NCBI GenBank assembly: GCA_951406725.2
Contig: OX597818.1
Coordinates: 74,834,001-74,898,000 of the forward strand
Source of the DNA: Octopus vulgaris
Lineage: Eukaryota
Reading direction: 5' to 3'
Length of the DNA stretch: 64,000 nt
Shown here: positions 1-64,000 of the stretch, piece after piece
Position numbering within the stretch: position 1 is the stretch's first letter
How the letters are laid out: each line of letters starts with the position of its first letter
Notes under the pieces: generated by a model
What the model saw: the letters and a program-made list of their open reading frames with translations, nothing else
Databases searched by the model: none
What the model was told of the DNA's origin: nothing
Position numbers and translations under genes: made by a program

Positions 1-836
1 TTAATGGAGAAAATTAGGATTACAGGATTAACTATTTTAATTCTTTCAAATTGTCCTGCTCGCTTACAAACAAAGTGTGCGAAATAAGAACGTCTTTTCG
101 TGGTTTGGGAATTTACCTACACTTTTAAGCATGTAAGAAGACCACGTAGTGGTCTTCTCTCCGTTTATAAAATTTTATACATTCATATATATTGTAAAAA
201 TGCTTGTGTCTACTGATATTTTTTTACGCATGATAACCACTGGTATAAATTATTGTTTTTTAGATAATTTTTACCCTTAGGTAAAATTTTTATATATCTG
301 TGTGACTCTCTCTTCCCCCCCTCTCTCTCTCTCTCTCCCTCTTGCATTCATTCTTTCCCCCTTTTCTTTGCCTCACACTCTCACTTCTATTCTAGCCTTT
401 CTACTTACTTCCTTTCTCTCTCTCCATTTTGCATTCCTAACCTTTCTCCCTGCCCGTCATTCCTTTCCTCTTTTTCTCTGTCACTCCCCCTCCCTGCTGT
501 CTTTCTCCTCCGCCTGCTGCTGCCACGTGACCAACGGTCAGTTCCCCCTTTTGTTCCTTTCTTACTAGTTGACTAGTCGTAAATTCCAACCGACCGTAGC
601 TGACCAGTCGCAAATTCTCTATCCCTCCGTTCTCCATCCTTCCAGACATTTTCTAAGCATTACTCCCTATTTTCGTCTTCTTAGCTCCAATGCCGTCTTT
701 TGATCAACTGTTCGTTCTCATCCACCGTCTTAAAACACACTCTGTGTCGTTTTGCTTATGTTTTCTTTTGTTTGCTCCTGTACCTAATTCTCCGCAGGAA
801 AACCGAGTTTTTTTTGTTTTTTTTGCGGGCGCCGCC

Positions 837-913
837 AATTCGAAAGCACTCAGTCTTATCATTAAAGGTACGAAACTGAATATTACCAATTGGTCAATAA
901 CTGATGAAGAATT
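837..913 (+). ncRNA. Candidate type II-topology hammerhead ribozyme in a probable PLE terminal region
   Basis: AATTC-GAAA(842-845)-gcactca-GTC(853-855)-TTAT...ATAA-CTGATGA(901-907)-a-GAATT. Stem I TTAT/ATAA and stem II AATTC/GAATT pair; stem III is imperfect (G at 15.2). Confidence 0.4.
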
Positions 914-1023
914 ACGGACCTTCTGTTTGTCTCCCGTTCGTTTTTACATTTAGTATATTTTACGTTGTTTGTTTATACATTTTTCATTCATCAAGTAAAG
1001 GAACGCAACACACACTGAATTTG

Positions 1024-1099
<76 letters not shown>

Positions 1100-1147
1100 T
1101 AGATAGATAGATATGTATATATGTATATATACTTATCTATATATCTA

Positions 1148-1202
<55 letters not shown>

Positions 1203-1238
1203 ATGTATCTATACATATATATACGGTATGTAGACATA

Positions 1239-2470
1239 CAGGAGTTGGACAAAATAATGGAAACGCTTTAAAATTTCAAACAAATTTATTTTAATATGAG
1301 GTACGACCGCCTTTGGCAGTAATTACAGCTTGAATCCTATGAGGTATTCATACAAAGTTTGAATTGTTTCCAAGGGAATTTTTGTCTATTCTTCAGCTAA
1401 AACAGTCTCTAGTTCTTGTAGCGATGATCAACTCCTTACTTGTTTTTTCTAAAATGCACCACAAATGTTAAATAATATTGAGCTCTGGGGATTGTTGTGG
1501 CCAGATAAGATGTTCAACTTTACTAGAATATTCCTTGTGGCATTTCGTAACAATTATAGCTGTGTGAATTGGTGCATTATCATTCTGAAACATTGCGTTT
1601 CCCTGCGGAAACAGTTCTGCAATCATAAGATGCATTTGATCACATAAAATGCTTAAGTAGTTTTGACCATTAATTCTGCCATGAAGGGAAACCATTGGTT
1701 TGGCGAATTTCCAAGATATAGCCCACCAGATCATCACAGATCCTCCTCCAAGTTTAACAGTTGGAAGAAGGCAGTCTGGGTCAAATGCTTCTTTTGGCTG
1801 TCTCCATACGTATACTTACCCTGTTGTCGGAAATAAGGCAAAGAATGACTCGTCCGAGAAAATAACATTTTCCCACTACTCTAGGATCAATTCGGTAAGT
1901 TTTTACTCCACTCTAAACGCTTTGCAACGTTAGCTTTTGAAAGCAGTGGTTTTCTAATTGCAGCCCTCCAATGAAATCCGGCTTTGTGCAGCTCCTGACG
2001 AACAGTATTTGTGGAAACTGGGTTCTCGACGTGGTCATTAAGCTCTGCAGTAATTTGAGGAGCTGTACTTTTGTGATCTTTTCTAACAATTCTGTTTCCT
2101 ATCTGAAAATTTTGGTTTTCTTCCGGAGTTTTGTTTCGACGAGGAGGTTTTTACCTCTTTCTCAAAGGCTGTCATTACTTTCGAGACAGTACCTCTTGAT
2201 ACACCAAACATTTCGGTTGTTTACGTTACGTTAGCGCCTGCCATACGAGCACCAACAATTTCACCTCTTTGAAAGTCCGATAGATCTATCATTTTAATGA
2301 GTTTTAATTACCTTTTTCTGCTGATATCTGAAAAGAAACAGCACCTTTAGCAAAACATGTTAAGCAACACTAATAATAAATCAAAAAAACATAAAAATAA
2401 CCGTTTTATAGATATTTCAATATTATGATGCTATGATGTTAGGTTTTTCTATTATTTTGTCCAACCCCTG
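1239..2470 (-). mobile_element. Tc1-family DNA transposon, full length, decayed transposase
   Basis: TIRs CAGGAGTTGGACAAAATAATGGAAAC / GTTTTTCTATTATTTTGTCCAACCCCTG with TA on both flanks. ATG at 2292 gives MIDLSDFQRGEIVGAR; ORF 1468-1737 has FQNDNAPIH and WPQQSPELN (Tc1 DDE motifs). Confidence 0.92.
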
Positions 2471-2759
2471 TATATTTATATATATATATATATACATGCA
2501 TATATGTATGTATGTATTAAGATAAGAATTACCAAATAGTTTATTAGAGCTGTATGATAAAATTTATCATACATTATATGGTGTTCTCTCTAAGTTAGGG
2601 CTATTCAGAAATTTCCCCATTACATTGTAATGCAATTTTATCTTTCAATCAGTCTATCATCATATCGTAAATGAAGGAATTTACTCGAAGCACCATAATT
2701 CGATCAATGTTACTGTTGTGAATATAATCATGTACGCTACAAGATCATTGCTGTCCTTC

Positions 2760-2929
2760 GCTTAACATTTCTTCGTCTTTACGTTCTGACTTCAAATTCC
2801 GCTGTGGTCGACTTTTCCATCAATTCTTTCAAGGTCGATAAATTAAGTACCAGATGAGCACTGGGACCGTTGTAATCAACTTACCTCTTCACCCAAAATT
2901 GCTGGCCTTGTGTCAACATTTGAAACCAT
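2760..2929 (+). mobile_element. SINE family B, partial (tRNA-type head remnant plus Meta/MESC-like core)
   Basis: Matches 32082-32311 and 18186-18333: TTACGTTCTGAsTTCAAATTCCGC..GGTCGACTTT..GGTCGATAAATTAAGTACCAG. Confidence 0.8.
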
Positions 2930-2989
2930 TTTTATCAGTAGTATTATTAAAGTGCATTTCATTCGGACACATGCCGCTCAAATTTTCCT

Positions 2990-3720
2990 GGGCTCGTTAC
3001 AGAAATCTATCTCATCGTTTTCAGGCCGTGGAATGGCGAGTTGTTGGAAGTCCTAATTCACTAATGTAAACAGAGCTGCTACTTGCCAAGCCGCACCACA
3101 TGGTGCTGTTGAATATAGCACTAAAAGTTTGGTGCTACCAAATCCATTAGTATAGAGATCCTGGTCGATGATGGTCTATTCGATATTGGGCAGGTGAAGT
3201 CTACAGACGATGTGAACCAAAGGGATGAAATTTCTGTATCTTTACATCCGAAAGAATGCATACATGCTGCGTGTTGATTATCATGAAGTCAATGCTCTTC
3301 ATACCAATATATTGTTTTGTTATGCCTTCAGATGGTGTGAGGATTGTTCTGTAGGCTATTATTTTGAAAGTTAGGATCCTCCCAGAAGGCAGCTGGTAGG
3401 GTTTCGGAAGCTATAGGCAGGGTTGGAGTTTGAGTGAGTACCTATGTTAAATTTGTGCTGCTATTTTAAAACAATTTTTAAGAATGGTGACAGTGTTTTT
3501 CTGATGGAGTAACTTCATATTGAAACTATGGCATAATTCTTAGAAGCTAGAATACAAATACCTTGCGGTTTGTTCTGGTTTTTGCATTCAGAGTTCAAAT
3601 TTTGTCGACTACAAAATTGCATTTCTTCCAATGATGATCGATGAAGAAAATAACAGAAGTGGTATGGCACCCTGAGGATCTTCCAGCAGTCACAACTTTG
3701 ATATTTCACAGTAGTTGTAA
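2990..3720 (-). mobile_element. Decayed Penelope-like GIY-YIG endonuclease region
   Basis: Minus-strand peptide AYRTILTPSEGITKQYIGM followed by an H..SF-like segment; many stops. Confidence 0.45.
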
Positions 3721-3975
3721 AGGGAGAAACGATATCTATAGATAGTTAAATAGATAACAGACACTCACACATACACACGCACGCACGCACTCACACACAC
3801 ACACACACACACACCATCAGAGACAGGGAGAGAGGTAGATAGAGAGATATTCAGATAGGTAGAAAGGTACAAATACAACCTATATGTAGTAATTAAATTC
3901 ATATATAATGATATATGAAAGAACATAGAGGCACATGTATGCATACATAAACATATCTCTACAGAAACACACACG

Positions 3976-4027
<52 letters not shown>

Positions 4028-4368
4028 TATATATAAACATATATATATATGTATGTACATATATATGTGTATTTATGTATGTATGCATGTATGAATATAT
4101 GGACACATGCATGCACAATGGCAGACACACAATCAATGACAACTGCAATACAACATAGCAATAATGCACTCGGGGTTGGGTTATTTGACCACTTATCGGA
4201 ACACATCTTCACTTGGTCAAACCGAAATGGAGGATGAAATGAATTAAATACTATACACACATGCAAACGTATAGACATGTGCATATCTCTATCGGTATAT
4301 ACACGCATACTTATATCCTTACACAGATACATACATGCATTCGTACATACACACACATACATATATAT

Positions 4369-4419
<51 letters not shown>

Positions 4420-4719
4420 CATACACACACATACATACATATATATATATACATACGTACCCGCATACGTACATACATACACAGACACATATTTGCATGG
4501 ATTTAATTACACTTTTATACCATAATTCTATGAATTTCTACTTGAGTACTACTACTACTACTACTAATACTAATACTAATACTACTACCACTGTTATTAT
4601 TACAGTTGTCACTACTTAGAAGGACAAGAACAAGTACATGAACATAAACAAGAAAAGACGAAAAGTAGAGGAGGAGCAGAAGGAGGAGCAAGAGGAGGAG
4701 AAGGAAGTGGTGGGAGAGA

Positions 4720-5340
4720 ATAATTTCAGTATTTCATTTATATTTGATGATCAATATAACATGATAAATTAACATGGCAATGAAGCATTACCTCAACATT
4801 GCAGCAATTAAATTCCTAGATTATTCAGCTATTTCCCATGTTATATCATAGCCAACTGAAATTTCTATCAAGTTTCCATATAGTTTACTTATTATTATTA
4901 ATATACTACCATCACACGACCTTACACTCTTCAATGTTTCTCGGTCCCCGCAGAATATTCTATCTTTGCTATATTTATATATACTAAAATTTATGATCAA
5001 TTTTCAGTGATGTTAGTTTGTAATTATTCAATGACAAATATTTCATGTAGGATAACTTTTCTGTTTCCTAAGAGTATGAAGTATATCAATTAGGGGTTCC
5101 ATGTTAATTGCATTCCTGCGCAAGATATGCGCTAATTGTCCATTTAAAATGCCTTGTATACAAGCAATAACTGAATCATTTGGAAGGATATTGCTGATTC
5201 TCAAGAGTAAGCGCTTGTCTACTCTTTCATACTTAGGAAAAAAAGAACGCATCATTTCTAAGATGGTGGCTAAATTGGGAAGTATACTTATGCTAACATG
5301 GGTAACACCAGATGGGGTGAACATACAATAATGTACACCC
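4720..5340 (-). pseudogene. LRR-protein (TLR ectodomain-like) relic
   Basis: 93-aa ORF 5043-5324 shifts frame into MKYLSLNNYKLTSLKID (LxxLxLxxNxL-like), then stops. Confidence 0.4.
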
Positions 5341-6779
5341 TATACTAATTTTAAAAGTTTCTTGAGGAATAAGGAAATGAATACTAATTTTAAAAAAGAA
5401 AAGAAATTTTTACCTTAACATAAAATTAAATATAAAAGCACGAACACATACGTTTGTGTCTGTGTGTGTGCGTGTTTGTGTTATTTTTCTAAACTTTATC
5501 AATGTAATTGCAAGCTATTCCATCGGAAACTTACGTCTACAAGATTAAAACCCCTCCCATAAATAATAAGCTATTTACTCTCTCTGCTGCCCCTCTAACT
5601 CCTCCTCGTTCACTGTTCTTATGACTCTTTCTGTCACTCCATGTCTTCGTAGTGTCCATTTATTCATTACTTACTATCGGGATAGGTATGTGCACTCAAC
5701 TATCATCGCTGTCTCTATCTCTTTTCATTTTTCTGACTCTATGAAGAAATCCGCAAAATCAAACAATCAACCAAGTGACTTAAGGCAGCGACCAGGCAGA
5801 ATCGTTAGCACACCGAACATAAATTTGCGCGGTGTGTGTTTATGCGTGTGTGTGTGTGTGTGTGCTTGTGTGTATGTGTGTGTGCGTGTGTGTGTGTGTG
5901 TTTATGTGCGTGTCTGTGAGCACGCGCTTGTGTGCTTGTTGTTAGAATTTATCACAGAATAAGCCCTTTGTTTTCAGTCAACTACTCTCCTATAAATTAA
6001 TTAACCTCAGTTAGTTGCACATTTTCCTCTCCGCAGTGACGTTGCGTAAATAGCGTCTCGGAAACGACAGCAAAGCACGAATCAGCAAGAACCGTTTATT
6101 GCCCATATTAACACTTGATCCGTTTTCTAAAAATGACCGCCACGATAGTGTTTATATTGTTCATATTTATAAAGATTTGATTAAATTGAATACACCGTTT
6201 TGCATCAATGACTAATTCTTTGCAGCCAGGGTGATTAATATATTACTACCGTGTTAAAAGTATTCGGCTAAATAATTTAAATGTTTTACCAAATTCAGTA
6301 TTTTTCTGCATCTTTTATACTTTCATATCGAAATAATCACCAGTTTTGGTCCTTTAGCTTTTGTTAATGATGGGGTTTTTTTTCTCTCTTCTTACTCCAT
6401 ATTCCAAAATATAATTTCTGTTACCGATTAATAATTAACAAATTGGACTGGAGTCACTGAAATAAAAATTTCAGATGGTTGCAATAAGCTTTTGATATTG
6501 TAATATTTTGACAAGAAAGATGTTTATCTACCTTTCGTTGATTAACTGGCATCCACTTTACCTTATGGATAATTAACTATTCAGGTTATATTCAAAGGGA
6601 ACACTAATAAATTAATCTTTTATGCTCCACCACTGAGAGAATATGTTCTGATTTTAAATGGATATTGAATCTCCTTTTCATATTTGCAATAATCATTGTC
6701 CATGTCATCGAATTGAAAAGTTCTGATAATCTTGCGATTTAATGACAATGTTGTCACATCTGATATAATTCCCATCTAT

Positions 6780-6784
<5 letters not shown>

Positions 6785-6858
<74 letters not shown>
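6785..6858. repeat. (TA)n microsatellite
   Basis: Pure TA tract, seen directly. Confidence 0.95.
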
Positions 6859-6862
<4 letters not shown>

Positions 6863-7711
6863 TAATTAGTAGAGTTTGAAGGCTTACTTTTAGCTGAAGA
6901 CTTCTTAGGATTAATAGAAATTGAGATTGATAGAAATTATGCTACTATTTGTAATTCTATTCCTTTATGATTTAAACACCAAGGAGAGGGCAAATTCCTC
7001 CGGTGAATGTTCTGCATACTGTGTACACTAAGGGGTCATGTCATGTAAATTCGTGAGAAAGGGAACATTGACCAACAGAGATTATCCACGCAATCAATGG
7101 ACAAAATTCCTCCTAGAAGTATCTAAAATATAAAAACAGTAAGAAAAATAAGTCCAATTTCAGCAGTAAAGGGACCATTTTGGAATCTCTCACTCTCTTT
7201 ATTTCTCTCTTTCACTCTCTCTCACTTTCACTCTCACTCTCTCTCACTCTCACTCTCTCTCTCTCTCTCTCTCGCTCTCTCTCTCTCCCTCTCTCTCTGT
7301 ATATGTGTGTGTATTAATCATAAGGACACAATAAAATGTCCACCTGCAAGAAATGAGAGTAAAAACCCTATAATTCTACCTATACCTATGTCAATAAATA
7401 CATAGCTTTATGGTATATATGTATATTGAGGGATTTTTTCGATCCGCTTGCCCGAGTAGCGTTTATTCTGTTATTTTCAGTGTTAATCCTTGATGTTTTA
7501 AATGAGGGTTTAACTCTCATTTCTAGCAAGTAGACACTTTATTGTATCCTTAGGGTTAACATAATTTTAATGCTATAGCTATATAATGCTATCTTAGGTC
7601 TGAGACCACCTATTTTAGTGTTGCTGTTATTATCAACTATCTGCTTTGCGTTCGATAATAATAGCAATATTAATATCGATATAAATATTCACTTCTGAAA
7701 CTCTGCTCCTG

Positions 7712-7715
<4 letters not shown>

Positions 7716-7773
<58 letters not shown>

Positions 7774-7780
7774 TTGTATG

Positions 7781-7861
<81 letters not shown>

Positions 7862-7866
7862 GATAT

Positions 7867-7961
<95 letters not shown>

Positions 7962-7978
7962 TGTGTGTATATATATAT
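7716..7978. repeat. Compound (TA)n/(GATA)n microsatellite
   Basis: Seen directly. Confidence 0.95.
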
Positions 7979-8212
7979 GCACTGAGAAGTGTGTTCCCTC
8001 TGACTAGTGTTTGAAGCTTGTCCTATTTTTATAGAGAGTACATGGCCCAAATTAGTATGTTTTGGATAGGATTTGATTAGTAGACGATAGTCACATATAC
8101 TGGTTATAGAAATGTTTGTAGGTTCCCTGTTATGTCCGTGTGTTAATGTCAAGTGACAATGTATCTCAGCCTTAACTCACAATGCCAAGCATGTATGTAT
8201 GAATGTACGTAG

Positions 8213-8279
<67 letters not shown>

Positions 8280-8280
<1 letters not shown>

Positions 8281-9535
8281 GAGGGGTGTTCAATAAGTAA
8301 TGCCCCTGATCCACTTGCAGTTATTTATATCTCTATAGATTAAGTGGCGAATTACAGCTCTGAACTAATTGTGGTTTCTTATTTACAGGTGTTTGAACTG
8401 AGTCAAGTGTGAAATGGATCCTGTTGAGTGTCGAGCAGTGATCTGGTTTTTGTATTTGAAAGGACGCACACCACGGGAGACTTTTGATGAAATGAAAGTA
8501 ACTTATGTTGATGCCCCATCATATGACCTTGTAAAATGCTGGCATTGTGAATTCAAACATAGTCGGAACTCTGTGGAAACAGCTCCTAGATCTGGTCGCC
8601 CCCTTCTGCCGTTGATGAGACGTCTGTCCGTCAAGTTGAGGCTGACATTTTGGAAGGTCAACGCATAATTATTCGCCAAATAGCCCATGAGGTCAAGATT
8701 AGTACCGGGTCTGTGGAAACTATCATTCATGACCATTTGCATATGCAAAAGGTGTCTGCCAGATGGATTTCCAGATTGCTCACACCTTTCCAGAAGCAAG
8801 AACGCGTTGAGTGCTCGAGGATGAATTTGGAGATGTGCCAAGAAGATGAGTCAAAATTTTTCAAAAGACTGATCACACAGGATGAAACCTGGGTCCATCA
8901 CTATGATCCATAGACCAAAGCCCAGTCAATGCAGTGGAAAGCACCGTGACTCACCTCCTCCAAAGAAGGCAAGGGTGCAGCCCTCCGCTGGCAAGGTCAT
9001 GCTCACAGTCTTCTGGGACCAGGACGAAGTAGTGATGACAGATTTCCTGGCAAAGGGTACCACAATTACAGGAGCCTATTATGCTTCACTTTTGAGGAAA
9101 TTAAGAGAAGCTATCAAAATCAAGAGGCGGGGCAAGATCATCAAAGGTATCCTCCTCCTGCAGGACAACGCTCCGGTCCACAACTCGCGTGTCGCCAGAT
9201 CAGAAGCACAGGTGTGCAGCTATGAACTCTTCCCCCATCCCCCTACTCTCCTGACCTTGCACCCTCTGATTTTCACCTCTTCCCAGCCATGAAGTTGATT
9301 TTGAAAGGAAAGCGTTTCCCAGATGATGCAGCCTTGATTTCTGAAGCCACGTCGTGGTTGGAGGACCAAGCTGGGGCCTTCTACAAAAACGGTCTCCAGA
9401 GCTGTATCAAACGATGGGAGAAATGCATAACTCTGGGTGGTTCCTATGTAGGAAAAGACTAATAACTGTGCCAAGTTTCGTTGTTCTACTGCTATGGGTA
9501 GTGGGTCAGAGGCATTACTTATTGAACGCCCCTCG
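8280..9535 (+). mobile_element. Mariner (DD34D) transposon, full length, frameshifted transposase
   Basis: TIRs CGAGGGGTGTTCAATAAGTAATGCC / GGCATTACTTATTGAACGCCCCTCG with TA flanks. Peptides MDPVECRAVIWFL, LITQDETWVHHYDP, LLQDNAPVH and HPPYSPDLAPSDFHLF occur across frames from 8414 to about 9462. Confidence 0.95.
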
Positions 9536-9689
9536 TACATATATACATTCATACATACAAACATACATGCATACATACATGCACATACATACATGCATGC
9601 ATGCATATATACATACATACATACATACATACATACATACATACATACATACATACATACATACATACATACATACATACATACATACA

Positions 9690-10200
9690 CATCGACTGTT
9701 TCAGCCTGCCTCATGGGCTTGTATCTATGTGCGAAATCCTATGTATTTAGTAGAATTATTTTTGTTATCTTTGAAGATCGTACTAGGAATTTACGGAGAT
9801 GAAGAGAACAAAACTTGCTGAGTTGGTGGAAATAATCCGAAACAACTTGTGCTGTGTTTTCATTGTGATGAAAGGTTTCAAAGGCCACCAGTCTCTCTAC
9901 AATACGAATACTTCGCTGGTTATCACATGGACATGTATATAGAAAAAGCATTAAGTTGGTCGCTGAAGCAGTATAGGATGCTTCGAAGTAGTTGTGGACC
10001 AAGTGATATTTGACTTGGATGGAGACAAGTTGGAGTTTGATCAAGATTAGCCGGGACACTTAGATGAAGGTGCTTGATTGTTAAAGGAAGTAACATCACT
10101 GATGTTGTATCACATACTGCTACGTTCGAAAACAAGGTTTCCGCAATACATTTAATCCGTGATATTACATAGTTACGTGTCATTTACACCAATGTATATC
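9690..10200 (-). mobile_element. Decayed PLE GIY-YIG fragment
   Basis: ORF 9739-10059 has SYTASATNLMLFLYTCPCD...VVSDYFH, resembling xTCxSxNxxYxxxCxC...VAxHF of PLE endonucleases. Confidence 0.5.
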
Positions 10201-10889
10201 TACAACCTTTCCAGAACGTATTTTAACCATTATCCGTATTCATATATTTTTGCCTTAGAGCCTTGTAAATATACTTACCTATGTTCTATACAAATATTAC
10301 ATCGTATATAATTTACTTATATATCTATTCAAAAGATGATAACTACATACCATTCACTGTTATAAGTTCACTTTACGTACATTATCTGCCATCTTCCATT
10401 TTTTGTTTGATGACCAAGTGATTTTGGTTGTTATTATTTACTCCTTCTCTCTCTCTCTTTCTCTCTCTCTCTCTATCTCTCCCTCTCTCTCCATTGGCCT
10501 TTTGGCTATTTTAATTTGGAATGCTATTTGTGATATTTTATCTTATGTTTACGAAATGTTAGTTTCTTCGATAACAAAACTTTGCAATTTCGAAATGGAA
10601 ATGGTTCTTTACAGTTCATCATATTCTTTTTACTCAACTCTTTTGTAACAATAAAAGCCATTTCTCCGCAGACTTTCTTCTTCTTCGTTTTCTACTTCGT
10701 CTCCTTCTTCTTCTCCTTTTCCTTCGTCTCCTTGTTTTTCTTCACTTCTTCTCCGGCAGCTATATTTTCTTCTCTCACTACCTCCTTTTCAGCTACTCCT
10801 TCTTGCTTCCTACTTTGCTTTCCCTTACCTTTTTCTCTCTCTTCTTTTCCTTCTTGTTCTTCGACCTCCTCTTCTTTACCCTCTCTTGT

Positions 10890-12390
10890 TCTAAATGGCA
10901 CCATTCTAAAGGAATATTAGTAGGTTGCATGGGGCTGAAATCAACGCCGACAAATCGGTTCGTTTGTGTTTGGGCCCTGGAGAGGCAGGACGATGCCATC
11001 AGATGGTGTTGTCGGACGCTAGACCGACGAACCAGTTACCGTGCTGGGGGTCTGGTTTGGTCCCGACCTCCAGGTTGATAAGAACTGAGACAAAGTAGTG
11101 AACAGGGTGGCCAGCCTTACCCAGAATTATGCTGACAGAAAGCTGCCCCTGTAAGGTTGAACAGAGTGGGTGAATGCTTTCATTGCCTCCGTTATGATTT
11201 ATCGCCTGACCGTCATGTCTTGTCCTGGTTACTACTTGAGCAATTTGGAGTGTCTCTTATTTAAATTCTTTTGGAAAGGATGCGTTCCAATGGTCAGGCG
11301 GTCAGTCTGTTTCCCGCATCCTCTGAGTTGAATATTAAGTATGCCGTGGCTCCTAATGCACAGACACGTGCTTAGGTTACGCCACAAAAACGATTTCTGG
11401 ACAGTGAACGTGAGTGGCCTGCGTTTGTGAGATTTGTCTTTCCGCAGCTCGTCTCTTTGACGAATCTGCCGTCCTGGGTGAAGAAAAGACCGGAACTGGG
11501 CACCTAGTACATAGAATGTTGTCAAGCGCACTCACAGCCTTCGATCAGTTGGGCAGTGGGATCGGTGGATATTCTGCTTTAGAAATTTATAGAGGATTAG
11601 TGACAGGGAAGTGCGACGACGTTCTCGAGGAGACTCTGGGTGCGACGAGAACAAGCCGGCTAGACTGTTCCGGAAGACTTTCCAGTCGGGAGCTATCATG
11701 GATAACTTCCAGATGTCCTTGGTTTGGCAGTACTACCGGGGGGGTGCTATCGGTTCGAGATAAACTCTACAGACACAGAAACCGTTCTGCACGCCCTTGT
11801 TCAGTGTCCGGGCATTGCTGACTTGTAGGGTGGTGTTGAACAGCTGCTGTCATGTGTGAGACAGATTCGTCTGTCAGCCGTGTCTGTAGTGTTGACTACT
11901 ACGCCACCCTTCTTCCATCGGGCAAGCAAGGCAGTTTTCCTTTGTCCGGTGGCTGTGGTGACAGAGGTTGACAAGGCTGAAAGGAGTGAGAACAGATATA
12001 TTCCTATTTGTTAGAGCTCTCATTGACTTCTTCAAGTTTCACTTGAAAAGGAAATTGAGAATGGAGATGGAAGTTGTCCGCAAGTGAGTTTGTTGAACAG
12101 TGGGTGAAAATTGCGAAAATTGTAAGAGTGGATGGCAAGTTGTAAGTGTAGACCTGTGAGTCGGAGAGAAGGAATTGGGGAGGGTATTCTTCCTAGGATT
12201 TCAGGGAAATCTCTCTCGGACAACGGGCTTTCTCGATTATCCTTAGAAGCGTTCCTGTATCAAGAGGGCCACATCTCTATTGCCCTCCCACCTCTTTTTT
12301 TTACCTTTGTATGTTATGCATATGTCTCTTCTTTTCCGGTGTATACCGTGAATACTTTAATTTCTTTTTAAATCTGTCCACTGTCTCCTT
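10890..12390 (+). mobile_element. L1/Tx1-clade LINE, 5'-truncated, decayed 3' half of ORF2
   Basis: Peptides EPVTVLGVWFGPDL, VNAFIASVMIYRL and LLFKFFWKGCVPMVRR are typical of Tx1-like RT C-terminal/thumb regions. Confidence 0.7.
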
Positions 12391-12399
12391 CTCACGACT

Positions 12400-13790
12400 A
12401 ATATTGGACACTTATCTATACCAAATTTCATGACTTTTTCTTTGCTGAAGAGTTTTATAGTCTGTATTAAGAAATCTGTCTTTTTACATTCTTACAAAAA
12501 GGCTTCAGAACATCCATGGAGAGGAAATGGTTAAATGTCCCCTTACTACTTCTGAACTGATACCATGCATTTGCCTTCCTTAATATTAAATTGAGGGGGA
12601 TCAAACATAAGACAAATAGCAAAGGGGATAGCGACTCCCCTTGGAAAATTCGTCTTTTGATATTAACTTTCCATAACTGTGTGTCACCTGAGTAGAAATC
12701 TAATATCCATTTATTCATGCTACAACAAAATAATTCTCTTGTGTTGTCTGCTATATAGAATATACTCAAACATTCATTTATCCATGAGAGTAGGGTCATG
12801 TCATAGGCTTTCCTATAACCTATCCATGGTATTGTTAAAAATTTCTTTCTAGCTTTTACTTTAGGACTGCTTTGTCTATGTACGATAGATCATGCGTTCT
12901 TCTAGCTTTCTTCCTGCAACTTTTCTATTTTTCATGTAGCAAATTCTGGTTGCCAAGGTGTTCGTAAATGCTTTCTGAATGCATTCCTTTTAACAGCTTC
13001 CACACTAATGGTAAGCAAGGGATTGGTCTATAGTTACTAGCTGTATTACTCTTGTTCTTATCTTTCATGATGAGTATTGTCCTCCCTCTAGTCATCCATA
13101 AAGGTATTATTCTTCCATTAAGTTGTTCCCTCAGCCTCCCATGTAAACTACTAAATTTCTTTAGCCAGTACCCTTGAACTAGATTTGGTCCTAGGTCCTT
13201 CCATTTTGGCGTTTTTCATAACACTTTACTCAGTAATGTACTATGTAATCTTAGTTGCTTCTCACTCACTACTTTTCCCCTCACTTTCTTTAACCATATT
13301 GCATGATTGACTGGCTTATCCCAAATATTTCTCCAGGACTTTCTAGCTTCTTCTGCATTAGGTCTCTCATCTTCAGTACTTCGATCTCCACCATGTGTTT
13401 GGCTATAAAATCTCTACCGGTCTGTTTCAACTGATTTATTCTGTGGATACTGATTTTTTCCTTATATCTGGAGAGCTTACCTGCCACTGCTATGATATAC
13501 TATTTCAACTCTTCTATTACTCTCCCAAATCCTTTCTCTTAGACTAAGTATTTTTCTCGAAGGACGATCTACATATTGTGTTTCCTTACTTCTTCAGTTT
13601 CCAGGATTCTACTCTACTTAGATTTTGTCTTAAAGTCTTCACATTATTTTGTAGTCTCCTTTTCCACATTTTCTCTTTTTTAATCTTTCCCTGTGAGATA
13701 TCTAATCTTCTGGTGACTACTATCACTCCTGCATAGATCAGGAAATAGGTGTCTCCTATATTTTTAAAATTTGATGAACCAACTTTTCCT
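12400..13790 (-). mobile_element. Dong/R4-clade LINE fragment (RT)
   Basis: ORF 12467-12799 has RIFQGESLSPLLFVLCLIPL...NHFLSMDVLK; PITCL- and GPD-like motifs lie upstream. Confidence 0.8.
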
Positions 13791-13984
13791 CTGAGATTAA
13801 GTAGTCCTCATCAATTTCTTTTATAATACATAAAGAGCAAGGTACGGTTTGAGCAAGTGCGTTTAGAGACCGTGCTCTGTAAACAAATATTATGAAATTG
13901 AGGTGCCTAAATAGAGTCATACATAAACTATGCAACTACACACAGGCGGTTGCTATATTTGTATCTACTACCAGCTATTACTAA

Positions 13985-14560
13985 TTATTAGAGATTTTTG
14001 CGGAGGTGTACTTGTCAAGTAAGTGATTTGACTTGCGAACTTTATAGTCTTCTGGATGCCTTCTGATACTCTCCCCAAGGACCCAACAATGATTGACACT
14101 ATTTTCACCTTCTTCAATTTCCATAGCCGGGCTACATCGTAATTTAGGGGATTTTATTCATCTACTTTTCGTCTCCTTTCTTGGCTATTAGTGGGTCAAA
14201 TGGGCACGCAGCATCGACTATATAGCACATGTGGTGCATCTTATTCTAGTCTTACTTTTATACTCTAGCACCTGATCTGTTGGGATTGGGAAATCTCTCT
14301 GGATTTTGCAAGTCTCTGACCCCGCCACTTTCTGCGGTTTATTCTCATATCATATCTTGCATCTCTCTAGCCCCCACTTTTCACATAGTTTCCAATGCAG
14401 CACTTTCGCTACCTGATCGTGTCGTCACGACTTGTAGTAGTTTGGGGGAAAGTCTTGGGCATTCGCTCGCGATATGGGCATAAGTTTCGTCCATTTTGTT
14501 ACGGATATGGCACAGCAGAGACACTTAATATTATCAATATTTTGGTTTGGCTCAGGTAAG
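13985..14560 (-). mobile_element. Dong/R4 3' fragment (RLE endonuclease)
   Basis: IVDAACPFD and VKIVSIIVGSLG motifs; ends next to an ATT-rich tract. Confidence 0.65.
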
Positions 14561-14599
14561 TTCTTATTCCTGATTGTATTTATGTGGGTAGCATGTTAC

Positions 14600-15370
14600 T
14601 AGCTGTAATCTTAGGTATCCACAATTTTCACCTCCTTTCAAATGCTTAAAACCCTCCTGCTAATCCTTGCTATCCCTAACAGACAAACTTTCTGTTGGAG
14701 CTCTTCCCGGCTTTCGATTTCAGTCTCCTTCAGCCATTTGCCTATATTTTTGATTACCGTTCCCAAAGCACCAATTATTTACGGGATTGCATTTTTTTGC
14801 TTCTTGTCCCCTTTCTTTAGGACCCTGGAATCAAACAGACATGATGGGCCGATCAGTAAACAACTTCGTTTTTCCTTATCAATAATTGTTATGTCCGGCG
14901 TATTATTTTCTAATTTCTTGTCCGTTTGAATAGTAAAGTCCCACAAAATCTTACATCTCACCAACTCCAGTACTCTTTCGACTCGGTGATTGTACCATGT
15001 GTTTCCAGCTTCAAATTCCCATTTCTGGCTCAGCTTCCGGTGTATAACTTTTACAACCTGGTCGTGCCTCCATTTCTTTTATTCTTCCTGTAACTACTGG
15101 GGGGGGGGGTATTCTGGCACACTGTGTACCGCTGTCTCGTTCCAAGTTCCACAGATTCTACATTTTTCTGACACATTCTCTCTATATCTTTTTCTCAAGT
15201 TGTTTGTTTTTATCGCGTGAATTTGGGCTGCTAAAATTAGGCTCTGTTTCTTTTTTAATTGGCCTTTTTTTTAACCAAGCACAGAGTTTCGTTCCACATA
15301 AGTCTTCAGTGGCTTTCTAAAATTAGCCATGCGGGGGTTTCTCTCGAGTTTGTCTGACGTGTTCTCTTTG
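14600..15370 (-). mobile_element. Dong/R4 3' fragment (CCHC plus RLE)
   Basis: ORF 14779-14964 KILWDFTIQTDKKLENNTPDITIIDKEKRSCLLI; CRICG upstream. Confidence 0.8.
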
Positions 15371-15399
15371 TATTTCATTCTTCTTCTTTTATTATTATT

Positions 15400-18117
15400 C
15401 AGTAGTTTTATTTTTATAGCGTGCTTTCACTTCACTACCGAGCGCAGCTCTGTGTGCCTTGGGTATGTGCTGTGATTTGTTGTGATGCTCTGATGGTTAT
15501 TGTATGGAAAGTGTTCTGCGTAAGATGTGTGCAGTGCCCAGTAGTGCAATTTTCTGTATGTTATATGTGTTTGTAAGTCCTGGTATTTTTGTTATGTATT
15601 TGTCTGAATATTTTTTTATCATGCCTAATGCACCTACTATGATAGGAATTGTTTCTGTTTTTAGATTCTACATTCTGGTTACCTCTATTTCCAGGTCCTT
15701 GTATTTTGAGAGTTTCTCCAATACTCTGCCGGTATTGATACATCAATTAGAAAGCAATTTTTTTCTTCATGATCTCTGAGAACTATATCTGGTCTGTTGG
15801 CCTTAATTTCTCTATCTGTGTGTATTGGCATATCCCAGAGTATGGTTGCTTTCTCGTTTTCTGTGACCTTTTCCGGTGTGTGCCTATACCATCTTTTTTC
15901 TGTTGCTATTCCATAATGTTAGCATAGTTTCCAGTGTATATAGGTCCCAACTCTGTCGTGTCTGTGAATCTATTCATTCTTAGCCAGGACTGGGCAGCCA
16001 GAAATAATATGATTTATTGTTTCTTGTACATCTCCACATATTCTGCAGTTACTTGTTATATTTCTTTTCATTACATGTTTTTGGTAATTTATGGTGGGGA
16101 GACTTTGGTCTTGTGCTGCAATTAAAAATCCCTCTGTCTCCTGAGCTTCTCAACCATTGCTGGGATTTTTTTTTGTCTATTTCTTTTGCGTTTAGTTCAG
16201 TCTAGTATTTACCATGAAGGGGCTTTTCTTGCCATCGTTTTATCATGGTTCTTTGCTGTTCTAGTTTTAGTTTGGATTTCATTTGTTTTATAGCTTTTGT
16301 TGCTTCTTCATCTTCTTCTTCTTCTTCATATTTGTTAGGTGGTATGATTTCTTGTTTGTATTTGTCAGCTTCCTTAAATACTGAGAACAGTTTTTTGTTT
16401 TGCTCGTGTTTTGCCGCTATTTGTATCAGTTTTCCTTCCTTCTGAAGTAGGTATTTTTGCAGTCCTATGGTGGGTATTTTATAGTAGTTTTCTAGCTGTA
16501 TAAGGCCTCTACCACCTTCTATACGTTGTATATATAGTCTTTCTATGTCAGATTTTGGGTGATGCATCCTAGATCCTGTCATTATTTTTCTTGTTTTCCT
16601 ATCTATTTTGGTTAGTTCATTTAGTGTCCAGTTAAGGATATTGTAGCTGTAACTTATAACTGGGACAGCTAAAGTGTTAATACATATTATCTTGTTTTTA
16701 GCATTGAGCTCTGTTTTAGTATTGATCTAACTCGTCTATAATATTCTTTTTTTATTTTCTCTTTCATTTGTGTGTGTTGTGTCTTATCTAGTTCATGGAT
16801 TCCTAAGTATTTGTAAGTTTGGCTTTGGTCTAATTCTTTTATTTCATTGGTTTTATTTAGTGTGATGTTGCTACTCTTAACTAGTTTTCCTCTTTTCATG
16901 GTTACTTTGGCGCATTTTTCTAATCCAAATTTCATATCTATTTCTTTGGTAAATCCATGAACTGTCTTTAATAGTGTTTCCAGCTGTTTGTCATTTGCAG
17001 CGTCTAGTTTTAGGTCATCCATATATAAAAGGTGGCTGATCGTTTTGCCGTAACATTTATATCCGCATCCAGTTCTATTTAGCATATCAGATAGAGGTGA
17101 CAGTGCCAAGCAGAAAAGGAGTGGAGAGAGCGTGGCTCCCTGGAATATTCCTCTTCCAATGGGAATGACTTTGGTTTTCATGAGTCCCTCTTTTGTTTGG
17201 AGCTGTAGCACTGTTTGCCATTTATTCATAGAGTGCCCTATGAATTTTATAATTATTGGTGCTACTTTTTTAATGGCTAGTGTTTCGAGGATCCATGTGT
17301 GGGGGATGCTATCAAACGCCTTTTTGCAGTCGATCAAGGCCATACTGAGGCCTTTCTTCTTTCTGTGGCTGTCTTCAGTTATGGCTGTATTAATCATTAG
17401 TTGATCTTTACAGCCATATGAGCCTTTGCGGTATCCTTTCTGCTCTTCTGGGAACAGGTTGTTTTCGTCCAGATGCTTGTTCAACCTTTGCGATATCACT
17501 GCAGTAAATGCCTTGTACATTGTAGGGAGACAGGTTATTGGTATGTAGTTTTCTGGTTTTGCTGTCTCATTTGATTTGGAAATTAAGATGGTTTTCCCCT
17601 TCGTGAGCCATTCAGGCATTGTCTCTGGCTCTGCTAGTATGTTGTTAAAGTTTTCAGCTAGCTTTTTGTGCATTCCTGTTAGATATTTCAACCAGAAGTT
17701 GGGGATCTTGTCATGCCCAGGTGCCTTCCAGTTGCTTAGTCTTTGCAGTGCCTGGGTAACCTCTTCAGTTGTTATGGGGATCCAAAGTTGCTCAGATGCT
17801 AAGTTTGTTGTTTTAATACTCCTTTTTTTGGTTGTTCATTCACCGACCATATTTCTTTCAAGAATTCTTCCACTTCTGCCGTTGGTGCTGCAGTGATGTC
17901 TATTTTACTTTTGCCAAGTTCTTCGTAGAGCATTTTGGGGCTGGAGTTGAACTGTTTGTTTTGTTCAAAGAAACGTTTGCATTTCTCATACCGGCAGATC
18001 CTTTGTGCTTTGGCAAGGATATCTTGCTTTAGCTTTTCTTTTATCTCAGGTAAATCCTTTTCCGTGATGTTGTATTTGCACAGTATTTTTGTTTTCTTTT
18101 CGTTGCTTAGTTAAACC
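15400..18117 (-). mobile_element. Dong/R4-clade LINE, relatively young 5'-truncated copy flanked by (TAA)n
   Basis: 334-aa ORF 16687-17691 (ENYIPITCLPTMYK, GIFQGATLSPLLFCLAL, SHLLYMDDLKL); ORF 16202-16582 (MHHPKSDIERLYIQRIEGGRGL); RLE end TIPIIVGALG...LGTAHILR; ATT repeats at both junctions. Confidence 0.93.
16687..17691 (-). pseudogene. Reverse transcriptase domain of the Dong/R4 element
   Basis: RT motifs including QG.LSPLLF and YMDD; stops and frameshifts outside this segment. Confidence 0.9.
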
Positions 18118-18170
<53 letters not shown>

Positions 18171-18185
18171 GACATAATTATTATT

Positions 18186-18333
18186 AGCACAGCGAGCTGG
18201 CATGGTATTTATCCCGCCAGGCTAAATGCTAACAATATTTCGGCTGTGTTCGTGTTCTGAGTTTAAATTCCGCCAAGGTCGACTTTGCCTTTCATCCCCG
18301 GAAGTTGCTGGCCTTTTGTCAAAATTTGAAACC
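18186..18333 (+). mobile_element. SINE family B copy with (AAT)n tail
   Basis: GCGAGCTGGCA head, GGTCGACTTTGCCTTTCATCC core, 3' end TTGCTGGCCTT..AAATTTGAAACC then (ATA)n. Confidence 0.8.
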
Positions 18334-18380
<47 letters not shown>

Positions 18381-18382
18381 TA

Positions 18383-18429
<47 letters not shown>

Positions 18430-18432
<3 letters not shown>

Positions 18433-18712
18433 TAGTTTTATTTTTATAGCGTGCTTTCACTTCACTACCGAGTCTGTGCCTTGGGTATGTGCTGTGATTT
18501 GTTGTGATGCTCTGATGGTTATTGTGATGGTTATTCTGATGGTTAAGTGCTCTGCGTAGGATGTGTGCAGTGCCTAGTAGTGCAATTTTCTGTATGATAT
18601 ATGTGTTTGTAAGTCCTGGTGTTTTTGTTATGTATTTGTCTGAATATTTTTTTATCATGCCTAATGCACCTACTATGATAGGAATTGTTTGCACCTACTA
18701 TGATAGGAATTG

Positions 18713-18715
<3 letters not shown>
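18430..18715 (-). mobile_element. Short Dong/R4 3' end, near-identical to 15400-15655
   Basis: ORF TIPIIVGALGMIKKYSDKYITKTPGL...LGTAHILRRAL; (TAA)n on both sides. Confidence 0.9.
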
Positions 18716-18797
<82 letters not shown>

Positions 18798-18809
18798 CAT
18801 ATACGGGCA

Positions 18810-19040
18810 ACAGATTAGACTGTTGGGAAAGAAAATTTCCTAGCATCGGGCTACAAGTAACCTTTTATGTCAAGAACCCTCTTAAATATGTTAGCTGTCC
18901 CTTATAACACTATTTTCTGGGGCTGTACTAAATTGAGTTTCATGCCTACTTTCTCAATCCATTTGTTCAAATCTTTAGGGAAAGTTCATTATACACCTAT
19001 AACTACTGGGACACATTTTACCCGCACTTTTCATATCATT
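18810..19040 (-). mobile_element. Dong/R4 3' fragment, diverged
   Basis: CVPVVIGV and QKIVL.GTANIFKRVL motifs. Confidence 0.6.
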
Positions 19041-19059
19041 ATTATTGTTATTTACTTTT

Positions 19060-20150
19060 ATTCTGCATGTTTCTTACAATTGCTTTTCGAGACACACCTA
19101 GCGTCCTAGGGCAAGTGAAGGATAAGTGATTTTACAATATAACTGACAACTTGAGAAGGGATAGTGGCAAGGGCACTAGCGAAATATCTTCGTGTAGTAC
19201 AACACAGATATTTAGATTGATAAGTTTTTTCTAAGGATGTGGGCAGTACTTTTCAACATAATCTGGATTTCTCTAAGACATGGTTGTCTTGGGATGTTAT
19301 GTAAATATTTCTGACATCCCTTCTTTACCATACCTAGGGCATCTACAATAACAGGAATAGTTCTCGCTTTAAGATCCCATGTATTGTTTTTAAAATTTTA
19401 ATCCTTATATGTATTTACTTAGTCAAATTCCTTTACAGATATATTTTTATCAGTGGGAACACATACTTATATTAGTCTACAAGTAGTTTCTTCACTATTT
19501 TTATGACTATATCTGGTCGATTATCCTGGATCGTTCTGTCGGTTTGACTGGAAACTTTCAGAGGATAGTGACAGCAACTGGTTCAGGATGATGTTCATAC
19601 CAGTAAGCAGGAGTGCTGATTTTGCAGTGTTTACATATTTTCCAAAGTAAATAGTGTCCTAACCTAGCGTGGAAACGTTTGTACTCTTTGATGACAGCAC
19701 AGGATATCCTGAGACGAGATGGTCTATCGTTTCTTCAAATATGTCGCACAATCTGCATTTAGGATCAGAACCGTTTTGAAGAATGTTTCTCCAGTAGCTT
19801 TTGGTAAGCAAGCATTAATCTTGTACCGCCAATATGAAACCTTCAATCCCTGCTTTCAGTCCTGAACTTCTCAGCCACTGATGGGTCGTTGCTTGGTCTA
19901 CACCAGCATTTCGATTTCGAACTATATATTGTCCATGCTGAGACTTCTTGATCCACCGCTCCTCAGTTTGTTTCTGTCTGTTCTTTTTTTCAGTCTGCTT
20001 GATCCATTTTGTGTGTTTAGTGGCAGTAGTTTCACGTTCTTCATCTAATTCGGGGTTAATGCCAAGTTCCCTGGCAAATTTGCGAGCTTTCTTGACAATA
20101 GAATGTGCTTTTTTTTTTGTTGCTTTCGTATTAGCACAACGCGCGAAATA
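19060..20150 (-). mobile_element. Dong/R4 3' fragment
   Basis: THQWLRSSGLKAGIEGFILAVQD, CRLCD, RPDIVIK and TIPVIVDALG; homologous to 38934-39596. Confidence 0.8.
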
Positions 20151-20399
20151 TCACGAGCAGGAGTAATCGGTTTGGGAGTTGTTTTCGTTTTTGTTTTTGT
20201 TTTATTTTGTTTTCATTTCCTTCTTCTCTAATTTAGATAAGAAAGGCATGTTTCAACTCATATTTAATTTATTTCGTTCGATCTTATTTCATATGCAATT
20301 TTTACTGAATTAGCGGGCAGAGGTGATAGCCAAAGTGGTAATAACACCAAGATAAATAAAAGCAACCCAACCAAAAAACATGTGTTGATAAAATATTAG

Positions 20400-20760
20400 A
20401 ACTGATTTAAGACCGAAAAACAGAAATAACATCTGACAATATTGAAGGAACAGATACACAAAGAAATGAATTTATGATAGAAAACAATGGCACTAATGAT
20501 TTCAAAGCTCAAGGGAAAATAATAAAGAAAATAAATATTACCTTATTATAGAAAATGTTGGCCATATTGACTTGAGCGTTCGTAACAACGGAATATAACA
20601 CGACAAACATATTGAACACACATAAACGCTCATCAATGCAATAATACACGCGTTCGCACAAAATTTACCAAGTATAAACATTTGTCATTTCATTTGCTCT
20701 TTTGTGAACCCTTGTTACATAAAAAAAATCCCTGGACTTGGAACAGATCCAGCCATAAAA
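20400..20760 (+). pseudogene. LRR-like relic
   Basis: RNEFMIENNGTNDFKAQ, ENVGHIDLSVRNNGI and AFAQNLPSIN in shifting frames. Confidence 0.25.
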
Positions 20761-20949
20761 AGAAACCTTATAGAGCTGTATGACAAAAGTATGCGTCCGC
20801 GCATCCGAGGAACTTGTCTAAAACTGAGCGAGAAATAAAGTCGCACAGTTTGAAAATGTGAGAGGCGGAGTTCGGTGTATTCTCAAAAGAGCAACTGAAG
20901 ACAAACCCAGTCGCCAGGTGGAACAATGTTCTTTTCACCAAACGGTAAA

Positions 20950-21870
20950 AATCATACGGATGTATCATCGTAGTAATGAGGACTGAGGGATATGCCAAGT
21001 GAGTAGGAGAGGTTGTCCGACATGTGCCTGACTAAGAAGACATGGACCTGAGTAAGGTAAGTGTGAAAAGCAGTTTATAGGTAATGGCATTGGTCCTTAG
21101 TACCTTCTTATTTTTGTAACGGAATATGGTCATCTTGTGTGTGCAAGAATCTCAAGAAATTATACTGAAGCCTGCTATGAGTTTACAAGTCTTAGTGGTA
21201 CCCTGATTTTATTAAGGCTTTCTTGAATTGTGTTTTGCAGCGGGTGCCAAAACAAAAGAAAATAATGAGATTTGAAAGTCAAGAGCAGAAAACCCTGCTG
21301 TAACACTTGTGGAAATAAAATTCTCTGTTCTTTCTGTCTAGAAATTAAAACGAATTACACAGGAACAAAACAGTGGGCACCAACAGAATCAATAATAACA
21401 GCAGATTGTGTAACTCGAAAAGAGATCAGAAACTCGTATAGCTCTTTGAACAAAATGTCGGAGACCAGCGAGATCCACCTAGATCAAAACTAATCGTGCT
21501 ATCCCAGTGTCTTGTGACAATGTAGAGGGTAAAAGCGAGGATACGGAAACTTGATTTAGGTAACTTTAAAAATAGACTCGCAGGTAAAATTAATTTGGAC
21601 AAGTGTGAACCGGATTCTTCCGAAGTCTTAATTTGTTCTGTTGTGTGAAACATTAATGCTTTTTTCGTGAGAGTAATAAAAGAATTCCGGCAGAAATTAG
21701 TTGTAATAAGTTTAAACTATCCTTCTTGAAGGCGTCGGATACATGATACCACGTTCCACTAACAAAATGCACTCTTGGAGACTGGATAATTTTTACAGTG
21801 ATGAGTGATACATGAATGAAGAGATAAAAGGGCGAAAAAGACTAAGGAGCCCACGCCACCGCACACGCAT
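20950..21870 (-). pseudogene. TLR/LRR receptor N-terminal relic (signal peptide, LRRNT, LRRs)
   Basis: SLVFFALLSLHSCITHHC, a frameshifted P.ECI-C-SG.VVSCI (LRRNT-like), then ITTNFCRNSFITL, LSKLILPASLFLKLPKSSF, IDSVGAHCFVP, LQYNFL and VLRTNAITY. Confidence 0.45.
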
Positions 21871-23617
21871 CTCTCATCGAAATTCAAAGGTCTTCACACA
21901 AAATAGGAGTGATAAAATTACTAGCCGAATAAAAGAAGTATAGATGTACTTTATGTGTTTTAATAACATATTTAAAATATGCTGTATTTTTACATAATTT
22001 ATTTTCATTATTTAATCTGTATTTAATATACATTAAATTTTAACGCGTCAGCTGTACCTTAATATGATCATAGAATAAAGCGATTGGACCGATGTTGCAG
22101 AGCAGAAGGCTAGTTCGTTACAAACGTTGCACTGGGAGCCACTTGGAGGCTTTGTGCTGTGGTTACCTGGAAAGTAGATATGAGAGAAGAAAACTGCAAC
22201 AGGAGCAGCGATACGATTACAGCTAGGAAAGTGACCGAAAACTAACCTCCCCTTCCCTACACGTGGATGACGAATAGGTGACGTACACCGATGCCTTTAG
22301 TTTACCACCTTATTACTTGCACTAATAAGAAAGCAGTGAAGAAATGAGCAAATTTTCCAAGACCACAAAGCGACAATAGAAAAAGGGCGTATAAACGAAA
22401 AATAAATTCAACCAAATGTTGTTTGATAAGAGGAATACATTGGTGTCAAGATGAGATTTAGGTGGATGCGCTGGACGGTGCGGAGAAAGTATAAGCAGAT
22501 GATGTGCTGCTCCGGGTGAACCTGGGCCGGACGTTTGTAACCATCCATCATTTACTATTCATACAATAATGTCAAATCCAACTCCAGAGTATCATCCTTC
22601 CCTTCTCATTAAAATATTTCTTGTTTGCCGTATTCTGTTATTTATTGAATGTGTGTATAGCCTACCTTTTTTACTTGTTTCAGTGATTGGATTGCAGTCA
22701 TGTTGGGGCACCACCTTGAAATTAACACTACTACTTGTGTTTTTAACCTTGGAACTTGTTACATCGGTCTCTTATGCCGAACCGCTATATTTCGGGGGAG
22801 TAAACACGCCAGCACCGTACATATTAGCGATGACACTAATGAAAACGTCAACACTTTAATAATTGAAGTGAGTCATTAATCCAATGGCCATGAAATACCT
22901 CTGTGCAGTAAGTTTCAACAATACTCGTATCTGTGTGTGAACAACTTCACGTCCAAGATTTTATTCATATGCGTGGCAACGGCACTGATACATTGAGTAC
23001 ACAATGTTCAATAAAATTATCTTGCTATGTTCCATAATAACATTGAGAAAATAGAAGTAAGTCAAGCTACAAGATTTACTTTCCACAGGCACTGGACGTA
23101 GAATACCAGAGCGAGTGCCTGGCTCCCTTTTCGAAGTTGACCTTGTCGTGTCGCGGAGAAGAAGAGGGGTAAAGAGAAGAAATTCGAACGGGAATACATA
23201 CTAAAATAGGCGATGTGCTACTAACGCCCTTCTGCGTGTCATTTAGCAGTTATGCCTAGTAAGTTAGCAAAGGGGGAGATAACCACAGACAAATGTAAAG
23301 AAACACTCACACACGCATAATATATATACGATGGGCTTCTTTCAGTATCCATCTATCTCATCCACTCACAAGGCTTTGGTCGGCCTGAAGCTATAATAGA
23401 ATACACTATATAAGGTGCCACGCAGTGGGACTGACCCTGAAATAAAGTGTTAAGGACGAATGCTTAATACCACGCAAACAAACCCACGTATGCACATATA
23501 CTCTGTGGAGATTACGTTTCTCAGGCATGGTTGTGTGTTAAAAGCGTTCACTTCATAACCTAATAATATGGTTTCTGATTTCAGTCTCACTCTACTGCAC
23601 CAGAGGCAGATATTACA

Positions 23618-24030
23618 ACGCAGGCGTGGCCGTGTGGTGAGAAGCTTCCTTCCCAATCACATGGTTCCGAGTTCAGTCCTCTGCGTGGCACATTGGCCAA
23701 GTGTCTTCTACTATAGCCTCAGATCGACTAAAGCGTTGTGAGCGGATTCGGTGCACGGAAGCTGAAAGAAGCACGTCGTATATATACATATATATATGTG
23801 TGTATGTGTGTGTGTGTGTGTATTAGTGTGTTTGTGTCTGTGTTTGTCTCCCCCACCATCACTTGGCAACCGATGTTGGTATGTTTACGTCCCCGTAACC
23901 TAGCGGTTCGGCAAAAGTGACGATAGAATGAGTACCAGGCTTACAAAGAATAAGTGCAAGCTCGATTTCTTCGACGAAAAAGCGGTGTTCTAGCATGCTC
24001 ACCAGCAAACTGACTGAAACAAGTAAAACA
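23618..24030 (+). mobile_element. SINE family A (tRNA-derived, internal TA/TG microsatellite)
   Basis: GGCGTGGCCGTGTGGT A-box and GAGTTCAGTCC B-box-like head, GGCCAAGTGTCTT core, 3' TGACTGAAACAAGTAAAA; matches 43201-43605 and 54131-54563. Confidence 0.88.
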
Positions 24031-24789
24031 ATATATATATATATATACACACACACACATATATACCTTTAATTTCGTATAAATACATTTATATAAATAC
24101 TAATCTAAATTTATATTTATATGTATTTGCACTAAGTTATGTCAGTTGTTTCTATATTTTCATTGGTATTTGTTGATGTATTTATTTATGTATAATTTTT
24201 GCTTGCTCCATTATAGCTGTTAATATTGTTCTATTTATCTTATATCTTATATCTCTATTATTTGTTATTATATGGATATACATAAAAATATAAGTAGATA
24301 ATAGGTTGTCTATCGCTGTATATGTATATTGCCTGATGTGCCCTCTCCATTGTTATTTCAATGCAGTATTGTGTTTACATCTGCTTACGTTTAAATTTAT
24401 ATATTACATTTTGGCATTTACAAATAACTGTTCGTATGTATATTTGACAATGTTTATATTCACGTAATTGTCATTTGTATATCAATTTGCGTTCGTTATT
24501 TCAGTAACTATAAATCAATACATATGTTAGATTTGTATCTTTATTTCTTAGTGTTTTTTAATATATTTATATATATGTTACTTCTCAGGGCTATTGATAC
24601 TTAGATGTTTAGATTGTTTATTTTCCTATTAACGATACGTGGAAATAAATACACATATGCAAATACACACACACATAAACATATATATATATAAATAAAT
24701 ATATATAGATAGATATATAGATAGATAGATAGATACATACATACATACATACATACATACATACATACATACATACATACATACATGTG

Positions 24790-26430
24790 CTGTCTTCAGT
24801 GATAGCTTTAGAAAAGAGGTCCGGATTTTAATAATAAGACCTTGAACAACAATCGCGGTTTTTGCATCAGTAGCAACCATAAATCAGGAAACTATAACTG
24901 TAAATACCGAAGACCTACAAATACAAATGTCATGCACATAGAGATGGCAGCAACGTCAATCTAACGCCCACCCCACCGCCGATACAATGCTACAAACCAT
25001 GAGGAAAACATTAATCTTTAAAACTCTCCCTTTTAAAACTAAGAAACACGAACACACACCAAAAGAAAGCATTGAAAAATGCCTTAAACCCATGTAGGGC
25101 ACAACCACGTATGTGGCTTTAGGAACAAATACAGCACTGTGGTATTCGCGTCTGAAGAAGAAGCAAAAGAACACTCCACAGTGCCTTTAAAATCAACTGA
25201 TTTTTGCGCTTAATTTGTTTGCTTTATTTTTATTTTTGTTCCGGGCATTAGTGTTCTTTTACATGTATGTTGAGGTAGTTCGTCATTGGGGCATATTTCT
25301 TTCTTGTGTGATGTTTGTGTGTTTTGTGTGTTCACGTTTAGAAAAGGAGCTATCCTGGTAGGGTTACCCTCATGTATAGGGGCTCTTCTTTGAAGTATTT
25401 GAGTGTAAAATATTGCTTATATCTGCAGGGAGGGAAGGAATAGACAATCACTTTACTCATTTATACAAATACCACAAGATCTTCATTAGAAACACTGTTA
25501 AAGTTAGCTATAATTGTCTTTTCAATACAGGGTTAATAATATTCAATCACAATAACCAATCACATACCAGAAACCCCCGAGAAAGAAAATGCAAGTAGAG
25601 ATTTCCTAACCGGAGCCCTCTAAACAACAACTGTCTCATGAAAGAACTCGTATACAAGGTCATGTCCAACAGAATGACAAAGCCGTGTATCGGAATGACG
25701 GGCAACTCATTCAAGAATAGGTATACACAGCATCCTGCATCATTCAGAGACAAATACATTCATCTTGCTTCATTCAGAGAGAAATACAAAACACTCTGCA
25801 ATATTCCTATCAAATATAATATGGACATTGAAAGAAGATGAAATAATCAGCCCTAAGATAGAATGGAAAATTATTGCTGAAGTCAAAAATACGGAAGAAG
25901 GGATACCAAATGTGAATTTTGTATTACTGAAAAATTAGACGTTATACAATCAACAGATTTTAAACGTTAGAGATGAAAACCTCTCCCTGCATACACTAAT
26001 AATATTTTACACTCAAATATTTCAAACAAGAATCCCTATGCAGGAGGGTAACCCTACCAGGACAGATACTTTCCTAGACGTGAACACACATAGCACAAAT
26101 ACCTCACACAAAAAAAAATATGCCCCAATGGCAAACTACCTCAAGGACAAGAACACCATGCCCAGAACAACATAATCATGCAAAATAGGGCAAACAAATT
26201 AATCGCAAAAAATTGACCAATCAACAAAGCCAAGGGAGACAAACATTCAAAAGATATAACTCAAGTGTGACGTTCCTTGTTTCATTGATTCATTGTTTTA
26301 TTTATGCGATTTACGAGAAATCCCGTGAACGGAACGAGATTGTTTCCCAAAATGGAGGCGAACACCATTCTCCATATGATCGGCTTGAAAGATTGTTAAG
26401 ACAATAGGATATTTACCTACTTTTCTTAAC
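24790..26430 (+). mobile_element. Penelope-like element 3' part with an internal inverted copy of its 3' region
   Basis: HKIFIRNTVKVSYNC, CIGMTGNSFKNRY and IEWKII..CEFC motifs; 25195-25432 is the reverse complement of about 25985-26215. Confidence 0.8.
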
Positions 26431-26666
26431 ATGAAACCAATGATGTATGTGTGTGTGTGTATGTGTGTGTGTATGCGTGTAGTCATGTAAGATTTTGTTT
26501 ATCGGAAAGATCAGGTACTCGTACATCCGATCCGTCACCATACTTATCGTGCCAGGCACCCTGACGAATACTGTCTTAGGCAATCACCTAATTACCTAAT
26601 CCGTGGGCGAAGGCGATTGGTAAGAACGGCTTGCTTAAAAGGCTCATAATTTTGTATACTATAAAG

Positions 26667-26716
<50 letters not shown>

Positions 26717-26749
26717 TGCTATAGACTTTATCAGTTTTGAAATAGATTT

Positions 26750-27498
26750 CCTTTAAACATCAATTGCTGTTATTTTAGTGAAAAGGTAAAACAGAAACTA
26801 AGAGGCGATGCAGTTTCTTTTGATAGGAAATTATATTCTTATTTCATATTCAACTTATTTTAATTAACTCATTAATTCCTGCGGAAGAATCATGTACGCC
26901 CTTATCTGATTTCACATTCATGTTCATTCGAAATAACTAAAAATGAAGGATAATGGTGAAATTCTATCAGTTGACTCTATTATCAAACTTCCATTTCTGT
27001 AACACTAATGTTATATCGATCTATTAGCTGAAAGCTTGCTAATTAATCAAAGCATTCAAGTAGATACTTCACTACCTTTTAATGTCATCCATGTTTTGGA
27101 TCTTTTGAAACTCTTAAGTTCCGAGCCGATTTCTATAACGTCTTTATATTGATTCAATAAGTTTTGGAATTTTCCACTTCCAAACTATTTCCAAAATATT
27201 CTTCAAATGTCTGCAATGTGGTTTGGTTGTTTTTTTTACGTCCAGTTACGATATTACTCTGCTCTTTCATGGATTATATTTGTCCCAAATATTTTAAGAG
27301 ATTTTCAGAAATCCAGCCTCTTCAGATATTAATTTAATTTTGTACATCAACAACGGATAACCAATTTTTCCTTTTTTTTTCTAACATGTTTTGCGTATAG
27401 CTCTACATTCTGAGGCTGCTGATTCACTAAAATGCTAATGCATCCAAGATATATACATACATATATATATATATATATATAGATAGATAGATAGATAT

Positions 27499-27545
<47 letters not shown>

Positions 27546-27574
27546 CACATATACACGCACAATTGTATGTATGC

Positions 27575-27642
<68 letters not shown>

Positions 27643-28100
27643 CTGCTTTTTCTTGCGTCTTATTCCATATGACTTGGTTTTCCTTGCCTTATTCTTGAAA
27701 GCCATCAAGTATTTCCTCATGCCAGTATTGTCTGAAAATGCCATTTACCTCCTTCATAAATGATCTTACTAGTATCAGCTATTTTATATCCAATTAACTT
27801 ATCGTCTAAATCTTCTCTTACACACTTAAATACCAAAACCCCATAACTTAATCTATTCTTAGTTTTCTTGAACATCGTATTCATTTTCAAACCTTTGTTC
27901 TGGTCCCTTACATATTTATTCTTAAATCGATTAATCATATCTCTTCGTTTTCGTCGTTTTCTATTGACATTTTCAAATATATTTACTTCTTTATGTAAAA
28001 CAGTTATTTTTGCACACATTCATCTTTCTCAATTTCAATTCGACATAATTTCCAATTCTTTGTCTTTTAGGTCATCCTTTATGAAATTCACTTACGTTAT
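26750..28100 (-). mobile_element. Probable decayed LINE 3' region split by microsatellites
   Basis: K/R-rich minus-strand ORF pieces and LNALIN/KWKFD segments; no diagnostic motif. Confidence 0.25.
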
Positions 28101-28173
28101 TTACCGAATCTATATACATACATACAGACAGAGAGACAGAGTCAGAGACACACAGACGCACAGACAGAGAGAC

Positions 28174-28248
<75 letters not shown>

Positions 28249-28261
28249 CACACCAATATGC

Positions 28262-28332
<71 letters not shown>

Positions 28333-28589
28333 GGCACATTTAGTCATTTAACTGCGGTCATGTCGAGGCACCGTCTTTAACAATTTTAGTCGATCTTATC
28401 GATTCCAGTACTTATTTAATTCTTTCTGATTGGAGTCGCTAAAATAGCATTCGACATAACTGGACGCAGTTCAATACACTGAACCAGTTCATATATGCAA
28501 AACTGTGATGCGCGTATTTACATGTGCATATGCGATGCATTATGTGCATTTTCCCTGAGCAACTTCCCAAAAATTGGTATAAGCGAAAC

Positions 28590-29440
28590 TTGGAATAATT
28601 ATTAGTCCTTAATTATTAGTCCACCAATGGTAAGACACTTCTCCTATCTCTTTATGCAGATGTGAAGATCTTATCTGTAGAAGCCGATATGTTACGTCTA
28701 GGGCCAAAATATTACCTCGGTAATAAGCTCATCATCCGAAAAGTGTCTCCCCTTCAAAAAGAAAAGAAAAAGAATTCATCGTTGGACAGTGATAGAAATC
28801 AGATGGTGCGTGGTTGGGAGAGTAAGATTGATTAATGAGGAAGAATTTCATAGCCGCAGGAGTGTGCTTTTATTTCGCAACATGCACATTGTGAACTGCG
28901 GCGGACTCCTTTGATCAGAATGCCACGCATCTCTACTTTGATGGCGTCCTAAAATTTATGCAGCAGATACGCATAATATGCCCTGTTAATTGTACCCTTT
29001 GTCAGAAAATCCATCCTCACTACTCTGCACTGGTTCCAAAGGACTGTGAGCATCACCTTGCTTGCTGAAGTTTGGACACGAGCTTTCTTTGGAAGTAGTG
29101 AGTTATCATGGTTTCACTGCTTCGACTGGACTTTAGACTCAGAATAATAGTTGTGGACCCATGTTTCATCCTGTATGGTAGGTCTGCCGAAAAAGTCCTC
29201 CTCGTTTTCTTGGCACATTATTAAAAGAGCCTAAGAGCAATTGACTCGTTCCTGCTTCTTATAAGGTGTGAGCATCTAGAGAATCAATCGGGCAGACAAT
29301 TTACGCGTGTGAAAATTGTCGTGAATAGTTTTTCCCACGGATCCAACACTTACCTTCAGAATAGTTATGCGGTGATCTTTCAAAATGGCAACTTCCACTT
29401 TATGGATGGTGTCGCCAATCTGTTGAGTACCTTTTTGTTT
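28590..29440 (-). mobile_element. Mariner transposase relic
   Basis: QDETWVHNYYSESK near 29140-29173; LKGRHF at about 28745-28760. Confidence 0.8.
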
Positions 29441-29532
29441 GGTTTATCCACTCACACGTACATATGTGAGTGTGTTTGTGTGTATATATTAACCAATATT
29501 TCCCCCCTTATATTTTCACTGTCCCTTCCCTT

Positions 29533-29621
<89 letters not shown>

Positions 29622-29629
29622 CATAGCAC

Positions 29630-30180
29630 TGTCTGAAGGCGACCAGCTTTGTGATAAATCTGATCGGCTCATCATGATAAGGTTGCAGGTTCACTTTCTA
29701 GAACGAGAAGGACCTTATGCTCTTGCGTAAATCATTCCATTTCACGTTGCTCCAATGAAGACAGCTGTAAAATTGTAACAGACAAATACTGGTGCATCTC
29801 GCTCACCCTTTAGTTGTCCCTCCTTGGAAACTCCTGCGTCCCGCGGTTCACAAAGTCCAGAAAATATGTGTGTCTACTCGCGACTAAACAGGCACCTAAA
29901 ACCGTTTGCGATAACGTCGTACATATTATCATCTCATGTATACTCACAAATCACGGTGAGTGTACCGTATGTCACCTGTGGTTGCAAGTCAGATTATTTT
30001 GCTAACGGTTAAACTTACATTTAGAAGACATTATCACGTGTTCTAACAATGATTATTTCACTGTTTTATAAAACAAGATAAACTTCTGCACAGTTTCCAT
30101 CAATATTATAAAATCAAACATCCTGCTTTGTTTGATCGGTAAGATATTATTCCATACATAATTTCCCTTTTTGCCTCAAA
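29630..30180 (+). pseudogene. TLR-like relic: LRRCT, TM and start of TIR
   Basis: SLLGNSCV...KYVCLLA...VCDNVVHIIISCILT...VCHLWL, then LLCLIG with a shift into DIIP (like TIR box 2 LCLxxRDFxPG). Confidence 0.4.
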
Positions 30181-30362
30181 CAGGCACAGGCGTGACGACA
30201 TGGTAAGACGTTTGCTTCACAACCAAATGGTTCCGGGTTCCATCCCCTTGCATGATGGCACATCGAGCAAGTGTTTTCTACAACTGTTTCGTGCCGACCA
30301 ACGCCTTGTAAGCAAATTGTAAGCAAAAGACACTAAAATTCGGCGTACGTACACAAACACAA

Positions 30363-30448
<86 letters not shown>

Positions 30449-30454
30449 ATATAT

Positions 30455-30685
30455 ATATAAATAGTTAATCCAAACAAGAAAACACAGAAAAAAAGAGAAA
30501 AAAATGAGAAAAAAACACAGCAACGCAGGACATGGAACAATTAAAGTATTATTGACGCTCAGGAAAGAAGGGAAGGAGGGTTTAACGTTTCGAGCGGAGC
30601 TCTTCGTCGGAAACAAGGAGAAGGAAAGATCCCAAGGAGGGAAGACAGAGGAGAAAATATTTGAGCTGGTAGTGCTCAAGAGATA
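30455..30685 (-). mobile_element. Solo PLE terminal-repeat-like unit with a minimal HHR, between TA tracts
   Basis: Contains the HHR motif at 30580-30614; pyrimidine-rich minus-strand tail runs into (TA)n. Confidence 0.6.
30580..30614 (-). ncRNA. Minimal type I hammerhead motif (CCGACGA variant)
   Basis: Minus strand GTTT-CCGACGA-A-GAGC-TCC-GCTC-GAAAC-GTT-AAAC. Stems I and II pair; palindromic AACGTT replaces stem III. Confidence 0.75.
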
Positions 30686-30708
30686 TATATACATAGATAT
30701 ATACACAG

Positions 30709-30985
30709 GTACCCTCCGAGGCCCCAGTCCGGACAAGGCTGTTTAAAGAAGACAAGCAATCCCCAGTTTAAACCAGCCTTCCCGTTGTTCGCCACCAATG
30801 TTATCCAAGTGAAAGGCAAAGGCCGATGCAGTATCACACCAATGACGTGGCAACTCATTTTTACATGTGAGTGGATTGGAGTACCGTGAAATAATGTTTT
30901 ACTCAAGAACACAACACACAATCCGGTTCAGGTATCGAATTCACTTCCTTATAATTGTGAGCTTGATGTTCTAACCACTGAATTA
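30709..30985 (-). mobile_element. SINE family C (tRNA head, CORE-like block)
   Basis: Minus strand TCAGTGGTTAGAACA..TTCGATACC head, then TGTGTTCTTGAGTAAAACATT. Confidence 0.6.
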
Positions 30986-31014
30986 TGCATACATACATGT
31001 ATTTGTGTGTGGGT

Positions 31015-31054
<40 letters not shown>

Positions 31055-31790
31055 ATGAGTGTGTGTTCATGTTCGTCCCAACCACTTGACAACTGAAATT
31101 GTTTGTTTACCAGCCTCTAACGTAGTGGTTTGTCTGAGAGACCAATAGAATGAATACTAGGCTTAAAAGTCGATTCGTTCGATACAACACTTCTAGACGG
31201 TACTCTATAACGGCTGCAAGCTAATGACTAAAACGAGTAAACGATAAATGATACAATGATCCATGTATAGATGCGCATCCTCGTGTTCTCTGAAAAGTTA
31301 ATGTAGCGGGATATATTATGATCAAAACATTTAATCTCCGTCCAACAAGAACTAGTGATAATTAACGAATGCTGTAATAATGACCTTCTATTCTTCATCA
31401 TGAGGTGCGTTTGATTTACGTTTCCTCTGTCAACTTCGTGTTACGCTGTTATACTTTAGCATTTGATGTTCAGTGGCTGAGATTATGCATATAAATATAA
31501 CTTGCAACTCTTGTTTCTTTGTCCAATAATCTATAAAGGAATTCGTCTTGAAGTTGATTAGATTATAATTTCAAGTTGTTTATTGGAGAAAACCAAATTA
31601 ACTTTAACGTCTTTTAACAGTCACGAAGTATTAAAGAGAAAATCAATATTCTTCATCAAAGTCTATATATGTGCATATATACATATAATGTATATCCGTG
31701 TATACACACATACACGCACGCATGCACACACAAACACACACACATGCACACACACAAACGCACAGAAACACACACACACGCGCGCGCGCG

Positions 31791-31822
<32 letters not shown>

Positions 31823-31827
31823 CATTA

Positions 31828-31992
31828 CTTTATTTTAAGCAGCAGAAAATTCAACAAAATCTGTTACTCTGAGTTTCTCGTTGCCGTTCATCAGACAGTT
31901 TTTGCTAGATTCTAGCAAAAACTGTCTGATGAACGGCAACGAGAAACTCAGAGTAACAGATTTTGTTGAATTTTCTGCTGCTTAAAATAAAG
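31828..31992. repeat. Perfect inverted repeat, 82-bp arms, 1-nt spacer
   Basis: 31828-31909 is the exact reverse complement of 31911-31992; the unit continues to 32063 and is flanked by TA tracts. Confidence 0.95.
31922..31959 (+). ncRNA. Minimal type I hammerhead ribozyme (mirrored on the minus strand)
   Basis: CTGT-CTGATGA-a-CG-GCAA-CG-a-GAAAC-TCAGA-GTA-ACAG; stem I CTGT/ACAG, predicted GUA cleavage triplet. Confidence 0.8.
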
Positions 31993-32081
31993 CATATTAC
32001 TCTACCACTGGTATTTGAGTACTCTTTTTTCCACCTTGTTTCACATTTATGTGTTTACTCCGGTATATATATATACATACA

Positions 32082-32311
32082 GGCGGCGAGCTGGCAGAAA
32101 CGTTAGCGCGCTGGGCGAAATGCTTAGCGGTATTTCGTCCGTCCTTACGTTCTGAGTTCAAATTCCGTCGAGGTCGACTTTGCCTTTCATCCTTTCGGGG
32201 TCAATAAATTAAGTACCAGTTACGCACTGGGGTTGATGTAATCAGCTTATTCCCTTTGTCTGTCCTTGTTTGTCCTCTCTATGTTTAGCCCCTTGTGGGC
32301 AGTAAAGAAAT
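32082..32311 (+). mobile_element. SINE family B, full length
   Basis: GGCGGCGAGCTGGCAGAA head, GAGTTCAAATTCC B-box, GGTCGACTTTGCCTTTCATCCTTTCGGGGTCAATAAATTAAGTACCAG core. Confidence 0.88.
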
Positions 32312-32329
32312 ACATATATATATATAATT

Positions 32330-34900
32330 TTGCTATTATGTTAAACCGTCGCATGTCCAAGTTTGGGCAAATGCGTTTTTTCAATATTTATTTTTGCTTG
32401 TAATAGCCGGTTCATTTGGTCAATGTATCACCAGCTGCTTCAGATGCCTAGTTATTAAAAATCGTCAAAGCGTAGTACAACGCTTTTTCTGGAAAGGTGA
32501 CGTTTTGGACTTGCTACACTTTTGCATAATAGCAACGATATATATTTCTTCATTTATGTAATAAGGCTACCATTGGTTTCATCCTATGAACAATATCCTA
32601 ATATCTTAATAATTTTCAAGCCGGTCACAGGAAATGGTGTTCCTCTCCATTGTGAATAGAAACACAGTCTCGTTGAATTCACGGAGATTCTTGTAAAAAA
32701 GAAACAGTAAATCAAGGAGCACTACTTTTTAGAGTGGTTATCTCCTTTGGATTGATTTTGAGCAAGCAGTCATGTTGGATGGTAAATTTGTTTGCATTAT
32801 CTTATATTCTGGTTGTATGTGATATTCGTATGCTTGCGTGCTGACGTAGTTTCTCATGTGGAGTTCGTGTGTTATGTATTTTCAAATTTCGTGTTCAAGA
32901 AAGGAGCTATCCTGATAGGATTAACGGCGCAGGTGTTTGAAATATTGCTTCTGTATATAGGGAAAGAAGATTTTATCCCTAATATATAGAGGATGTTATC
33001 TATTGACTGTACGTTATTTGATGTTTCAGTTGTTCAGAGTTCATATGCGGTAGCCCATCCTCCGTATTTTCTGGTTTTATCAATGATGTTCTATTTTCTC
33101 TGGGAGTTCTTTATTCCACCTACTTTCAATGTGCATATCATATTGGATAGAAATAATTGAGTGTTTATTTGTTGTTGTTTTTTTACTTTTGTCTATAAAT
33201 AACAAGTTGTGTGTACTTTTCCTTGAACGAGTTGCCCGTCGCTCCGATATATGTCTTTTATATTCCGTTGGAATCTGTGATATTTTCTTTGGATACAGTT
33301 TCTTTTCCGAAACAGTTCTTGTTTAGAGGGCAGCGATTTGGGGATGTGTAGTTGCATTGATTTCGGGAGTGTTTCTGGTGTCTTTATTTTTATTGTGGTT
33401 GAGTATTATTGAGCCTTTATTCGGGAAGGAAACTTTAGTTAACTTTAACAGTGTTTATGTTGAAGATCTTGTGGCTTAAATGTGAATGTGGGAAGTAGTT
33501 GTCTATTAATTTTAAGACATTCTAAGCTATGTTAGTAGCTACATTCTTGCTTAAGGTGGATTAAACCATAAGATTTTCCTCTGTCTGTGACTTATTGATC
33601 TGTTTGTATTTCGTTCAATGTAATTTATGTTATTCTTAAAGTTAAACCTTTCTAATGCAGTATTATGGTATGGGGCAGCTTTTTCAAAAGTGTCTTTATC
33701 GGCAGTTAAACTGGAGACGCGCCAGCTAATATTGTTGAGTAGTTGTTTAATGATTGCTGGTTTGGATCCTATGTCTGTGTGCGAGGCTTCCTTATTCGTG
33801 TTATGGTAAGGTTTAATTTTGCCTATGCTTACCATATGTTGATATCTACGATGTTGACCTCCTTAAGGTTGGTACTAACTGCAATACTTGGACCTAACTG
33901 GCTAAATATTTTGCATATTTTTTTCTTCATTCTATCCATATCGTCTCTATTTTTACTATGTACTACTCGTATGACACCGTCCCTATATAAACCTATGTTA
34001 GGTTTTTTATACTTTTCCTACGATATCTAAGGTATAGAGGCCTACAAGGTCAGCTATCCCTGCACCATCATAGCTCCCCATTGCCACATCAAATAATTCT
34101 TCCCCTTTCTTGTTTACCCAATAGTAATTATTATGAAAATGTAATGACTTCCTTGCTTTCATAATTATATCTATGTCAGCGTTTGTTATAGTAACAGATG
34201 CCTTGCTAAATTCAAGTGCCTTCTGAAACAAGCTTTTGGAGATTGATGGGTAAAAGTCTACGGTATCAAATTGGATAAATTTGTATTTGGGTTGATCTTC
34301 TATTTTCGTAAACTATTCAATAGTTGCACAACTGCATATCCATTTAGTAAGGTTTGAATATGCTCTGATAGGGCATTTTCGTTAAATTTTACATTTCTAA
34401 CTAATTTTATAAGGTCGTCTTCAAATTTTTCTAGGTCTTTAATATGTGTGGGATTTTTATTTGAAACTGTAATTGACCTCTGAATGAGGGCTTTACGTAC
34501 ATTTATCGAATAAGTAGACCTTCCATGTCATTCCCCTCAGAATATATGTTTTTTTGTTTTTGTCAATAAGATACTGATGTACACTTGCGTTCCTGGAATA
34601 GGAATACTGGGCAGACTGTCAAATAAATCATCCAACAGTAATGTTTGATGGTAAATTCAACTGTTTGCTCAACATTTAAGTCCCAGGGCGATAACTACTC
34701 ACAAGATGTCAGGGTTCAAGAGTAGTACTCCTTGATTTATAGTTGTCTTTACGAGAATCTCCACAAACTGAACTTGACTTTGTGTTTTTATCCAAAACGA
34801 ATACGAGCATCATTCCTCCATGAGATCGGCTTGAAAAATTGTTAAGATGTTAAAACAATTTTCATAGCATGAAATTAATGGCAGCCTTAATATACGAATA
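32330..34900 (-). mobile_element. Penelope-like retroelement (RT plus C-terminal GIY-YIG), decayed, with an inverted terminal copy
   Basis: FIQFDTVDFYPSI, FDVAMGSYDGAGIADLVG, GLYRDG, KILWFNPP, HKIFNINTVKV and CNY...CPL; 34750-34885(+) is an inverted homolog of 32570-32700. Confidence 0.88.
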
Positions 34901-35004
34901 AAGAAACTTTATCCACCAGTGCTCTGTTAAGCACTCATTTTCGTTTGACATTTATGCATGTATGTAAACACACACACACACATACACACACACACACACA
35001 CACA

Positions 35005-35635
35005 AACGATCTCGTGGAAACTTGACAGGTGTAGGTCCTGCGGAAACCCATGCAGTCATTTACGCACTTGAAATTTCGAAAATATCGATAATTTTTAATC
35101 AGCATCGATATTTAAAAAGTCAATAGAACATTTCAATGCAAATTTTCATATGAAAGTTATTTTCTGCCATAACTTTTAAAGTTTCAACCGATCTTCTTGA
35201 AATTTTATACACAGATGGAATATGCACTAAGGATAGGTTGAGACAAATGAATTTTTACCAAGGGAACTTAAGCAAATAAGATGATTTTTTATTAACTCAT
35301 TAATGAAATTTGGCTTAAATTGTTGTACGATTAAATTGTTCGTCAATTATTTCAGCACTCTCCGATGCTGTAACGTATTTTCTTAACACCTTCACTTAAA
35401 AGTATCGATAATAAACGTTGCCACGTTGTGTGCTAAACATGTAACATGTATTTTCTTAACATCTGCACTTGAAATTGTCGGTACTAACCGTTACAATCGA
35501 CATTTGATTCTCATGATCAGTGGAACTATATCCATGAAACAGTCGTCAACTGTATTTTTATATAATTTTTATGATGAAAAATGCGAGCGATGTATAAGTA
35601 CGCAGGCAAAGCAGAGTTATAACAGAGTAATTTCC
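35005..35635 (+). mobile_element. Possible non-autonomous Helitron-like element
   Basis: TTTCAACCGATCTTCTTGAAATTTT motif common in such elements and a decayed 3' hairpin-like end near 35600-35630. Confidence 0.3.
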
Positions 35636-35678
35636 CTTCATTTTTAACGGTATTTTTTCATAACGTTTTCAAATAGCC

Positions 35679-35741
35679 AGATAACCGATGAGATGATGTT
35701 GTGGATTTCCACTTCGGCATCTGAAACTCAGAGTTTTATCT
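35679..35741 (+). ncRNA. Type I hammerhead motif (CCGATGA variant) in a solo unit ending at 35840
   Basis: AGATAA-CCGATGA-GATG..TGGA..TCCA..CATCt-GAAAC-TCAGA-GTT-TTATCT with 6-bp stem I; 35690-35840 is almost identical to 58429-58579. Confidence 0.75.
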
Positions 35742-35837
35742 TGACTACCGAGTAATGTAACATATTGTATAGATAAATTTCCTCTATTTACATAATATTG
35801 AGGTCTCTTTCTTTCTTTTGTTATCTTACCGTTTTAT

Positions 35838-35913
<76 letters not shown>

Positions 35914-36859
35914 TTATATAATCAATAATAACAAAGGGTAAAATTAATAAATTAACTAGTAATCAATAATTTCACCAAGTAGAATTCGGCATGAAAAGAG
36001 ACCATTTATCGGTGTATATATATAAACATATATATACATACAGCGGGCTTCTTTTAGTTTTTATCCTTTAAATCCACTTACAAGGTTTTGATCGTCCCGA
36101 GACCATGGTAGAAGATACTTGCCCAACATACCACGCAGTGAGACAGAACCCGGAACCATATGGTCGGGAAGCCAGCTTCTTATAACACAGCCACTTCTGC
36201 GACTATTCACAGTTCGTTAAGTAAAAATAGTTCGGTCAGAAAAATCCCCCCTGTCCATCCAGCATCCAGGTTTCTGCTGACATTTCTGTTCTGTTATTAA
36301 GGCTTGACATGCATCCATTTTTCCTCGAACTCTACCACAAATTGGCGTAGCTTCTGTGGATTGACATGCTGGTGATCCTAATTCAGATCACCCTATGTAC
36401 GCTCGTACATGTGACTGTGGCCACTGTAAGACACTGCGTTCGTTACTGAAGATGGCTCTCATCGTTCAATGCCGTTCATCCTAGGATATATAAACTAGTG
36501 TGAGCCACACAGTTCAGAGTATTTATAAATTTGTACTTGATTTTCCTTGATATGACTTTAAACTGCATCATGCAAAAGCACCCTCTTCGGGAGTTCCAGA
36601 TTATTGAGGAGTGTGGAACAATCGCTTAGCCAATGTTGTTCTTAGATCTACCCTCTAACATATGTCAGGGTCCCAACTTTGAGTTAAATAGCATGTAACC
36701 ACGAGGGTCAGAGTATATTGAAATCTTCGGATGCAGTATTTTGGGTGTGAGGTATTTCGGCACATGAACTTGTAAGCGGAATAATACATTCTGAACAAAT
36801 GATAATGATGAGGAGGTGGAGGGAGAGGCAAACGATGACGATTAGGATTGCAAATCGCA

Positions 36860-38760
36860 AAAAGCAGTGCAAGATCAAAGGCTTTGCTAGGCCATATGAT
36901 AATAGAGTGGATGGCAAAGAAATTCAGAAACCTAGAGAAATATTACTACTTAGCCAGAGAGAAGAAATTATGAAATACAAAGGTAATAATATTTCCAGTA
37001 GTAATTGATGCACTTGACACTGCGTCAAAACTACTACCAACCCTAAGAAGCTAAAAAATATTGAAATTGGAACTCGCAATATCAACCTAAAGGAAAGTGC
37101 AACCTTGTACCGTGCAAATGTTTCTTCCAAGGAGATAGCAAGTCACCATTGTTTTTTGTAATGTGTATAATATAGCTGTCTTTTTATTTTGCGAAAAATG
37201 AAAGCTGGATATGAGTTCAGGAATAGAAAATATAAAAAGAATCTCTTTTCTTAGGATGACCTGAAACTTTGGAAAAGATAAAAACCAGCTTCATTCATTA
37301 ATTGAAACAGTAAATGGCATTAACGAGAACATGTGGATGATATTTTGGCCGAAAAAAAGTGTGAAGTATTTATTCTAAAAATATGTAATGTCCAACAAGT
37401 GGGCGGTGTGAAGTTGCCTGCGAGAGTAGTAATGAAGAGAATAGTCAAGAAGGATACAGGTATTTGAGGGTATTGCAAGGAATCGAATTCATGAATGAGC
37501 AAACGAAGAAAATATTCTCTCTGGGGTTTTAAAAAAGGCTAAAATAGATTTTAAAAGCTAAACTGAATGGGAGGAATAAATTCAAAGTGATAAATTCATC
37601 GGCAAGTTCTCTCTTTTGAGATATGAGATATGAAGCAGGAGTGATAAGACGGCGAACATAGAAACTACCGTACTTTGATAAGAAAACAAAATACTGCTGA
37701 CAGTAAACGGTACCTTCCATCCGAGACATGATGTCCACAGGCTACACCTTACGATAAAGAAAGGAAGAAGGGTGAAGATAAATTTTGCGCTTTGTATTCA
37801 GACCGAGAAAAGTAATATTTCTTGGTATATAAAGGAATGCAAAGGAAGCATTACTAAACAAGTTAGGAATGCAACTCTATTACATACGGAAAGCAGTCTC
37901 GACAAAATAACTTATAACTTAAAGACAGAAACAAAGAATGAAAACAACTGGAAGGGTAAGTGGATGCCCAGTCAGTTCTTGAGAGACAAACTAAGATGCA
38001 CAGACCCGGACAAAAGATGGCTCCGATTACAAAACAGTGATCTGGAACCTAAAAGAGAGGCCTTGATAAGTGCAGCACAGAAACAAACCGAGAAAACAAA
38101 CTCCATCAATGAGAAATTTTATCAGTGAGAAGAATCTGACAAATACAGACTGTGGTGAAACGGGAGAGACAATGTGGTATGTTTTATACGAATGTAACTT
38201 ATTGATCCACGAAGAATACAACAGGAGGCATACCAATGTCAGGCGAAGGATTCACTCGGAATTATGCAAGTAGTTTGGATTGGAGAGCACGAAGAAATGG
38301 TATAACCTTGAGCCAATTGGTGTGATAGAAATTATCAGAGTAATGATCCTTTGGGACTTAATGACCCACTATGATCACCGAACTGAATATCAGAAACCCG
38401 AAATTGTACTAATAGACAAAGAAAAAGCAGAACCGTATCATAGATATTACTTGCCCAATTGGCAGAAGAATTGTCAAAACAGGAGAAAAACTGACGCGAC
38501 ATGAAGCTCTGAGGAGAGAAATAAAAAAGCGCTCTAGTCAATAAAAAAGTGTGTTATTCCAGTAATTGTTTGTACTCTAGGTACATTTAGCATACAAAAT
38601 TGGGTGGAAATGAGAGGAATAAAAATAAAAATAGAACATATCTCGAAAACAGTACTAGTTGGCATTACAAAGGGTCCGCGCAAAGTTCTCGAATCTTGAA
38701 AAGAACGTGCCGCCTGGGTTCTCGGAAAGGGAACATCTGGTATATCCATGACACCTCCAG
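36860..38760 (+). mobile_element. Two decayed Dong/R4 fragments in tandem
   Basis: FPVVIDALD (3' end); then DDLKL, WLRLQNSDLEPKREALISAAQ, CGETGETMWYVLYEC and ILWDL...KPEIVLIDK; followed by (AAT)n. Confidence 0.75.
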
Positions 38761-38797
38761 CAACAAGTTGAGTATTTTAGAGATAATAATAATGATG

Positions 38798-38867
<70 letters not shown>

Positions 38868-38869
<2 letters not shown>

Positions 38870-39827
38870 GCAAATTATCATTATCAATGGCAAATATCCA
38901 AAGAGAGCGAATAATGCAGATGTTCACAAAGCCGTGACCCATCAATGGCTAATGGCCTCTGGCTTAAAATCTGAAACAGAAGGGTTTATCATAGCAGTTC
39001 AAGATCAATGCCTACCTACAAGAAACTACCAGGCCAACATATTGAAGAACGGCAGCAACCCAACATGTCGTGTATGCCAACAACGAAATGAAACCATTGA
39101 TCATGTTGTCTCTAAGTGCAGTCTCTTTGCGCTTACAGAGTATCTCAACAGGCATGATAGAGCTGCACAATATATTCACTGGGTAATTTGCAACAGCTTG
39201 GACTTGCCCCATGAAAAAAACTGGTGGGAACAGAAACCACCTCCAGTGCTTGAAAATGACCACATCTCACTCCTCTGGAACTTCACCATTCAAACTGACG
39301 GAAAGATAGATTCCAATAGGCTAGACATCATAGTAAAAGACTTCAGACAAAAAACATGCCTTCTCATTGATATGACTGTCCCAATCGATATAAATGTATC
39401 TGTCAAGACCTACCAGAAACTGAGCAAATATAAAGATCTTGATATAGAAATCAGCAAAATGTGGAACCTGAAGTCTAAAACAATACCTGTTATCATAGGT
39501 GCCCTGGGAAATATAGCAAAAGGGGCTGATTGCTATCTAACTCAGATACCAGGAAACCCAAAAATGGTAGAAATTCAAAAGATAGTGCTCATGTGAACTG
39601 CTCATATCCTACGCAAAATACTTTCTATGTAATCTCAAGTTTTATAACAAACATAATTCTCGTTTGTTTTTTTAGGCATTCACTAGTACAACACTAAGTA
39701 CAAAACCAAATATATGGCACCCTAGGCATAACGCCAACACGAATTTCCAACTTGTTGTCTCTTGAGGTCTCTGGGTGAGACTTGGAGCCAGCTTGTGCAA
39801 ATGTAATGTAAAAGTCAAACAGAGAAC

Positions 39828-39828
<1 letters not shown>
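38868..39828 (+). mobile_element. Dong/R4 3' fragment between (AAT)n tracts
   Basis: 220-aa ORF THQWLMASGLKSETEGFIIAVQDQ, CRVCQQRNETIDHVVSKC, NRLDII and TIPVIIGALG. Confidence 0.92.
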
Positions 39829-39898
<70 letters not shown>

Positions 39899-39945
39899 CA
39901 ATAATAATGATAATAATAATAACAATAATAATGATAATAATAATA

Positions 39946-39992
<47 letters not shown>

Positions 39993-39999
39993 AATGATG

Positions 40000-40083
<84 letters not shown>
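39828..40083. repeat. Compound (AAT)n/(GAT)n microsatellite
   Basis: Seen directly. Confidence 0.95.
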
Positions 40084-40088
<5 letters not shown>

Positions 40089-40139
40089 CAGTGTTTCAGT
40101 ATACGTAATAGTGTTGGTATTATTAAAACTCTAATGAAA

Positions 40140-40500
40140 ATGACCTTCCATCATGTGATCATTAAATAAATATCATTCTTCATAAGATATTTAGTATTGG
40201 AGCAAAATAAATAACTAATTATGGCATCATCTGTAGTAAATATTTTAGAAATATTTCTGCAAAATCTATAAAGAGCCAATTATATTAAATGAAAATCTTG
40301 AAAATCATGAAAAACATTTATTCAGTCACTCGTGTCGAAAATATTGACTCATTTCCTTCCTACATTTTTCACTGTTTCACTTTAATGCCATTACAAATTC
40401 AGAAATAGAATAGATATATTTCTTCTTGGTATTTATTTCAATACTACATATGACATTAATGTCTGACTGTCCATGGTTTTATTGGCTCACATCGTGAACG
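40140..40500 (+). pseudogene. LRR-like relic
   Basis: LVLEQNK and ENIDSFPSYIFHCFTLMPLQIQK resemble LRR repeats. Confidence 0.25.
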
Positions 40501-40701
40501 ATCAGAATTGTGCATTTATGAATAAATATATTTGCGTGTGCTTGAGTGAGTGTGTGTTTATATATGCACATGAGTATTTATTTATGTAAATACGCACACA
40601 CACATACGTACACATACATATGTGTGTGTGTTTGTGTGTGTGAATATAATATAAATGAGTGTTTGTATGCGCTTAGGGTATAATTCATAAGTATTTATAT
40701 T

Positions 40702-40745
<44 letters not shown>

Positions 40746-40771
40746 TATACTTATATATGAATATATGTGTT

Positions 40772-40814
<43 letters not shown>

Positions 40815-41031
40815 AGTCTTTTTGTTTGAGATCACTTTAATAAATGACAGAATAGTAGAGTAAAAGTTTAGATGATACATCCGTAGAGTGTTGTTTCGAA
40901 AGATACGGATATTAATACTATTTATAGCACAACTCTCCCTATATATGTACAAATACTTATATATAAATAAAACACACACCCAACACATACACTTACATAT
41001 GCACAAATATGTACAGAACCTTATATATATT

Positions 41032-41076
<45 letters not shown>

Positions 41077-41109
41077 AAATATATAGGCCACTTTGAGTTT
41101 AAATATACG

Positions 41110-41940
41110 GGTTAAATCTCCGTAAGCTGTAAATAAGTTGTCCTGTTATGCATACTTAAGTGTCGTGTCCAATGGAGATAATGTATCACAATTCCAAAGC
41201 TTATAATACCTATTGAGGCAGAAGCAAGTACCCACAGCTGCTCTTTTGTCTTCATGCAAGATAAAATGGAATATCCACTTTTATTATATTTTTTTGTTGA
41301 GGTTATGTCCTCTTGTATGTCCTCTTCTATTTGGAGTTGTTGTAAATTACCATCAAGCTAATAGGGCTAATATTTTTGAAAACAGTCATAACTTCAATTC
41401 GTCATGATCTTATTTTGTATTTTATGTAATATGTGTTCTATAACACCAATCCAAAGATTTTAAGTTCCAGTATACAGTAATCTCTCGACTATCGCTGCTG
41501 TTACGTCCCAAAACTCGTGTTAGGTGAAAATCCGCGAAGTAGAAACAGTACTGTTTATCTTTTTATCTTTTTATAATTTTTATATATTTATTTTATTATA
41601 AATGCAGAGGAATCGACGTAAGCTTAAATAACAAACTGTGCTAGGTGAACCGCGATAAGTGAACCGTGATATGGCGAGGGATTACTGTACTTTTATACAT
41701 CAAAAGTAGAAATTTCTTCATCCATGTATAGGCTCACCTTAACTACAAATTCTGACACTGACTCTACATCTTTCAATTAGGATTCAAAAATATTTCTCAC
41801 TCAATTCTCCTCAGATATATCCAATATCCATCGAACTTTGGAAAAATTGCACAACATTCTAACCCACGGCGAAGAGCAAAACCAAACCTAAGAGTAGACT
41901 TTCGAATTTGATATACTAAATATATAAGCCCCAGCCAACA
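41110..41940 (-). pseudogene. TLR-like relic (TM and TIR) interrupted by a MITE
   Basis: SLLLGLVLLFAVG (TM-like), FSKVRWIL (like YxxRWxI), ELKL*LF, NNSK and MHNRTTYLQL (like KTYLEWP), in the expected order. Confidence 0.4.
41475..41687. mobile_element. pogo/Tigger-type MITE
   Basis: TIRs CAGTAATCTCTCG / CGAGGGATTACTG, TA on both flanks, 213 bp, no ORF. Confidence 0.85.
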
Positions 41941-42821
41941 TCTCGCATTCAACATGCACTATATTTTATATTTTGCTTGTTTCGGGCATTGGATAGCATC
42001 CATGCTGGGACACCAAGATATTCGTCGAGAAAATAAGACCCAATACTTATTCTGTCAGGCTCTTTTGTCGAATCGTTATTTTATGTTACGGTCACATAAA
42101 AAAAAAGATCTCGTCGTTACAGTGTAGACAAACCAAATCATCTATGTATGTGTGTGTGTGTGTTTCCATCATGGAAACATCTCCTCTCCATACACTCTCT
42201 GCAACCTCGCATAGGCCTCTGGGCACGTATCGTCATGACAACTTTCTCTGTCCTGAACAATGACAAGATCACATGCCACGCACTTTCCTTCCAAGCAGTG
42301 CTATAAACAGCAGAAGTGAGCCAGAATGTTAAAATTTAGAGTGTATGCACAGCAGGATTTAAGATCAAGCTGTGCCAAGCGGCTTTTTTCTGCGTACTTT
42401 AACATTGTTACTATGGTAACAGTCCGGATACTTGTCGATGAGTCCTTCTACATATATGTATTTACGGGTGTATTTATAATTACTTTCGTATACATTATTC
42501 AAAGAAATCTATTATTCTCATAGTTTTGTATGAAATATAGGAAATATTTGTTTTTCTAAGGAAAGCTGATATTTTCATACAATACTTCATATGAAAGTAA
42601 TCAGTTGTTTCGTTTGTGGATTTTTTTTATAGAAATGTCAATGATAAATCGGACACAGCGGAGGTATAGCTTTTGTGTAGGTTTTTTCGTATTATCTGGC
42701 TGTTTACTATATTCATCATTTTTTATACGTAGGCGCAAATACACTTTATAAGAAACCGCACAAGCACGCATGTAATATTCATATGCAGACACTTGTATAC
42801 AAACACGCATACATATATACA

Positions 42822-42865
<44 letters not shown>

Positions 42866-43086
42866 AATTGAGATAGGGGTTGTAAATGCAACCCTCCATG
42901 GGATAACATATATCCAATATACTGCAAGGGAAGTACCCAACAAAGTTAATACATAAATGTTAATGATTGCGATGCAATCAATTCATTTACTGTATTATAT
43001 GGGCAAAGGTAAAATGATTTACCACAATATATATATATATATATATACATACATATATACATATATATATATATACACATATATAT

Positions 43087-43121
<35 letters not shown>

Positions 43122-43139
43122 CACATACACATACATATG

Positions 43140-43185
<46 letters not shown>

Positions 43186-43200
43186 CATACATTATATATA

Positions 43201-43603
43201 CTCTTTTACTTGTTTCAGTCATTTGACTGCGGCCATGCTCAAGCAACGCCTTTAGTCAAGAAAATCGCCCCCAGGACTTATTCTTTGGTAGCCTAATACT
43301 AATTCTATCAGTCTCTTTGGCCGAACTGCTAAGTTACGGGGACGTAAACACATCAACATCGATTGTCAAGCGATGTTGGGTGGGAGGTCAAACACAGACA
43401 CACAAACATATACACACACATACATATGTTTATACATATATACGACGGGCTTCTTTCAGTTTCCGTCTACCATATCCACTCACAAGGCTTTTGTTGGCCC
43501 GAGGTTATAGTAGAAGACACCTTCCTAAGGTGCCACGCAGCGGGAATGAACCCGGAACCATGTGGTTGGGAAGCAAGCTACTTGCCACACAGCCACTCCT
43601 GCA

Positions 43604-43605
<2 letters not shown>
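43201..43605 (-). mobile_element. SINE family A, full length
   Basis: Reverse complement of the 23618/54131 copies, including the internal microsatellite. Confidence 0.9.
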
Positions 43606-43657
<52 letters not shown>

Positions 43658-43789
43658 TGTGTGTGTGTATGTATGTGTGTGTGTGAAATAAACTAAAAAT
43701 AAAAAAATAAATACGAATGGATGGAAAAATGAAACACATGACAGTAATAGTATACCTACGCACCTACATATATATATATATATATATAT

Positions 43790-45990
43790 AATTGTTCAGC
43801 AGGACAGCAAATATTAGGGCAAGCCAAACATCTCAAGACGTATACAATATTATTATAGGAAGAAATTCAAAATCTTTCAGTTATTTCTGAGATATTCCCG
43901 AGTATGGGATATTCCGTATTCAGAGACAAATAGGGAAAAAATAGGGAAAATGAGAATGGTATACATCAATAAAATGACGAAAAGAATAAGGAAATGGAAA
44001 GAAAGAAGAAAAAAAAAGCATAAAAGTTCATAGTTCAACTTGCCGAAGTTATAGTAACCAGTGCAAGTGTCCTTACGTGCAATCCTCCGTAGATCCATGA
44101 GCGTAAGTTGTTAGGTGCGATCCTGCATGTGTCCATGTGGGTTATAATCCTGATATAGTATACATCCGAAGAAAACAGGCGCAAACATATAACCGTTCAA
44201 TAACAGAATGGTAGCGGAGGCAGCTATTAAATGGTAAAAGTAAAGAAAAGAAAAGAAATAGAAAGATAGTGTGAAGCGGGGTGATTTTAAGGATTGACGA
44301 TAGGATATAGTAAGTTGCATAAGTGTATGGTGTCTAAGAATTGTGTACGGGTTAGCCGAGAGGATAAGAGAGATGATGAGTGTGTAGAGGGAGACAGGGT
44401 AAAAGAAGTAGAGCAAAATGAGCCACGTTGTATTCATTAAAGAGTTGTAGGTTAGACTTTTGAGAGCTTCTTTTAAGCAAAATACACAACTAGAGTGTTA
44501 GGCCTGATATGAATTACCCAAGTCTATTATATTTCAAGGGTGTTTATACTGTATTTTTCTAATAATTAAATACGTGGCTGGCTAAGGATGTGGAATTGCT
44601 GTTATCCTTATATCTAAGCTCTCTATTAGACTCATCTACCCCCATCAAATCGTATCTAGAGCGAATTGGAAGAAATATACTAGACAGAATCATACCCTCT
44701 ATTAGAGAAAGACTAAATGCAAACTTATGGTCCTGACCAGACGAGATCATCGCCTGATTCTACTTGCTTCACAACAAAAGCACATCCCGTTTTCTACAAT
44801 CTGACATCAATAATTACTATGCCTCTATATTACCTATCCTCCTTAAAAAGGTCCTGACCCTAGCTAAAAACCTAACCAACATAACCTTCTTAGAAATTGA
44901 TGTCATTCTATCTGCCAGGCAGACCCTCATATCCTTCGATAATAAGCTTTGGTCCCGCGCTAATCTCAACACTAACAGAAGCAACTTCTTCGGTATAACT
45001 ATGGGCTCATCCGACTCCGGCCATGCCTCGTACCTCCTTCAACCGCTCCGCACACAATTCCTCCATATTAAAGGGGGTTTATACAGGGACGATGCATTAT
45101 TAATTACAACCGGCCTAACAAAGCCTGCATTAGAAAAAAACTAGAAAACACAAATTCTTCGCCAACTTTGACCTATCTATCTCTTTCGAAAATACTTACA
45201 GGACAGCACATTTTCTATGTTACTTTAGATTTAAACTCTTCACTAAACGTCCTATATCATCAACCTAATCAATGCCTTAAATACAACAACACAGAATCTA
45301 GTCACTATAAATCTACATTTGAGAGCGTAATCAAAGGCATATCCATCAGATATGTCTGCCAATGGAGAAATCTTCAGCAACTACGCCAACTGCTATAACC
45401 AAGCTCTAGCCGTTAGTGGTGTCTCCCAGAATATTAGATTTATACCCAACTCTAGACTTAAGGAACACCTCTCGAAACTTAGCTCTGGACAAACGCGCAC
45501 AAATAATGGAAATCTAATCCCTCCTACTACGATCAGTCAATCTCGCTCACCTAACATCCGCACGCACAACACTAGATCTACAAACACTAATACTAACATT
45601 ATACATTCCATCTGTCCTCTGACATTCACTAGGGATTCTTTCTTTCCACCACCATATTCTTTTACTCCCTTCCTCTGTGTCGTCATCTTATTAATATATA
45701 TCATTCTCATTTTCCCTATTATTTCCTTATTTGTCTCTGATGACGGTATATTCCATACTCGGGGATATCACAGGAACAGCTGTAAGATTTTGAATTTCTT
45801 CCTATAATAATATTGTATACGACTGGGGATGTTTACCTTGCCTTAATGTTTGGTGCCCTGTTGAACAATTATATATCCGCTGAATCGGAAATCTGCAATG
45901 GCTCCATAACTACCATCTCAGCTATAACCGTGAAGCTCCAGTAATCCGTTACAGCATTTACATATCGCACCTAATCGTTTAGTCACCTAT
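43790..45990 (+). mobile_element. Penelope-like element with inverted terminal repeats carrying HHR motifs
   Basis: RT pieces QSDINNYYASI, GITMGSSDSG and GGLYRDDAL; about 43790-43985 is an inverted homolog of about 45675-45870. Confidence 0.85.
45734..45787 (+). ncRNA. Type I hammerhead motif in the PLE terminal repeat
   Basis: TCT-CTGATGA-cggtatattcc..ggggatatcaca-GgAAC-AGCT-GTA-AGA; the inverted copy keeps GAAA. Confidence 0.65.
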
Positions 45991-46016
45991 ATATGTATAT
46001 ATATATGTATATATAT

Positions 46017-46610
46017 TCAGGAGTTCCTGGGACAGGAAGTAAATATGTGCCGGGATATCAAAAAAGAGATCTCACGGAGAGTAAGGGCCGGATGGGAGGC
46101 GTTCAATAGCATAAGGGATGTGCTCAAGGGAAGGTTGGACAGGACCACCCGTGCCAACCTCATTAACAGTGCAGTTCTGCCTGCAATGTTATATGGTAGT
46201 GAAACATGGGCTACCACAAAGAGAGAAGAGCAAAGACTAGTAACCCCTCAAAGAGCCATGGAAAGGTCCATGCTTGGTATCTTGTTGAGAGAGTACATAA
46301 GTAACAAGATAATCAGAAAGAAATCCGGCGTGAGAGATGTCATCACAGAGTATACACGCAGCAAGTATAGATGGGCTGGACACGTCGCCCGGCTCACCAA
46401 TAATCGGTAGACGCACGCAGTTGTCGAGTGGTACCCGCGTGAGCGGAAAGACCACCCGGAAGACCTCCACGACGGTGGAGTTGCGAATTCAGGAGGACGA
46501 TTGGGATCACGTGGATGAGAAAGGCGCGATCCAGAGAGGAGTGGACAGCGTGCTGTGACCAGCGGTGTCAAATGGACGCCTTACGGACTGGTCAGTCAAG
46601 GTGATCAAGG

Positions 46611-46615
<5 letters not shown>
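46017..46615 (+). mobile_element. RTE-clade LINE 3' fragment
   Basis: EISRRVRAGWEAF, VLPAMLYGSETW, QRAMERSMLG and RWAGHVAR; tail repeat TCAAGGTGA x2. Confidence 0.92.
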
Positions 46616-46675
<60 letters not shown>

Positions 46676-47167
46676 GTATGTATGTATGCATACATACATA
46701 TACATGCATATATATGTGTGTGTGTTTGCCTCTGGGTGCGTGCGTTTGAATGTGAGAGTAGCTGGTGAAAGAGTTTGGGCTTGTGTTTGTAAGCACATTT
46801 ATCTTTATGCGTGTGTTTGTAGGCAATTATACCTTTATGATTAGTAGCAAACGTAATAATAAGTCTCAATGTCTCTTCGAAAAAATTTCACATATCACAT
46901 TTCTATTTCTTTCAACTTTCAACGCCGGATTCTCACGTGCAGCAAACAACGGAAATGTGAAAGCAACAATGAATATATTGAAAGGCGGAATTAATTTTTT
47001 CTAGAATGTGTATCTAATTGTTAATATTTTAAAATATTCAAATACAGTTCATTAAATATGTTCATACAAAGTATAGCGAATAGTAGAAAAAACACAAAGG
47101 TGTACACTCTGTGCAAATACATACGTATATATGCGTGTATGTATATACATATATGTATGTATTATGT

Positions 47168-47819
<652 letters not shown>

Positions 47820-47899
47820 TACATATACATAAGCATGTACGTACGTACATACGAGTGTATGCATTAAAAGCAAAATATGAAGTTATATTCAGAAACATA

Positions 47900-49270
47900 C
47901 TGGGATAATATATTGAGCTCTAAACTTTAGCACGTAGGTCTAATAATCTAAATTTATTGAAATATAGAGTTTAGGGCATGCAAATATTTATAATATACGA
48001 TGTAAAAGAAATAGTTCGAAACGAGAGTTATATTACTGTATATGGGGGCGTTAGATGATTGAATTTAGCTTTGTTTTAAAGACTTTGGCAACCAATTTAT
48101 GAACAATACAAACGAGATGCAGATTAAAGATAGTAAATAGGACACAGGCGACTGCATTTATTTGAAATACGTATCTGGAGGCAAATAATCATTTGGATTA
48201 GATCATAGCGCGCAACGTAAATAAACATTAATGAAATTAATAGATTAGGAAATATGAATTTAGTAATGTTAATTGCAGAGAAAGACAGATAATAAGTAGT
48301 AATTTAATCAGTGAATTGTCGGGTAGGAAAGGCTTGGAGTTATATCAAAGTAAGGATTGTAACTAAATTTCCAAAGGTATATTATGTACATTCATAATGT
48401 AGATATGAAATGTGGGATGTATTTGTGAGATTTGTTTTGTGTTATTTTGTGGCTGAAAGGAATCAGCCATTTGGAATATATTCTTTAAGTAAGATACCTT
48501 TAGGAAAAAGGATTTCCATGATTTTCGTAGTTATGTTAAATGATTTTCATACCTATGTTAAAGGGTCTTCTGTTATCCATGTCGGATTTCAGAGTGGCTA
48601 GGATTTAGCATTCTAAGTTATTGGATATATTTAAATTCTTTAAATTCCAAACGTAAGTTGAAAGAGATGTAGTCATACAATACAAAATAAAGGATTGCTA
48701 AACGACAAAAATAGTCTGTTCATTTTACCGAAATTTGGAAGATTTCAGTGAAATAAATAAAGTTTACTTCAGAATTGGCGGTTCTTGTCTTATATCAAAA
48801 TAGAGTTACAAGAGCTTATCAGAGATTTCATTAAATAAACAGAAATAGAACTAGAACTTCTTTTCTTAGGTGTAGTCAGTCTAGATGAATTAATGGCGAG
48901 GGCCGTTTTGGCTGTAACCGAATACAATATATGTATTTTTGGAAAATGTGTTACATGCATGTTGTAATAGAAGCTGTCTTTTAACATTTAGAATGTCTTA
49001 GCTATAAGTCTGATAAACTATCGGTTATTGTGTGGATTGAATCACTCTTTGTAAGTTTTAAAATATCTATGACTGATTTCTTCGATGATGCCTTCATCAT
49101 TTTCATGTTTGCATTAAGACCATGTGTATTTAAGATATTAATATGATAATTAGAATGGCTATTGTGAATCTTCCCCTTTGCAGACAGCTTATGATCTACA
49201 GGATCCACATTATTCATAATATTTCTATGGTTTTTAAACTGAATATGTAATTGTTTCTCCATGTTTGTAG
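47900..49270 (-). mobile_element. Decayed LINE APE-endonuclease region
   Basis: ORF 49002-49262 INILNTHGLN...IDILKLT resembles the APE N-terminus (NxxGL...DIxxLxE); ISVY downstream. Confidence 0.45.
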
Positions 49271-49691
49271 AAAATGAAGAACAAAGCGATATTGAAGTTA
49301 CTGATTACATGAACGAGTTTTACAGATTTAAATGAAGTTTCTATCATAACGATTAATCCAAAATGTTAAAAACTATATGTTAAAAACTGACTTTCGTAAC
49401 TAAGTCAGTAAGCTGAGGTTTACAGATTTTACATAGCAGGAGACTTTCCACTTTTTATAAACTTCCGTCTAAATATGTAAAGATGAAATTTAGAATATGG
49501 AATTGAAATAAAGCAATGATATATTTAATCCTCGGTAAATCATTCGCTGATAATATCGATAAAACACCCATAAGCACACACATACACCCACATACACGCA
49601 CACATAAACAGAGAGACAGACAGAGAGGCAGTCAGACAGATAGACAGACAGATAGATAGACAGCCAGACAGACAGATAGATAGATAGATAA

Positions 49692-49765
<74 letters not shown>

Positions 49766-49848
49766 TGATTGACTGATTGATTGATTAACACATGCATAAA
49801 TAAACACGCGTGTACATGTATGCGTGAATGTTTCTCTGTGTGTTTATA

Positions 49849-50990
49849 CAGTGTTCCAAAAATGCATACACACATTGAGTGATTATAAACTCAGTGTTTA
49901 TTAAAATATGTCATTTCCAAATTTTATTACAATCTAGACAGAATCCTATTTCTTTTTATTTTATGGGTGCCTATTTTCAAACTGATGATTGATCTGGCCC
50001 AGATACTGCTGATAACGTGAAGCAATGGAGTTGTAATCATCAATAAACATTTTATTTTGTCTTTCTTTTTTGTCTGCCTTTTCGTCCAATCACCGTCATC
50101 TATTTGTCAACTTTCACTGTTTTGTACAGTAAACAAACAAAAAACGGGTATCTTAGTATACTCACATAAAGAATGTAGTAGTGACAGTACCGATGAACAC
50201 GGAGTTATTCTACTCAACTTTTTCTTTTTATATATCTGTTTTGGTAAAATCTCTTCAAAGTAGGCCCTTACATTATTATAATATTGTTGCTATGCCCTAT
50301 CTTCCTGGACATATAACTCTATCTTCAGCATCTTCTTGAATGCTTGGCCTCGTAGACTGTTCAAATGAATGTGGTCAGTCACAGTACCATGAAAAAAGAA
50401 TGTCCCCATCACTCCTATTGATGATAACTGCACCGCACTTTGACCCCTGTATATTAACATGAGGATCTTCTGTTGTATACAGATTCTCAGTTTCCCAAAA
50501 TATACAGAAGTAGTGATTAATTCAAATCAGCTATTTAATTTAAATATAGCCTCAACACACAAAACAATTCTTTGTGGAAAATGTGTATATATCCTACATA
50601 TCTTGCGAAATACTGCTCGCAAAACTCTACTTTCGGTCATGATTATCTTCATTGAAAGCTTAGTCTATTCTTCAAATTTAACGTTTCCAATGGCAATGCT
50701 TCAAAATGCGATGAAGTGTTGATGTTAAAATTCCATTCTACGCTCGCCGGAGAGAATATCTTGAATTCTGACAATAAATTTCCACAATGGTTTCTTGATT
50801 TGTGAGACTAGTCGATGTCCCCGGTTACGAGGATTGTTTATGCGGTCATCATGAACAGTGCATCAAACTGACCCCTAATTCGAGTGCTAGTAAGCTTCGT
50901 TAGTGGTTCTATTTGAAACTCCTCATTAAATTATATGTGCATTTCGAATGCGTTTCCAAAATTACATTAGGTGTTAATGTTAAACTTTTT
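49849..50990 (-). mobile_element. Tc1/mariner-superfamily transposase relic
   Basis: TA-CAGTGTTCC terminus; minus-strand EAIFKLN, TVTDHIHLNSL and YVQEDRA (like FQQDGA). Confidence 0.6.
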
Positions 50991-51168
50991 TCAAAATTTA
51001 GTTTGGCTCACTTCATGTTATCTGTACGTTAAACGAAAAAGATGCAAAATTAAATGTATCAGCTGTGTTTGTGTGTGTGATTGTGTGTGCGTGTACGTGT
51101 GCGTGTGTGTATGTGTGTGTAGTGAACGCTTTTGTGATTCAATTTTATTTTACAGCACATATACACGA

Positions 51169-51204
<36 letters not shown>

Positions 51205-51243
51205 AGCACAGACACACACACACACACACACACACATAAATAA

Positions 51244-51279
<36 letters not shown>

Positions 51280-51287
<8 letters not shown>

Positions 51288-52490
51288 TTTATTATTAAAG
51301 CTGCTAAAACATCACAAAAAAGATTACAAAAACTTCTACTCAAAGTGAAATTTAAATCAAAAAGCTAAGCAACTGGCGAAAATCATCAACTCTTTCGTTC
51401 AGCCTGTTAAAGTTCTGTTAGTAGCATCGGTTTATCTGCAATGATAATAGTAATGATAAATAAATGCAATGAAAGCAATTAAGTAAATAATAATCATAAA
51501 AAATATAATCAAAAGAATAAAAATAAAATGAAACAAAACAAATCATTCGGGTATTCGATATCTTAAAACACATTTTAGGCGATTCTAGAGTCACTAAATC
51601 TTTACAACACATTTTAGGCGATTCTAAGTGGCCTATTAAAGACGTGCATTACAGATCAAAGTTGTAAGATACATTGTGCTCTAAATCGCAGTGCAAAAAA
51701 AAAACAATCCTATGGTTCAAAAAGGTGCATTTAAAAGTAACAAATACAATAAAGCAATGAAAATAAAATAAAATAAGGTAAAAATAATAATAAAATAATA
51801 TAAAAAGAAAATAAAATAGAAATAATAGTTTGTAAACATTCGAAGGTTTTCTTGAAAGTCGAAAAATGTAAAATGTAAAGGCTAAAAATGTACAATGAAA
51901 TCTGTTTTGGGATGAAAAGCCAAATTCAAATGCGTAAGCCAATATTATCTGTATGGTATTTTTCACTCGACATTTTATACCAATAGCGTGTCTGCATCAA
52001 TTTAAAAGCTCCCATCTTTGTTTCAGTGCGTATTTATCCTGGAACAATATGAAGACCCTTTCCGTCAGGCACAAATTGCACCTCATTGGACGTCTATATG
52101 CTCCATGTTTATATAGTGCTGCTTTCTACAAAATTGTTCAGCTGATTTTGAAAGGACGAGTATCATTTTCATTCAATTGCCACACACGTTTAGCGAGACC
52201 CGTTGCTGACCTATTTTCCGAGTATCGAAATGAATTTCGGTGGGAATATAATCTAATCTTAAAAAGAATTTTCCGAAGCACCTGTACAAGTCTTGCATTC
52301 TTGTGAACCATCTATTTGTACCTTAACTCTATAAGCTATTCCTTTCTCAAGACAATTTCCTCTTAACGGACAGCAATATTTTATCTTTACAATTACAATT
52401 CTTCTAGTTATTTCCGGCACTATGGTTGCTTCTAATAGTTTTCATGTTGCGCTGGATAATTAAAGAACCGAAGCTCTTGCAACAAAAATA
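51280..52490 (-). mobile_element. PLE GIY-YIG C-terminus and 3' terminal region
   Basis: TGASENSF and RCNLCLTERVFILFQDKYALKQRWELLN*CRH, the typical PLE C-terminal signature. Confidence 0.75.
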
Positions 52491-52833
52491 ACTATATATA
52501 TATATATATAAGTTAAGCAAAATTTAGATTCAAATGAATATGGTACTTAAGTTAGATGCACCAGAATTTTGTATGGTGTTATCCATATAAATCCATGGGG
52601 TGATTATAATCAAAATAAGCAACAAGAATAAGCAGCAACCATCACTCATTGCCCTCCCTATGATTAGGTGATTTGGCCAGTTTTGCTGACCAATCAACGG
52701 GAGGGTATTTCGGTTCAGTTCGAAACATCCGATGATCGTTACATACCATATGATGACATCACTACCTTCTTCTCAAATCTCCATTGTCTTTTGGAGTGGA
52801 AAAGAAGCACCTTTTTCTTGGTATTATTAATAA

Positions 52834-52985
52834 TAATCCTTTCTACTAATGGTGCAAGGCCTGAATTTTGAGGGGGGGGACTATTCGATTACATTGACTC
52901 CATTGCGTAACTGGTACATATTTCATCGGGTTCGAAAGGATGAAAGGCAAAGTTGACCACGGCTGAATTTGAACTCAGAAAGTAA
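52834..52985 (-). mobile_element. SINE family B, partial
   Basis: Reverse complement of TTCTGAGTTCAAATTCAGCC..TTTGCCTTTCATCCTTTCG; ATT-rich tail. Confidence 0.75.
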
Positions 52986-53196
52986 AATAAGTACCATACT
53001 CTTAGAAAATAAATATGATATTCTGTTTGGCTTGTTCAAGCTCTGTGATTGCAGTCGAATGATTCAAACAAGTAAAAGATAAAAGATCAAGATAAACAAA
53101 ACTCTCTCTATATATATATATTAGAGAGAAACCACTATGCTAGAAATAAATCCGCTACGGTCTCACCACTAAGAAATGTTCTCAAACATATACATG

Positions 53197-53230
<34 letters not shown>

Positions 53231-53237
53231 CATATAT

Positions 53238-53295
<58 letters not shown>

Positions 53296-53371
53296 CATAC
53301 ACATATACATACATATACATACACACACATATATATATAAATATACATACATATATATATATATATATATA

Positions 53372-53940
53372 CTTGCTTGGAGAGGAGGGTGTTTATTGGA
53401 CACCCTGCGAGATGAAAAACAAAACCCGTCAAAGAGCGGAGGAACTCTTGAGAGTCAACGCCCATCCAATAAATGTGTATTTTTTTAAGGCTTAAGACTG
53501 TATCATGCGCGGAGACATAAAAATAATCGGACTGAATACCCGATCACGCGGTTAAACCATTGGGAGTGAAGGGCACCTAGCCTTTGTTAGGGCATCCTTC
53601 TAGGAGAAGGTAACTCAGGTAACTGGGATAACTCCGACATAAAACCTGCGGCTCAGTGGTTTCCGATGATGTTAACTCGTTCTTCTTTTCGGATTATGGC
53701 TGCTGTTGCTTAGTGAGTGGGATCGACTCAGTGCACAGCCTTTCCTCACTTTAAAAAAATCTTCTTGCACAGGCATTGCACGATAGCAACATTGTTCATT
53801 ATTGTTGATAGTGCTGTGAGTCTTAACTGAATAGCTGACTGTAGCCTTAAAAAGCAAATAAAAGTCACATTCGATTTCAGCACCAATAACAGTTAAGCTT
53901 CGTGCAATGGCCATACTCGATAACGAGGGGGAAGCCATCA
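53372..53940 (+). mobile_element. Second, 5'-truncated copy of the 47168 element
   Basis: Colinear with 47265-47711 plus about 100 extra bp (about 53794-53892); TA tracts on both sides. Confidence 0.7.
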
Positions 53941-54130
53941 TATATATACGCGTGTACATATGTATGAGTGAAGAAATGAAAGTATCGTTCAACTCATTGG
54001 TAGGAGTTGCATATATTTTCACCAAAGGTTTAATTCAGCGCGACACCACGTAGTTTCATGGACATGTGGGCCACGTACTTTTCACCCGTTGTAAGAAGCG
54101 GAGTGGAAGATTTTAGGAAAAACTTAAGAT

Positions 54131-54312
54131 AGACGTAGGAGTGGCTGTGTGGTAAGTACCTAGCTTACCAACCACCTGGTTCTGGATTCAGTCTCACTGC
54201 CTGGCACTTTGGGCAAGTGTCTTCTACTATAGCCTCGGGCCGACCAAAGCCTTGTGAGTGGATTTGGTAGACGTCAACTGAAAGCCCGTCGTTTATATGT
54301 ATATATATTTAC

Positions 54313-54351
<39 letters not shown>

Positions 54352-54563
54352 TGGGACTGTCCCCCAACATCGCTTGACAACCGATCTGGTGTGTTTACGT
54401 CCCGGTAACTTAGAGGTTCGGCGAAAGAGTCCGATGGAATAAGTACTAGGCTTACAAAGAATAAGTCCTAGGGTCGATTCGCTTGACTAAAGGCGGTGCT
54501 CCAGCATGGCAGCAGTCAAATGACTGAAACAAGTAAAAGAGTTAACGAGTAAGGAGTAAAGAG
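54131..54563 (+). mobile_element. SINE family A, full length
   Basis: GGAGTGGCTGTGTGGTAAG head, internal TA/TG tract, GAGTAA tail repeats. Confidence 0.9.
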
Positions 54564-54799
54564 TAAGGCTTATAAGTGCTTAAAGAACGAATCGTCAGCT
54601 TAAGTCACGTAGCATTAATGTGATGGGATTAATACCAGCTATTTTCAGACAGGATATTGGGAAGGTATCTGTGCTATTTTTGCTCCAAACAGCGGTATAT
54701 TTTCCTTGAATGGAGTATCTTAGATGATGGAGTGGAATCCTAGCGTGAATCAGCAGCTCAGTCACCGATCAGTGAAATACTAACACATTGACATCTGCA

Positions 54800-55613
54800 G
54801 TTGTGTGTGAGAGTGCGTACGTTATCTAGAAGAATGTACTGATGACGTAGGTTTGTTGGTGCATTCAATTATGTGCGTTTACAAGTTCTGAAGAAATTAA
54901 ATGGAAATGTTCTGAAGTGTATACTGTCCAAATATTACTAAAGATTCCCCAGGTTAGCAGTTTATTACCTTTGTGGAACGAGTATTATTATTTCCTGATC
55001 CTGTATCCAAGTTTCCGATTGCAAATCAAAGCGCTACTACTGATATGATATCATCGCCATCACAACGAATGATATATAAATATTATGATCGTATCTCAGG
55101 AGAGAAAAGGAATATGTGATATCGAATTCAAGGATATTTAATCAATATATACCATTGTTATTAAGGGAGCAACTTGCTGTAAATTAAAAACAATAACTAT
55201 TGTACTACAAAAGGTAATAAAAATATGAATATAACATATATTAAACCCCAAGGACTCACTCATTTACAACTAACACTTCTTTTCATAAATAGATTACTAC
55301 GGTGAATTTAGTAGTTTGATGTGAATCTCAACATAATTGTTATTATATTTATAGGATGATATAACGAAGCCTAGCAAGTCATGCCTTCCATACTAAATGG
55401 ACATGCAACATGTAACACAAATAGAGAATATAATGTGAGTGGTATTTAGTATCAATTCGAATCGGATTCAATTATTAATGCAAATAATTCCATAGATTTG
55501 TATCCTGCTTGTCACATCGGATTATTTGATCAAGTTTTTCATCGTTTTATATACTCTATATACTACATATTGCAAATAGGAATAAGGTAGTGTTAACGAC
55601 ACAGAGCTACTAA

Positions 55614-55703
<90 letters not shown>

Positions 55704-55845
55704 TATATATATATATGCGTATTTAAATACACACACACATTCATTCAGATACGCACACTGTCAGTCATAATGACATAATGCTTATATTGAATGTGACATT
55801 CGATATAAGCATTATATATTTCTTTCGTCTTTCCACTCATTCATA

Positions 55846-55897
<52 letters not shown>

Positions 55898-58005
55898 ACT
55901 TGATAACCTCGACCGAGCAGAATGTTGGGCGTCGTATCGACACCGCTGGCCACAGCACGTCTTCCATTTCTCTCTGGATTGTGCCTTTCTCATTCACGTA
56001 ACTCCAAATGCTTGTCGCATTTCGTCAACTCACCATTTTAGAGGCCTTCCGAATGTTCCCTTTCGCTCGCGCAGATACCACTCGACAACTGCATGAGTTC
56101 GCCGATTGTCGCTGAACCGAGCGATATGTCCAGCCCATTTGAACCTTTGCTTTCTGTAATCGGTGATTATGTCTCTCATGCCAATTTTCTCTTTCATCGC
56201 TTCGCTCCGGGTGTGCTCTTTCAGCGACACGCCAGGCATCGATCTTTCCTTAGCACTTTGAGCAGTTACCAGCCTCTGGTCCTCAGTCTTCGTCGTGACT
56301 CAGGTTTCGCTTCTGTACAAAATTACAAGTAAAACCGTGCCGTTGAAGAGCTTTCCTTTAAGAAGATATTTGATGGAGTTGCACTTTCCATCCTGCCCTT
56401 ATTCTCTTCGAAAACTCCTTCTCCATGTCTCGTAGCATCTTCGCCTCTGGTCAAAGGTAGACCAATTCTTCCCCCTCCTCTACTTCATCACTCCTACCAC
56501 TATTCAGCTGAATATTCGGACCGCATGAACTTGGTTTTCATGCGGTTCATTTTGAGGCTTACTTCCGTACTTCTGATGTCCAGCTCCGTCAGTATGGTCA
56601 GCACCTGATTTGTGGTCTCTGTAATGAGAACGATGTCGTCAGCAATATGGAAGTGGTTAGATTGCTCGCCGTTGATGTTTACGCCACCTCGCCAGTCAAT
56701 GCCTGTGATGACCTGCTCGTGACTTTTAGTGAAGAGTTTCGGAAAGATAATGTCTCCTTGTTTGATGCTTTTATGGGTTACCACAGCAAAGATATGTCGG
56801 TGGTACATCCACAATTCACCTCTTGAAGAAGTTGATTGTATTGCACCTCGACTCCTTGTTCTCCAACAACTTCAACAGAGCGTTGATCTCAACTCTGTCG
56901 AAGGTCTTTTCATAATCCACGAACGCAACGCAAAGAGGTGGTCTGTATTCTTTTGTTCGCTCCAGCAACTGGATCAGAGTGAATTTATGATCCACGATAC
57001 TGTAATTCTATATGATCCATCATGTTGCAATTATTCCGCAAGCTTGTTTGTTCCCTTGTCTGATGTTCATCTAGATGTTATGATAATCGATTTAGTATTA
57101 TCTTCGAGAACAACTTGTGTACATGAGACGAGAGGTATATGGACGATAGCCCATCGCTAACTCCTTTCTTGGACAGCAGGACGGCTTTCGGCTCTTTCCA
57201 TCACATTGTTATTTTTCCTTTGTCCAGATGGTAACTAAATCGTTCGGCGAGGACCTTCTAGACCTACACTCCCCCTGACTCTTGGAGAAGACTAAGAAAC
57301 TGCTGGAGAAGTGGAAGAACATGGAATGGACCGCAGAAAGCAACCTCGAGTATTCCATTCTCAGCAGGGTGTTACGTCAACATTTGAAGAAAACCTTTGA
57401 AAAAATATATCATATTATCTGAGTAATAATAACATTATAATGTGGTGTCCAAAGCTCCTCTTCAGGCATCGGCAACCAGATGATGTTATACAGTAGGACG
57501 TCCGCGTGTGGAAATCCGTAATTATCTGTTGAATATGTACAAAATACTTTTAATATGCGATGGACTAAACAGGGTATATTATAAATCACTATAATTGTTT
57601 CAGCGCAACATTATCAGCTGGTAATTGTCGAATGTTACGTGTATTATACACATTATTGTATTATATGATTCAACAAAAGCTGTATACGTACGCATCTTCG
57701 AATGAGTCGGTTCGAAATCACTGCTAGATCATCTTTGTTTTATATCTACACCATGATATTAAATTTAGCATTCCATTGGCAAAGAAGAGGTGAGAAATGC
57801 AAAGAAGAAAGAAACCAATGATAAAAATATCAAAAGTAAATTAATGGAAAGAAAACATATTTAAAAAATGAAATGAAAAAAAAAACAAAGTCTCCCCTTA
57901 AGCAAAGTAGCACGTGCTGAAGATATTGATTCTATTATTATCTAGTGTGACAATTTAAAAATGATTGTAGATATTATCAGTGTATTTTGGCGATTTAAAT
58001 AATAG
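54800..58005 (+). pseudogene. TLR-like relic (LRR, LRRCT, TIR) split by an RTE insertion
   Basis: LLKIPQ, LQIKALLL and INSNRIQ before the RTE; after it YLSNNNIIMWCPKLLF, CGNP, HYNCFSA, E*VGSKSLLDHL, LYLHHDIKFSIPLAKK and VFWRFK. Confidence 0.45.
55893..57300 (-). mobile_element. RTE-clade LINE fragment (RT to 3' end)
   Basis: IKQGDIIFPKLFT, HFHIADDIVLI and FKWAGHIARFSDNR; same family as 46017-46615. Confidence 0.88.
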
Positions 58006-58287
58006 TTTTGAATGTTATTTTCTGCAGGTAGACATATCGCACGGTTTCAGGCTTAGTTCCCACCATCGGCAGAGAATAACTCTGGCTGAGATGGCACTGC
58101 TAAACACTCGTTCGAAAACATATATATCTTTCTAAGTGACATACACACACACTGATAGAATAAATCGAAACATTATTGTTCCGAAATCTCACAACGAGTG
58201 ATATACAGTAGCAGTACTTTAAAGTAATGAGTATTTGTCAGGCAGTCCCGATTGGGACGAATGCTACTGTTGTTTAGTCCACGTAAC

Positions 58288-58340
<53 letters not shown>

Positions 58341-58348
<8 letters not shown>

Positions 58349-58510
58349 ATGTTACATTACTCGGTAGTCAAGATAAAACTCTGAGTTTCAGATGCCGAAG
58401 TGGAAATCCACAACACCATCTCTTCGAAGAGATGGTGTTGTGGATTTCCACTTCGGCATCTGAAACTCAGAGTTTTATCTTGACTACCGAGTAATGTAAC
58501 ATATTGTATA
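58341..58510. repeat. Perfect palindrome, 85-bp arms, no spacer, centred on TTCGAA
   Basis: Axis between 58425 and 58426; the right arm continues to 58579 and matches 35690-35840; TA tracts on both sides. Confidence 0.95.
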
Positions 58511-58576
58511 GATAAATTTCCTCTATTTACATACTATTGAGGTCTCTTTCTTTCTTTTGTTATCTTACCGTTTTAT

Positions 58577-58619
<43 letters not shown>

Positions 58620-58623
<4 letters not shown>

Positions 58624-58836
58624 AGTGCTCAAAGGTTCATGGCTTTGGCTAAAAGAAAATACAAAACTACCAGTTAATTATGATTTTATTCAACATATAC
58701 CCCTCTCTGATTCACACGCATATTGCAGCGGCCCTTCAGTCTCTATAGACCCTGTGGAAGAACTCGGAATGTTGGGCCTCACTAACCAGGCCTTTCATAA
58801 TACCTTTAAGGAAGGAACTTTTCGGTATCTACTCGT
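58620..58836 (-). mobile_element. Mariner-derived MITE
   Basis: Degenerate TIRs (GAGTGCTCAAAGGTTC / GAACTTTTCGGTATCTACTCGTA); minus-strand RCNMRVNQRGVYVE* is a mariner C-terminus. Confidence 0.7.
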
Positions 58837-58870
58837 ATATGTGTGTGTGTGTACATAAACATATGTATGT

Positions 58871-58945
<75 letters not shown>

Positions 58946-58947
58946 AA

Positions 58948-59200
58948 AAAATGAAAGAATGGAGTCGAACGAAGATTTTAACAAAATTCATTTACTCTCA
59001 ACACATGTTTCGAAGACTGCATACTCTTATTTCCGAAGGAATAAAGGGTGTATTATGCCGTCTTCTCATCAGGAAAGGCAAGGAAGATGGCATAATGCAC
59101 CCTTTATTCCTTCGGAATTAAGAGTATGCAGTCTTCGAAATATGTGTTGAGAGTAAATGAATTTTGTTAAATTCTTCGTTCGACTCCATTCTTTCATTTA
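58948..59200. repeat. Inverted repeat, 118-bp arms with 5 mismatches, 17-nt spacer
   Basis: 58948-59065 versus 59083-59200; the spacer contains TCATCAG (reverse complement of CTGATGA). Confidence 0.93.
58995..59077 (-). ncRNA. Type I hammerhead ribozyme with long stem II
   Basis: Minus strand CTTTC-CTGATGA-GAAGAC..GCATA...TATGC..GTCTTC-GAAAC-ATGT-GTT-GAGAG; all core nucleotides present. Confidence 0.82.
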
Positions 59201-59399
59201 TTCATATAAAAAAAAACACAAATTACCACACAAGAACACAGGGTTTCTGCCCTTGGCATGTGGCTTCAACCGTGTTTTCTGACGTGAATTTGCTACCCAG
59301 GTATCGATTAACCGAATTATCAATACTAGGATAATTCATTCACCTACTTAAATATATATATACATATATAAGCCTTACGTTTGACTCACTTAATTTCAA

Positions 59400-59975
59400 T
59401 TAATATGTCAAGCCAATGTATGTGCATTGTGTATTTTGACATAGTTAAAGACTTTCAGATACAGAGGCTTTAAGTAATATTCGTTGATCAAATAGGTTTC
59501 ATGCGTTACTGACGTTATTATATGTTGACTCTCTCTATGACGACCAAATTTGTCGTGAAATATTCTATATTTTGTATAGACATCATTTTGAGAACTTCCT
59601 GTTTAAATGTTCATTGCATTAATCCCGGATAGGGATATATATATCAATATTGTAGTTGTCTAATACAATGTCCAGAAAAGCTGCAGGTCCTTTCCGAAAC
59701 TTCTGAACAAATCTCACATTGTTTAGACTAGTTTCGTAAAATAAGATATATATATATATGTTTAGAAAATGCATGAATAAAAATCGATAATACATTATCC
59801 CCACCACTACAATACTGCAAAAGCTGTAGCGGGATCTCGTTTCTGTATGTGCTTTTAAATGTCTAGAAATATTTCTCTGGCGGCTAGATCCATCAATCAT
59901 ACTGATATAGCAGTCTTTTATTGAGTAAATACTATTAGTAATTATACTCCAATGTAACTCACAGAATATACGCAA
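59400..59975 (-). mobile_element. Decayed PLE RT fragment
   Basis: IDGSSRQRNISRHL and RFVQKF...LDIVLDNYNID resemble PLE RT motifs; many stops. Confidence 0.4.
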
Positions 59976-60525
59976 ATAAAAAAGGCAGAATTTTGTTTTA
60001 TCTTCGGCGATACAATGTCATATTGCGTCTAGTGACATGGGCATGCCCCTATCGCCCACTAAATTCCATGTGAAGTCCAGTCGAATCAAACTGTTGTTGA
60101 ATATAGTTATAACTCTTACCTATTTCACAATATGTGTATTAAAGAAGCAATGAATTCTCTGAATAAATTCATTTTCTTACATCCGTGTCCAAAACTTACA
60201 CAAGTGTAACACTAAATACATACATTCTACGTAAATCGGGTATCAGGTAACAAAAAACGGTGAATCTAAAAATTCAAAACCTCTAAAAACAGATGAATTG
60301 TTTACAACTTCAGGACTTCATGCATTCACGTGCATCTACCACTGACCATATCATATCCATAGAATCTATAGAGAAGCTTGAAACTGAAAGAAATAAAAAA
60401 ATTTATAACAATAAAATGACATCAGCACGACATCAGCATCTCATAGAGAGAAATCCCGGACAAAGTTGGGAGAACCCGGCAATTGCATGTTTTCCGCCCA
60501 GCTGTGCTCTTAGAATTTATCCCTG

Positions 60526-60526
<1 letters not shown>

Positions 60527-60615
<89 letters not shown>

Positions 60616-60633
60616 GTGTGTGTGCGCGTGTGT
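60527..60633. repeat. (TG)n microsatellite
   Basis: Seen directly. Confidence 0.95.
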
Positions 60634-61434
60634 CAAATTGGATGTTTGTATGTTTCTTTTATGTACTCGAGAATCAAGAAACCTATTATGCTCAAACTTA
60701 ATATGCAAGTTTCTGAACCACAGGATTATATTATGCACAAACTTGGAACTTGCCCATGGACAATGTGAGGAACACAGTTCTGACCACATGAGTAAAATCG
60801 GAAATTTACGGAAAACCCTGATTAAGGATTGGGTGAAAAAGGAAATGTGTTCCTGTCCATTGCCCATGGGACGCCACATTCTTGACTGCATGAATAAAAT
60901 TGAAAATATTACGGAAAAAAACTTAATTCCTCTATAGGTTTAATGATTATGTGAAAAAGGGTATATGGCCAAGTTTTGTAGAATGTAAAGATGGGATAAA
61001 TATGGTTCAATGACTTATATTTTGTAAAAAAATTGACAAAAATTGTACTCCTCCATTTTGTGGTTGCGTTGGAAATGATTACTTACTTCATTCCATATGT
61101 ATGAAATATTTTAAGTTTCAATGAAATATCTAAATATATATGATGTAATATCTTAAAATGATGGTGCAATAATAAAGTCTGAAATTGCCTAAAGGTGTAT
61201 CATTCAATATCATATAATGCAGGTGCAATAATAAATCAAGTCTGAACTTTCTTGGAGATATTTTGAAAAAGCATAAATGTCAGAACATGTTGAATATTAT
61301 TATCAGTATGATTCCAAACTTCAACAGTGTGACATCCTTGATAAATTATAGTGATATTAGAAACCTCCCCCCCACCCCCCAAAAAATGTGCCACCTTCAT
61401 TTGGAAGAAAGAATCCTAAACTTATTTACCTAAG

Positions 61435-62430
61435 TTTGAACATCATTCCCTTCGAAATAGTAAACTTTGCATAGGAATACACCGATCCAAGCATTCCTGC
61501 CATTTTTAGGAATCTGGCCATGAAGTCGTTTTCGTAAGCCAGTCGAGGATATTCTGAGATTCGCTCTGGATCTCGACAACGGTGTTAAAACGATGGCCTT
61601 TGAGCTGCAGTTTCGCCACAAGGAAGTGACGGAAGTCCGCAAGTATTAAATCTGGAGAATAGAGCGTGTGAGGGAGTGATACCATGTCGTTTTTGGCGGA
61701 AACTCGCAAGTAAGGAAAGCTCGGTGAACAATCCAGTTTTCTGCGCGCCACAGATGCGGTCGCCTTCACTGAATGTTCTCCCTGTAACTCTTGATTGACG
61801 GTCTGGCCCTTGGGATCGAATTTTCCAAGCACAGTACCACATTTCTAGGGGTGAAACTCGTGACAGATCTTCAAAATCGCTCGTAGTCTTCCAGGGAAGT
61901 TCTTCCACCTTTGAAGCGCCCGTGCCAATCGAAATCTTTCGTACGGCCCATTGCCTTGTCGTCATAAGCTTGCCGAAGTATGTTCAATGACTTTGAAACA
62001 GATTTCGCAAATTTAACGCAAAATTGCACGTTGGCATATCTTCGATATTTTCATCAGTACTGCTGGTTTCAGGTCGAGTCTGCGTTATTATTGACATTTT
62101 GTCAGCCATGGGGGAATTCATGTCATCGTATATTCATGTTCGGATCATACACACCTCTCCATATACTACTTTCTAAAACTCAGAATTTAATCAGGATCTC
62201 TACTCAATTTTCTCTGCCACGGTTACTAATGTAAATTCTATGGAAAGGTGAGATGACAACACTCTACACACTTAACTTCGAAGCACTACTATAAGAAAGG
62301 GAAGTGAGCAAAATCGCTATAGCTTAGTTCGCAAACGTATTCAGGTTCAATCTGAGCCAAGCGACTTTACGCTGCGTACTCTAGTTCCGTTATCATATCA
62401 ACAGTCCCGATACTTTTTGATCTCACCTAG
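61435..62430 (-). mobile_element. Mariner transposon, internally deleted
   Basis: LPHTLYSPDLILADF..LKGHRFNTVVEIQ; TIR-like GTCCCGATACTTTTTGATCTCACCTAG-TA at the right end. Confidence 0.8.
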
Positions 62431-62439
62431 TATGTGGTT

Positions 62440-63605
62440 TAATGAAAGTCTTGTGGGCAACATCACCAAGAATTCGGGAATAGCTAAAGTTCTCAAATGT
62501 CAACTCATGATATGGAATGAATGTACAATGACCTAAAAGAGCCTTTGAAGTTGTTGACAGATAATTGCAAGATATTCGAAGAAATGATTCTTCAAACGGA
62601 GGTATGGCAGTTGCTCTATCTGGTGATTTTAGTCGAACCCTTCCAGTTATTTCAAAGGGAAAGAAAGCAGATGAAAGTCATGCCTGCTTTAAATCATAAC
62701 AATTCTACTTCATAAAAGTACTGAAGCTTGAAACAAATATGCGAGTATATCTTCATGGTGATAGATTATCTGGACAGTTTGCTCAAGAGTTATTAATACT
62801 AGGAGAAGGAAGAGTGCTTGTGGAAGATGCAATAAATTCGTCATCTATTTGCACAATGGAAAAATCAGAAACAGAATTCATTAATTCTAGCCTCGAATAA
62901 TGTGACAGTGAAAGCAATAAACCTTGATCTAATGTGCCTTCCTGGAACCTGCCAATAATACACACAAATATTGGCACTGTTGTTGATCCGATAAGAAATA
63001 GCAATTTATCGAGTCGAGTTTTCAAATTGACTAGAACAAGAAGGTTTACCTCCTCATAAGCTTGACTTGAAATTTGAAACTCTTATAATGCTTCTAAGAA
63101 ATTGAGAAACTCCAAAATATTGTAACTAAACAAGACTTATAGTGATGAAAATTATGCTTTCTGTTATACAAGCTACTACACTCAGTATGTAGAACACATT
63201 ATAATTTATTCATTTCAATAATTCAGGAGATGCCGATTGATTTACCATCAATAGAGTTTAAAAGGGCATGGATTTCAATTAGGCAGGCATTATCAATAAG
63301 TGGTTTGCAACTAGAGGAACCTATTTCTATGTTGGATGCGCACGTACTGGAAGTTCTAAATTTTTTCATTTATACCACATTGGGAAAAGCTCATGATGTT
63401 TCATATAATAAAGAAATCTTACCACAATTTGGTTTGTCTGTATTTTCTGATTTAAGATTATTATTGCTGATGATCACGCAGAATCTGTTATAACCGTAAT
63501 GTTAAAATTACTAATCACAATCAGTATTAAAAAACTATATCAAGTTAAAAATGAAATTTCATTCCTTTCTTTTCTTAACACAGTAACACCGAGTACTTCT
63601 GCTAG
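62440..63605 (+). mobile_element. Helitron PIF1-helicase relic with 3' terminus
   Basis: LLSGDFS.TLPVISKG, LKLETNMRV, FAQELLILGEG, GLPPHKL..IMLLRN and DLPSIEFKR; ends in a decayed hairpin plus CTAGT at 63601-63606. Confidence 0.82.
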
Positions 63606-63629
63606 TGTGTGTATATGTATGTATGTCTA

Positions 63630-63826
<197 letters not shown>

Positions 63827-63829
63827 GTA

Positions 63830-64000
63830 CAGGGGGCGGTGAATAAACTAAATTACGAAAAAATGAAAATGACACTGACATCTCATTTTAGCAGATATAT
63901 TTACCAAAATTGCATAAAGATGTCTTGAAATACAAAAGAGTAAATTTATTCAATAGATCAAATCGCCACGGCCTCCAAACGACTTTGGAATCTCCTGCAA
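63830..64000 (-). mobile_element. 3' end of a Tc1/maT-like transposon running off the window
   Basis: TA-CAGGGGGCGG terminus; minus-strand CRRFQSRLEAV...IE* C-terminal motif. Confidence 0.7.

What the first reader, a model, noticed from the sequence alone, without database searches (positions are those of the whole stretch)
31828..32063. Perfect 82-bp-arm hairpin encoding the same hammerhead on both strands
Exact inverted repeat with a 1-nt spacer. Each strand reads CTGT-CTGATGA-aCG-GCAA-CGa-GAAAC-TCAGA-GTA-ACAG. Stem II is only 2 bp with a GNRA loop. Stem III is the near-palindrome ACTCAGAGT, consistent with dimer-dependent cleavage known for minimal HHRs. A read-through RNA would pair the ribozyme with its own antisense copy, a possible built-in off state (inference). 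Zero mismatches imply very recent origin, gene conversion or an artefact.
Basis: partly seen in the sequence, partly recalled or inferred. Interest (0 to 1): 0.72.

Follow-up and report, generated by a model that had tools for sequence, protein, structure and literature searches.

The report
Mirrored stub of a Penelope retrotransposon
The hairpin and its two predicted self-cutting RNA motifs are real, but they are one of hundreds of short, mirror-image end pieces of a protein-coding jumping gene in this genome, likely made when its enzyme started copying from both sides of the cut target DNA, so this is likely an ordinary by-product and not a built-in off switch.

Summary
Observation confirmed: 82-bp perfect arms with a 1-nt spacer, and a minimal type I hammerhead motif on each strand. 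It is not a stand-alone device. The 28-nt core occurs 3,658 times in this genome, and 683 loci are short hairpins like this one, 134 with the identical seam. The parent is a 3,352-bp retrotransposon with a 727-aa telomerase-like RT ORF carrying the Hydra-clade motifs RWK, DKT and CxCx5C. The window copy is (TA)n, inverted short end, tail-bearing end, (TA)n: the published Penelope-like layout. Stem I covaries in relatives (180 of 192 cells paired, 62 when shuffled). Cleavage is untested. Arm geometry favours two separate reverse-transcription starts over fold-back: the short arm reaches further upstream in 34 of 71 insertions, the tail arm in 16. Arm ends pile up 9-14 nt upstream of the ribozyme, likely the RNA's 5' end, and not at the cut site. 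The scan found this kind before on other DNA. New member of a known kind; low interest.

The parts
31828..31909 (-). Inverted short-end arm: element positions -11 to +70 (0 = first base of ribozyme stem I), ending at AAATAAAG without the tail
   Evidence: 100% match to a full-length copy; same end in most copies
31909..32064 (+). Direct arm: element positions -13 to +142, pseudo-LTR end plus tail
   Evidence: 99.4% to a full-length copy
31905..31915 (.). Head-to-head seam; the '1-nt spacer' is a -11/-13 join with a 1-nt overlap
   Evidence: 134 loci share this exact seam; both polarities relative to the tail occur
31922..31959 (+). Minimal type I hammerhead motif; predicted cut after 31955 (GUA); stem I extendable to about 31911-31968
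   Evidence: covariation in relatives; cleavage untested
31861..31898 (-). Mirror copy of the hammerhead motif; predicted cut after 31865
31993..32064 (+). 72-nt tail, present on one arm only; its two borders (+70, +142) are the inferred reverse-transcription starts
   Evidence: the tail-to-start link is from PMC11167929
31796..31827 (.). Left (TA)n target flank; 31811-31825 repeats at 32064-32078 (candidate 15-nt target duplication, unproven)
32064..32078 (.). Right (TA)n target flank

Best explanation
This is a minimal insertion of a young, high-copy Penelope-like retrotransposon with Hydra-clade motifs: two head-to-head copies of the ribozyme-bearing end of a 3.35-kb RT-coding element in a TA repeat, likely made when the element's enzyme nicked both target strands and started copying its RNA at two fixed sites. 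Shown: family, parent, layout, fixed ends at +70 and +142, TA target. Inferred steps: (1) both strands of (TA)n are nicked; (2) one 3' end primes at +142 and the other at +70, which leaves the tail on one arm only; (3) on the upstream pseudo-LTR both cDNAs run off at about -13, likely the RNA's 5' end at an initiator-like CCATTCT; (4) the two cDNA ends are joined by short overlap, giving the palindrome. The ribozyme is a passenger here: the template was uncut, and this copy would fold into an inactive hairpin if transcribed. Confidence about 0.95 for the identity, 0.65 for twin priming, 0.5 for the RNA 5' end.
For: 3,658 exact cores, reversed control 0. Unit 3,352 bp with a 727-aa ORF. AF2 model pLDDT 92, best PDB match TERT at E 1.4e-9. 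Hydra motifs near-invariant in 119 aligned sequences. Of 100 tail-anchored loci, 71 carry an inverted short-end arm, and 67 of those 71 have (TA)3 at that end. The short arm reaches more than 5 nt further upstream in 34, the tail arm in 16, level in 21 (p 0.015). In 5 the arms do not overlap at all, and the bias is present in the 28 youngest (13:5). A fold-back of the tail-arm cDNA cannot copy sequence that arm lacks. The window's exact seam has the tail on the -13 arm in 18 and on the -11 arm in 11 of 30 other loci, 1 has both; 3 of these were called by eye. 48 of 169 arm ends fall in -14..-9 (8 per nt) against 0.27 per nt upstream; 2 of 169 lie within 3 nt of the cut site. Only 53 hairpins have both arms passing -15, although self-complementary words lie there. 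In vitro precedent: anole PLE protein nicks and extends both strands and starts at two sites that bracket the tail, and ribozyme mutants still insert (PMC11167929).
Against: Arms of one insertion share subfamily variants, which fits one template or fold-back as well as two primings from one source locus. Palindromes can lose asymmetric centre pieces after insertion (recalled), which could mimic the arm asymmetry. The RNA 5' end is untested: only contigs were available. An untemplated cap G before -13 was not enriched: 4 of 100 listed matches. The second Hydra family in the window shows no sharp wall; its seams follow self-complementary words. Searches used patterns of different length, so their ratio is rough. 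29 of the 100 loci lacked a detected inverted short arm next to a tail arm. No tree against named Hydra consensus sequences. The GIY-YIG domain is seen by motif only; Pfam gave no hit on the 4 parent ORFs.
Confidence: 0.85

Rival explanations
1. Same element, but the palindrome forms by self-priming: one cDNA (or an antisense template, as proposed for Adineta Penelope) folds back and copies itself, and asymmetric centres arise by later deletion.
For: Arms share subfamily variants, e.g. L039 has 4 differences in 2,218 shared positions against 38 shared departures from the majority. Seams often sit on self-complementary words (CTAG, AATT, GGCC, AACGTT). PMC3846280 argues for self-priming.
Against: The short arm is longer upstream in 34 against 16, 5 pairs do not overlap, and the same pattern holds in young copies; both seam polarities occur. 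The fixed +70 end is unexplained without a second start.
Confidence: 0.3
2. The hairpin is itself a non-autonomous unit (MITE- or retrozyme-like) amplified from one master copy.
For: 134 loci share the exact seam; 683 short hairpins.
Against: Same-seam loci belong to different subfamilies (A or T at +62 in 16 and 14 of 30) and carry the tail on either arm. Arm lengths run continuously up to full length. No shared target duplication: 2 of 65 against 1.3 shuffled.
Confidence: 0.05
3. A selected regulatory device: read-through RNA switches the ribozyme off by antisense pairing, or supplies dsRNA for silencing or editing.
For: The read-through RNA folds into an 81-bp perfect helix at -146.8 kcal/mol with ribozyme stem I probability 0.
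Against: The layout is the family default. The second hairpin in this window (58341-58584) has its seam inside the core, so it has no intact ribozyme. No host gene was recognised among the 9 window ORFs scanned. The adjacent SINE-like repeat points away from the hairpin.
Confidence: 0.04
4. Assembly or library artefact.
For: No contig spans this locus.
Against: Ends and asymmetric tail match hundreds of loci. Other inversion joints of the family occur in contigs of runs X1, X8 and X18. Older copies with diverged arms have the same layout.
Confidence: 0.02

Closest known systems
Hydra clade of C-terminal-endonuclease Penelope-like elements (Craig et al. 2021, PMC8557442; section 11, passages and the metadata supplement seen), incl. 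Hydra-1_Obim (2,507 bp, complete, (TA)n)
   Same: Single ORF; RWK, DKT, CxCx5C, CxxC and CxH motifs; hammerhead in the pseudo-LTR; (TA)n target; inverted 5'-truncated copy; tail at one end.
   Different: Unit 3,352 bp (paper: generally under 3 kb). Tail 72 nt (paper: 30-40 bp for PLEs). Identity to Hydra-1_Obim not tested because its sequence was not in the supplement held; by length it is nearer the window's second family (2,579 bp).
Poseidon of Anolis carolinensis, PAc (Frangieh et al. 2024, PMC11167929; parts 1-2 of 4 read)
   Same: Tail ends as fixed insertion ends; AT-rich target; uncut RNA as template.
   Different: Other clade. In PAc the ORF begins inside the ribozyme and the starts lie within the ORF; here both ends lie upstream of the likely start codon at +209. 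In the parts read, the paper does not derive the head-to-head repeat from the two starts.
Minimal hammerheads of metazoan PLEs (Cervera and de la Pena 2014, PMC4209133; parts 1-2 of 4 read)
   Same: Type I; short helix I; extra nucleotide before stem II; palindromic helix III; dual motifs on opposite strands at short distance already noted there.
   Different: Stem II has only 2 bp with a GNRA loop (paper: 7-8 bp in Schistosoma), and it lacks the G10.1-C11.1 pair in the young subfamily.
Adineta vaga Penelope insertions (PMC3846280; passages seen)
   Same: Head-to-head inverted pseudo-LTRs with palindromes at the seam, optional tail, microhomology joins.
   Different: That paper explains them by self-priming on an antisense template; the arm geometry here favours two sense-template primings.
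Animal non-LTR retrozymes (bioRxiv 10.64898/2026.07.22.740005; part 1 of 5 read)
   Same: Protein-free, type I hammerhead, PLE-derived.
   Different: Retrozymes are head-to-tail tandems; this is one head-to-head insertion of a coding family.

Membership tests
Penelope-like element (endonuclease-bearing) | Telomerase-like RT in a single ORF | tested here: met
   727-aa ORF in parent copies; YRDD near-invariant; best fold match TERT
Penelope-like element (endonuclease-bearing) | C-terminal GIY-YIG endonuclease | tested here: inconclusive
   VVY...YTG motif with invariant Y599, Y614, G616, H629, E689; no Pfam hit on the parent; the listed fold matches were polymerases only, and the domain was not searched alone
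Penelope-like element (endonuclease-bearing) | Pseudo-LTRs from partial tandems; inverted 5'-truncated copy; tail at one end | tested here: met
Hydra clade | RWK motif and DKT in place of DKG | tested here: met
   RWK at 53, DKT at 129; D118/K119/T113 of 119
Hydra clade | CxCx5C linker; CxxC and CxH around the conserved E and N | tested here: met
   C578, C580, C586, C686, C711 and H713 invariant in 119 of 119; CRLC at 683
Hydra clade | Insertion into (TA)n | tested here: met
   67 of 71 at the unselected short end
Hydra clade | Generally under 3 kb (a tendency, not a definition) | tested here: not met
   unit 3,352 bp owing to a 3' UTR of about 1 kb
Hydra clade | CCHH motif absent; placement in the clade by phylogeny | not tested
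   named Hydra sequences were not in the supplement held
Minimal type I hammerhead | Core CUGANGA / GAAA / UH closed by stem I | tested here: met
   48 of 77 related loci carry it on the sense strand, 2 on antisense; 180 of 192 stem I cells paired, shuffled mean 62, max 87
Minimal type I hammerhead | Self-complementary helix III allowing a dimer | tested here: met
   dimer -7.4 kcal/mol; 39 of 48 relatives self-complementary, outer C-G pair required by the search
Minimal type I hammerhead | Self-cleavage | not testable with these tools
   the monomer's best fold hides the core (active fold +0.5 against -12.2 kcal/mol); 2 of 169 arm ends near the cut site
Non-LTR retrozyme | Head-to-tail tandem units, each with a hammerhead | tested here: not met
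   single head-to-head insertion
MITE | One master with fixed terminal inverted repeats and target duplication | tested here: not met
   mixed subfamilies and tail polarity; continuous lengths; duplication not above shuffle

The most novel reading that the evidence does not exclude
These hairpins are the 'strong-stop' product of Penelope-like retrotransposition: the enzyme primes twice, once from each nicked target strand at the two borders of the tail, both cDNAs run off the transcript's 5' end just upstream of the hammerhead, and their ends are joined. This would replace antisense self-priming as the explanation of PLE inverted repeats, and would let the transcription start be read from genome sequence alone.
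Probability: 0.4. Interest if true: 0.5.

Novelty: new member of a known kind. Interest (0 to 1): 0.2.

Why it matters
As a locus it is ordinary: one of at least 683 short hairpins of one family. As a data set it bears on an open question, how Penelope-like elements make their inverted repeats and one-sided tails. The fixed +70 and +142 ends, the arm asymmetry and the wall at -13 give exact predictions for an in vitro assay and for 5'-end mapping. Hundreds of perfect hairpins are also a potential source of dsRNA wherever they are read through (inference).

Tried and rejected
DNA search of the arm in the own genome returned nothing, although the arm must match itself: common words are skipped, so patterns were used instead. 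Rfam: no gathering-level match in the window; weak matches are generic hairpin models. Pfam on 4 parent ORFs: none; PDB sequence search with the alignment: nothing significant. Expression: no RNA holder listed. Three runs guessed to be RNA have contigs over the ORF, but the kind is a guess and contigs show no start, strand or level; no splice-like joint was listed. Locus-spanning reads: none; contigs are about 60-nt fragments. Cap-G idea for the 1-nt spacer (cDNA ends GAATC annealing over an A.A mismatch): the spacer seam (134) outnumbers the AATT seam (about 52), but G before -13 is not enriched outside that seam (4 of 100 listed), so it is unsupported. The GGCC seam of family 2 looked like a cap G, but TGGCC occurs as an internal variant. 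Ribozyme cut site as a seam hotspot: rejected, 2 of 169. Target-site duplication: 2 of 65 informative, shuffled mean 1.3, max 4. 3' splice site or branch point at TTCTAG as the cause of the wall: considered and dropped, since arms retain the would-be intron bases; not tested. Tail hairpin: z -0.5, not above shuffles. The Hydra-like ORF remnant at 33213-34608 is 31-46% identical to the parent protein, so it is not the parent. The family-2 locus table was swamped by TA matches and not used. Literature: 4 searches; none of the listed papers proposed twin priming for PLE inverted repeats, but subscription journals are not covered. Craig et al.'s sequence supplements were not held and bear on whether this family is already named.

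Full report
1. Observation. The arms at 31828-31909 and 31911-31992 are exactly complementary with one base between them. The hammerhead string lies at 31922-31959 on + and 31898-31861 on -; the predicted cut follows 31955. Stem I can extend to about 12 pairs with one A.A mismatch. The monomer's best fold pairs the core with the helix III loop (-12.2 against +0.5 kcal/mol for the bare active fold), and the helix III segment can dimerise at -7.4. A read-through RNA folds into the long hairpin (-146.8) with no ribozyme stem I. Octopus is my inference from recall and from earlier scan notes, not from a call.

2. Family and parent. A 28-nt core has 3,658 exact copies and the reversed control 0. 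Many copies come as minus/plus pairs from tens of bases to several kb apart. Of 20 stretches fetched, L034 and L037 hold direct repeats about 3.35 kb apart around a 727-codon ORF. Pfam finds nothing in it. It has 1,760 homologues; the best 120 are 43-58% identical. An AF2 model on a 119-sequence alignment has pLDDT 92, and its best PDB match is TERT. RWK, DKT, YRDD, CxCx5C, CxxC and CxH are present and near-invariant. These are the features given for the Hydra clade in PMC8557442 section 11, which also lists hammerheads and (TA)n targeting. The window element matches a full copy at 99.4-100%.

3. Layout. Copies end at two fixed places: +70 (AAATAAAG, then TA repeat; 1,855 matches of one variant) and +142 (CCGGT, then TA repeat; 5,411 matches). 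The window copy reads (TA)n, inverted -11..+70, direct -13..+142, (TA)n; the extra 72 nt is the one-sided tail described for PLEs (PMC8557442). There are 683 hairpins with a centre this short, and 134 share this exact seam. I fetched the first 100 of the 5,411 tail ends, all on contig C1. A tail arm was aligned in 97, a short arm in 72, and both in 71; 67 of the 71 have (TA)3 at the short end, which was not selected for. Perfect arms are common: 21 of 70 compared insertions (79 found, 9 dropped for under 20 shared positions).

4. Is the ribozyme real? In 77 metagenome loci encoding relatives, a type I descriptor hits 48 on the sense strand and 2 on antisense. Without filtering on stem I, 180 of 192 cells are Watson-Crick against a shuffled mean of 62 (max 87 in 2,000), with 23 different stems; 39 of 48 helix III segments are self-complementary. 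Within the family, recurrent variants fall at core N7, the free GNRA position, the pair closing stem II, the stem I mismatch, loop III and U4 (to C), besides a CpG site in stem II and +62. The motif is therefore conserved as a structure at clade level. Cleavage is untested; published minimal PLE hammerheads cut poorly and only as dimers (PMC4209133) or need the protein (PMC11167929).

5. Mechanism. Simple fold-back of the tail-arm cDNA predicts that the short arm is a subset of the tail arm. Instead the short arm reaches further upstream in 34 of 71, the tail arm in 16, level in 21; in 5 the arms do not overlap; the 28 youngest show 13:5. The window's own seam has the tail on either arm (18 and 11 of 30, 1 on both) and occurs in different subfamilies, so it arose repeatedly from two equivalent ends. 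This fits two primings, at +142 and +70, from the two nicked strands, matching the two start sites and two-strand nicking shown in vitro for the anole element. Against: the arms share subfamily variants, and later centre deletions could mimic asymmetry. PMC3846280 favours antisense self-priming. Arm ends pile up at -14..-9 (48 of 169; 8 per nt against 0.27 upstream and 1.7 downstream) and avoid the cut site (2 of 169). Only 53 hairpins pass -15 on both arms. I read this wall as the RNA 5' end at an initiator-like CCATTCT (consensus recalled), at about even odds. A cap-G signature was not found, and family 2 shows no wall.

6. Artefact and function. Contigs of runs X1, X8 and X18 show other inversion joints of this family; X10 shows none among those listed, and no contig spans this locus. 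No RNA run on record held the element. The 9 window ORFs scanned gave only RT, RT zinc-finger and transposase families, or nothing. The off-switch reading has no support beyond the fold itself.

7. Verdict. A new member of a known kind. The layout, minimal hammerhead and TA targeting are published, and earlier scan notes report the same kind on other DNA, including the idea of copying from both strands. Interest 0.2; the novel reading has probability 0.4 and would merit 0.5.

Noticed in passing
window 58341-58584: Second perfect hairpin (85-bp arms) with its own one-sided tail in (TA)n, from a second Hydra-type family: 2,579-bp unit, 717-aa ORF 44.6% identical to the first, 3,640 core copies, hammerhead with a CCGAAGA core. 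The seam lies inside the core, so neither arm has a whole ribozyme.
   Followed up: yes
window 35551-35845: Another copy of family 2 (98%) with an intact hammerhead motif at 35681.
   Followed up: partly
window 33213-34608 (-), 51973-52375 (-), 44641-45117 (+), 25440-25946 (+): Decayed ORF pieces of further Hydra-like families, 29-68% identical to the parent protein.
   Followed up: no
window about 32081-32250: High-copy repeat with A- and B-box-like words directly right of the element, resembling a tRNA-derived SINE (recalled); very deep cover at its start; oriented away from the hairpin.
   Followed up: no
family 1 older subfamilies and family 2: Core position U4 reads C (32 of 107 arms; all family 2 examples), a recurrent departure from the hammerhead consensus whose effect on cleavage is unknown.
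   Followed up: partly
L251 and L273: Metagenome contigs with hammerhead motifs on both strands relative to the ORF, perhaps nested or inverted neighbouring elements.
   Followed up: no
window 16202-17835 (-), 8873-9292 (+), 38868-39596 (+), 56500-56871 (-): LINE-type RT remnants and a DDE transposase fragment.
   Followed up: no
table: Many homologues are single ORFs on 2.2-3 kb metagenome contigs without names, so Hydra-type elements look far more widespread than the few families described.
   Followed up: partly
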